Source of the DNA: Harriotta raleighana
Taxonomy: Eukaryota
DNA length: 64,000 bases
Assembly: GCA_050575255.1 (NCBI GenBank)
Contig: JBNZDD010013732.1
Span: 21,276,244 to 21,340,243, forward strand
Direction of reading: 5' to 3'
Shown here: in pieces, positions 1 to 64,000 of the stretch
Layout: each line of letters starts with the position of its first letter
How positions within the stretch are numbered: position 1 is the stretch's first letter
Program-made: the position numbers and the translations under genes
The notes under the pieces: generated by a model
The model's input: the letters and a program-made list of their open reading frames with translations, nothing else
Database searches by the model: none
Told to the model about the DNA's origin: nothing

Positions 1-19
1 TTTTTTTTATGTTGGGTTT

Positions 20-109
20 TCAGCGTCGGATCCGACCGTTTAACCGGCAAGCCGTTTAACTGGCAATGGCCAAGTCCCATTGGTGCCAGATAAACGGGCT
101 TTTACTGTA
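20..109. mobile_element. One end of a Tigger/pogo-like non-autonomous DNA transposon (MITE); the other end lies outside the window
   Basis: Ends in TGCCAGATAAACGGGCTTTTACTG followed by TA; the reverse complement CAGTAAAAGCCCGTTTATCTGGCA resembles Tigger-type TIRs. The sub-repeat CCGTTTAAC occurs twice internally. Confidence 0.5.
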
Positions 110-1734
110 TTATTATTTTGAAAAGTTTGAGCAGAAAATCCAGTGTGTGGATATCGGAACAGAGTAGGATTAGTCTTTATTGTGATATCACTCCCCCCCA
201 ACCACCCCATCTCTGAGATGAATCCTATGCTAGTATACATGGTTTATGCTTACACAAAGAATGTCTGCTATACAAGATGCAAGGAGGCGGCTGGAAACCG
301 TGTTACTGAATCAGCCATCGGAATTCAGCATTTTCAGACGAGGAGGAAAGACACTGGAAGTTTCATTCAGTATTCGCAGAATATATCCCATATTTGTGAT
401 GTAAAGCCTGACAAAATCAGTCTCCAGTATAAGTAGGCCTAAGGGACTGCCTAAACTCCAAATTGATGACATTTACATACTTACTTTTTTTTAAATAAAA
501 AAAGGAATCAGCAAAGAAACTCAAAGAAGATATCCCTCTGGGAATCTAAAAAAAAAGCAAGACTGAAACGAGACTGTTCAAATTATGTTTGAGATTAAAT
601 ACTATTGGAGATGCTCTTGTATACTAATGCCATCTACTCGTGTTCTCCAAAAAGCTGAGTATTAAATGAAAGTATTTGCACTTTGTTGCCAAGAGAGCAG
701 TGCATCTCAGAAATAAAAAGCACTGGATATCATATTAGTTTCAGCTATCTCTAAATGGAACTATTAAAGTGACAGATTGTGGCGTTCTGTAGCATGCGCT
801 CGACTTTAAACATTCCTGTGGAATGAAAAAGGGCTATTGATATCAGGCATAATCCTGGGAGTTTTCCTTATGAAATAAAATACACAAAAAGGAAATTTAA
901 TTCTCAAGGAAATAACGTTATGGGAAGCAGGAGATCACACCGAGGAACTAATTTAAGTGAAGTTGAAATGAATTTTACTGACATTTATTCTTTCTAGTGG
1001 AAAGTTGGACAAGGCATACAATTGCTCTGGTACCCTGAGATAAGAGAACAGTAATCTAAGTTGTAGAAGTGGTTATGATCACAGATTTAATCCTGGTAGT
1101 AGTACCTTGTCCCATGTGACCCATCAGAGAGGATTTCATATTACTGACAAACATTAGAGACCAACTGGGTTTTCCATAATAGTCTTTCCTTTGGAAAATA
1201 TTCCAGCAAAATATATTAATTGATGCAGACAAAGTAATTTGGGGGAACTTGTCATTTTCACAATATTAGCAACAACGGATAAAGATGGAACTTTTCGCTT
1301 TGATTGGAAACTTTCTGCTCGACTATCTTTCTTGCGGACAGATATTTCCGAAAGGAAGCACTTTTGTCATGCTTTTTTTTGTCCCCTTCAATGTTCCACA
1401 AAAGCAGCTGAACATTTAAAACTCAGTGAGAAACACACTTTTTTTGGGAACAAAGTATATCTGTGTGCAGCCATGAGATCAGATGAGAATCTCCGGGGAG
1501 CCGTTGTGCTCACCAAAAGTAATTTCCATTTCACCACTGAAGAACCTTTGAGAGACAGGATGATCTTCATCTATGTGAAGGAAGGAGAAGCGGCTACCAA
1601 CCCACTAGCATGACTTCTCACCTCAGATCAAGTGTAGCAAAGGGACTGTTCATTGTGGAGTGAGCCACACAAACCAGGAAGGAGTGGACCGAAGATTCAG
1701 AAATCAGCATTATAGTGCCTTTGACCCAATAGAG

Positions 1735-1915
1735 CAATTTTTCCTCTGGTTCCCTAGGCTAGAGTGGCTAAGGTCAATTAGCTGACATCAATTTCCCCCT
1801 CGCCCCCCCAACTACTCACAATTGCCTGGACTAACTACCTCTGAGGATTAAACTGGGGGCACCTCCCTGGTCTGTGTGGTTCAGCACCTCACCGGGTAGA
1901 GTCTTTACCAAACTC
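1735..1915 (-). mobile_element. Degenerate old tRNA-derived SINE (AmnSINE2-like family)
   Basis: Reverse complement resembles the 5' part of the copies at 3820, 43240 and 47015. Confidence 0.4.
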
Positions 1916-3819
1916 GTGGATCTCCACTAAAGGATGTTTTTACTGCACCACTTACAAAGTATGTTATAAAGTACCATATATATATATATATATAAATGTT
2001 GGTAGCAATTTGTAACATTTTGTTTACATTCACTGATAATTACCTTCAATCTGTTTCTTTTTTGAGGCAAATCTCTCTATGGTTTTCCTACCATCTCATT
2101 CCAAATTATTGACGGCCTATATCACACCAGGGCATACATCCATACCATTCCTTTTTCTGCCTGCATACCAGTCTTATTGCAAAGCCAAATGAAAATGGCA
2201 AAGTTACATAATATCACAACTTTGTTGAAACAATACTGTCTGGAAATTCATTATGAAACATTATGAAAACTGGATCATTATTCATTTTCTAGCCAAGTGA
2301 CCTCATAAGCTTAAACTTTTAAATCACTGTGTATCATGGCCAGCGGGGGTGGTGGAGGTGGGGGTGTGAGCAGTGGAAACACCCAATACATGTGATGTGT
2401 GTGATTTGGATTGAATTGAGTACATTTTACCTGAACAAGAATATACCACAAATATAATAATAGTCCTTGCATTTGTTGCATCGCCTTTCACGTCAGGTTT
2501 ACCGCGACTTGTAGTAACTGTGTATTTTATAGGCAAACATGGATTATATGAGTTGCAGAGGCTGAAGTTGCTTGTGAGAAAGGTTTTATTACAATTTCAC
2601 TGATGAATTATAGGACTTTCACGGTTGTAAGACGCTCTTTAATAGTCTGCTACCGTTGCACTATCCTGTATTTAATAAGCAATCCAGACAGTTTCTACTC
2701 ACTGAACATTTTATCTAGATTTACTTTCAAGAAGTTTTGGTATGTTGATAACTGAATCTATGTGTATTTGGAAATAATCATTTTCTTCTGTCCATCATCT
2801 TTACAAATCCAAATTAATTCAAATATATACCAACTCCAGTGTGTTTCATGTAGAAACCACATCCAAAGAGCTTGTCTAAGCCAAAAACATTCGAGAGCTT
2901 GACAGAAATCTAAACAAACCGCAAAATGCTGTCCAAAATGTAACAGTAATAAATAAATCATGTCTGATTGTGGGGGCCCGGTACTAGAAATGCAAACAGC
3001 AGATGAGCTCTGATACACTGAATCACTGAGATCTATTTAACAGGCAGCTCTGTAAATAGTTCACCAAAAATAAATAAATCTGTGCTCATGATTATGAATA
3101 TACTGTATATTGAAGCATTGAGCACACAAGACTAATGCTTCGCCTTATGTTAAGCACACAGTGGAGATTCCAGCAATTTTTGTCCTAAAGCAGAAAAATT
3201 ATATAAAAGCTTGGACTGCTTCCCACATCATAAAGCACAAAGCTACTGAAACACAAACAGGTTAATAAATGGCCCAAATAATATTTCCATTGCTGATATG
3301 AGAGACATTGATGGATTCTCGGTCAAAGAAAATGTTTCAGACAATGAAACCGAGCAAGATTTAAATGATGACAAGAAAGAAATAAAGAACTAAATGCTAG
3401 GTGGACTTATTTTGGCAGAAGTTATTGACTGCCAAAAATGAAAAACATGTGCCATTTGAGCTAATGATATGTTGGTTATTTGTTGAGAAATTGTGTGGTG
3501 CAGAAAGTTCAAAATATGTGATCTAAAACATGGCATAGTCAGCAATGTAGACATCTCCTGAAATGTGAATTAAGAAGTTCAAAGTCTGATTCTTTTCTGG
3601 TTATTACCATTGGCATTATGTATGATATTAACTGTGAGTTTTTGAATCTAAATTCACAGCAGACGAATAATCCTCAGCCTCACAAAATCACCATGCGACT
3701 GAATTTTACAGTATAAAAAAACTGAACTGTAAGTCTTGAAACCTGACTATGCTACTTTCCTAATAACCTGGGGGTAATAGCTTGGTCCATCTTAAGTCCA
3801 AAACACATGGAGCAGAAGG

Positions 3820-4075
3820 CTGTGGTTTGATTCCCAGTCTATACTGACAAAGTTCATCTCACCTGGGACGCAATACAAGTGCTACAATTGGCTTGGAACC
3901 CTTGGGCTAAGGAAAGAAAAAAAGTCAGCCAGTGTTGCCACTCTTGATAGCTATCCAGTTACCTCTGTTGGAAAGCAGCTGTCTGTAGACTGCACACTAG
4001 AATGGCCTGGCAGCATCACTGTCTGGGCTCACACATGAAGAATGCCGGCTTGGATGCAGTCCAGAAAGTTCCAAG
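3820..4075 (+). mobile_element. Old tRNA-derived SINE (AmnSINE2-like family)
   Basis: B-box-like GGTTTGATTCCC, then GCTACAATTGGC...CTTGGGCTAAGG...GCTATCCAG...GGCTCACACATGAAGAATG; these motifs recur in several other copies in the window. Confidence 0.55.
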
Positions 4076-4399
4076 CACAAAACACACTGACAGTCATGCA
4101 TTACGACATGGTAAGCCAAGGACAACTCAAGAACTCTTCGGGTTCCACTAGAGAAATCTTCAGGTGGCTACCAAATTTGGTCGGCTGAAAGCTTAATTAG
4201 CTACTAACATGCTCTTTCTGCGGAGTTGGTCAAAAAATCAGAAAATAGAAGAATTCTAACTTTTAAATGTTCTCAAACTTTCCCAATTTCAGCAAACCAT
4301 TCTTTCATTAAATTATTTATCACCTTTTCTGAAGTCAAATAAATTAGGATACAAAACTATAACAAGGAAGCTTGGTGAATTGACAGAAAGGAGTCTATC

Positions 4400-4770
4400 C
4401 TATTTTTCTTATTCCTCTATTACAATTAATTCTAGAATCACGGAACCTCATTGTACTTTGAATAGCCAAAATATTTTCACTCCATTGTCTTCCTTCATAG
4501 ATTTCTCCAAATATTTAGTACTTTGGCTAACAAGCTATTTCTAGTACTGTACTTAAATTGGTTTTGACTAATTTCAATTTATATCTTTGGTGAAACTTGT
4601 TTGACTTACTTTGAAGAAATAGGCTGGACTCACTTAATCTATACCATTTAATATTTTATGTACTCCAATCAGGTTCTCACTTAACTGCCTTCTTTATAGA
4701 CCTCAAAGCTTAAGTTTCACTAATCTTTCTGCGTAGCTGATCACTGAAACCCAGCAATCTGTCTACTTAT
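4400..4770 (-). mobile_element. Degenerate CR1 LINE ORF2 C-terminal fragment
   Basis: Minus strand reads SYAERLVKLKL*GL*RRQLSENLIGVHKILNGID, matching the CR1 motif SYEERL..L.LFSLERRRLRGDLIEVYKI..G.D. Confidence 0.65.
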
Positions 4771-5011
4771 TATTTTCTATACCTTTTATAATATGTGGCA
4801 TTTGATTTCTACTCAAATTCTTTTTCTGTTCTATTTCCTTTTTTAGTTGTTCTCGATTCCTTAAGTCTTTTCTAAAGTCTTTTCTAAAGTCGTATCATTT
4901 TTTCTCCCCCAATGGTTGCATTTATTGAGTGGTTAATCAAAAATAAATTGGTCACTCAATGCACAACTGTTTGTGGGACACTGCTGTGCACAATTGGCTG
5001 CCACATTTTGT

Positions 5012-5158
5012 NNNNNNNNNNNNNNNNNNNNNNNNNNNNNNNNNNNNNNNNNNNNNNNNNNNNNNNNNNNNNNNNNNNNNNNNNNNNNNNNNNNNNNNNN
5101 NNNNNNNNNNNNNNNNNNNNNNNNNNNNNNNNNNNNNNNNNNNNNNNNNNNNNNNNNN
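5012..5158. other. Assembly gap (N-run)
   Basis: Run of Ns. Confidence 1.
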
Positions 5159-5319
5159 TAGATCTTTATTTAGGGAGAACAGGTCTATTAGGCTATGGGG
5201 AGCGAGCAGGGCAGTGGGATTAAATCGCTCTTTTCAAAGAGCCGGCACAGACTAGATGGGCCGAATGGCCTCCTTTTGTGCCGTAAAATTCTATGAATCT
5301 ATGAATCTATGAATCTATG
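5159..5319 (+). mobile_element. Young CR1 LINE 3' UTR
   Basis: GATGGGCCGAATGGCCTCCT motif followed by the 8-bp tail (ATTCTATG/AATCTATG)x4 typical of CR1; CpGs retained. Confidence 0.9.
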
Positions 5320-6206
5320 TCTAGAAGATGTGAAAAGCGATATATCAAATGCAAGGATTATTATTATTGCCAGATCATTTTATATTTAACCCTACTATGG
5401 TTCTGATTCCCTGAGAGGTCCATCACTATACAGGGGAACCATATTACAGCACCATTCAAAACCAATCAGCCTCACTTGCAGTGAGGATCTACTGTGGAGT
5501 ACTATAGAAGTACATTACTGTACTGTATATCCAACATCCGGTGCTGACTAGCCAGGTTCCTGAGCTCAATAGGTCATCAAGTCCCTCCTGTTGCAATTTC
5601 CAGCGACTTAAACACATGCGCTTTATGCATAGGAAACATCACTGGCTCCACATTATGTGTTATGTGTTATACGTAAGAAATGCCAATGATCTTACTTCGA
5701 AAAAAGACATGAGCACATTGGTACTTCTTACACTCACTTGTAGGCATGGGGTACACTTTCAAAAACATTGCTGCAATGAGAAAAGACCAGCAATAGATAC
5801 TCTAATACAAAGCAACTTCTCAAAATAGTTGAAGAGAAAAACCTCTTAAATCATGTTTCTATATCTGGTGCAGGAATTATTAGAAAAGATAGGTTGAGAA
5901 TTTCTTCCAACAACAATAAAATTACATTTATAGAGTGCCTTTCACATTGGGAGGACGTCATAAGCCACTGAGGCTAGGCATCCAAGATGTCTGGAGTCAC
6001 TTAGTTGCTCATGGGTACAGAGTGATCCCCTCATACCCTTCCACATGCTGCACCTGCAGAACCACATTGAATAAATAAAAATAATAATTCTTACGTTTGA
6101 TACTGTGTTGGGAGGATATCTCAAAGCGTCTCACAAAGGCTCACCTTCTTAAATGCAAGCATAACCTGCAGCAGTCAAGGATATAAACTCACATGAATTG
6201 TTTTAA

Positions 6207-6340
6207 TAAACAAAATGCAAAAATACTGAAAATCTGAAACAAAAACAAAAGTCGTTGGGAACACTCAGCAGATCAGGCAACATCAATGAAGAGAGGAAAG
6301 TGAGTTAATGTTTCAGATTGATGACCTTTTGTCAAAATGA
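6207..6340. mobile_element. Single arm of the palindromic hammerhead-bearing (Penelope-related) repeat
   Basis: Matches the left arm of the 54873-55111 element (CTGAAACAAAAACA...GGGAACACTCAGCAGATCAGGCAACATC). Confidence 0.75.
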
Positions 6341-7607
6341 TTTCATTGTTTGGCTGCTGGAATTTAAACACTCAGATCTGAATCTGAGTTAACCAAAGTG
6401 GAGTCTGTCAAACATTTGATCCTAAAGGCAGTCTTGCAACACATTCATTGGTTCGGATGCTGTTGTTTTACTATTAAGGGATTCCCAATTGACACAATGC
6501 ACAATGGAAAGAAGCTTTCAGCCTGCGCTGCTAACAAAGTTGATGAGTATAGTTCAAAATAATAAAACAGATGATGTCTTTTTTTTTGTTAATGAGAGCT
6601 CCCAGCTTAATTTCACCTATTCAAACTAATGAGTTGGAACAGCTTCCATCGATTTGCATTTGTGAATCTGTCAGCTTCATAACACTTGGTGCCCAATGGG
6701 ACAGCTTATTTGGTTGAAGAGGCTTAATTTGCAGATGTGCCCCCAAAAAGCTAAAAGTGATCTATTTTCAGATGCTTGTGACACAGAACTGAAAGTGACT
6801 CATTGTGGAGCTTTGCCATGCAAAATATATGCTAATAACCTGAGTTTTACAAGAGGGCAATTCACCATCTTTCAATGGGCAAAACACCATCTTTCACTGT
6901 CACATGCAGAGTGTTGTGACAAGCTGGCAACAAACCAGTCAGTGCCTAGTCAATATTGATCCTTCTTGTGGATTTGCCTCAGAGCCAGCATTAAGTTCAA
7001 GTGGATCTGCTGCAGTCTGATGGGAGTTGAACTCATTGCAACCTTGACCGTGGATCTATAAGACTTGTAGCCTGGCAAATTCAAAAATAGCCCGCAAACC
7101 CAAACGTGTTACTGGGCTGGTTTATGATTTTCAATATACTTGCAAGTCACAAATGACCTTGCAACACTATGAAACCTTTAGAAAATTATCCCCTGATACA
7201 ATAAGTATAATAAAACAAACAAAATGGCCTGGCAACATGTCATGGCAACTGGTCCCTTACCCCTATTTACCTCAGTGGATGATATACCAAAGGTCCATGC
7301 GACAAGCTCAGAATGGCTTGTGATAGACAATCGCAAACCAGGAATTTTATTTCAAATGGCACAAACATCAATAATCTCAGAATTTGGTCAATTTCCAATT
7401 CTAATATCTTAATTCATAAATATAAGTTTGTTAAAGATAAGTTGTTATGTACTTAACACAGAGTGAAAAGGATTGAACAAAAGTTATAAACGAAGAGAAA
7501 ATGACATGATTACCAATACTTAATAGAGCATTTCACAAATAGGCTTGCTTCACTAAGTTTTCTTGGCCACAGGTTGCTGTCTTTCTTTCTCTATGCTGAC
7601 TTGACTC

Positions 7608-7695
7608 AATTCATTTTACAGTATGTTCCTTTGAAACGTCTAGAAGACGTGAAAAGCGCTGTATCAAATGCAAGGATTATTATTATTATTGTTGT
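7608..7695 (+). mobile_element. Deu-SINE 3' tail fragment
   Basis: ACGTCTAGAAGACGTGAAAAGCGCTGTATCAAATGCAAGG followed by (ATT)n. Confidence 0.8.
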
Positions 7696-9090
7696 TGATC
7701 TGAAGATGGGTATATGTCCTCATAATCTTATAGAAATTTAACAAACCACTCACATTTGGGAGCTATTTGTTTTTTGAACTTCAAGTTTATGAACTCTTCA
7801 ATTTGCTTGTAAGTGTGTTTGAGTGTGTGTGGGGTGGGGATGGGGGGAAACGTGCATCAACTTGACACTGAATAAACCCAGACAAAGACGGCAAATGTAA
7901 TCTCATGGGTTATCAATGAAGAATGGGAAGAATGTCTAAATCCTCAATTACCCCCATCCAGCTGAACCCCTGAATATACATATATAAACCTGCATTGCTT
8001 CCAACATACACAGCAATACAACAAATGTACTCCACCAAACATAATGTCAAATCGCAATGTACAACCTCTCCACAACACCATCCATATATGGAACTAGTTG
8101 AAAAGATAATAAAAGAAAGTTCAGAATGTTCCCTTCTTGCCACCAGAGGATGGATGGACAATGGAGAAGGTTGAGTAAAGAATACGTAAAATGTGGAAAG
8201 AAAACAGAAAAATTAAAACTGTATGGGAGCAGCTAAACACTTGCGACCACTAATAAATTTGGCTCCCAGATGTTTTACTCATAAATTATCTGTACCTAGA
8301 ATGTGTTTGACTGCACACAACTATAGTTCACTCTTCCCCACCCCCTCCCCAACCTCCTTAAGAAATGTTCCCAGAATATTTATGATAATAGTCTTTCTAA
8401 CCATGATTGTTTCTCTAATATTTCACTGGCATGTATTTTAAAGCATAAATTCTGATTCTTTACCAGTGCAATTGCAATGCTTACAATTTATGTTTCCAGC
8501 TAAATGTGAAACATGCTTCTGTGTTGACTGGAGTTGCCCATGCAATATGATTCATTCATAAATATTGCTTAACTCGGCCAATTCATAATGTTGTAAATGA
8601 ATGCGGTCTGGTTTTATTCAGATCTCTCCTGCAAACAAATTTAAATCACATCATCTCCAATGTAAAACATTTGTAGTGAACTCTATATCTTGCAGAACAA
8701 TTGAGACGTATATAATATTTTAGATTCAGACAGTAGCTATTGCTATACCTCAGATAATACACAACACAGATAGTATTATTCTGACTGATTATAATCATAT
8801 AATGAGATTCAGCAAAATACATTTGCCATCACCAGGTTTCAGACAACACAATATCAAAGTATGAACTGAAGTACAAAAATAAGCAATGCTCTGAAGAATC
8901 TGCCCATGGAAGGGATATCAACTGGGAGGTTCCCATTAATTACTGTGGTCGTGAATTAGTCCAACTGTGATATGACAAGATATTTACAGTCGTTCAGTTG
9001 TAAACTGGAAAGAAAATCTTGTAAAATTAAATGTGCTGCTCTGGAAATAGCTGCTACAAGGGTTCTCCTCTCAGATACCTGTCAATCCAT

Positions 9091-9210
9091 TCTTTACCCA
9101 GAGAATGCTCCCAGGCCTCCGTTAATCTTGCTCTATACCAGGGAATGATCCCAGGCCTAGGGTGATGTTGCTCTGTACCCAATGAATACTCCAAAGGCTC
9201 TGTTAACAAT
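9091..9210. repeat. Degenerate ~40-bp minisatellite, about 3 units
   Basis: Units begin near 9091, 9131 and 9171, e.g. CTCTATACCAGGGAATGATCCCAGGCCTAGGGTGATGTTG. Confidence 0.65.
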
Positions 9211-9316
9211 GTTCCTTATACTGTACAATGTTTGGGAGGGTGGCCGCTCTCAGTCCTCTCCCTATCCTGCTCTATATCAATAAGGCTGCAGGAGCTGGTG
9301 GGTGGTGGGGGCAGGC

Positions 9317-9376
9317 GGGGGGGGGGGGGGGGGGGGGGGGGGGGNNNNNNNNNNNNNNNNNNNNNNNNNNNNNNNN
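9317..9376. other. Poly-G run adjoining an assembly gap (Ns at 9345-9376)
   Basis: Directly visible. Confidence 1.
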
Positions 9377-12300
9377 GGTGGGGTGGTGTAGAGGGAAAAG
9401 GGAGAGAGAAAATCCTCCTTGGTCTCTATTCAGAAATTGCTGTGCTTGAATTGAACATGTGGTATAATAACATATGGCAATGTTGGAAACGTATAGAATA
9501 TGGGCCCCAAATATTTCATTACAATGAATCCTCAGACCAGTGAGCAAAGAGAAGGTATAGCCTTGTAAAAAAAACACATTAACTGCATTCCTTTCAACTG
9601 TACAGAATTATTATTCATGTCGATTAGGGAAATTGCTGGAATCAGCAGCTACATTATATCCACTAATACATTAGGTATGACTTTGTAATAATCAGCACAA
9701 TAACATAACAGCAATAATGTGGTGAAATGTCAATACTTGATGAGGAACAAAAATTAAGAGTGAATTCATAGACTCTAGTTAATCCTAATCACTGCATGCC
9801 ACTGCACATTAAATTATTTTTTCTGTGGTGCATAACGTTACAAATTACCGATAATATACACGCTAGACATTAATAACTAATGCAACACAAACATTTTTAT
9901 GTGGTTCCATGATAAAGACAAGGATGTAAAATTATCTGCTATTCAGTCTCCCTACAATGTCTTTGGTAATGTGCGCAAATTATTCTGGAACACAAAACAA
10001 GGAATTTCAGCAATATCAGATTTCTCCTTCCCCTGGTAGCATGCTAGGAATTTTCCAATTTTAATCATCTCCCTTGCTGATTAATTGCAGAAAATATTTG
10101 AATATTCTTGGAGTACTTACTGTTCTGTTTTCATTAAAATCTGAATATTTTGGCAAATCGCCTAATTTGACACCCTCGTTAAGACAAAAAGCTCTGAGCA
10201 CAACAGTATTTACATCAACTGTTTGACTCAAATGTCTATTTTTATAGATTTTGTATTCCATGCACAGCAGTATAGAGTATACCAAGAACTCATGCTGTTT
10301 TGCAGGGTCTTTCAAACAAGCAGTTTGACAGCCATGAAGTGACAGACATCAATAGCAATATGCCAAGGTTGCCTGTAACTGGACTCTCAGGCAGTATAAC
10401 CCACACCTGCATGACTGGAGGATGCATGTCTGGTTTCTGCCCCACAGAAACCACTAACAACACTTATTAGATGTTTCCTAGCCTGATAAGTGGTCTGTGC
10501 TAGTTTCTAGTTCACATTATTATATTCATTTTGTAATGCCTCCTGAAGCTTGATACCTCAATACCTGAGGGTCCTACTTCTGCCACCAAACAATGATTAA
10601 ACATGACACAGTGACAGAAAACAGGGAGAAGGGATGGAAATAAAAGAACAAGGGATGAAAACAACCATGTTTGGCTCACCACATGGGGTGTGCCTATCAA
10701 CACCAATAACTGTTAGCTCAAAACCTAGTGTCACATTGATAGAAAAGTCAGATCACTCAGATGGGTGCATCATCTGACAGGAAGATATCATTCCTTCCTA
10801 TCCATCCATACATAACCCCTAGCCTTGTCATCTTATGACCATCAGAAGCCTGCATGCAGAACTCTGACACATGGAATAATAATGGTTGTACATCACTGCT
10901 CTGAAAGTCCAATCATGTATATCTTCACTTGGCACTGCCTTTGAGAGTCAATTACTTTATTGACATGCAATCTTCATAAGGAGAGAAATATTGTGCATGT
11001 AAGGTCATTTGGTTATGAAGACATATTATCATATTATCTGCATAAAGGTTGTAGGGCCAGAACCTGACAAAACTAATTATTGCAGTACATGATGCAGAGC
11101 TCACAGTATATTATGTGCTTAACTGCATGACTGTATTCCCCAGCTGAAAAAATGAAGGTGAAATGATAAACTAGTCATATTGCCAGCAAGATGATGCAAC
11201 TGAAGCACAGGCTCAAACATCTCTGTGCCTTTTTATCCAAATATCAGGGTGACAGATTTGGTAAACGACAACTGAGATTACAAATAATTTAGCATTTGTT
11301 CTCTAGCGAATGGGTAAGAAGCAGCCAAAGCAAACTCCAGCTTCTGCACATAACACATTAACATTCAATATAGGCAAATGGAACCAACATAATGTACACA
11401 GCTGAACGTTTATAAATGTCGGATGCGTCCTCGGTTTGTATCCCTGCAATGCATTTGTCTTGTTATTAAGCAGCTCTGAGGATTTAGACTTACCTTCGGA
11501 GAGACAAGTCACAAATTGTTATCTCCCAGTCAGTTTCTTGAATCAACTTTTTTTTTTGTAATTGCAAGAACGGTTGTAAGTGCAAAGGTTAACTGTCAAC
11601 TTTTATGCCATTTTAGACACCGATTTCTTGAAAATCAAAGATGCTGGAGAATGAAATCACAGTATCCTCAAATCAACGGTTAAAATTGGACTCACTGAAC
11701 TGTATCATCTTGTAGTGACATTACATGTCAAAACTGATAACCCAATCAAATCCTGAAATAGAAATGAGTTGTCCTTATTTATTAGAATGATGAGAGATAC
11801 AGTATCTTACATATAAATTGAGAGGGCACAAATTCCATAGCAGACAGTATAAATATTATTTAATATTAATGAATAAAAAATAATTTGATGGTGACAACTT
11901 ATTTGTTCAAGAATTCAAAGGATTATTACCTTCTCTGCAAATCAAACAATAATGCAGTTTGCAATCTAGTGTTCATTCAGCGGTCCACAGACTATCAAAA
12001 TATATTATTTTTGTTGCGTTTTCTGTGGGTAGCTTACATTTAACAAGTGATGAAACATAATCTATCTGAATAAATATTTCTCTGAACCAGCAGTATCTAC
12101 ATCATGAAACGTACTGTAATTATAACATAATTAAGGGTAATTGGGTGTGGCTTAGTTTTCCTTTAAAATGACAAGCTATTCCACATCTGCCACAGCATTA
12201 ATATTTCTACATTACTCAAAGAAAATCAAGCAGTTCCTAAAAATAGCTGATGTATTAAATTCTAGCTAGGCAATGACATGAGTCCAATCAGACCTACGCC

Positions 12301-12720
12301 AGACCAGCAGCAAAAATACCCAGACCATCTGAATGTCTGTCCCCTGATAAATCTCCATGATAAATGCCTTTGTTTTGATGTTCTAAAGGAAATACAGACC
12401 TGCTCAAACTTTACAGCTGAAAACATGTTGGTAACACAAGAATAAAACTCAGATGTCTAAACTGGAAGAAGGTCATTTCTAAGATAATCATTGTGACATG
12501 CAAGCATTGTTTCATTACATCAATGATTGCTTCAGAAAACCTAAAGTAATAAAAAAAAGACACACTATAATTTCTAACACGCCTATGCCAAGAGCAAAAG
12601 TGCTCGTTCTCATGGCATCCTGTTGTATTAAACATTTTGTCCATCTCCATTAATCAAGGACTTATGGTGTTATAGAACCAAGAGAGAAACAGGGAGGATA
12701 TTTTGCTTTGCGTAACCTAT

Positions 12721-13293
12721 TGTAGATTTTTCATGCTTTTCTTTAAAAAAAATACTCCAGAAAATCTTTAAGGTCTAAAGGGAAGTAAAGAAATGACATC
12801 TGAAATTGAGCAGAATTTTCATCTCCATGAGCAAAAATACAACATTCCTTCCAGATGTCCATTAAGGATCTGAAGTCACCCAACACCCAGAAAGTGTGGG
12901 ACATATGGTTGTTTTGTTGGCTAATGCCACAGAGACCAGCCAGACTCATTCTGCGAAGGCCCTTGATGAACTGATGTTGTCAGTATCAACTGGCACAAAC
13001 CCTCTGAAAAAGAAGAGTTGTTTTCTTTAATTCTCAGTGCAACAGCCTACGATCGTGACAGGTTATGCTGAGATTATTAAGGGATATTTTGGGAAAAAAA
13101 GATCCAAACAATGAGTGGCAGCAGGTTGGACAAACGTGAGAAGCAGCGAGGAAGGGTCTTGATTTGTCTTCACCCAAACTAGAAAACATGTTTGTTTTTA
13201 AGATGAAAATTCTGCTCAATTTCAGATGTCATTTTATTCATGTTTCTGAGGACCCAAAGTTTTTCTAGAGCTTTTTAGAAATAGCAAGGAAAA
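12721..13293. repeat. Long inverted repeat (MITE-like relic) with a perfect 34-bp core
   Basis: 12791-12824 AAATGACATCTGAAATTGAGCAGAATTTTCATCT is the exact reverse complement of 13201-13234. Weaker complementarity extends roughly 60-70 bp outward. Confidence 0.85.
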
Positions 13294-13334
13294 TCCCCAC
13301 ACATACCTGTACACATCCAAACACGCACGCACAC

Positions 13335-13500
13335 ACAAGCATCCCTGTAAGGATCGATGGATAATGTCCAGGAGCAGAAATTCTGACCAATATTTTCTAA
13401 CTCAAAATCTCAGGGCCTAGCTCACCTTTCTAGCTCACCTTTACAGTTTTTCTGGCTAAGAGCAGCAAACTGAGCACTAGTCCAGGGATGTAACCTGAAG
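13335..13500 (-). mobile_element. Degenerate AmnSINE2-like SINE fragment
   Basis: Reverse complement resembles the family's central region. Confidence 0.35.
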
Positions 13501-16500
13501 GCTTTCGTGTGAAAATGAGTATTGCTCATTTTGTCAGCCTCAGGTTCTGCCACTGTCAAGTGCTCTGAAATGCTATCCTGTGTGAGGATCATTATGCAAA
13601 TATAAGTTTTTGTTTTAGCGTTCTGGTATGCTCTCCCAACGTGAAAGGCGCTTTACAAACGTAATTTTGTTGTTATTGTTTACTGCTCAAAGTGCTTGTT
13701 GCATGATTTGCCTTACCAACTCTGTAGTTCAGGTTCATTTAGGGACATAAGAGTTAATGCAAAAGCTGATACATTCATTATTTTTAATGATGAGAATATG
13801 AGGTCCCAGGTCCACATATATTGTGAAGACAATCTGTTAGTCAGAATTTCCGGTCTTTCCTTTGAGGTGGGACATTTGAATGCAAACACTTTCCACTTGA
13901 AAATAGGGATCAGAAAAAAGTTGAAAAACGGTCACAATTGCTCAGCACCAAATCAACTCTATTTTTCCACCCAAATACATAGCGTTGAATCAAAATGTCA
14001 CTGAAATAGGTTTTTCAACTACTTCCACCAGAGCCCAATACTTGGCCCTTAACATGATAAGTAAAGTAATAATCCAGCCTATTCAGCCAAAATGCTCATG
14101 TAGAATCAATGTAGAGAATTTTTTTTAAAATAAAAAATTTAAAGTTCATGCAAACTGTTTGATGGACATTCCAGAAGCCGCAGTTCACATCTTGGACCTT
14201 TCTGGTTCTTAGCACTACAGTGACAGATCTTGTTAACTAATTGGTGATATTTATCGAAGGAATTGATGGCTTAAAGAAGCTACATTCATTATAAGCAACC
14301 TCTTATCCTTGATCAAATCCCATCTGGCTGGGTACATTTTAGTTGGCACCATCACATTTTCTTTGCTGCTCTCAACTGTGCCACAAATTATTTTTCATTA
14401 CACAGATGTGTTGGTGCACTATTAACATAATCACAGAAAATTGGCCACCATAATGCTCTTAGTTAACCACAAAGCAAATTGAGTGTGCATCATAATACCT
14501 TCCAGGCCAGGAGAATTTCAAGATGGAACAAGCTGACTGAGCTGTCTATTATTTGCAGCGTCTACTGTACTTGTCTATTTTAATTAACTGACTGTAACTC
14601 CACAGCTTCATGCTGTTGCAGTCATACCAAGGTTGTTTACATTAATGCTCATAGCAACTTCAGTGAGCACATTGCAGGGGTTGTTCACAGAAAATCTGAC
14701 GGCTTCTGGATTTACACTGCAGTGCACTGTGGGTTGCCATGTCCATGCACACCGAAACAGGCTGCAGCAGTGCAATTGCATCAGGTCACTGTGCTCAGAA
14801 TCCCGCGCTCATGCCACCTGTTGTCTGAAGTGAGATGGAGTGGGTGGGGTGGAAGGAAACTGTCACAACAGCCAAGTCTTTTGTCCTTGGTCTGTGAAAA
14901 GAGCAGGTTTGAGTGGCTCAATAGCATTTCTCAGAGGATACTTTCATGTTCTTAACCAGTTTTCGTATCATTAGTAACGAGATTGGGAACACTTCATCCA
15001 CCTGGGAATATCTGATGTTGTTCAAACGACAGAGAAGATTTTTTAAAAAAAACAAATGCGGTTTCTGTGTTCAGGTGAATTTGTTTTTCTTCTTTAACCC
15101 TTGCACAGTGATGTTAATGTGTAAGTTGCGAGTTTTGCTGCCCTAGTGATTGATAGCCATCTGTGAGGTCTAAAGGTCCATAACGTGCCATCCACTGAAT
15201 GACTGGAACTCAGCGAAACAAATCTGACCACCCTCATTCAGCTCACATATAATAATAACTAGGCGAGGATGCTACAAACTGAGCCAGGGTGACACCGAAC
15301 AATAAACAAATATATTTGGAGGCTATTCATTGCAGCCAATTATGGATCATAATTGAACCAAAATAATCCAATAGCCTATTCTAACCCGTTGTGGTGCAAA
15401 TAGGACAGTCCTCAACTGCTCATTTATACCTAGTGGCCTTACTTTTTCCATGCCCTGAAAACTCATACCAGAAATGCAGGTTATTCAGGCTAAACTCTAG
15501 CCTGAAACAAAGCTGTTGCAAAGTGCACAAGACATGTGGTTTCTGAAAGCACAGTCTCTGCAATTGATACTAAATCACCGACTGCTGCATTTCTTCCTTG
15601 CTTACAAACTCGGATTCAATCATCGCAAAGTGTTGAGAAAGATAGGCTGTAATATTATCATGCTGAGAAAAACTGAATTTCCTAACATATAGAAGCTCTG
15701 ATTGGTAAAATATATCTCAATATCATTTCAATCCTAGTATACATCCCTCTGGTCCACTCATGTGGGACATAACTCGATTCTAACCAATCATTACTCCTGT
15801 CAGCAAGAAAAATGTCAAATGGGTAAGAAATGACTATCTTTCTATATATTACAAAGACCATTGTGCACTGGAGTGTATTCCTAGGATTAACCCAATGAAA
15901 GGTTCAGATTTTCCAACTTCATTCCTAAACTATGGTCATCCGAACCGCTCAGTTTGTATGACAGATCATTTAAAAATTCCCCAGATTTATTTACTTCAAT
16001 GTCATTTTATTTATTTTTCTTGCACAGCAAGTGTCATACTCTAAGTGCATGCACCACATGACGATTATAGCAAAGCACTACTTTCATGACCTGATGGCCC
16101 AAAGTCTAAACATGGTGATAAAAAGTCAAAACTATGTGACTAAATGGTGAATTATTATTACAATTCAGTTGAAACTTCTACGATAGTTGTGGAAATGACT
16201 TACATTTGTTTTACTTGACAAATAACATTATTGTGTAGTAACTTCATTGTTCAAGCTGCAGATCCACAGACGTATTTGTGCTACTTTATTCCAAGTTGCC
16301 AATATTATTCTAAATTCTATTTATCGCTTTAGATCAGGCATAAATATGTGAACTGCTGCTACATTTACAGCTTTGGACCTAGCACCAACAGTGTCGTCAT
16401 CTGTAAACCTCAACTTCACAGAAATAAGCAATTTCTCAATGATGTTTTCCAGTTGCTGGCATCAAATAGATTTTGTTTTAGAAAAAAATATTAAATCGCT

Positions 16501-17974
16501 CTAAATTAGCCCCAGATGTTTGTTTATTTGTTCCAGTAAACTTTAAATGTTTTGTGTGTTGTGAAATCTGAATTTCCTGTGAAAAACAGCCACAAATAAA
16601 CTGCAACAACACGCAATACGTCCCCTGGGTGCTTTCAGTGACAGTTTTCTGCCTAACCCTGGATGTTGCTACACAGACGTGCATTGTATTGTGGAACACT
16701 CCCTGGATTTATTTTCAATACACTCATTTGTTATGAGACAGTGAACTATTGGGATCTTATTCAGTTTAAGATGCTAAAAGAATGTCAGTTAAAATGCTTT
16801 AACTTAATTTATTAAAGTTAACATGGGGATGGGTGGAGGGTGGGTCTGAGTGAAGTGCAATAGATGCTCACGTTGTCAAGCCCTGAGATGCAGTTGAGAG
16901 TGGGAAAGATTTACAATTGTGACTCACGGATGCATTTGTTAAAGGAAAATCCTGATGGGTGATCTGGGTTGCAGAGCTGTAATTATTGTACAGTATTATA
17001 GTCCAGCACCTTGATACTCCTTCCCGACATGAAAGGTGTTACACAAATCTAATTTGGTTGTTTTTGTAACTCAACCAAACTAACTACTGTACACAACTCC
17101 TGGATTTGGTATAAATATTAATTGAGCATTTTATTTTACTCCTGGGATATTGCCATACAATGTGNTGCCCTACTGTAATATCCTAGCACTGCAACTTGTG
17201 CAGAGTTGTTTGAGGAATAAATTGACAATGTATTTGAAAACATCACTGTTGATAACAACTTTCAGAGACTTCAATGTCAAACTTCTTTACAACTGCAATG
17301 ACTTGAAAAAGTGCCTTTACTAGAACTGTGTTATTTATAAACGAGGGTAATCATTGTCCACAGTAACTCCATCTTACAGCATATTTTATGAAGTGATTTA
17401 AGATGTTCTCTCCATGTGAAAAGCATGATATATGTAAGGATTATTATGCTGACTATAAATATGATCTTTGCTGGTTGACCAATTGGATTATTATTGTTAT
17501 ATCTTGTTGTTTCCTTATATATGAAGGTGGTGATAGTTCATACATTGGGCAATTTCTGAAATCCATTTTTGGAAATAAAGATCTTCTACCTATGAAACTT
17601 ATGAAAACATTACAAACATATTGACTCGGCCAGGCATAATGTCTCAGTTGAGGCTGACAACAGGTTCCCTTGATCCCAGCTTCTACTTGCTAGGCCAGAC
17701 TGTGGTTTTGATCGCCTTGGGACATCCTGACGTGAAAGGCACTACCCAAGTGTAATTTTGTTGTTGTTGTTATTGATGTCAGAGACTTACTTGCCCACAG
17801 TTATGATGCAACCATATCAATCATCATTCTGCAGGTCTTTCACTGTAAACAGTTATTAACTTTCCCACTCCATCCCAATGAACTAGTAGGTAAATACATG
17901 ATGCAGAGACTTGCAGAGACTTCAATCTCCAAAGCAATGGAAAGGATGGCACAAATAAATACAGTACTTGTGTA

Positions 17975-18200
17975 AAGGATGGAAACCAGAGTTCCCATGA
18001 CTGATGACCTTCACTGAAAAGTGTACAGTTGGAGCTCTGGTGAGGATAAGATTGGGTGTCCTTCTTGGTCAGTGCTCGGTGTTTGGACTCATACCAGAAC
18101 AAATACCATTCCAACCAAGTAATGGCTGGCAGCAGAGATCTTGCTACCAAGTCTAAGCAAGAATTGGCTCCTTTAGGAAAGAATAGAAAATTGGAGGATG
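17975..18200 (+). mobile_element. Degenerate AmnSINE2-like SINE, 3' half
   Basis: CCAGAGTTCCC...GACCTTCACTGAAAAGTGT...GGTGAGGATAAGATTGGG and a purine-rich end similar to the 43240 copy. Confidence 0.4.
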
Positions 18201-19024
18201 TAAAGCAAACAAAACAAAGGAGGAAAACACAGCAATTAAAAGGGTAAAGTAATTATTTGAATGTGCTGGAGTAAATAATGCCTCACTAACAGAAAACAAT
18301 AAATTTGCCTTCAGATTACAAATCTATGAGACACCAATACAAGCGTTCATTTTGCTAAAATCAAACAAACATCATTCCCCCCAATGTGCTGCCATTAAAA
18401 TGGAGAAGAAAACTGTTGCACACCAGGTGTGAACAAACCTGGCACATGGGATAAAAACAACTTTGAAAATGCATTAAACTATAAGCTAGTACAGTATATT
18501 TAAAATTTCAAAAGCTCCGATCACACAGATAGACAGTCAAAAAAGTAGGTATCTTTGTGCCTTGGTTTTTTCCCATATCTGTTTTGTGAATGGGATTCAT
18601 TTTCAGATGTAAGGTCAACTAATAAAAGATTTTCAAAGCAAAGGGCTCTAAAGAATTATTTGTATTCTCAGAGAAAAAAATGAATCCAACTTTGTTCCCT
18701 ATGAATTGATGCAACTTGGAAAGTGAGCATCGATTACAACAGTTCTTGCCAAGTCTTCTGACAGAAAAGGTTTCACGTGACAAAGCAGCTTGAAAATAAT
18801 AATAAGAAAATTACACACACACACTTACGTTATTGTAAAGCTGAAAACATGTTTGTGCAAAGTTCCAAACAAAGCTTCAAGTTTTTGCTTTCGACATTTA
18901 GAACATCCCCTCCAATCAACAAATGCAAAGGGCTACACGGGAAACGTGTACTTAGAACACTGGCAAAGAAATCTCACTTCATCTACCAGCACCTTCTGCC
19001 CATCGCTACTTCTAAAACAACATT

Positions 19025-19165
19025 CTAATAATAATATTTCTCAGATTTGATATAACGCCTTATCACGTCTTCGAGGAGTCTCAAAGAGCTTCACAAAATA
19101 TACTGTAAATTGGACTGACTGTGTATTTTATAGGCGAAAATGGCACCCAATTGCATGCAGCAGTA
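19025..19165 (-). mobile_element. Deu-SINE 3' half
   Basis: ATTTGATATAACGCCTTATCACGTCTTCGAGGAGTCTCAAAGAGCTTCAC...GCAGCAGT, the reverse complement of the family tail. Confidence 0.8.
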
Positions 19166-19732
19166 ACTGGGCTGTGCACTAATATTAATTGGGTTATGCA
19201 CATACTGAATGATAAGGATTAAATCCCAGATCTGAATGCCATGTTACTAGACTGTGTGCATCATGGGGAAAAGTGGCAAGGGACAGAGTTTAATTATGGC
19301 AAAAGGATTATGAGAAGCCAGTTTATGATTAAATGCTAAGATGTTATGACAAGTTTAGAAGGTGGTTTCACCTTCAAGCTTACGATAATTTCTCACACCT
19401 TCGCACTGCAGAACTACTCAGTTAACACCTCAATTCTATGGTGTGGGTGAAATATCCCAAAAGACATATTGATACAGAGCTAAGAATCTTTATCTTGAAT
19501 CTATATCTGTTGATGAACTCAACTGAATACATGCTTGAAAAAGACCAGCGCAGTTTGCTTCAGTAATTGGAAACAATGGACACGATTTTGTACTGCAATT
19601 ACATAATATTTAAACTCACATGGTAATCAAAGACAATTTACTGCAAAACAACCTGAAGGCACCAATAATTAAATACTTCCGATGTTTGATAACGATCATG
19701 TCAGTTCTAAGCCAATTTGCTAACCAATCAAT

Positions 19733-20085
19733 CAAAATTACATTTACAGCTCCTTTCATGTTGGGAGGACGTCCTAAGGTGCTGTACAGTCAAGTAGGGA
19801 TCAGAGCAAGGGACGGAGGGTCAGGGGAAGGAAAGTAGGAAAAATTGACTGTATATTGTGGGCGAAAACACGGCAGCCAAATGGCGCACAGCAGTGTCAC
19901 ACAAACAGTCATGGAAGTGGGGTTAGGGGAGAAAGGGGGGAAAGATGGCAAGGGGTGGCTCGGGGTAGGGGGAAAGAGAATAGGAAAAACCAACTGTATA
20001 TTTGTGGGCAAAACGCGGCAGCCAAAGTCCGCACAGCAGTGTCCCACAAACAGTCTCGGAAGTGGGGCAGAGAGAAAAGAGGGTA
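19733..20085 (-). mobile_element. Composite SINE: LINE2 tail plus two tandem Deu cores (duplicated at 21103-21455)
   Basis: LINE2 tail AAATTACATTTACAGCTCCTTTCATGTTGGGAGGACGTCC, then two copies of CTGTATATT(T)GTGGGC..AAAC.CGGCAGCCAAA...GCACAGCAGTGTC.CACAAACAGTC. Confidence 0.75.
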
Positions 20086-20264
20086 ACCAAAAGACAAATG
20101 TGCAAGTAAATAGTGCATGTTGACTCATCTCAGATCACGAACATAAGGAGTCATAAGATTAGACATTTTCAGTTTATCGATGTTCACGTGTTCAACAATG
20201 AAAGATCCTAAAAATATAATTTTTAAATTGACCCAGACTGTGACTCATCTACATTTAGCAATCA

Positions 20265-20690
20265 GAATCTACCTCAAAATACAAGATGCTGGTCCTCACC
20301 TTTAAACCCCTTGATGGCCTTGCCCCACCCTACCTCTGCGACCTCTAAGCCCCTATCAACCTGTCCACTCCATCCGCTCAGTGGGCTTCAGCCTGCTCCA
20401 TGTCCCCAGACGCACCTGCTTCACATCGGTGACCAAGCCTTCAGCCATTTTGCCCCCAATCTCTGAAATTTCATCATGCAATCCCATCACCTCATCCCCT
20501 CCCTAGCCTCCTTCAAGTCCCACCTCAAGACTCCCCTCTTCAATGGTGCCATCGGTTACCTCTCCTGCTCCCCCTTCCCTTAACCCAGCCCGATCCCGAC
20601 CCCAGCTCGGATCTGAAATCTCTGATTGTCCAGCTCATTGGCAAATACTCCTGACATGAAAGGTGCTATGCAAATGTAATTTTGTTGATG
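20265..20690 (+). mobile_element. LINE2 3' fragment (duplicated at 21635-22060)
   Basis: Encodes KYKMLVLTFKPLDGLAPPYLCDL, the LINE2 ORF2 C-terminus; ends in CCTGACATGAAAGGTGCTATGCAAATGTAATTTTGTTG. Confidence 0.85.
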
Positions 20691-22992
20691 TTTTTCTATG
20701 AGATTACAAAATCTGATTGTTTGTATCACCAAATCCAACACCAGATTTGAAGTATCACAAACTNACACCTTCGCACTGCAGAACTACTCAGTTAACACCT
20801 CAATTCTATGGTGTGGGTGAAATATCCCAAAAGACATATTGATACAGAGCTAAGAATCTTTATCTTGAATCTATATCTGTTGATGAACTCAACTGAATAC
20901 ATGCTTGAAAAAGACCAGCGCAGTTTGCTTCAGTAATTGGAAACAATGGACACGATTTTGTACTGCAATTACATAATATTTAAACTCACATGGTAATCAA
21001 AGACAATTTACTGCAAAACAACCTGAAGGCACCAATAATTAAATACTTCCGATGTTTGATAACGATCATGTCAGTTCTAAGCCAATTTGCTAACCAATCA
21101 ATCAAAATTACATTTACAGCTCCTTTCATGTTGGGAGGACGTCCTAAGGTGCTGTACAGTCAAGTAGGGATCAGAGCAAGGGACGGAGGGTCAGGGGAAG
21201 GAAAGTAGGAAAAATTGACTGTATATTGTGGGCGAAAACACGGCAGCCAAATGGCGCACAGCAGTGTCACACAAACAGTCATGGAAGTGGGGTTAGGGGA
21301 GAAAGGGGGGAAAGATGGCAAGGGGTGGCTCGGGGTAGGGGGAAAGAGAATAGGAAAAACCAACTGTATATTTGTGGGCAAAACGCGGCAGCCAAAGTCC
21401 GCACAGCAGTGTCCCACAAACAGTCTCGGAAGTGGGGCAGAGAGAAAAGAGGGTAACCAAAAGACAAATGTGCAAGTAAATAGTGCATGTTGACTCATCT
21501 CAGATCACGAACATAAGGAGTCATAAGATTAGACATTTTCAGTTTATCGATGTTCACGTGTTCAACAATGAAAGATCCTAAAAATATAATTTTTAAATTG
21601 ACCCAGACTGTGACTCATCTACATTTAGCAATCAGAATCTACCTCAAAATACAAGATGCTGGTCCTCACCTTTAAACCCCTTGATGGCCTTGCCCCACCC
21701 TACCTCTGCGACCTCTAAGCCCCTATCAACCTGTCCACTCCATCCGCTCAGTGGGCTTCAGCCTGCTCCATGTCCCCAGACGCACCTGCTTCACATCGGT
21801 GACCAAGCCTTCAGCCATTTTGCCCCCAATCTCTGAAATTTCATCATGCAATCCCATCACCTCATCCCCTCCCTAGCCTCCTTCAAGTCCCACCTCAAGA
21901 CTCCCCTCTTCAATGGTGCCATCGGTTACCTCTCCTGCTCCCCCTTCCCTTAACCCAGCCCGATCCCGACCCCAGCTCGGATCTGAAATCTCTGATTGTC
22001 CAGCTCATTGGCAAATACTCCTGACATGAAAGGTGCTATGCAAATGTAATTTTGTTGATGTTTTTCTATGAGATTACAAAATCTGATTGTTTGTATCACC
22101 AAATCCAACACCAGATTTGAAGTATCACAAACTTCTCTTCCAAATAAACTTTCAGGAATTAGATAAATGCAGCATTGCTATCCATTTCTCTCCTCCTGCA
22201 CATCACAATATAAATTAAAAGAGTTGATAAATCACCTGGGAACGTACGCTCAAAAAAGCCAAAACCTACTCTTTAAGGAAATGTACTTCCTCATCCCCTT
22301 CCCAAGAAAACAACAGAAGGACAATGAAACATGGTTCCCACCCATGCCAGCCGTAAAGCAGGGTGAATACATTAGTACAAAGAATAGCACAGATGTATTT
22401 CAATTTGAACAATCAGGACAGTTACTTAATATTCCAACAACTGAAGAAGTCCCCAAAAAGTATCCAAAGGTGAATATTTGAAACAAAAAAAATCAGTTTA
22501 TAGATAAAAGTATAGGCATACAGTACATATGGTTTCACTGCATCAGTTTTGAAAAGGAACCAAGTGTTTGAAGGGGGAACATTACTCCCTGAGTTCAAAG
22601 AAAATATGATAAATTGTTTCAAAGTTACTGAATTGACAAGACATTCTTTACAGTGCACACAGACAATGACGAATTTCCAGCAGCTCCAATTTCTGAAGCG
22701 ACCTAATGCTTCTGAATTTCTAAAGTTGTGTAGCAACTGTTGGACCTTGGATCGGTTGTCAGCAATATCCACTTACTTATTGGGGAAGGGAGAGAATGGG
22801 GAGGGGTAAATTCTATGTACAGTAATCCTTGCATTTGATAGAATAATCTTAACACATTCTCAGAAAACTTCATAGGATTTTATTTTGAAGTGTAGTGACT
22901 GGTTGCAGGTGGTGGATGATGATGGGGAGGCTTTGCAGTATTTCCTATTAATAAAGAAACCTGTACGAAAGCCAATATGCAGTTGTTTCTCA

Positions 22993-23400
22993 CAACAACA
23001 ACAAAATAATATATGGATGGCGCCTTTCACTCCAGGATGACGTCCCGATGCGCTGGACGCGAGCTGGGGTCGGAATTAGGAAAGGTAAAGGGATGGGAGG
23101 GGAAAGGAGGTGACTCATGGCATGTTCAAAGAGGAAGGTCTTGAGGCGGGACTTGGAAGAGGCTAGGTGTGGGTGAGGTGGAGGGATTGCGGATTGGAAT
23201 TTCAGAGGTTGGGGACAGAATGGCGGAAGGCTCGCTCACTGATAGTGGGGCAGGTGAGTTGGGGACATGGAGAAGGCCAGAGACTGCTGAGTGGAGAGAG
23301 TGGTAAGGATGGTAGAGAGTTAGGAGGTCACAGAGTTTGGGTGGGGCAAGACCAGGGAGGGCTTTAATAGTGAGGACCAGAATTGTCAAGTTTATTTGGG
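22993..23400 (-). mobile_element. LINE2 3' fragment
   Basis: ORF 23126..23419 contains ILVLTIKALPGLAPPKLCDLLTLYHPYHSLHS; (ACA)n tail at the low-coordinate end. Confidence 0.85.
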
Positions 23401-23409
23401 GGAGTTTTA

Positions 23410-23545
23410 GCATGGACATTCAGGAGTAACTCCCTTCTGCTTTCAAATAGTGCCCTGGGAGCTTTAATGTTCTCCTCTACAGGCAGAAGAGGCCTCAGTT
23501 TAAAATCTAATTTGAAGGGCAAAACAATGGAGCACTGCAATGGAC
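23410..23545 (-). mobile_element. Deu-domain SINE fragment (older SacSINE1/AmnSINE1-like)
   Basis: AACTCCCTTCTGCTTTCAAATAGTGCCCTGGGA...AGGCAGAAGAGGCCTCAGTTTAA is the reverse complement of the Deu domain. Confidence 0.65.
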
Positions 23546-25121
23546 ACGTCTTTTGAGATGACTCTTTCAATCCCTACCGTTTTGTCTAGCTGTAATGTAA
23601 GGCAATGTAAGGAAGTTTTACTCCTATTTTACAAAGTGGATGGTGGGAATTAGAAGAAAAGCAAGTTAGCCAAAGGTTCTAAGCAATTATTAAATGATAG
23701 AAAAATAGAATGGATAGTAAACACTAAAAATATAGTTAAGGAACAAAAAAAGAGAAATTGAGGCATAAATCATAATAGGGCAATACATGTTGACTTTGTA
23801 AATCAAAGTCGTGAGGTCCTAGACTCAAGCATACGCATCTGATTCTATCTCCACACATTTTTCCTACCTTAAACCCATGCATCTGCTTGCACTTGATTAA
23901 GAAGTGATCCAATGTCCATTTAAATCTTTTTGTTGATGGATAATGTTGTATGTTTCAATGGGGCACAGGATAAAGTAGCTAGATTGGAATATTTTACAAC
24001 ATTGAATACAGTCTCTGAAAGTCCAAAGCTTACACTGAAGTATTTTGTTTTGCTGTAAAACCTTGAGATCTTGTTGTAGCAATATGTCAATGCAGTGTTA
24101 AATTTACATATGTGTCATTTTTGTTCTGATTCTGAATACAACTTGACAGACCCATGAAGACTGTGTGGTTGTTCAGTCAAATGGCAGGACAGAACTAGAC
24201 AGAGCTGAACAAAAAAAGCGCAGCAACTTTTAGGAAGAAAACATTTGTAGGGTATGATATACCAGAATCTCAGAATTCAATCACCTAAAAATGTGTTTGC
24301 TGATCGCATGTTGGAAAATAGCCATTGTTAAATGTGATTATTTTCTACAGTGAATTGTCAGAGTTTTGTTTATAGTGCACCTTACCTTTTTAAAAATCAT
24401 CATAACACACATGAAAATGAAATTATTTTTAACTTATGTGCAATAATTCTACAAAGAGCTTTGCAGTGTTCTATACAATAGATTTGTTTCTCTTAGACAA
24501 CTTAGTGATAGGGTTACTATGCAAGATTGCTTTGGAAATATTTAAAACAAGAGAATCAACCACAATAGCTTTAACATATTTGTATCAGAACACATCAAAG
24601 ATGCAGACAAAACGTAGGCTGTTAAATCTCTGGTTGCAGAGTACTTAAAATTGCAGAGTACTTGCCAAAGGCTGTCACTCATTTATATGGGAAACAAAGG
24701 AATTCAGCTTTCAGGAAAATATTCAGTTGACCTGAGCAGCAGATAATTTTACTCTGTGATAGACGATAATATTTCAGTACACTGCTGAGTTGGAAGAAAT
24801 AAATAATTTGCGCAGCCCTTGGGATGCGCATTTATGGCAAACCTCCAGATAAACGCAATGGTAAGTTAGTATTAATTGAAAAAAGACTTGACATGCCCAA
24901 ATATTTTACTCTTTCTGTTTTTCTATATAAATAATAATAAATTTATAACGTGCCAGCTCTCTGACCAGCTTCCTGTGAGAGGTCTGTGGTACATTATCAC
25001 TATATTGTCTGTATTGTGGAGCAAACCTGAGTCAACTTCATACAATTCAGCAGCATTTTGTCTGAGCTTTAGTTCTTTGGTCAGCTGAAGTATCTAACAC
25101 AAGCCCTTCATCACCGTGCTT

Positions 25122-25423
25122 AATAACAATTATAATCCTTGCATTTGCTATAGCGCTTTTCACGACTTCAAGACGTCTTAAAGCACTTCATAGAATATAC
25201 TGTAAAGTGAATTGACTGTATATTTTGTGAGCAAAATACGGCAAACAATTGCACACAGCAGTATCCCACAAACAGTCGGGGATTGAAGTGACCAATTTTT
25301 TTTTTAGGGATTATTAAGCATGTTATCAGACAAGGAAACCTTCCCAAGGTTTCCTCCCATCTGGGAACAAACTCTAGTTTCTCTCTTGGAAGGCAAGGGC
25401 TCTAACCACTGAGCTACAAGACT
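25122..25423 (-). mobile_element. Near full-length tRNA-headed Deu-SINE
   Basis: Minus strand head TGTAGCTCAGTGGTTAGAGCCCTTGCCTTCCAAG (A box; Gly-TCC-like loop), then the Deu core and LINE2-derived tail. Confidence 0.9.
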
Positions 25424-25452
25424 TAAGAAATATCCAAACCAGAGTGAGTATT

Positions 25453-25454
25453 CC

Positions 25455-25491
<37 letters not shown>

Positions 25492-25500
25492 CATACACAC
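25453..25500. repeat. (TA)n/(TACA)n microsatellite
   Basis: Directly visible. Confidence 0.9.
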
Positions 25501-26643
25501 CACCTACACATGGAAATTTCCCCAGGTTGTGGAATGGAATACACACTCCATGCTTACTTAAATCTGTATTAGGTACAGGTTGGCAGTGTGAAGTACAAAT
25601 TGGCAAGGGTCAATGTTTCAGAATCACAGAATAGGTGATGAGGTGATTGGAGTTTTGCTGGAGTTTAACCAGCAAAAATCTCAAACTTCTGGTTAGGACC
25701 ACCACAGGCTTGTCCAACTATCTGTTAGGGCTATGGCTTGCAGGATTAACAGGGGGCAGAGTCCCTGGGAGGAATCCCTGTTCCTAAAAACGGTCCTGTT
25801 CTCCAAATCCTGCCGCTGAGCCAGGCTGGCCGGACTACCATCACCAGACTCACGTTGGAGTCCTGTGGACTGGACTACTGAGACTGCCACAAAGGAGTGA
25901 TTCAATTCTGACATCCGATTGCCTACTTTGGTCTGAGGTGCTGAACGTGAAGTGAAAATGATATTTTGCAAACTAGGTGCCATCACTGAGTTGGCCCATC
26001 GCCAATTTAATCCAGCACCCTCCTCTTCTTGCAAGCAATTCATGTCAAAACCTAATCCAATTTTATCATGTTTGGTAAGAGAACTGAATACAAATGGAGC
26101 TATTCTAATCTTTGGCATTTTGTCATATCTCAATGTTACTTTTGCTAAAAAGTGAATGCTACAACACATTGCATTCATAACTTTTCATTATATAAAACAT
26201 TCTTCATTTTTCTTCAATAATAATAACAATAGAAGCTGATAAATATATAATTTAACCAACAGTAAGAAATTTGGTGTTAGCCACTGTATTGCAAAAACAT
26301 TCCTTTAGCTATGAAAATTAAACATGGACTGTTAAATGTGGATAATGGTCAGGTCACTACCAATTAAAACTAATGCAGAATTGATGTATAGATTAGTCAG
26401 AGATATTCATTGCAATACATCTGTAACTCATAAACTAGGAAATGGGTGCTCAAGCTAATAATCTCTATGCCAATATTAATAACTAAATAAATTCAGTGGC
26501 AAGGATAAATATTTTGGGCCTTTAATATGTACATCAAATAAGTGAATCATATTCCTGTGCTTGTGAGTTATTTGCTTCTATTAAAATTTCCATTTTCAAA
26601 TATGTATGTTTCTTACCTATGTCTCTCCCACCTTGTGACTTAC

Positions 26644-26731
26644 CTCTGTGATTGGAGGGATCCCGGTTTGCTTGCGGCAATGGGGTGTACTCCTGCGAGG
26701 CTGGTGTGCTGGAGCCAAAGCCACTGGAAGC
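26644..26731 (-). CDS. Candidate isolated 88-bp internal exon of an unidentified gene
   Basis: Minus strand: acceptor TTGTTTATCATGCAG| and donor GAG|GTAAGT. GC-rich with CpGs in AT-rich flanks. All three frames are open (phase 0: ASSGFGSSTPASQEYTPLPQANRDPSNHR). Confidence 0.55.
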
Positions 26732-29599
26732 CTGCATGATAAACAATTATGTCAATATGACGGCTGAAAGTCAAAGGGCAACGTAAAGATCTTCATTGTT
26801 TTCTTTCTGCTATCTCTCTAACTAGCAGGGAGCAGACTGTTTTGTCATGCTCAGTCACACTCTCGCAGCTGATGGCTTCTCACACAAGAGTCTTAGTCAA
26901 GGTTGCACACAGCAGGGAATTCCATCCGCAGTGCCAGTTCTCTCCTACTTCCTTCATCCCATATGAACTTTTAAATAAAGCACATCACCAAAGTCACATT
27001 TACCAATACAGCTCGAAATCTACATTTCACTCCCAACGCTCAAGCTTTTGTTTTCCAACTCTCGTTTTTACGATAATCTAACCTTTCACATGAACCAAAC
27101 AGGTTGGTTAAAAACACAACTAAACCAACATAAAACTTCCAATGTAGCAATGCATATTGCAACATTTTTGTTTCCTCCCAAAAATATCAAAAATGAAAGG
27201 GGGACATGAAAAAGATTTTTCACTTGCACCTTTAATTTAGGAGAACATTTACAAGAAAACAACTTTGAACATTTCAAAAACAAAAACTGATTATAACCCA
27301 CTGCCTATATATCAATTGACAGAAGTTGATCACCCAAATCAATTCATACTACAAAAAACTGCTTGCATCTGCATCTTGTTTATATCTGAATGATTGTAGT
27401 CCTTTCTGGAACAATGTTTATTCAATCAACAAGACAATTTATTCAAATAAATAAACAGAACTTTTTTGGCTGCAGCTTTATATAATTGATTTCCCTTGTG
27501 TTACAAGAAAATAGCTGGTCAGGACCATTTTGTCTTGACCAGCTATTTGACCTTATGTGAATGAAAGAGTTAACATCATATGATTCTTTTCTTTAACACA
27601 AGTTTATTTAAGATGCTCTTTCTACATTTCTCTTTTGGGCATATTCAGATTTTCTGACGAATGTCCCTTGGCAGTCTGTCAGGGCGGTCCTACAGTTGAC
27701 AGCATATGAGAGGAACCTCTCTCTCTCCAGGTAAATGGGCGATGTCACAGGGTGCTCTTGCTCGCTCCTCGCCGTTCTTCAATTGAAAGCAGATGGAATT
27801 TTCAACATGACCCCTCTGTGGATGGAGCTCGCTATTAGAATGTTACAGGTTATCTTTTGACCTCCTCGGGCTCAATATTTCAATTGACCCATTTTACATC
27901 AAACCTGACTCAAGGGCACTTTCATTCCCAGTTGCTTTTTAGCAGAGCAGGAAAATATTTAGAAATCCACCCTTGCACTGGAAGTAGAACAACATCTGTC
28001 TTTGTCTACAATTTTAATTTCTTTTCTTACCTGATGCCAACCTTAAAAAAAGGCACAGAAATTAAAATAAAGAGTAATCTTATGTAAATGCCAATCCCAC
28101 TATGATACAAGCCATCTGGATTCAAAAATGCTATAAACAATGCATCAAAAAAATCTGACTTCCAGGTTCTCAGGTCATCGTTTATGCCACTTCCTGCACA
28201 TAGCACTGCCGATGTCACTTCCATCACAAAGTGACATCCTGCTCAAAGCATGTGCACAGACACTATACAGGAAGTGTAGTTACATATGGTTCCTATGTAC
28301 AGCAACTAAGATTGTCCCCATGGTGACCTCAGATCAAAACATCGGCCATTTGTTCGTGTGGGTAGCTGGCAGGTTAACCCAGGAAGATGGGCTTGTCGTA
28401 GCATGCAAACCCAGGCTTAACCAGACCATGTTCTAATTGGACCTTCTGTGCAAGCATCAAACCACAGGCAGTCAGATCACCAAATGTCACAATCTTATTC
28501 CCTCCACTGAAGGAAAAAAATTAGTCCCTGTCTCAACTATGAACCTTGTCTCAGGGATGCATTTTACAGATTCAGTAAATAGCCTCAAGCCAGGACCTTC
28601 CTCCAACACTGATATACACCTTTGACAAAGAAATGGTACTTATTCCAACCGTGAAGATGGGTTGGATTGTCCTACTGCCCTGATTGTTGAGGGGAGAGTG
28701 GTAAATTGGAATTAAGAATTACTTTATAACATTTTGAAATAGACTTGAATTGCGGAAGAAAATATAGAAAACTTGCAAATAGAAAACTGAACAAATATTA
28801 TGTAAATCCAAACCCATTTCTGAATTGCCATAAAACCAATCAACCATATTCCCGAACAGTGATATTCAGCATCTATAGTGAATGGGTAACCTTTCCTTCC
28901 TTCCCTACAGAACTTGAGATAAGCACAGCTTTGAAATAAGAAATGGGTCCACATTACAACATTGAAAGATCATTCCCTGCAGCAGCTACATGATGCATTC
29001 ACTGTACTCTGAGAAAATGACAGTACTAATTAATTACCAATGCACAAGCAGTCCTTTTTAATTCAGCGTCTGTGCAGGAATAAGGATCAAATCCACTTGG
29101 ACAAATGCTTGTCTTGAGACCAGATTAATATTCAAAATCATCATTCTCCCTCCCATTTCCTGACCACTCAATATTCAACCATGGTTTCATATTTACAGAA
29201 GGCATTTATTCTGCTTTATAATGCAGAGTGCAGATGTACAAGTATCCAGATCTCGTGTGAGGGTTGTTAGAGAAAGGGTAAGGAGCAAGCGAGAGCAGAC
29301 ATCGTCTGGCAAACCTGCATTCCTTTGTGCCATTTCAAACCGGTGATTTACCGAAAGGAAAAAAGTCAATTCAAGATGTGTAGTGCTGACTGATGAGTTG
29401 AACAATGATTCTCCCACATGTAAAGCCAGCTGTAAAGGACACAATAGATTTCCTTTTAGGAATCATAAAATATAAATTAGAGCCATTGTTTTCATTCATG
29501 TTTAGAAAACTCAGAATTTGTCAACAGCAGCTATTCTTGTTCACTAGTCTGAACAGTCCCATCTTAGGTTGGTGGACTCAGTGATCTGAAACTGTAGCA

Positions 29600-29710
29600 G
29601 TTCAACTTTCTGGTAACTTGTTCAGTAGTGAATTACCTTCTGGTTAAAGAAATCCTCTTGAAATTGCTCCTTACAACCCTAAACCTGTGTCCTCTTGTTT
29701 CATCCGAAAG
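29600..29710 (-). mobile_element. Short CR1 ORF2 fragment
   Basis: Peptide ETRGHRFRVVRSNFKR matches the CR1 'TRGH' motif. Confidence 0.5.
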
Positions 29711-30539
29711 CACGCAATAAGATCTATGATTTTCAGATGGCTGAACGTATAGATTCATCATAGGATTTACCATTAACCATAAAGATGATTGATAAAATGA
29801 AAAGGTCATTTGTTTCCGTAAACAGCTCATGATGGTTTCTATTGTTGGAGCAATTTTAAAAATATATTAATCCAACAAACATTGAAAGTGGAGTTGATCC
29901 TCCAGCTGGAGGCAGATAGCTACAATGTGTAATTTGCCAGATTGATGTTGGCCTGAAAATCAAACTACAAAGGCCCAAATAGTGTTGATCTGTACTTGGC
30001 TCAGGTAACAACGTTGCTTTCAATCTTCATTATGGTAACATTTTTTATACAATGCCGAGTATGTGCTTATAAGAGCCGACTCCTCTTTTCTCTGCCTTCC
30101 GCTGCCAGAATTGATCGATGTGCCCTGGACTGAAGAGTGTTGGTCTCCTCCATGCCAATGCTCAGCTGGGAATATACTCATGACCAAAGAGCAGCACCAA
30201 TACTCTGGACTAACATCATCATGTTGCCAAGTCTGAGCATGTGTGTGGATCAATGGGTTGCCTAACTCCTCAAAGGGATATTTCTGCCCAGTTAGCACAG
30301 GTAGGAGAGCGTGAGAACCTCAGCTTGATGGCTAGATGCCCAACATTTCAAACTGTGCATCTTTCCTAATGTTTGTACATGCCAAATGGCTTTGATGTTC
30401 ACGCACACATATCAGTCTTGACTGTAGACAAAGGTGAGTTATTTTACTTTTACAGAAAAAATCTCCTACTTAAGCACTTCATTTAAATGACATTTTTCAT
30501 ATGCGGCCCTCGGTCAGAGCTTGCAAGCTTGTACTCAAT

Positions 30540-30798
30540 GAGAGGCATCACAGCAAATATTGTTCCTCTCCTGGCATCAGCAAGGGAAGACTGTCCAGCA
30601 GGGGTCACTGCATGGCAACAAAGAGGAACCTTAGGTTGATCTTTCCTTCCCTAACCCACAGGCATTAAAACCAGTACCTGCTGTACCCGAGCTGGGATCA
30701 ATCAACACAAGACTTGGACATTACACCTGAATCGTCCTGATCTGTATGGTGTAGTTTCCCGTTTGGCAATGGTTTTACAGATTGAGCTATTGGAGCAG
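30540..30798 (-). mobile_element. AmnSINE2-like SINE
   Basis: CCAGCAGGGGTCACTG...TTCCTTCCCTAACCCAC...CCTGATCTGTATGG...GATTGAGCTATTGGAG is the reverse complement of the family head and core. Confidence 0.55.
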
Positions 30799-32934
30799 TA
30801 AATTAATTCTGTACACCTCAGCACTGTGCAAGTAGCCAACTAAACCTTTGTAAAGGAACAAGAAAACACATCTTTGAACAAACAGATGCAAGTTAATCTG
30901 TTTGCACCTGAATCTGTATCTACTTTGCAATTGCAAACATCCAAGAGTGAATTGCCATGGAAGTGTTTAACTGAAGTTATGTGTCACAATCTCTTGGCAG
31001 CATGTATCAGTAGGGCAGGAAATGGATCACTGGATGTCTTTCATCTCTGTGAAGAGGGTGGCTTTGATTAAGTTGGTGAAAGATGAGCAAGATATGAAGC
31101 TCCTCTTTACCCTTTCTCCATTCCCGCATCCTCCCACCACCTCTCACTGTTTTGTGGAATCTAGGAAAAGTCTAACTTTCTGTCAGTGATCTACGCACTG
31201 GGTCAGAGGTTAACAGAAGGTCAAGCTACTGACGAAACTGACACTTGAACGTGCCCTGCTGTGTACCAAGAATCCAACAGGTGGCACGACATCACTGTGC
31301 TTTATGGAACAGAACTGAGTAAAACAAGCTCTATTTAATTAGGGCATAATAAGGAAGATCAACCAAAGGTATGCTGATCTGAAGCAACCAATCAGTCCGA
31401 CTCACTGCTGGATCACACAGAGGACCTACTTTCACAAACATGGGGTTAAAAAGGCATGTTCTGAGGAGAGTTCACGTCTCTGAAAAGTTCCTTGATTCAA
31501 GAAATGTGTCCTAGTCTGGTTCAGCTGTACAACATGTATATTCAGTCCCTCTGTGCCAAGTTGTCAGATGTTTATCTTGAACCTTCAATGTTTTTTTTAC
31601 TTGTTAACCATTCTCATATCCTCTCACCATTTGGCTTTAATATCCTAAATGCTTTTTTAAGCAAACTTCTCTCTGTCCTGACTAATTTCCTCTCCAGACG
31701 ACAGATCAGAGGCTTTCCTCACCACTGTTCCTTTGGACCTGTGAAGCCCCCTCCTAATCCTGCTGCTTGTCTACAATTAATCTTTCCAGTTGCCACATTA
31801 TTAACACTACCACCCACAGACAGAGGATGCCTGAGCTCCGCTGGACACTAACTCCTGCTGCAGAGTCAAAAATGTCAATCAAGCTCCAGCCAGAAAGCTG
31901 CCTGCTGTCAACATCAGAGATTTCATATCCCTCTGGCCTTGCTGATCAAACATTTCTTCCCTGGAAGATTAATTCAGTGTCCCACCCATTTCCTCCCATA
32001 TCCTCTTGCCTTTTAAGTTTATTCAATGACCCATCCTGTATCGGAGGAAGGGGTAGTTGAATGCCCTTAAAAATTGAGCAAACTGAAGCATAAATCCCAT
32101 GTGCTATAACATTTATTTCCCTTCTAAAGATGATCAGATTAGGCACGGCCAACATACTTCTCTTTGATCGTATGTTACAGGGGTTCACACAAATATAATC
32201 GCAAAATGAGGAGCGCATTAATTTGGTCGACAAGGCTACAGTAAACCTACGTAAAAGCGAATCGATTCTCCTTTGTTCAACACCTTTCTGTTCTTTTCTC
32301 GACTGATGGGATGATACTTTGAAAGAGAACTAAACTCCCAGCTCCGCAGTGCCAGCTGTGACCATTTTTGCACATACAATGCACATAATATATTTTTCAG
32401 GCAAGCTGACCAACCTTGAACCAAACATATTTGATCATATTTCCATTAAAAACTTGCAGACCTTATGAATATTACAGGTAGATGTGATGCCACACTCAAT
32501 TATGGGCAGAAGGGGGTGCTGTGTGCAGTGATATATATATTTTTTAAATTCCTATTCTGACCACAAAAATTAATAAAGAGATATAAGGCACAAATGTGAG
32601 TTTCTTGCCCCCTTACAAGATTACCCCAGCAAAGTTATCTGCTGGGAGTTAGTATTTTCTCTCTTGTTTCGTAACTAGTGACAGGTAGGACTATTAAATA
32701 ACCACATATTCCAAACTGTTCAAAATATTCAGAAATATGGTTACGTGTTTACAAAAAAAAAGAATTGTTATATTTGTCCCTGATTATTTAGGTTTGCAAC
32801 TCGTGGAGAGAAATTCCATCTGGGTCTACAGATTTACTCTATTTACAGTGTGTGCAGTTCAGAGTGTCCAGAATTAGGTAAATTCTTTAATGCAGCCTTA
32901 ATTGTGATGCGTTTTTCTTACAATTGTTGTTTTA

Positions 32935-33352
32935 ATCTTTTAATTGTCCTCACTTTCAAGGCTCTTCATTGCCTTGCCCCCTCCTACCTCTGAACTATTG
33001 ACCCCCTATGATCCTGTCCATTCCCTCTATTCAGCAGGCTCTGGCCCACTCCATGTCTGCTGCCCGACCTACCCTAATGTTGGTGGCCAAGCTTTCCACC
33101 TCTCTGCCCCACCCGTTGGAACTCCATTCCACAACAAATAAAAAATAATTCTTACATTTGATATATCCCTTCGCCCTGTTCCCTCCCTTGCCTCCTTTAA
33201 GGCCTGTCTCAAGACCCTCCTTTTTCACTGTGCCTTCAGCTGCGGCCCATACCACATTGCCCTCCCTCATCCGACCATGCCCCCTTCTACCCCATGCTCA
33301 GGTCCTGACCCTGACTGTTCAGTGTCTTGGGACAGCCTCCTGATGTAAATAT
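32935..33352 (+). mobile_element. LINE2 3' fragment
   Basis: GTCCTCACTTTCAAGGCTCTTCATTGCCTTGCCCCCTCCTACCTC...; homologous to 20265-20690. Confidence 0.85.
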
Positions 33353-33484
33353 AGTTCATCAGTGTGACTAAATTTTACAAATTGACAAATTCTACATGCT
33401 CTATAATATAATATAACATAAAGTAAAATCTCTACCTAGGTGGAATTTCTCCCTTCAGGTTAAGATGAATTTGAATAGTAATAC

Positions 33485-33582
33485 AAAATATACAGCCAAT
33501 TCACTTTACAGTATATTGTGTGAAGTACTTTGAGACATCGCAACGACATGGTAAGGCACAATTTCAAATGCAAGGATTATTA
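33485..33582 (+). mobile_element. Deu-SINE 3' tail
   Basis: CAATTCACTTTACAGTATATT...AAATGCAAGGATTATT. Confidence 0.75.
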
Positions 33583-33947
33583 AAATGAATTTTAAACCAT
33601 GTCTATTGTTCTATCCTTACAGATTGAGTGTACTTGGAGTAAAAACAGTTTATCTCACATGGGTGGTGTTTCATGTGTATTGTTCTAGTTTCATGTGTCA
33701 ATGTTGGAACTAACATTTTATAATATAATATATTATACTTTATAATATAATACATATTTCTCTGCATTGCCAATCACAATATTCTCACTTCAAAACAAAT
33801 TACGTAACTATTTAATTCTGCCACTATCCGCTTGTACTCATCCTTTCTATTTGCTTCTAGCAACCTGTTTCCCTTTCATCATCTTTCTTTGTGATTTGCC
33901 CTAACATTTTGTACCCTAATGCACATTTGCTGTTTTCTTTTTGCCCC

Positions 33948-34275
33948 ACAACAATAACATATTACAATTCTATGGCACCTTTCACATCGGGAGGACATCC
34001 CAAGGTGCTGGACAGTCAGGATTTGGACCTGAGCTGTGGTTTGAGATCAGGAAGATGGAAGGCAGGGAGGGTAGAGGTAGGAGGGTGATTGAAGCTGCAG
34101 TCGAAGAGGAGGCTCTTGAGGCAAGCCTTGAAGGAGGAAAGGGAGGGGCAAGACAAAGTAACTTTGGTTGAAATACAAGATGCAAAGGGTAGGGGCAGCA
34201 AGGCTGAAGGCCCAACCACCAATGGTGAGGCAGGCTATGCAGGGCATGGGGCAGGCTACAGCCCACTGAGAGTAG
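33948..34275 (-). mobile_element. LINE2 3' fragment
   Basis: CACCTTTCACATCGGGAGGACATCCCAAGGTGCTG tail; minus-strand SLSSFKACLKSLLF is the LINE2 ORF2 end. Confidence 0.85.
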
Positions 34276-35269
34276 GAAGGGGACAGGTTCTTCTCTGGAC
34301 ATGCTGTTCTTTTCTTTAGCCTTTTCACTAGTTTGTACCTTTTTCTTTAAGATGTGCTCTGCCATTGCAATCTCTCAATTGTGGCTTGTCCTTATTCCTA
34401 ATCATTTAGTCTTCATGATGTGAACAATAAGATGTCCAAAACATTCCATGGAGCAATAATGGAAGATATTACCACAGTAGTCTGTCAAAACATGGATGCA
34501 CATTGTAAAACATTGTGAAACAAAATCCACGAGCCTCTACTCAATAGTCCAAGTGAGATCAAGAGCATGAACTTTGGGGATTTTTCCAAATCATTTTATT
34601 GAGGACCATTGGACCATCTTGGACCATATAATTCAAGAAAAAATGACTGGATTAACTCTGTTTCGAGCAACAGTTCCACAAGAGCTGAATGCTGAAAGTG
34701 ATATCAGTGGAGTAACAGTATGCAGCAAGTCGATGCAAATTCCAACACAAAATTGAAATTTGTACACATTGCTTAGAGGAGAATCTATATTGGGAACATA
34801 ATATTGTAAAAAGAAATCTTCCTTTTCCTTTGCTTCAGTGAATAAATAGCAATATGATTCGCAGGAAATATTTAATATGAAATTGTACACAGTTTACACT
34901 TTTTGTAAAGCAGATCCTGATGAATTGTCACAGTTGTTTGTGTGTGATTGGATGAGGGACTGGACACTATCCATTTCCCTGTTAGCTGAATAACTGATTC
35001 TATTCCTAGTATCCACATCGAATACACTGATTTTTTTAAATTCAGAAGCCATTTTTTTTGCAAACAATCATCTTAACATGACTTTTGACCTGTATTTTTT
35101 CAATGTTTAGATAGTTTAAAATGATTTCTAAGATAGCTAGTAGTTCTATGTTGTTTGCAAACTGGTATGATTCCCCAGAAGATAAGAAAAATGAAATACC
35201 AGTTCAGATATGTCTAATGTTGCCAAAAATACCAATTGAGTTTTGTGACATGAAGTAGATTGAAACAAT

Positions 35270-35610
35270 AATAATTTGCATTTCTATATTGTCCTTCAGG
35301 TGGGATAACGTCTCAGAGATTTTAAGAGTGGAGGCACCTGACACCTTGTGAAAAGCGCTTTATAAAATGCAAGGATTATTAATGTTATTAAGTACGGTTG
35401 AAGAGGCAAGACTTCAGACGGATCATCAAACTCAAACAGAAAATCCCTAATTCCACATTAAGGTGATTGTTCCCTCCCAAAAAGAGGGAAGGAGGGGGCA
35501 AGGCTGAAATGTTGAGGAAAAGAGTTCCAAAGTTTTAGCAAAAGAAAGCATGGCTGCCAATGGTTGAGGCAGTGGGAACGAGGGATAAGCAGCAGGCAAG
35601 AGCCAGCTGA
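35270..35610 (-). mobile_element. Degenerate LINE2 3' fragments
   Basis: Tail-like sequence at 35270-35320 and GAGGGGGCAAGGCTGAA...AGAGTTCCAAAG similar to other minus-strand LINE2 copies. Confidence 0.5.
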
Positions 35611-36439
35611 GCAGACTAATACCTCTTAATGAAGGCATTCAGAGGTATTAGTCCGGATTTTGTTGCTGCTCAATTAATTTTATTGTACAATATTTTGGCA
35701 TTGATCATTAATAATTGATTAAATGATTGAAACCAGTAGAACTAGCTTGTACTGGTTTCAAACTTGCAGCATACTACTGTATTTTGGTACCACGTTCTCT
35801 GCCCTAGATGTACTGGACAACACACTTTACGAGTGTGAGTAACTACCTATGTATCATAATAATTCTTATAAATACTGTAGTACATGCAACTTCCATGTTG
35901 GGGAGTGTTTTATGGGTGAACACGGAAGCAAATTTGCACAAGCAGCCGCAAAGTGAATGACTGATTTTATTGAGTTGGGGGGCAGGGGAGGGCATTGAAA
36001 TGGAAAATTCCTTTGTAAAGGCATACAAAAATAATTGCTAATTTTCCGTAGCAGCAAATTATTGACCCATAAACATACTTTTCTTTCAGTGAGACTAAAG
36101 CACAATCAGAGTTGTCCAATTTTCAAGCACAGGTGAGAAACCTCACACAAGCAATACATTAGAAGCTCTTTGGATAGAAAATACTACTCAAGAAGCAGAA
36201 ATAGTTTCTTTTGGCAGCTGAATCTCCATAATCTGCATCAGTGCAAAAGATCAATGCAGAATACTAGCTGTGAACCTTCACACATTCCTTCTCCTGCCTG
36301 TTTTTTCCAGACAGCTTCACTGCCTGAAACTCTTGTGCACTGAAATGTTTTTGTAGAGTTAACAATCATAGAAATTATAGTGGAAGAGTCCATTCAACCC
36401 ATAGAATCTAAATTGGCTCTTCCAATGGCATTATTATTA

Positions 36440-36568
36440 CTATTGACTGCCAGGTTTTGCAATAAAATGTAGAGTCAATTCACTTCACAGTACATTCTGA
36501 GAAGCACTTTTAAACGGCTCAAGACATGATAAAGCACAGTATGAAATGCAAGGGTTATTATTATTATA
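36440..36568 (+). mobile_element. Deu-SINE 3' half
   Basis: AGTCAATTCACTTCACAGTACATTCTG...AAATGCAAGGG(TTA)n. Confidence 0.75.
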
Positions 36569-36844
36569 AAGTAGGCTAAACCAAAATCCCATCGCCTTTT
36601 CTGCACTTTTAAACAAGAGGAATGTCTGCAACATCAGTTGTTTTGACATATATTTGGATGAATATATTTACAGTATTTAAGTATGTTAATTCATTAACAA
36701 AGAGCAAATGACTCATGATACAACCTAAATATACAAGCAATGAAAGTGACTGATTGAGGAAATGGCAGCAAACCAATAATGAAGGAATTAATACATATGT
36801 AATGATGCAAACAATTCCTGCAATATTTGGTATCAGGCATTTAC

Positions 36845-36949
36845 ATTTTCATCTAAAAACACAGCAACATTGTTTGGATATGCAGAACTCTCCTNCAAAA
36901 TTTTCATCTAAAAACACAGCAACATTGTTTGGATATGCAGAACTCTCCT
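36845..36949. repeat. 50-bp direct duplication across a single N (probable contig-overlap artefact)
   Basis: 36845-36894 = 36900-36949, with N at 36895. Confidence 0.9.
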
Positions 36950-39757
36950 CTCCCTCACCCATACACAAATCTACTCCCTTTCACAAACATTTATTTCAAT
37001 TTTTAATTGGGTTCAGAATACCAAATTTATAGATACATAAAGTACTTTAGAGAATAATTTTGTTCTTTTATATTTGTTTAGAGATTTGAACTTACTATTA
37101 TGATAGAGACAGAGCTTTCTTACCACCATCTGGTTTAGCAATTATATTAAATAATTCTTAAACTGAAATTTTTCCAAGATTGCTTCTTTCTCAGTACAAC
37201 ATAAAAAGTCATGTCTGTTCAGCAGGGCATTCGAACTCTGACATTATTTGACAGAGTTTAATGCTTCAAAGCCTGACTGGCTCCATCAAGTAATCACTAA
37301 TTTGTACAGTGCAGCTGGACTTGAAACTTATTTTTGAAGAACAGGACCTTTCAACAAGAATAATCCCTGGGTCAAGCGAGTTGTTGTAACACAACTCATA
37401 TTTTGTCACTGAAAGCAATAGGCTTATCACAGTGAGTTCACACAATGACCAGCGCACACACTGTGATTTGGTTTGCTGATCTGGTTAGGCTGAAATAAAC
37501 AAAGCTGTAAAGAACATTAGTCCATAAAAAAAATCTATTTAACAACTTAAAAATAAATGTTTAAGTACATTTCCCCCTAATGGCTAAATGCCCTGCTCAT
37601 GGTGGTACTGAGCCAGTCATGTTGGCAAAATTTGAACTTTAACCTGTCCTGAATTATCTGATGAAACCCAAGGTGACAGCTGATTAAAGACCAACACTCG
37701 CCACAGAGAAGTCGTCAACAGTCTGTCCCAGATTCTTGGCTGAATGGCTCAGTTGTGGGAGACCAGAGAATAAATAAAGCCAATGATATAATATATAATC
37801 ATTGAGCGCGTATTTATTTCTAACTATTGTGAGTCGGTGAAATGCAGATCTATCCTGAATATGGATTTGATTTGGGTTAAAAATCCCTTTGCAAAATAAG
37901 TTTGCAGATGAGACACAAAGGACACATCTATATCATCTGGACTAATGCTGGTGCAATCAGAGCAAGCTGTGAAGAGCAGGTCTAGGTGCTCAGAGCACGA
38001 CGATGTGAGTGGGGGGAGGCGGAGGCTAATGAATCCTGATCTAAGCTTGTACATTAGTTTTTAATAATGAAGTTTCATCAGTATTCCAATGAAAAATAAT
38101 TTGAAAAGGACCAACAGATGTGAATACTTGAAATTGTATCTCAACATGATACTTTCTAAATATACATAGGCCAATAGCAGCCTTCTAAAGAAGAAAACTT
38201 ATCTAGAGTTCCTGAAAGTCAAAGATGTACACTTCCCCACCCCTCCTCACACACACACACAATTTCTACTCTGGTGAGCTATCAGGTGTTTCCACCTAAC
38301 AAGCAGCTCCCTTCTTTCACCAAGTTGATGACTCCTTTTTCATCTCGGATCTCTCGGAGACTCATCAAAAACACAATTTAATTACAGCTCCAAAAAGTGT
38401 AAACACAACTTCTTTTTATCTTGTGATACATCTGGACAAGTAGACAATGTGCTAAAACAAAATAAATCTGCCCTGACAGTCACATCAAAGGGTTCAGCCA
38501 AGGGCTTGCAGCTACTTAAGACATTGGAATGTTGTTGCTAGGCATCAGTCTGCAACCTATCAACCCCTTAAAGAAGAGCTTTTTTTTTACAGTTGGGATG
38601 AGAAAAGTGAGAGAGTGGGAACTAGACAGTAAAAAAAAGACTTTGGAATCTCAGGGGGATTTAGAAGCTTAAACTCAGACAAATAAAATTCTTCAGTTTT
38701 CCCACCAAATAAAACTTGGGATTTTTATGGTGAAAGACGAGTTTAGAAACTTGTCGATATTTTCCCAGATAGTGATGCTGTCAGGTTCGAGGGGACACGG
38801 TTCTTGTTAAAACCATGTACTTGCATGTAAGATCAGATGAGAGACAAGGGGAGATGAACAATGTGCTTTCCCCGCACCACTAGAGACTAATGACTGATGG
38901 GAGACATGCATTTGTGACTCTTCAAAACCACTTTATCAGTTGAAAGATGAGTTAATGGGCTTATAGCAGCTCAACTGTGATGGAAAAGTTATTGAAATAA
39001 ATGGTTGCACAACATCCTTTGCATTTCCTTGTATTCAAGATGTGAAAGGAAAGTTCTGCTTAGGAGGGCTGGGAGAAGAAAGAATGTAAACAATAGAAAC
39101 TGGGCTGGGGATATTATTTTGAACTGAAATTTTCAACGTCTTCAATCTCTTGTCAAAAGGTATCACAAGTGTTGCTCTCAACTCACTGCAGGCTACAGGC
39201 AAATTATTTCAGGATTAGCTGGTGCACAAAGAACAAATTAGTTCAAACACCTGAAATAAAATGGAGGTATGTGTCCTGCCTTTGCTCACTGCTTTTATAC
39301 ACCTAAGGGAATCCGTCAAACTGCAGAAAATACGAGAAGTCAACTTTTACACAATAAGTTATAGTTTTCTATTGAAGCAAGCCCTTTTCACGTACATCAA
39401 CTTGACATGTGGAGTTAATCCATCTATTTTACTGCCTTTCCACCTCTTAAATTGGGATGGATGCTAATCCAGTGCTGAAGACACATTACTCAGTAGAATA
39501 ACCCGTCTACAGTTCCAATATTACTGGTGTGTGTGTGTGGGGGGGGGGGGGGGGGGGGGGGGGNCATGCATTAAGAGTAGAAATTACAGGAACTGAGTCT
39601 CAGCTTCCACCAAAAGCCAAGATAAACACACCTGGGTTCTGGTGCAGCACAAGTCCACACAAACTTCAAAGAGGCTGGTTTGAATCCCTCTCTATACCAT
39701 ATTAGCCTATTTCATTCAAGGCACCCACTGCTGAATGTGAATCAGAGACCTTTTCTG

Positions 39758-39860
39758 GAACAAAAACAAAAATCACTGGGAACACTCAGCGGGGCAGGCA
39801 GCATCTATGGAGAAAGTAAAGTGGGTCGACATTTCGGGTCCATGACGCTTTGTCAGAAGC
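39758..39860 (-). mobile_element. Single arm of the palindromic hammerhead-bearing repeat
   Basis: Minus strand CTGACAAAGCGTCATGGACCCGAAATGTCGAC, followed by CTCCATAGATGCTGCC as in 55010-55070. Confidence 0.8.
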
Positions 39861-41249
39861 TTTTCTGGAAGGTGTGCATGAAGGCTTATTAGCACAGAGT
39901 TATAAGTACAAATGGCCTGTTTTTATGCCATATGGTAACTCTAGTTACATATGGCATAAAAACTAGTTACATATGCTGAATAAGGACAAAAGAAACTCAG
40001 ATTTGATGCTAACTCCCACCACAGACCCGACACCACCCTCTGTAGTTTGCCAAGGCTCACACATGAATAATAGCCACCTCGATGAAATAGCAAGTTGGAG
40101 ACAGACTCCAGCTAAAATCTGAAAAGGAGTTAAATACCTAAAAAAAAACAGATGAGGAGGAAAAATTGGCAAAAAGAAACACGGTTTCATTAAAAGAAAA
40201 TAAAGTAATACATTTTTGCTGCTCGACCATGTTATAGTGTATACTTAATGGAGTAACGTTTCACCTTAATACCAGTTTAGAGGCAGCTACTTCGATGCAA
40301 CTGGCATTATTTGGCAGAGGACACAATCCATGTTACAATGCTTCAAGGTATTAAATCTCCACACAGCATGAATAGTTGTGTCAAGTGTTTTGGGCTTTAT
40401 ATATATATATACACACACACATATACTGTATATACATTTTCAGTATTGTTCAGGATGATAATCTTAAAAATTATGTTTTTCACTCCTACCTTTCTAATCT
40501 TGTGACAAGTCAGATGTTGTCGGTCATCACCAATCAAAAGGAACCAGCAAGGATGGCCCAACAAGAGTCTATTGAAATCTCAAAGCATCGAGCTATTCAA
40601 CTTGTGGTTCTTGTCTCTGATTTAACCATATTCAGCACAATTTTTTTGCTGTAAATTAGAAGATCAACTACTGCAATCATTTCACTTGTGAGTTTTAACA
40701 GCCACTGGTGACAGATGATATCTCTTGCCAGGATTTCCTGAGGTGAAATCTCATTATACTACATTGCAATAGTTTTTGCACTGTGTTGCTTTTATACATG
40801 CAGTTTGCCTCTAGAAGTAATCTATGAATGTAAAATGTCCAGTTTTTTGGTGCAGTATGTTGGGTAAGAGAGCTAATTCCTTTGTGAAAAAGCTCTGCAC
40901 TGCAGTGACCAGGAGAACATCACTGTATAGGTACTGTGAGGATCTCAGACTTTCATGCATGCATGATTCACTAATAAAAAATATTTTTGAAATTACTGCA
41001 TTAGAACCATGAAAGAATCCAGAAGCAAACTCGGCTGATATTCAGGCTCCCCTGATGTTATCTGGGTGGAGGAGTTACCCCCAAAATTGTATTTTGCCAG
41101 TTTAAAATCTTCCATCAATGCAATGAATGATATGAAGTCTTTCTTGTTGCAATAGTTGTATCACTATGTTACCATTAAGTTCTCCTGAGTTGCAACATAA
41201 AATCAGCATACTGTATATCAGAAACTACTCTACGTCAACCAGCAAGTAT

Positions 41250-41385
41250 GATGCTCTGTGCGCAATTGGCTGCCATGTTTCGCCCGCAAAATCCGATTCA
41301 ATTCACTTTACAGTATATTCTGTGACACATCCAGAAGCCGTCATAAGGCGCTATATCAAATGCAAGGGTTATTATTATTATTATT
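41250..41385 (+). mobile_element. Deu-SINE 3' half
   Basis: TGTGCGCAATTGGCTGCCATGTTTCGCCC...GGCGCTATATCAAATGCAAGGG(TTA)n. Confidence 0.85.
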
Positions 41386-41389
41386 TTCC

Positions 41390-41755
41390 CACAAACTATA
41401 CAGTAATTTCCCTTTACAGTATATTCTATGAAGCTCTTTAAGACACTTCAACTTAATGATAAGGTGCTACCTGTATATCAAATGCAAGCATTACTATTAG
41501 TAAAGAACCCATGGCACTATTGAAAAAGAGAAGGGAGTTTTCCTGGTGTTCTGGCAAACAAACCTCCATATAGAAATTGGTCATTCCCCCCATGTCTGTT
41601 TGTGGGACATTATTGTGTGTGGGAAATTGCTATGAGCAAATAGGCAGCCCCCCACCCACCCCCACCCCACACACACAGACTTTGTGTAATAACCTGCCAA
41701 GTCCCAATGAAATGATAAACTGCTTACTCAAATGCAAGGACTATAATTATTATTT
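41390..41755 (+). mobile_element. Cluster of Deu-SINE fragments including a Deu domain
   Basis: AAAGAACCCATGGCACTATTGAAAAAGAGAAGGGAGTTTTCCTGGTGTTCTGGCAAA matches the Deu domain; tails at ~41490 and ~41750. Confidence 0.7.
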
Positions 41756-43239
41756 AAAGTTCTTTCCTTAATTTGAATTTTTTGGCCAAATGGCAGCAAA
41801 GTGAAACAAATATACCCCACTTGCTCTTCTGTGAAGACAAAGATTTATTTTTTCTCAATGCAACTGCTTCACTAGGTTTGATCATTGATGTTGTGGCTTC
41901 AAATAGCACCTAAATAGTGACAAGAATTTGTTGCAATCTTGCCCAGGAGGATAGATTGTCAAGGTCAACTAAAAGTCTGACTGTCAGTCATGCAGTTAAT
42001 CAGGTATGTATTTACAATACAAAGGAAATGACCTAATTTTAAATACAGAGGCAGGTTAACAGAATTTATGGATTATTTGTATTCAAAACACTGTACAGGA
42101 GCTCAGCACTGATGCAACATATAATAGTACAATAATTAGCATGATCTGTTATCTTGCATACAATACCTTTATATTTAATAAATCATTGTGTGATCCACAG
42201 TTAGCATTCCTTCGATCATATATTGATTTTGTTTAATAGTTAAACACAATCATATTTTTCCTAAACCAGAACTTTGTTTCTTATCAGGAAATAGACATAA
42301 ATTGAGCTTTATTGAAAAATCAAATCAATTTGAGCAAAGTTTCGAGCAGTTGCAATTTAAAAAAATTCTAATTTCCATGTGTAAAGAGATGTCAAATAAT
42401 AAGTCACAATAAAATTCATGTAGAATTAATTTCTGCAGTAATCATCAGAACAAGTTAATCTGGAGCATTATTTAACATGAATGTATTCATACGATGAGAA
42501 GCAAAAGCTGCCTGCCTCTCTTGTTAATTTCTCCCTTCCTTAGGAGCAGTCTCAGCTGCAATTTTTCCTCTTCTAGCACCACCCCCACCACCCACCCTAC
42601 ACATACACACACACACTTTGTGTAATAGCCTGCCAACACAATCAAATCACACATGGGTTTTGGTCATTTGGGAAATGTACTAGAGGATGCTTATGGAAAT
42701 GGAACCCAGTAGAAGAAGAGAATATGAGTCAAATGCTTTCAAAAGAGTAGGTGAGAGAAGAAAACTTAGCAGAAACAAATTACACTGTTCATATTAGTAC
42801 CATGGGTGATAGCGATTTTATTAGTTGCAGTAACCTCTCATGCTTAATACAATTGGAGCCTGTGTGCTTTGGAAAGACATTTGTCTAAAACAGATGGACA
42901 TAGGTATATTTGCTTGGAAATGCTGAGGTTGAATTGCAACATTGTACTGCAGGTTATACATATGTTCCAGGTTATGCATATGTTCACAAAATTGGAATGA
43001 TTATCCTTGGGTATATGCTTTTTTGTAAAATATACTTCTCTGCAATTTTTGTTTAAAAAATATAAAAACTGGAATATTTATGGTAGCAACTTAAATGCTT
43101 GATCTCTGCGAAAATTCTAAAACCGTCATTTAGTTTTGCACTGATAATATGAAAATTCCACCAATTATAATCCCAGCGTACAGCAGATTGGAGGCATTTA
43201 AAGAACATTTTTTTTTCATGTCAGCAAGTGTAACGGCCG

Positions 43240-43570
43240 TCTGGTATTAGCGAGGGGCCAGGTTCAATTTTCCATCTCTGCTGAGTTAGCCGATCTGAGG
43301 CTGGGTGACGGTAGGCGCAGGTAAAGTTGCCATTAGGCCTGGGTTGGGGAGCTACAGGGCAAAAAATAATCCACTGATGTTTATTCCCACTCGAGATCTC
43401 TAAACAGTGGCCCCTACTGGAAGGTGTCCGTGCGTGGAAAGGTTCAACCCGCTTTGGCTCCTGACACCTATGAAGATCACTGGGCTGAGGTAAAGAAGAG
43501 CTTGCTGGTACTTGAACATCCACACCCCAACACCAGTCAATGCCTTCATCAGAAGAATGGAAGAAAATAA
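43240..43570 (+). mobile_element. AmnSINE2-like SINE
   Basis: GGTTCAATT...TGCTGAGTTAGCCGATCT...CAGTGGCCCCTACTGGAAGGTG...CAGTCAATGCCTTCA; shares blocks with the 3820 and 49225 copies. Confidence 0.6.
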
Positions 43571-46500
43571 GTAAATAAATTCAATGGTAACAGATTCCAA
43601 TCAGTCTGTCAGCGTATTTTTTTTATTCCTAAGAGGAAAGCTGCTCTGTTCACAGACAAGACCATACTTTTGGTGAAGTTTGTCAATGGGGAACGTTGTG
43701 CTTGTAATCTAAGGAATTGTGAGTCACTGAGGTGTCAATCACAGGATTACAGAATCAGAAATAACAAAGTATTGAAATAATTTACACAAGATTGAAAACC
43801 CAGATTGTTTTCTTTTCTAGAAGTGGAAATGAACCTAGTCTCTGACAATCATGGTTTCCAAGAGCTAGAGATTTATCAAAAGAATACATCAACTTGTTAA
43901 GGCAACTATGGGCTCACATTAGTTCTATGAATGATCCAAAGAATGTAAAGTGTACTCCCAACAGTAATTACTGGTACAAAAACAAAAAATGAGCATTTTC
44001 TTTTATACACCATCTCTGGCACTTTTGAATAGATGGCTCTGTAATTTCAGTATGTTTACATAACTAGTTGTTGTTCAAAGTACATGAATGGAATGCATAT
44101 CTTTTGTACCACAGAAAAAAATGTTAGCAAAGTGTTTTTGCTTGGCAAAAGTAATGCAGAGCATGTTTTTTCAATGATTTACCCGTTCTGCTCAACTGAG
44201 CTCGCACTCCATAAAGGGATTGCATGATAGTTGGTCATAAGTCAAAACTGGCTTAATTTCTACCATGGTATAAAGCAGTAATAATGTACAGTTCGTGTGC
44301 AATTTGCTGTTAGACAAGGGAAGGTTGTGTACAACAGGCAGTTACTGACTCATACCAGTAACCCCGGACTTAATGCAGCTCATGAGGTTGAATTCCGAAC
44401 ACTTAAGTGACCTTGAATCTTCAATTGTGACTGTGCATTTTACCCATTTATACTTGTATATGTAAACACTCATTGAGTGCTTAAATAAGTCAATCGCATT
44501 ATATTGCCAGGGGCAACTTTCAATTTCTGGTTTAAGCTGAAAGGCCTCAAACAAGCAAGTCTTGTGTTACAGGATCAAGCTGTCACTGTGAAGTGTAAAA
44601 GGGTAGTTTAATAAATCATAAGAAGTTAAAAAAAACACTATGTCAGCTGAGTGCATATGTGGGTAGATATTGGTACAGGCCTGCTCAGCTCTCCTCCCAG
44701 GTTAATCCATTTGCTTTTCATCATAAAGCATCAGCTGAACCTTTTTTTTAAGTTTAGACTCACAATTTGCAAATTTTTGTTATTAAAAGCTTTCTTGGCT
44801 GAAGAGAACATCGCCAAAATGATTGAAGCAAAACATAGCGGTGGGAGCTCATTTTTAAGTATACAAACACTCATCTTCTCCACCACCTCCAAGCTGGTTC
44901 AAGGGCTAATTGTCAACCTCAAAAATAGCATGAAGATTATTTCAAATCCACAGCCTCTGACGAATATACTTAAGTTTCTAATTGCAAAAACATTCCAGAT
45001 GAATGGATGCAAGCACATTTAATGGAGGAAGGGACATAAATTATTGAAGAACCAACACCAAAGAAAACAGCAAACTCATCAGAATATGGCACATGTCACA
45101 AGACAGTCTTAACACATCCTTGTTATTCACATAATCAAACTGCCTCTGGTTTCTCTGGTTAATAATAATGTTTTAAATGTTATACTGTACTAGGCTGTAA
45201 TTGTAGCCCTCTGCTGAGTCTGCTCAAGTATATATGAGACTCATTTATCTAGAGCTAGTAACTACAAATCAGTTCTTCAGAAACACTTCTGCTATTAAAT
45301 TGTTTCATCTCATCGAGCTTCACTTTCACATCAAACAATAAATCAAGAAGTCTTTGTTATTATAGACCTCCATGAGTGCCACTCCAGAAAGCAATGGATT
45401 GTGCATATATGTAATCTTGACTGCATAAACAGCAGGATCATTGCAGGCTGAAATACCTTCATATTAGCTGCAGTGCAGCTGCTGGAACTCAAACCTCTGA
45501 AGGATATCTCATTTACTACATAAGGCATCTATTTCTGGCAAATTATTGCCACATAAATTTCTTGTCAACAGAAACAGCCAATTAATTAAGTTAAAAATTT
45601 ACTTCGGATCACATCTACAAACCAAAGTGAACTGTAAGGTAATTTCCAGTCAGCAAAGTACCTCTGGGTCAGTTTAATAAATAATTTTTAACTCTGTCAC
45701 TTACCAAAGACAAGTTAATAACTGTGTATGTCTGACAGCAGGGCAGATGTTAACCTAAAAGGTGCAAAACTGTATGTTTTTTTTTAACCACTTTTTTTTT
45801 GCAGAGCAGAAGCAAAATGCTGGATTGGACTAGCCTGGTAAATATAACAACAACAAAATTACATTTGTAGAGCGCCTTTTACATCGGGAGGACGTTCCAA
45901 GGCATCCAAATAAGCAGGAGGGACTTTGTTTTCCTCATTAAATAGCACCTTCCAGAAGAAACAAACAGTGAAATATAATCAATCAAAAAATTTCATTTAT
46001 ATAGTGCCTTTCACGTCAAGAATTATCTGAGCAACCAACAATGTTAAACTTTACAATCATATGGAAGTTCAGTGTGAGTAAACCTCTGACCAAGTTCAAA
46101 GAACACTGTCCTGTTTCAGTTGTCTTTAAATAAACCTCAAACGGAGAATAATTATTGCATCCTATATTCCTATAGTGTTTAGCTCTAACTGTGAGAAGCC
46201 AAGAGAGAAGCCATCTGGTTTGAAATATGTCACAGATCTTTGGTCAGCTAAACTTTTTGCCTCAATTATATTATGTCAAACAATCAGGTAACAAGTTGCA
46301 TTGCTTTTTTTTTGTAAGCTAATAAATATTCAAGCGTTTTATCAGTGACCTCTTTCCTTTTCAATACGACACATTTTTGGTGGATTACAAAGCAACGTTA
46401 TCCACTAGGCCTCGGGCCAGATTGAGTCCTGCGTGTGTAAATGTTGTCTCCCACACGGCCTCCCAGCCTGGTGATAAATCAAGGAGAGTGTCATAGTACT

Positions 46501-47014
46501 CTCAGTTACTGTGCGTCATTGGGGAGAGCAGGAAGCGTTGGGGGTGTAATACTGTCCGTCAAACTAATATATTATATCAGTAGCTTTGTAATCTACTCCA
46601 GTAAGTTATGGGAACTGACACCAAGAAATGATGTTTTTGGGCAATGTGTTCATCAAAACACTGCAATCAATCCAAATCTGGTCTTTAGAGCAATTCAGCT
46701 GTTTATTGCTGTCGAACTGTGAAAAGTCTTATTAGCACCATTGTGTTGTAAAGATTCATCCCTGTACCTACTCTAACTGGAGATTTACCAACTGTAACAT
46801 TATTAAAGTTTTTATTTAAAGAAACACAAGTTTCAAGTATCCGTTCTGCTAAATATAAGGTCAAGCACACTGACCTCTGGAAGGATGCTCCAGTGTGTAA
46901 AACAAAAGGTCTTTGTTGTTAATTTAACCGGTTACATTAATCAAAACATGAAAGCTGTGCTTTTGTCAACTTTATTTTTTGGTAGCAATTGTTTTGTAAA
47001 AAAAACAAATCCTA

Positions 47015-47325
47015 ACAGATGAGGATGGTCCCAAGTTTGATCTCCGGACCGTGCTGTGTGAATTGATCTCATCCAAAGGAGGCAGTTGGCCTCAGTGCCC
47101 TTGAGCTAGAGAAGGGAAAACATTCTGTATCTGTGAGGATGTTGAGCAGAATAAAACACCAGAGGTTACCTCCTGAGGTTAAATCGCCTCCTTAAAACCT
47201 CTTAAACTTACACCTGCAATTGGTAAGGTACTGGAAGTTGCACAGTGGGTTTAGACCTGTCAATGGCCATGAAGAGAATGGGACAGAGGGGAAGGGGTGT
47301 ACAAGAAAATAGAAAAGATTCCTGT
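47015..47325 (+). mobile_element. AmnSINE2-like SINE
   Basis: GGTCCCAAGTTTGATCTCCGG...TTGGCCTCAGTGCCCTTGAGCTAGAGAAGGGAAAA. Confidence 0.55.
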
Positions 47326-49224
47326 TGATATTAAGGAGATGCTCTGTTTAAATTGAAAAATTGTTTCTGTGGCACTGTACGTGAAAAAATTATATATTTT
47401 TAATACTAAAGGAAACTTTACCAAGCAAAACTTCACCAAGTATAACTTCAAGCTATTTGTGTATGTCCTTAGCAAAGCTATCCATCTTTAGTCTTAAGAG
47501 GGAAAGAAATGAATTGCTTTAACTCTTTTTCCTCCACACATCCCATCCACCTCCAGCCACCTGCAGGATAAGGCAATAATTTTCTCCTTTGTCGTGGCGT
47601 TTGTGCATGTATGCACACATGCAGGTATGATCACACTTTTGTGAAATAAAGTTCACATTCACTCACTCTCATGCCCTTGTAGATATTAGCTTGGCCTCAG
47701 TTGATGACAGACAAAAAAAATTATTCATTAAACTGACCTTCCAAGTGCTTTCTTTAACTGGAAAAACATGTTACAGTTCCATTTAGTTTGTAGCTGTAAT
47801 TAGAAGTAAATTTTTAACTTAATTAATTGACTGTTACTGTTGACAAGAAATTTATGTGATACAATTTTGACAGTCGGAGAGTAAGGCTTGAAATGGCTGT
47901 TGAGAGGATGCACAAGTGACCTGAAACAATCAGCCAACATTGATAGTTTTATTTAGTAAAATAAAACAGAATTATTGTGGACAGGGTAAAGAGAGTTGAT
48001 TTGGACCAGACTTTAAGCCACTGTATGTTGGTGAGAGATGGGAAATAATAAACAGTACTGTAATTAGTTCAGCAACCCTAGCTGTTTGTGATGCTTAAAT
48101 AAATCATTCTTTCAAAGAAAATGTTAAAGGGCATCTACTGAAACTTCATTTCAATTTGTAAATAATTTCACTAGATGTCCTTCAACATTTGATCAATTTC
48201 ATTATCTTTTCACTGATGCAACCTATTTTCTTAAATTAAAAAGTGGCGATTATTTTTCATCTCAAACAATGTTGTGTTAATATTTGTTAACAAATTGCAA
48301 AACATGGAAAAAAAAGCTGTTCTCCAAAGGTCGTTAAATCTTTGTTTAAAAAACATCAGCACAGCTTCCTTCCCAATATTTAGTGCAAGACTCCCTCCTC
48401 GGCTGCTGCAGTAGATCACATTTGTGCTGTCACTTCAAAGTGTTTGCTAGGATACTTCACCATTGACCTTTAGTCATCAACATCACCAAGCTTTAGGATG
48501 TGGCTACACAGATGACTGAGCTTCCTAGAGGAAGTCAATGAGATTTTGTTCACGGAAATAACTGTACAAGTTCATGCTGTATTTCAGGGACATCGATGCT
48601 GAGAGTGAGTTTACAACGATGCAGCTATTTTTCTCCTCCCTCCCCCCTACCAAAAAACATTTTTGCTTTATTAATCCCCCACTCACAGCTTGACACATCT
48701 ATCAGAAGGCAAGGTGGATGGAGCACAGTGGGTTCCTTGGTTTCAGCATTTATGTTTAGCTGTAGGAGGTGCAATTCAAAGGAGAAATACACACAGACAA
48801 GGAAAGTATCAGTTTTTCTGCATGACAGGGTGATGTGTCCAACCGGCCACACTGAAATCTGGAAAGAAATCTTTAAATCCAAAAGCAGCTATGTTAGTAT
48901 CTCAAACCAAAGTGATAACTATATGGCCGTAAAACATGAGCACGTCACTCACCTCATACTTGGCATGTAGCAGCTGAAACGGTTCGTACAATCGTAAGGG
49001 GGCCCAGCATGCATGGAGCAATGGAGCGTGCATCAAAATTTATGATTGCTCACACAGTACTGTGTTTTGGAATGATTAGCAAACATGTTTTAATTAGAAA
49101 TGTGAGCAGGCTCTCTCCTTGCCCACCCCCCCAGCCACCATGGTCCAGTGGAAAAGGCAGCAAATGGCATCACTTGAAACGACACTAACCAAAAAATCAC
49201 AGGATTAACTCTTGGCTTGTGTTC

Positions 49225-49462
49225 AATTACCTGACCTCAGCTATGAAGAGCGGCAAGGGTGATTTAATTGGAATTAGCATTCCTGGCTTGGGGAGAAAGA
49301 GAAAGCCAGCAAGGGTCTCTTTCTTAATTGCTATCAGTGATCCTTCCTGCTGAAACAGTTGAGTGCATACACATTGGAGGAAAGAAGAATTGGGGTTTAG
49401 ATCTGAAGCCCACAAGTTCAGAAAGCTTGCTGACACTCACTGCCTAGGCTTACACACAAAAC
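49225..49462 (+). mobile_element. AmnSINE2-like SINE
   Basis: CTGACCTCAGC...GCTATCAGTGATCC...GCTGACACTCACTGCCTAGGCTTACACA. Confidence 0.55.
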
Positions 49463-49519
49463 ATATGCCACACACTAGAGAAAAAGATACTAGAGGGCAT
49501 CCAGTCTTGTTTCAACACT

Positions 49520-49800
49520 GGGACATCAAACTGAGGTCCTATCTGCCTGTTCGGGTGGATGTTAAAGATACTATGGTACTATTCGAACGCGGTCAGATGT
49601 GAAATGCTTAACTAGTGACTATGTTCCCATCCAGTAATTCCCCAGATAACATTGGCCACTTAATTCATGGCTGTCTAGGGGACACTGCTGTGCGCAGATT
49701 GGCTGCCTACAAAATACAGTCATTGCACATTTACAGTAAATTCTTTGAAATACTTTGGGACATCGTCTTGACATGAAAGGCACTATATTGGATGCAAAAA
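49520..49800 (+). mobile_element. Deu-domain SINE (older subfamily)
   Basis: AAACTGAGGTCCTATCTGCCTGTTCGGGTGGATGTTAAAGATACTATGGTACTATTCGAA (Deu domain), then GCTGTGCGCAGATTGGCTGCC and the LINE2 tail. Confidence 0.8.
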
Positions 49801-50796
49801 TAAAATTAGCAAGAGTCAGCTTTTTCAAGAGAGAAGAGGGCGAGGACATAGAAAAATAAAATAATTTCAAGAGAAACACTTAATGGCCCAGCTGCTAAAA
49901 CATTTAAAAATCATTCCAATCAGTAAAGTGCTACAGGAACCTCAAATATCCTCAGAGCAAGGTTATTAATGTAGCATTCAGAATCTTTTTTTGAAAAATA
50001 ATTGTTCAAATTGATATTGCCTTATCACATTTTGGAAATGTTTCATGTTTCTTCACTGTACAGTGTAGTGACTGTAACTTTGCAGGCAAATGTTGCTAAG
50101 ATAGTGTTCAAGTGTAGAAATGCACAGTCCACAGTTGGTTTTGATTTTAAAAAATCCACAGGAAGATCAGAGAAAATCACTTGCCAATTGTGGTGGAAAT
50201 TCAAAAGTTTACTTTGAAATAATGAAGGTGACAGAACCCTATTTATAGGCACAGAACTGGAATATTATGGACAGTTCTAAATAGGCCATTTATTTTAAAG
50301 GAACAGTTGTCTCATGGATGGACATTTATGCAGTTTCTGAAATTTTCATGCCATGTTTGCATAGAAGAACGGGGCTCAGGAAACGGCTTTTGATGGACCA
50401 CTTTATTGTGTCTGGCAAAGATTGTGACTCAATGACACAAATTATATTATGGTGTCAAAAAACACTATTGCTTCTGTATGATGTGGGGATGAAAATGATG
50501 CAACTGTTTTATCCCTTTTCAGTCACCGGGGCCTCTTTAAATGAGTGTGGCGATGAATCTCTTTTTGCAGATAATAAATATATTTGTGAAGACATAGGGC
50601 AGGTGGACACCTTGACTCGCGATTTCCTAGCAACAATGACACAGTCTGCCAGAACCACCTCAAACATCTCACAAAACAATCACCCTTTGAACGGTGGCAT
50701 AGTGCAGCATTATAAGACTTTTGTTTAAAGAAGTGTGTGGGGATGGAGGAAACACATTACAACAGAACCCATATTTGCCCTTACTTGGTGTCTCCA

Positions 50797-51185
50797 CAGC
50801 AACAACAGCAATATTACATTTATATAGCACCATTCACATCAGGAGGACGTCCCAAGGCGCTGCTGACCTTCCAGTGTGGAATACCCATAGATTTTAGAAG
50901 CAATATCATTTCTACTGTACCTAAAATAACAAAAAAAAATACATTTTTATTGCACCATTTACATTGAGAGGATGTCCCAAGGTTCTGGAAAGTCAAGGTT
51001 TTGCACTCGAGTTGTGGGTTACAATCAGAAGAGGTGGAGCGCAGGGAGGGTGGGGTTGGAGGGTGGTGACCGAAGCAGCAATCGAAGAGAAGTGCCTTGA
51101 AATAGGCATTGAGGAAGATAAGGGAGGGGGTGAGGCAAAAGGACTGGGATATGAAATTCCAAAGGATGGCGCAGAAGATTGAAGG
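50797..51185 (-). mobile_element. Two adjacent LINE2 3' ends
   Basis: Tails at ~50800-50865 and ~50935-50990; minus-strand WNFI...FLNAYFKALLF resembles the LINE2 ORF2 end. Confidence 0.8.
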
Positions 51186-51321
51186 CAAGTAAAACAAAGA
51201 CTATTTAAAGTAAAGATTTTTATAAATTTCAACAACTTTATCATGCAGTTCACTTGAAAATATGCAGTTGCTACACTTTACAGTAAATCCTGTGAAGCCT
51301 TTTGAGCCTAATACTTTCCAG

Positions 51322-51430
51322 AATTAGGCTAACTGAGTACAGACCAGAGAGGAGTATGCAACCTTCTGGGCTGTGTAGTTTAATACTGCACCTGGCAGCT
51401 TCTTTACCCACTTAGCCACTGAGAGAGCTA
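51322..51430 (-). mobile_element. 5' head of an AmnSINE2-like SINE
   Basis: Minus strand AGCTCTCTCAGTGGCTAAGTGGGTAAAG...CTGGTCTGTACTCAGTTAGC. Confidence 0.5.
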
Positions 51431-51959
51431 AGATTTAGTGTTTAATAAATATAGAAGTGGCATCCAGTAACAGAATATCAATACTGTACCAAGCTAGTTG
51501 TATTGTATTGACAGGCTGTCCAGCTTGGACACCTTGAATCTCTTCTGTAGTTTCTAAAAGGAATTTCATTCATCCAGTGGACATTTGGACAGATTGCTTG
51601 ATCTAACACTGCCTTCTGGTCAGAAAGATGGATAGAGAGCACTGTAACAAATTCCCCAACGTCAAGAGGGGATTAAAAACACATTAGAATAATAATATTG
51701 GAAGCTTTCCTTTTGATCCCTCTGAATATAGATCGTGAAACTAAGCAGCTCACAGCAGGGAACATATACAATGGCTGATAAAACGTGGTTCAGGAAAGGA
51801 AAGAAGCAAGAAATGGTAAATATAACAATGAAGCAAAAAAGATTCAACTGAATTCAATACAAATACAATCAGCACCTTATACATCCAGCAACTAAGCCAA
51901 CAGTAAAGCCAACAAAATGTTAAATAGCAAACAAAGAACTAGCACCAGTACAGAGGTTC

Positions 51960-52340
51960 ATAAAACACTCCAGTAACTCCCTGTCACAGAGTGGATCGAC
52001 TTCAAGATCCTCACACTTGTATTTAAATCCCTCTACTTCTCTGCACCCTCTACCTCTCTAACCTCCTCTCTTCCCATAGCAGTACCCGCTGCCTCCGCTC
52101 TATTGGGTCAGACCTCCTTCTTGTCCCCTGAATCCTCTGCTTCACCAATAGCAGCCGTGTTTTCAGTCCATACACTCCAAAATTTTGGAACTCCCTCACT
52201 CAACCCTTCGTCTTGCCCCTTTCTTTCCCTTCTTCAGGTCATGCCTGGACACCTTTCTCTTCAACCGCGCTTATGCTCATATTCCCCTCCCACTGGCTCA
52301 GACTTGGGCTCCACGACTGTGAAGCGCTCTGAGACGCCGC
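51960..52340 (+). mobile_element. LINE2 3' fragment (different subfamily)
   Basis: Reads LQ*LPVTEWIDFKILTLVFKSL, cf. LINE2 LHWLPV..RI.FKIL.L.FK.L. Confidence 0.85.
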
Positions 52341-52359
52341 CCGAATTTCGTTTTCAAGA

Positions 52360-52585
52360 AAGAGGTTGCATTTTCAAAACCTTATGTCATGTCAAACAAA
52401 CTCAAAAGTGCTTCACGGGTAATTTATTGTGAAATGTAGTAACTGTATTTGTAGGCACATGTTTCAGTCCACAAAAAACATTAAGTGAATGAACAATTAA
52501 CCAGGAAGAATGGGAGAAATTCCCTTTCCATTTAGAATCATGTCATGGGTTCTTTAATAGACATATGGGACCTGGTTTAATGTTT
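52360..52585 (-). mobile_element. Degenerate Deu-SINE
   Basis: TTGCATTTT...CTCAAAAGTGCTTCAC...GTCATGGGTTCTTTAA...CCTGGTTTAATG. Confidence 0.55.
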
Positions 52586-52717
52586 AATGTCTGATACAGG
52601 AAACAAGAGTACAGTACCTTCTATTCTTAAACAGGAAGGTACAGTACAACAAACATGTTATGCATTAAAAACTGTCAAAACTAATATTTTGGTATTTTAC
52701 TGGAGTACAATTCACAT

Positions 52718-53032
52718 TAATAATAAGAATCATCATCCTTGCATTTGATATAGCGTTTTTCACTTCTTCTAGACCTCTCAAAGCACTTCACAGAATATAC
52801 TATAAAGTGAATTGACTGTACATTTGTTGGTGAAACATGGCAGTCATTTGCACACAGCAGTTTCTCACAAACAGTTGTGGATTGAAATGACCAAATTATT
52901 ATTGTTTTTTTTTGAGTGATTACAGTATTATTAGGTGTGTGGAGTAAAGAAACTTTCCCAATGTTTTGCTCTGTCGGGAATCGAACCCAGGTCTCTTAGT
53001 TGTAAGGCAAGCGCTCTAGCCACTAAACTACA
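52718..53032 (-). mobile_element. Full-length tRNA-headed Deu-SINE
   Basis: Minus strand A box TAGTTTAGTGG, B box GGTTCGATTCC, Deu core and LINE2-derived tail. Confidence 0.92.
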
Positions 53033-53033
53033 C

Positions 53034-53076
53034 ATATTGATATATTCATGTCCGGAGGACATGAATATATCAATAT
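53034..53076. repeat. Perfect 20-bp inverted repeat with a 3-nt loop
   Basis: ATATTGATATATTCATGTCC-GGA-GGACATGAATATATCAATAT. Confidence 0.95.
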
Positions 53077-53386
53077 ATTCACATAGCTGGTTTAGCAACT
53101 AAGCTGGGGGGAGGGGTGGGGGAGCTGGGGGAAGGAAAAATAGCCCAAATCATGGTCAAAAGCACAACTCAAGACAGGTGTGGCAGGAACATCACTGACC
53201 AAAATATTTCAATTTGCAGCTGCTCTTTGTACAATTAGAAAAATGATGTCAATGAAAAGAACCATCACTGATCAGAAAAAATGGAGTTTCTCATAATTAC
53301 AAGCTATTCTCATCATAAATGCTCAAGAAATAGACTGTTACTATTAGGGGTCAGTGTGTGATACATCTTATCCATAAACAACCACA

Positions 53387-53452
53387 TAACAAAAATGCAA
53401 AATACTGCAGATACTGGAAATCTGAAACAAAAACAGAAATCGCTGGGAACTC
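53387..53452. mobile_element. Terminal fragment of the palindromic hammerhead-bearing repeat
   Basis: AAAATACTGCAGATACTGGAAATCTGAAACAAAAACAGAAATCGCTGGGAAC matches 54885-54930 and 6220-6262. Confidence 0.8.
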
Positions 53453-54525
53453 CATGCAACGGTGTTTCTGCTTGATTTTGTTAATCGGATTAAGTACAAT
53501 GTTAACACCAATTTGGATCTTAATTAATAGCATCCATTTTTACCACTATTCCCACCCAGTCCAATGTAAAAATTACTCCAGGATCATCAACAGCAATAAT
53601 CACACCCATCACAGGTTCCGTAAATGACAGGCAAAATCTCATCAGCCAGCAGGGAGAGCACTATCATTGCTGTTCTGTCAGAATCACTTTGAAGGTAGTT
53701 TGAAGTGTGTCCAGAATCAGCTTCCAAAAGCTGCTGATGAAATGTGTTGATCAGAATGAGAATGACTGTCGCACTCTTTGAAACTGACAGTGCTCTACCC
53801 TGGCTGGGATGGAAGAGAAGAGTTTTCATAGCAGTGCACCATCGTTCACTTGACTTTTCTCAGTAATTACTTTCTTAGCTGCATCACATCTGCCGGTGAA
53901 AGTTGGAGCAGTTTTTCTTGGAAAAGACTTTGAGATGTTTTGTTGTACTCTTGTGGCTCTAAGAGTGTACAACCTAAACATTCCCAAACTGGTGAACCTG
54001 AACTAAGGCTTAGATGTTTTATACAGAAACAAAATCTGATTGTTTCTAAAATAAAAGATGATGTGCAGAGAATATGGTTATTTGACTCTGAGGATAAGCA
54101 GTCAGTCAAGACCAATTTTATTCATTGAGGCCGGAAGTTGCAATTGGCACCAGTTGACTATGGTCACATTGTGGGAAAACCTCAACTGTTCTCAACTCAT
54201 AGGATTGCTGATAATTACATGAGCGGAATAATTATGGCTTCAGAGTCCGCATGCTGTTATTTTATTTCTTAAATATTCTTTACCTAATTGTTCCAAATAA
54301 AGATCTTCTTTTGCAAAATATTCTTTTTTTGGAGCAATATTGACTGTCAGCTGCAGAATGCCCAGAACTCAAATGTATTGCGACAAACAGAATTATTTAT
54401 TCCAGGAATCCGATACGTTTTTCAAATTTACCTAATGACACAAAGTATATTGCATTTTTTGTGCAGAGCACATCAAAATATTATGATTTGCAATGCTCTT
54501 TGTAAAATTTTTCAAAACTATAATA

Positions 54526-54692
54526 TATTGGTCAATTCAATCCACAACTGTTTGTGGGATACTGCTGTGTGCAATTGGTTGCTACGTTTCGCCCACATAC
54601 AGACAATTCACTTTACTGTATATTAGGTGAAGCATTTTGAGACGTCTAGAAGATGCGAAAAGCACTATATCAAATGCAAAGATTATTATTAT
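54526..54692 (+). mobile_element. Deu-SINE 3' half
   Basis: CAACTGTTTGTGGGATACTGCTGTGTGCAATTGG...GACGTCTAGAAGATGCGAAAAGCACTATATCAAATGCAAAGATTATT. Confidence 0.9.
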
Positions 54693-54769
54693 CAGAAAAA
54701 TTGTGCCATTAAAATGATACAAGATATACATTTTGCTTGCCAGCTGCTGGAAAAGTGAGGATAAAATAT

Positions 54770-54867
54770 AATATAATAATATAATCCTTGCATTTGATAT
54801 AGCGCTTTTCATAGGTCTCATAGATCTTGAAAGGCAAGTGCTCTAACCACTGAACTTCAGGACTCCA
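54770..54867 (-). mobile_element. Internally deleted Deu-SINE (head joined directly to tail)
   Basis: Tail ATCCTTGCATTTGATATAGCGCTTTTCA abuts head AAGGCAAGTGCTCTAACCACTGAACTTCAGGACTCC. Confidence 0.75.
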
Positions 54868-54872
54868 AATAT

Positions 54873-55111
54873 AAACAAAACATAAAATACCTCAGATACT
54901 GGAAATCTGAAACAAAAACAGAAGAACACTCAGTGGGTTAGGCAGCATCTATGGAGAAAGAAAAGTGAGTCAACGATTCGGATCCACGAGCATTCATCAA
55001 ACTTCAGTTCTGACGAAGGGTCCTAGACCCGAAATATTGACTCACTTTCTTTTCGCCATAGATGCTGCCTGACCTGTTGAATGTTCCCAGCGACTTCTGC
55101 TTTTGTTTCAG
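54873..55111. mobile_element. Palindromic (hairpin) non-autonomous repeat, probably Penelope-like-element related
   Basis: 54907-~55003 is the imperfect reverse complement of ~55006-55111 (GGCAGCATCTATGG / CCATAGATGCTGCC; AAAGTGAGTCAA / TTGACTCACTTT). Confidence 0.85.
55005..55043 (+). ncRNA. Minimal type I hammerhead-ribozyme-like motif (probably decayed)
   Basis: AGUU-CUGACGA-A-GGGUC/CUA/GACCC-GAAA-UA-UU-GACU: CUGANGA box, 5-bp stem II, GAAA box, no helix III, short stem I. Confidence 0.6.
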
Positions 55112-57069
55112 GAATAAAACATGCTTTGTTGTAAAATGAAAAGTAAACTCTGGTCAAGCAATGGGACCATGAGAATGGAAATATCCTCTCGTAATCCCCT
55201 TTTCCCTTCTGTTGTTTTTCAAATGAAGCAACAAAGCAAACATTAAACAAGCTTATTAACAGAACCATCAACTTCGCCCTTCTATTTAGGCTATTCATAT
55301 TCCCTTTCATAAAAATCAAATGCCTTTCACAAAATGGAAAAATCAACGCTCCGCCTACTGTCATGGATGAAGGAAAGGATCTAATTAGAAGTGGAGACTG
55401 ATGGAACAATCAGTACAACTCTTAATCCCAAACATAAGTACTGATAGCCCTGAGCCTCACACCACCCTTGCTTTGATTTTCATGTGAACAAGGCCTTATC
55501 TGAGAAACTTCAATTTGCATGACTTTGCTTGGAGGCAGCTCCCATGATATGTTAATTGCAGGGTGCTTAAGTACTAAAAGGTTAACATAAAATCCTTTGC
55601 AAACAAGCTAATAGTTTATGATAATTTTTTTATTCTTGCCCTTTGTCAGTCTATCAATGGATTGCCTCTAGCTGCAGTTTTATCGAAGGGCTATAAAAAT
55701 ATAGTTTAAACAAGTTCATTCATTCATAATTGATATTTAAATCACTTTCTCTAATTTAGCTATTCTGACCCACTAACAGTCTCCAAATTATAATGTAATT
55801 AAACCACCCTGTATTACAAAGGATTTTATTTCAGAACTAAATGGGCAAGTAAGCGAAAGAGCCTTCCTGTTCAAGAAGATCACTTCAGTGCTAAAATTGG
55901 CAAACTACAGAAACATTACACACATTTTAAAGTTACTAAAACTATTATAGCATATTATTAACAGCTAACCTCAGAATAATGCTGCATAAGATATATTTCC
56001 AACTCTCATACATTCCTACAAACCCATAATTTTCAGTGTTCAGAGATGAAGGTGGTGCTAATCCAGTTAAAAGAGTAACCGGGGAAAGGATTTTGAAATG
56101 ACCCCTTCAGGTCCAAAGGTAATTATACAGTACATTGTTCTATTATGACAACTGCATTCCTTGTTGTAGATACATACAACAGGAAACATGGAGAAGACAG
56201 AGAATCAGTTGGGTTTGTGTGTGGAATGCCTCAGTTTTCAGTCTGGTGGCATAGTGAAGCCTGACAACTGTAGTAACCAGTGCTAGAAATTAAACAAATC
56301 CTATCGGTAATTATTAGGAAGAGAGAGTGTGCAGTTTTACTTGAAAGGCTCCATATGAATACAAGTTGTTGTGTTGTGGCTCTTGTTCACACTGGAATTG
56401 TCTTTGTCCAGTTGTGGAAAACTTCACTGAAGAAGGCAAAACCGAACGAGTTAAAGAATTCTGAAAGTCTAACAATGATTTACTTCCTTCAAGCCTTCGT
56501 ACACATTTAATGCCAAGTTTATCTTCACATATGGGTGATGCAGAACAATTTCAATCCGATATGGCTCTGCATCACCTTGCCCTGCCACTTCTGTCAACAA
56601 TCACTCCTTTTACACTGCTGACAGAGCCAGAGGTAAAGTGGGAACCAAAGAAGCTGATTCAAAGTTAGGTTTGTGGCATACATTCTTTGCCTGTTGAAAC
56701 CTTCCACAATCTCTGGCAAAGGTCAGCACAGATCAGGGGTGTCGAAAATAGCTTCTGGCTTGCAGAGGCAGCTCAGCTCATCCATGTATAAAAACAAAAT
56801 GGCTGACAGTAACATGGATCTTTTAAAGTTTGCTATTTCCAAAAGTAAAAGTGCCTCCTCAGACTTTTCATTTATGTGTCTCTGCGAGGTGAATACAACA
56901 CTGGAGAGGATTTATTTTGAATAGCAATATATAGAGAAACCCATCATCATGCTTAAAATATCCAACCAAACTGACACAGACCATCTATACACTACCCTAT
57001 TATTTAAGACTTATTAGACATTATAATAGAATTACAACTTTTTGGTCACCCAGGAAATATATATATTTA

Positions 57070-57290
57070 TTTATTGTGTATCCTTACATTTAATGCAGTG
57101 CTTGTAACATTGAGAGGATGTTTCAAAGCATTTCACAGGATATATTGTAAATTGTAGTGACTGAGTATTTTGAAGGTAAACATGGCAGCCAAATTAAACA
57201 CAGCAATATCCAACAAACAGTCATGCAGTTTTGTTTAGAGGACTGTTAGCCAGATCAATGGGAGATCCTTGCTTCTCTTTTCAAAAGTAG
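57070..57290 (-). mobile_element. Degenerate Deu-SINE
   Basis: ATCCTTACATTTAATGCAGTGCTT...AAACATGGCAGCCAAATT...CACAGCAATATCCAACAAACAG. Confidence 0.7.
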
Positions 57291-57302
57291 AAGACAGCAG
57301 TC

Positions 57303-60300
57303 CAGGAGATACAAATTCACTTCAAAGGCAACAGAAAAATGCTCAACTTAGCTCAAAATGTTTTGCTAGCCTACAATTATAGGTTTAAGTGAACACAGCA
57401 TAAATGAGACTTAAGTAGATAATATCTCTCCAGGTGTGATAAGAATAGAAGTTTAGTCAGAAGGTATTATCTAATCCTTTTGTGAACTGGGTTGCACAAT
57501 GAATAGCCACCAAGAGAAAAACATTCACCCAACCATGTTTTTTTGTAACCTCATTATATCAAAGTCAATAAATCTCTCCTGAAAAGGAGGATTTTTTATG
57601 TGTAGATTTTTTGTCAAATTGTTTTCCATTTCATATACAATCACCAAAAATAAGTAAATTTGGGGGATGAATTCATCACCTATATCAACTATGTAAACAG
57701 ATATTCAAGGAGAAAGGATCCATAAAAAATGTGGAACTCTCATTTGGTGAATCACAAAGCCATACAGACCAGAACATTGCAGGTTGTAAACCTCTTTGAT
57801 GTTCTTCATCATCAATAGACTGGCAACACTCAATGTCAAGGTTGAAACTTGAGTAATAGGTACTTCAGTAAGGTATTGGAGGGGTGATTTGTGCACTTGA
57901 ACTGTACTTCAGTGGAAGGTCAAAGGAGGTCAGCAGTCCTCTCAGGAGTGAAGAGAAAAACTGGCAAAATCGGGGGACTTTTTTTTAGAAAACAAATCTA
58001 CAGAGGAGGAGAGCCCTGTGGCTATGCCCTTATTGATCTGCAATTGTCAACTGCTGGTCAACAACATGAGATTAAAAGAAACCTGAAATAGTCAGCGCTT
58101 GAGGTCACCTGTACATGTTTCCATCACAATGGACATCCCATCATGCTGCTTATACACCACTACACAGACACCAGCTGGAAAATTTGCAAAGCACATTGCA
58201 GCACTGTTAAAACTGCTCCGGGCAACCCCTCCCAATCCTTCAGAGACTGTTTACTTCTTTGTAAACACTGTTGCTTACAGACTCTCAGGCACCAGCTGAT
58301 ATTAGCCCTCACTTCTCCAAAACTGTTCAGAAAGTGAACTCTGTGATCTTTCCTATGATCTTTGGTGCTAAGCTGTGGTCAGCAGGACAGTGAGTGCATT
58401 TAGGAATGACTTTTTTTTAACTTTTCTTGGAATTTGCAAGTACCTTTTTAAACTACCATATTAATTGCAGATCAAAGTCTGAGTATGACTTGTGTGAAGA
58501 AATTAGGATGCATTAGCCCATTTAGAAATAAGTTTAAAGTGCTTCTCCAATGATTTTTGAAATATCTTGCTTGCTAATGAAAATTCCTGCTTGCAAATAA
58601 GGACTGATTTGGAGAGCCTGTATATTTGTGTTGTTTCGTATCTTATAATTGCATGAGAAATTGAGCAGGTTATACGAATAATTAACTTCTAATAAATTGA
58701 ATGCCAATTATTTTTCTCCCTGTCCGACACCTGCGAAAACCTATGATGAAGAGTTTCTAAACCCAGATAGAAGTTNCTGATTTGGAGAGCCTGTATATTT
58801 GTGTTGTTTCGTATCTTACCTCCCCTTCCTGTCCAAGGTTCTGGAAAGAGTTGTCGCCTCCCAGCTGCGCTCTTTCCTCTCCACCCACTCACTCCTCGAA
58901 CCCCTCCAGTCNCAGGAGATACAAATTCACTTCAAAGGCAACAGAAAAATGCTCAACTTAGCTCAAAATGTTTTGCTAGCCTACAATTATAGGTTTAAGT
59001 GAACACAGCATAAATGAGACTTAAGTAGATAATATCTCTCCAGGTGTGATAAGAATAGAAGTTTAGTCAGAAGGTATTATCTAATCCTTTTGTGAACTGG
59101 GTTGCACAATGAATAGCCACCAAGAGAAAAACATTCACCCAACCATGTTTTTTTGTAACCTCATTATATCAAAGTCAATAAATCTCTCCTGAAAAGGAGG
59201 ATTTTTTATGTGTAGATTTTTTGTCAAATTGTTTTCCATTTCATATACAATCACCAAAAATAAGTAAATTTGGGGGATGAATTCATCACCTATATCAACT
59301 ATGTAAACAGATATTCAAGGAGAAAGGATCCATAAAAAATGTGGAACTCTCATTTGGTGAATCACAAAGCCATACAGACCAGAACATTGCAGGTTGTAAA
59401 CCTCTTTGATGTTCTTCATCATCAATAGACTGGCAACACTCAATGTCAAGGTTGAAACTTGAGTAATAGGTACTTCAGTAAGGTATTGGAGGGGTGATTT
59501 GTGCACTTGAACTGTACTTCAGTGGAAGGTCAAAGGAGGTCAGCAGTCCTCTCAGGAGTGAAGAGAAAAACTGGCAAAATCGGGGGACTTTTTTTTAGAA
59601 AACAAATCTACAGAGGAGGAGAGCCCTGTGGCTATGCCCTTATTGATCTGCAATTGTCAACTGCTGGTCAACAACATGAGATTAAAAGAAACCTGAAATA
59701 GTCAGCGCTTGAGGTCACCTGTACATGTTTCCATCACAATGGACATCCCACCATGCTGCTTATACACCACTACACAGACACCAGCTGGAAAATTTGCAAA
59801 GCACATTGCAGCACTGTTAAAACTGCTCCGGGCAACCCCTCCCAATCCTTCAGAGACTGTTTACTTCTTTGTAAACACTGTTGCTTACAGACTCTCAGGC
59901 ACCAGCTGATATTAGCCCTCACTTCTCCAAAACTGTTCAGAAAGTGAACTCTGTGATCTTTCCTATGATCTTTGGTGCTAAGCTGTGGTCAGCAGGACAG
60001 TGAGTGCATTTAGGAACGACTTTTTTTTAACTTTTCTTGGAATTTGCAAGTACCTTTTTAAACTACCATATTAATTGCAGATCAAAGTCTGAGTATGACT
60101 TGTGTGAAGAAATTAGGATGCATTAGCCCATTTAGAAATAAGTTTAAAGTGCTTCTCCAATGATTTTTGAAATATCTTGCTTGCTAATGAAAATTCCTGC
60201 TTGCAAATAAGGACTGATTTGGAGAGCCTGTATATTTGTGTTGTTTCGTATCTTATAATTGCATGAGAAATTGAGCAGGTTATACGAATAATTAACTTCT

Positions 60301-60385
60301 AATAAATTGAATGCCAATTATTTTTCTCCCTGTCCGACACCTGCGAAAACCTATGATGAAGAGTTTCTAAACCCAGATAGAAGTT
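57303..60385. repeat. 1473-bp near-identical duplication (57303-58775 / 58913-60385) flanking an N-bounded mini-contig; probable uncollapsed haplotypes
   Basis: Offset 1610. The only differences I saw are T58141/C59751 and T58407/C60017. Ns at 58776 and 58912. Confidence 0.95.
58819..58911 (+). mobile_element. Undegraded LINE2 reverse transcriptase segment
   Basis: Encodes LPFLSKVLERVVASQLRSFLSTHSLLEPLQ, the segment between YRPIS and QSGFR in L2-clade RT; no stops, CpGs intact. Confidence 0.9.
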
Positions 60386-61574
60386 CTACTTATGCATGCC
60401 ACCTACGAATGGAAATTTCCATGTGTCTAAATAGGATAACCACTTTCACTTCAGAGCAATTCACCTTGCTTACCAAGTTCTGAAGAGTATTATGCACAGA
60501 TTGGCAAGAGCCAAAGCTTGAGGACACCACAGTGTGCATTGGGGTTCTGCTGGAGTTTAATCGCATTACTTGTGATTGAGATAACTATAGCTAGCTACTA
60601 ACTGCTAGCCTGGCTAGGACCAACTTATCTATTAGGACTTTGACTTGCAGCATCAACAAGAGCCAAGCAAGAAGAGTCCATTTCCCCAGTGAACATCTGC
60701 TCCCAAAGTCCTTCCACATTTTATAAAATAATCTTTGAAAATGGAGAATAAACCAATTAAATTAGTACACAACCCTTTTTGTAGATTTAATATAGTTTTG
60801 CTAAAAAAAAGTTTTGGGATATTCAATCTGCATAAGGTAAAGCAAAACATTCATTTGGCATAGGGCTAGACAAATATGTAATCTCTATTGGCCAAGCTTT
60901 CTGGCTCTGAAAATATATCATCCCTTCAAATGCTATAGTTCACCGGTGGGGGTGCTCCTAGCATGCTAAAGTATGTTATACATCAACACTTCAACATGGC
61001 AGATTTCCAACCCTGGACATGGCCTTACTCTGGAACACATGACAGCATCAAGCTCAGCACATTGCAATCTATTCCCTGAGAAGCAAGATTGATACAATGT
61101 GCACATTGTTAAAAGTTCATCTTGCTTCCATTATAGTATGCAGAGTAGTAATAAATTACATTTAGTTTTCACAGGCTCAACCATGTGAACACCAAGTGTA
61201 AGCCAAGCCAGAGGAGGCCTGGATTTATAAGTGCTACATCTGTATGAACAGAATGTATTGTCATAAATTTTGAAGAAAGAATACACTCCAAAAGATTTCA
61301 ATTGACTTTTATAACTTTTCTATAAATGTAAGTTTACAACTGCTGTTGTACCTCCTTCATTCATTTCCCCCTCTCATATTATTTGTATGTATTTCACTCT
61401 ACTTTTCAATCATTTAAACTCATACACCATTCCTCAACTAAAAGCCAAAGGGCTGTCAAACTTCTGCCAATTCAATATACTAAAAGATGTGAAAAAGCTG
61501 CCAGAGATGAATTACCCAACAATCTTTGTTGCCCACCATTGGTGATTCATTCAACGGGCAAGTTCTGTGCCCTC

Positions 61575-61675
61575 TTAACTCCCGCAGGGTGTGGAATACC
61601 CTGTCAAGGCAGGTAATAATGGCAGAGACCAGTGTAGAATTCAAAAGGAAACAAGATCATCTACTGACTATCTGG
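61575..61675 (+). mobile_element. CR1 ORF2 C-terminal fragment
   Basis: RVWNTLSRQVIMAETSVEFKRKQDHLL, cf. CR1 VWN.LP..VVEA.T...FKR.LD..L. Confidence 0.7.
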
Positions 61676-62319
61676 AATAATGTACACAGCTCATTAATTC
61701 CATTAACGGGAGTGGTAATGCAATTGTACATCAAATGCAAGTAGTAGTATTCATTAGCACAGAGGAATGTTGGGGTCCAATTAAGTAAACATTTATAGCA
61801 AATCTTAACAAGAATACAACAACAAACAACAACTAAATTACATTTATAGAGTGCCTTTCAAGTCGAGAGGACATCCCAATACAGACTATGTAGATGAATT
61901 GAACTTGGTTTGCAACAAAACTGATACAATATTTTAGTTCTTTCTAATATTTTACTGTGGTATACAAGATGCTCTAGGTTTTTGCCTTGTAATTCACGGT
62001 GAATATTAACGCGTGTAAAATAATATATGTAACAAAACTAATTTGCAATTCCAACAAGTTTTCAAAAATGCTAATGAAAAGCAGCTAGCGCAGAAAAGTT
62101 TATTCATTAAGGCAACATGAGTTCAAAGAAATGTCAATTTAACAGGAACAATATGAACCTTGGTTGCAGGAAAGAACAACGTTAGTTAAGATGATATCAG
62201 TTTCCATTCAGTAATAACTGTGCGTAAGGCAATTGCCACATTGTCAACCAGGGTTTTCAACATGACAGTTTCGCCATTTTTACAAGCAGTGTAGAGTTAC
62301 ACATAAGATTCCAATTTTT

Positions 62320-62560
62320 GTAGATTTAAATTTGGGAAATTTGTTTTCACTCAAAGAGATGTTGTGGTGTGGAATATCTGGCCATGAAAGTTAGTAGCAA
62401 GAGTTCATTGTGGTATTCAAGAGGGAAGAAAGGTTTATCAAAGTTAGATGCTTGAGCTAGGTGTTCTGCTGTTGGCACTGGGATTGAAAGTGCTACTTGC
62501 TGTGTGACCTTTGAAGACTCAATCGGCTGAATGACCTTCATTGCACTATGATTCTATGAA
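62320..62560 (+). mobile_element. Degenerate CR1 3' end
   Basis: TTCACTCAAAGAG...GTGTGGAAT..., then GGCTGAATGACCT and the CTATGATTCTATGA tail. Confidence 0.75.
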
Positions 62561-63374
62561 TTTAATCAATGCAGAATGAATCTCAGAAATAGATGTAATT
62601 CTCCACTTCACCGCTTCCAAAATTCAACTTTGTGACATAAAATTAAATGCTGGTCCGATTTTCCTCAACTCATTGTTGGCCATCGGAAGAGTAGTTTCAG
62701 ATGAAGAAAATAATTCTGCCTATTCATCTTATATTTTAAGAATACAAAATACTGTCAGCCCATTTCTCCACAACCAATTACAGAAAATAGCAGGGCTGAG
62801 TCAGGAGGTTGAATGAAACCTGTGACTGGATATTACAATAAAAAATTGGTACAATTGGTAGATTTACAATTATAAATGATGTTAATGTCCAATTAATACT
62901 AGATTTGTTTTATTATGTATACACTATGCTAACTTTTAGGGTGCCCATCCATCCAGTAGTGTGTAGTGCTTTAAAATACCCTCCTGACATGAAAGGCCTT
63001 ATATAAACGTAAATTGTACTTTTTCACTTGCAATATAATTTAGCTTCTGCTCAGAAATAGTTTCTTGCAGTGGAAGCATGGCAACCTTTGAACTTTGATA
63101 TTCTAATGCCCAACATTGGAGTTCTGTCACATGTGTGTTTAGTTGTATATTCTCAGATTGTCCGGAGTCTCCCAAGCTGGAATCAAGAAATATAAATGAC
63201 GTCTGATCATGATCACTTTACGCTTCACTTTCAGTAGAATAAACTAGGCATTTATTTCGCATGGCAAGTGAACTATAATTTATAAACTTAGTCTCACATC
63301 ACAAAGCTAAGTCATCATCTATAATGTATTATTCCATGACTAAATACTGAAATGTATTACATTAAGCTAGAGAA

Positions 63375-63670
63375 ATGAGGAGCAGAGTGGGTTAAGCACA
63401 TAGTCATTTCACCCTTGGGACTAGTATTCAAATCTAACCCAGAGTGATGGAATAAAGACATACTGATTTCGACACCTGTAATAGTCCCAAGTGAAATGAA
63501 CTTGGCCATTCTCAATCGCATGCTTAGCAGTGGCAAGTCCAAAGTACAAAACTACTTAAACTTTGCCTGTAACTGGGATTAGATTGGAATTATAATTCAA
63601 AAAAGGCCATGAGGATAGCCAGCATGAAAAATGGGAATGTCACATTGGTACAGTGCTAAAGTTGAAGTGC
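63375..63670 (+). mobile_element. LF-SINE-like relic
   Basis: TTTCACCCTTGGGACTAGTATTCAAATCTAACCCAG...GTGAAATGAACTTGG...TCTCAATC...GTCCA..GTACAAAAC is colinear with the LF-SINE 5' half as recalled. Confidence 0.5.
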
Positions 63671-64000
63671 AAGCAATAGTTTTCGAGAGAAAGCAAAGCA
63701 AAATTTTGTTCTGACTTATGATGCATTTTATCTGAGATTGCCCAACCTGGCATTAAGGGTAAAAAGTAGAGAGCTGTTTCATTCCACAGACCTCCCATCT
63801 GTTAGCTTGATGAAAATAGAATATAAGCAATTGGTATACAGGTATTTGTTTGAGGGTCGTCTTGATGTGGTAGCTGACTGATAAAGGTATTCCTATGCAA
63901 TTCTGTTCTGAAATTTTTTAGCACCCATCAGCAGAATAATCCCATCCATATATAGCTCATCCCACAACTACAATAATTTATCTGTACTTCAGGCACATGC

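Follow-up and report, generated by a model that had tools for sequence, protein, structure and literature searches.

A hammerhead-bearing palindrome of Harriotta raleighana as a probable head-to-head pair of Penelope-like retrotransposon leaders

The 64,000-nt stretch of the Harriotta raleighana genome analysed here (the window) contains an imperfect palindrome of ~205 bp, at 54907-55111, whose two arms both carry letters reminiscent of a hammerhead ribozyme. The question that this locus raises is what kind of element leaves such a structure behind, and how its two arms came to face each other. The first-pass annotation of this DNA had reported the palindrome and the letters of both arms in terms with which a re-reading of the sequence agrees, and had taken it for an abundant non-autonomous, retrozyme-type element. 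We find instead that the arm belongs to a Penelope-like element (PLE), of which it forms the end repeat and 5' leader; this element has a reverse transcriptase (RT) as well as an endonuclease of the GIY-YIG type. Judged from sequence comparison, the palindrome very probably consists of two leader copies of this EN+ PLE and would be a new member of a published kind. The explanation as a whole, in which a putative mechanism is added to this identity, is also likely, although it is held with less assurance.

Positions in the element are numbered here from the C of CUGA, which is +1 of the PLE leader. The palindrome locus spans 54866-55111 and comprises two head-to-head leader copies of ~105 nt and ~140 nt (Table 1), which are 74.5% identical over 106 nt. 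The extent originally given was correct for the mirrored part, but the left arm goes ~35-40 nt further, from 54906 to ~54866, and the outer boundary of this tail is uncertain by a few bases. At other loci (L238, L241, L243, L245 and others), the tail sequence of the left arm runs on into the 5' region of the element.

The SINE fragment that adjoins the left end (Table 1) has a head resembling tRNA-like Rfam matches. A tRNA-derived SINE family is the commonest repeat of the window (52972-53032 on the minus strand, 53032-53076, and many ATCAAATGCAAGGATTATT ends), with tails that we take to be L2-like, and a perfect 45-nt hairpin adjoins the tRNA-like head of the window SINE. The window also holds perfect direct duplications at 19392-22065 and 57303-59212, with periods of 1370 and 1610 bp, which are possibly assembly artefacts. 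Tandems of 100% identity are found in several other fetched loci as well.

Table 1. Features of the palindrome locus and related sequences (window coordinates; leader positions relative to the C of CUGA).
Feature	Position	Strand	Details
Solo arm	6209..6337	-	Leader -1 to ~+127; 79% match over 6234-6337; core decayed
Solo arm	39752..39858	-	Leader -1 to +103; 81% match; core G8 -> A
Family fragment	53393..53452	-	Leader +74 to +135, without hammerhead; arm match at 53422-53450
Short tRNA-derived SINE fragment (family D16)	54775..54865	-	Adjoins left end; separate insertion
Candidate 7-bp target-site duplication TTCAGGA	54856..54862; second copy 55107-55113	+	Too short to call
One-sided PLE tail, ~35-40 nt	54866..54906	-	Leader ~+103 to +140; left arm only
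Left arm	54907..55003	-	PLE leader -3 to +102, with 8-nt deletion
Broken hammerhead core, left arm	54967..55003	-	C3 lost, GAAA -> GAAU, stem II mismatched
Head-to-head junction	55004..55004	.	Single base separating both 5' ends (gap 1)
Right arm	55005..55111	+	PLE leader -4 to +102, without tail
Minimal type I hammerhead motif, right arm	55006..55042	+	Helix I AGUU/GACU, CUGACGA, bulged A, 5-bp stem II, GAAA, palindromic AUAU

On the plus strand, the right core reads CTGACGA (55010-55016), a single A, a GGGTC/GACCC stem with a CTA loop (55018-55030), GAAA (55031-55034) and TATT. As its earlier description as a minimal type I hammerhead implied, this arm has the CUGANGA and GAAA boxes, an NUH site and a palindromic 15.2-16.2 segment, and its predicted cut falls after 55038, at an AUU triplet. 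GAAA-UA-UU still yields a self-complementary AUAU, and the 4-bp helix I is intact, so that the right core is formally unbroken on paper. In the predicted fold of an isolated 41-mer, helices I and II form at -8.8 kcal/mol. A scan of the window for the core plus its stem gave one match, versus a mean of 0.09 in 100 shuffles.

The left core, read on the minus strand from 55003, is AGTT-TGATGA, ATGCTC-GTG-GATCC, GAAT and CGTT. Taken together, the boxes, site and palindromic segment of this arm fall short of a minimal type I hammerhead, and the predicted fold of the core alone reaches only -2.4 kcal/mol. The letters confirm the earlier observation that there is one ribozyme-like core per strand.

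Rfam searches found no hammerhead at E <= 5 in the window, nor at E <= 10 in six loci, five of them with an intact core. This check, which the first-pass annotation had recommended, thus yields zero hits even on intact cores. Within the arm family, stem covariation is absent. The family does end in GAAACGTT with a decayed CpG, as had been read from the window, and this CpG is changed in 64 of 158 cells. Because the copies are dead, both the lack of covariation and the decay of core CpGs at the pace of other CpGs are expected. Non-CpG core positions are changed in 19 of 670 cells versus 213 of 4234 in the leader; this difference is small and the sets were partly picked by arm likeness, so that it is not taken as selection on individual cores.

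A boxes-only scan of 80 related PLE loci on metagenome contigs gave 15 sense matches versus 0.3 in shuffles. Stem II has at least 4 bp in 13 of these 15 matches and helix I at least 3 bp in all 15, whereas none of nine shuffled matches has the stem. In an alignment of 12 PLE motifs, whose rows were picked with a stem filter, eight of nine pairs vary on both sides and covariation is 0.94 versus 0.30. Together, the cross-family covariation and the stem scan identify the motif as the published PLE minimal hammerhead (PMC4209133). The stem II covariation that had been anticipated is seen across PLE families only and not within the family.

A second repeat with CUGAAGA...GAAACGU boxes (L264, L266, L279 and others) was rejected as a hammerhead, as it is without a good stem II, helix I or a nearby PLE ORF. 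Loci L264, L266, L268, L270, L279, L284, L285 and L290 represent a separate multi-kb repeat family with these boxes, 80-92% alike, and no PLE ORF occurs within its fetched flanks.

Walking upstream from the arm leads through a ~330-nt 3' UTR into GIY-YIG coding sequence with a C-x4-C-x2-C linker, and then into the RT. RT-bearing bodies that end in the arm are present at eight loci (L149-L151, L156-L158, L160, L163), all decayed. The Penelope link that had been suspected, and the search for copies adjoining RT and GIY-YIG reading frames that had been advised, thus proved well founded. Broken copies at L149, L150, L156 and L158 align colinearly with P0012 (806 aa) and P0033, both of which carry Pfam RVT_1 and GIY-YIG, and for L156 the colinearity with P0012 extends across RT, linker and endonuclease. 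The layout at L149 is a short inverted arm, the body and a terminal arm, with the inverted arm 94% identical to the 3' arm.

A search with the ORF 5' region placed the arm at the start of the element as well, where it runs on into that region. Ten arms continue in this way: five begin at -3 to +4, two have an upstream 3' UTR and three begin at +22 to +54. Partial tandems of UTR, arm and 5' region are found at L243, L247 and L250. The apparent ORF start lies ~180 nt downstream of the hammerhead. In the leaders of L241 and L243, an upstream frame of ~37 codons stops 2 nt before this apparent start (TAG-GA-ATG), and polypyrimidine-AG motifs occur near +52, +102 and +177.

The best named protein relatives are from bamboo shark, at 63-66% identity. 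A Cx2-5CxxC linker upstream of GIY-YIG marks the Neptune and Nematis clades (PMC8557442), and it is present in 66 of the 67 homologues, among 120, that show the GIY-YIG motif. By this Cys linker rather than by an RT tree, the element is classed as Neptune/Nematis-type.

All element copies seen are broken and are ~80-90% alike within a subfamily. No intact ORF occurs among 123 matches, for which 150 of 181 RT candidates were scored. Open frames of 997 and 1024 aa were discarded as intact ORFs, since they come from a stretch with long N runs and zero N-free frame of 250 aa, and a ~3.5-kb array on C13565 that might have been an intact PLE tandem consists of near-identical repeats of a composite locus. 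Direct Pfam scans of the decayed pieces were weak, with one RVT_1 match (E 0.009) and zero GIY-YIG; Pfam/NCBIfam on such pieces was nearly blank, and a PDB sequence search gave no match. A Pfam GIY-YIG search of the genome returned five matches, none from the PLE family of the arm, which we take to be a uvrC-like gene from bacteria, an exon similar to SLX1 and an unrelated tandem repeat. One fetched locus, L031 (G000:C12264:9854-13075), is an intronless 650-aa bacterial gene on an assembly contig, presumably uvrC-like and a probable contamination. L033-L035 (G000:C13463) hold a different GIY-YIG-bearing tandem repeat, which scores E 4e-7 in Pfam and has a Cys linker; it may belong to another PLE family.

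The palindrome is not the only trace of this family in the window. The related arms that had been placed near 39758-39860 and 6207-6340 were recovered, but a further fragment had been missed (Table 1). An exact search for the intact hammerhead core with stem II gave 519 matches in the 1.1-Gb genome and 0 in the control, and a looser core pattern gave 2919 and 256. A 464-kb stretch that includes the window holds 12 arms in eight insertions, four of them head-to-head and none with a body; the 400 kb of flanking DNA without the window holds four insertions. If the density of the flanks (four per 400 kb) or of flanks plus window (eight per 464 kb) is typical, the whole genome would hold ~10,000-20,000 decayed insertions.

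The ends of the insertions were compared in 173 unique arms, taken from L002-L030, L036-L063, L144-L163, L204-L263 and the 464-kb stretch; this set leaves out L064-L143, which are largely one composite family, and later loci. Among the 106 arms without an upstream UTR, 70 have their 5' ends between -7 and +2, where helix I has its 5' edge, whereas 19 begin at +3 to +27, two at +28 to +33, ten further in and five before -7. Most arms were fetched by whole-arm likeness or by an intact core, which selects against starts at the cut site, and only the 12 arms of the 464-kb region and the partner arms are free of this bias. Of these 12 region arms, eight have their start between -5 and +2, and the cut site accounts for none.

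The base at -4 was scored in 43 arms that have AG at -3/-2 and no UTR. C stands there in 24 arms, G in 13 and A in 6, while T does not occur, so that G accounts for 13 of 19 non-C arms (p = 4e-5). In full-length L1 insertions, an extra G is the mark left by the cap (PMC11702581). A TATA-like CTTAAAA that lies 29-31 nt upstream of -3 in 53 of 67 arms was not accepted as proof, as it reflects only family conservation. Single-cell reads of another organism cover the arm on both strands, and 77-87% of them run into unlike sequence; no pile-up of starts is seen on the arm in these reads.

The 3' ends cluster twice, near +100 and near +133. In the set of 173, 44 arms form 22 pairs and 129 are solo, and the junctions of the palindromes differ from locus to locus. 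Each of the 16 scorable pairs joins one long and one short 3' end, whereas the solo arms have 57 long and 60 short ends; in three of the 16 pairs, the long end is no tail but a leader that continues into the element. An inverted 5' copy with a tail of 30-40 bp at one end is shown by L149, by all 16 scorable pairs and by the window locus. Identity averages 89% within pairs and 86% between loci, and at four of six sites paired arms agree in their subfamily bases more often than expected; the window arms, at 74.5%, lie below the paired mean.

Flanking repeats of 8-14 bp accompany five of 16 pairs, versus 0.8% of mismatched flanks, and the other 11 pairs have no flanking repeat of at least 8 bp. 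The 8-14-bp repeats are above chance, as for single target-primed insertions. It is likely that one insertion event laid down both arms of the window palindrome.

A composite unit of ~8-10 kb, made up of nested inverted PLE copies, other repeats and unique spacers, is colinear at 80-90% across ~18 loci on different contigs (L099-L118, flanks L371-L382; for example G000:C13719 ~4084100-4092950, and C13702, C13727, C13595, C13655 and C13707). Six extended loci have unrelated flanks. The C13719 copy is bounded by two oppositely oriented copies of one element of ~600-800 bp, with ends TA-CAGTAAAAC...GTTTTACTG-TA; other copies lack one or both ends. The unit is possibly a composite DNA transposon of Tc1/mariner-pogo type, with PLE debris as its cargo.

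The end statistics would be explained most simply by a capped RNA that starts at the ribozyme and is primed internally from both DNA strands. Element RNA would start at about -3, at the 5' edge of helix I, and would be capped. The RT-endonuclease would nick both strands of an AT-rich target, and priming would take place inside the leader, with one strand using ~+133 and the other ~+100. Synthesis of each cDNA would then cross the uncut ribozyme and end at, or close to, the 5' end of the RNA, where the cap would sometimes be copied as an extra G, and the two cDNA ends would be joined to give a head-to-head palindrome. If the cDNAs are copied to the RNA 5' end, stubs would be complete copies of the front end of the RNA and not random truncations. 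We lean, if only modestly, towards this combination of a start site at helix I with two-strand priming.

There is a precedent for several of these steps in Poseidon PAc of Anolis carolinensis, which, when assayed in vitro, nicks both strands and extends them, begins RT at two internal, tail-defining sites and works on uncut RNA (PMC11167929). AT-rich targets are a further shared trait, and the available part of that report, like our arm family, gives no sign of products that end at the ribozyme cut site. PAc belongs to a different clade, and its ORF starts inside the hammerhead, whereas the ORF of the arm family appears to start so far downstream that the priming sites fall in the leader. In D. 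virilis, Penelope has a TATA-less promoter with a start 46 nt upstream from an intron of 75 nt (PMC2377424) that ends at helix I (PMC4209133), so that an RNA start need not abut helix I.

An unlikely, though by no means far-fetched, alternative is self-priming, in which either a single cDNA turns back on itself close to helix I or an antisense strand primes itself as template, and reverse copying follows; resolution by the endonuclease would then leave the tail at one end. Self-priming has been proposed for head-to-head PLE junctions (PMC3846280) and for the origin of the tail (PMC8557442). A single template would explain the subfamily bases shared within pairs and the presence of one tail per insertion, and the sequence upstream of one solo arm (L030) includes a mirror of the 3' strand of helix I. 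The extra G could pair with +34, and a fold-back of 1-2 nt on helix I could therefore add it too. The neighbouring letters are divided on this point: among the 13 arms with G at -4, T is found at -5 in eight, as a fold-back predicts, but G is found at -6 in none, contrary to it. However, self-priming on helix I predicts second arms that start near +30 to +34, whereas they start mostly at -4 to +24, and both arms reach -4 to +2 in ~8 of 22 pairs. Solo arms, moreover, have the same 5' ends as paired ones without any inversion.

It is improbable that stubs and palindromes form a self-standing, retrozyme- or SINE-like unit whose own transcripts are cut, with the PLE protein acting in trans to re-insert them. 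Stubs do outnumber bodies, with 2460 first-look candidates for the arm versus 181 for the RT piece in two different types of search, and the 12 arms of the 464-kb stretch are all bodiless. Each stub would also contain the putative start and priming sites, and short two-arm direct forms of ~390-410 nt exist. However, junctions are specific to the locus in both inverted and direct forms, solo arms outnumber paired ones, and units in tandem array were not seen. The CpG of the ACGU segment decays no differently from other CpGs, and cores on opposite strands are incapable of forming a dimer.

Non-LTR (animal) retrozymes, which are reported in one chondrichthyan, resemble the arms in being non-coding and PLE pLTR-derived and in having a type I hammerhead, but they are same-strand tandem units that each have a hammerhead (bioRxiv 10.64898/2026.07.22.740005). 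The window pair is inverted, and the direct two-arm forms found elsewhere have locus-specific junctions. In these direct forms (L245, L249, L251, L253, L256, L259, L263; also L238, L241, L246, L248), the leader and a partial 5' region are joined to a second arm near -3, often at CCCAG microhomology ~390 nt in and in some cases with an extra G. Their sequence suggests that the template was switched once the 5' end of the RNA had been reached, and such jumps could be a route from PLEs to tandem retrozymes. Splicing was ruled out as their origin because the junctions vary and there is no GT donor.

That the host has kept the right-arm ribozyme as a working RNA-processing element is very unlikely indeed. 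Its core has every box and both helices undamaged, and other PLE families have natural cores with GAAAUAU, but the change of CG to UA amounts to double CpG decay. RNA from either strand of the palindrome folds as one long hairpin (z of -11.4 for the plus strand and -13.4 for the minus strand; none of 200 shuffles is as good), in which the right core is predicted to be locked at -102 kcal/mol. A read-through transcript of the locus is predicted to be a single long hairpin that hides both cores; since these lie on opposite strands, a same-strand dimer is impossible, and monomeric minimal hammerheads showed no cleavage in vitro (PMC4209133). With its left core broken, its right core paired in the predicted hairpin and no same-strand partner nearby, the window copy is likely to be inert today, as had been surmised. 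The possibility of a DNA MITE whose TIRs chance to resemble a hammerhead, suggested only by a palindrome of this length without an ORF, is negligible, since most arms are solo, the two outer ends differ, the flanking repeats are of variable length and the arm forms one stretch with RT and GIY-YIG sequence; the preference for a retroelement already expressed in the first-pass annotation was sound.

The reading of the locus as two PLE leaders can be set beside several known systems. EN+ Neptune/Nematis PLEs with an inverted pLTR (PMC8557442; Pen2a_Av, PMC3846280) have in common with this family a single RT-GIY-YIG ORF, the Cx2-5CxxC linker, partial tandems, an inverted 5' copy and a 30-40-bp tail at one end, and their TSDs of ~8-14 bp compare with the flanking repeats of five of 16 pairs, the window locus having only a 7-bp candidate; the window insertion differs from them in that it is reduced to two leader copies, with the body absent. 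The minimal hammerheads of metazoan PLE pLTRs likewise lack helix III and have a palindromic 15.2-16.2 segment, an extra base before stem II, a G10.1-C11.1 pair, a short helix I and genome-wide solo copies (PMC4209133). In Schistosoma, pairs of them lie 100-700 bp apart on opposite strands (PMC4209133), whereas the window cores are only a few bases apart. The cut triplet is GUU in the arm family and AUU in the window copy. The available part of PMC4209133 names no cartilaginous fish among the hosts. As far as the accessible parts of these reports go, every one of these features has been published before: minimal hammerheads within pLTRs, their solo copies, pairs on opposite strands, pLTRs in inverted orientation and a tail on one side only. 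For the extra G or the long-plus-short rule in PLEs, a partial search of the literature, covering articles without their supplements, found no published statement.

A broader proposal, which we offer tentatively and would not yet call probable, is that the hammerhead marks the capped 5' end of the RNA, that stubs are cDNAs running from cap to priming site, and that every two-armed insertion used the distal site on one strand and the proximal site on the other. An initiator-like YCAKTY/YCAGTT stands just before helix I in several unrelated PLE families, so this rule may be general. Such families show TCAGTT, TCATT or CCATT at this place (L302, L308, L313, L315, L326), and at L326 the 5' copy diverges from the 3' copy ~9 nt before CUGA.

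As one among ~10,000-20,000 decayed insertions, by the extrapolation given above, the window locus carries little weight of its own. The end statistics of the family weigh more, because thousands of fossil insertions would record where the RNA started, where RT was primed and that the ribozyme was uncut at the time. If the proposal is true, one rule would cover the inverted pLTR and the tail confined to one side, as well as the solo minimal hammerheads with which animal genomes are flooded; the ribozyme would sit where cutting removes the cap.
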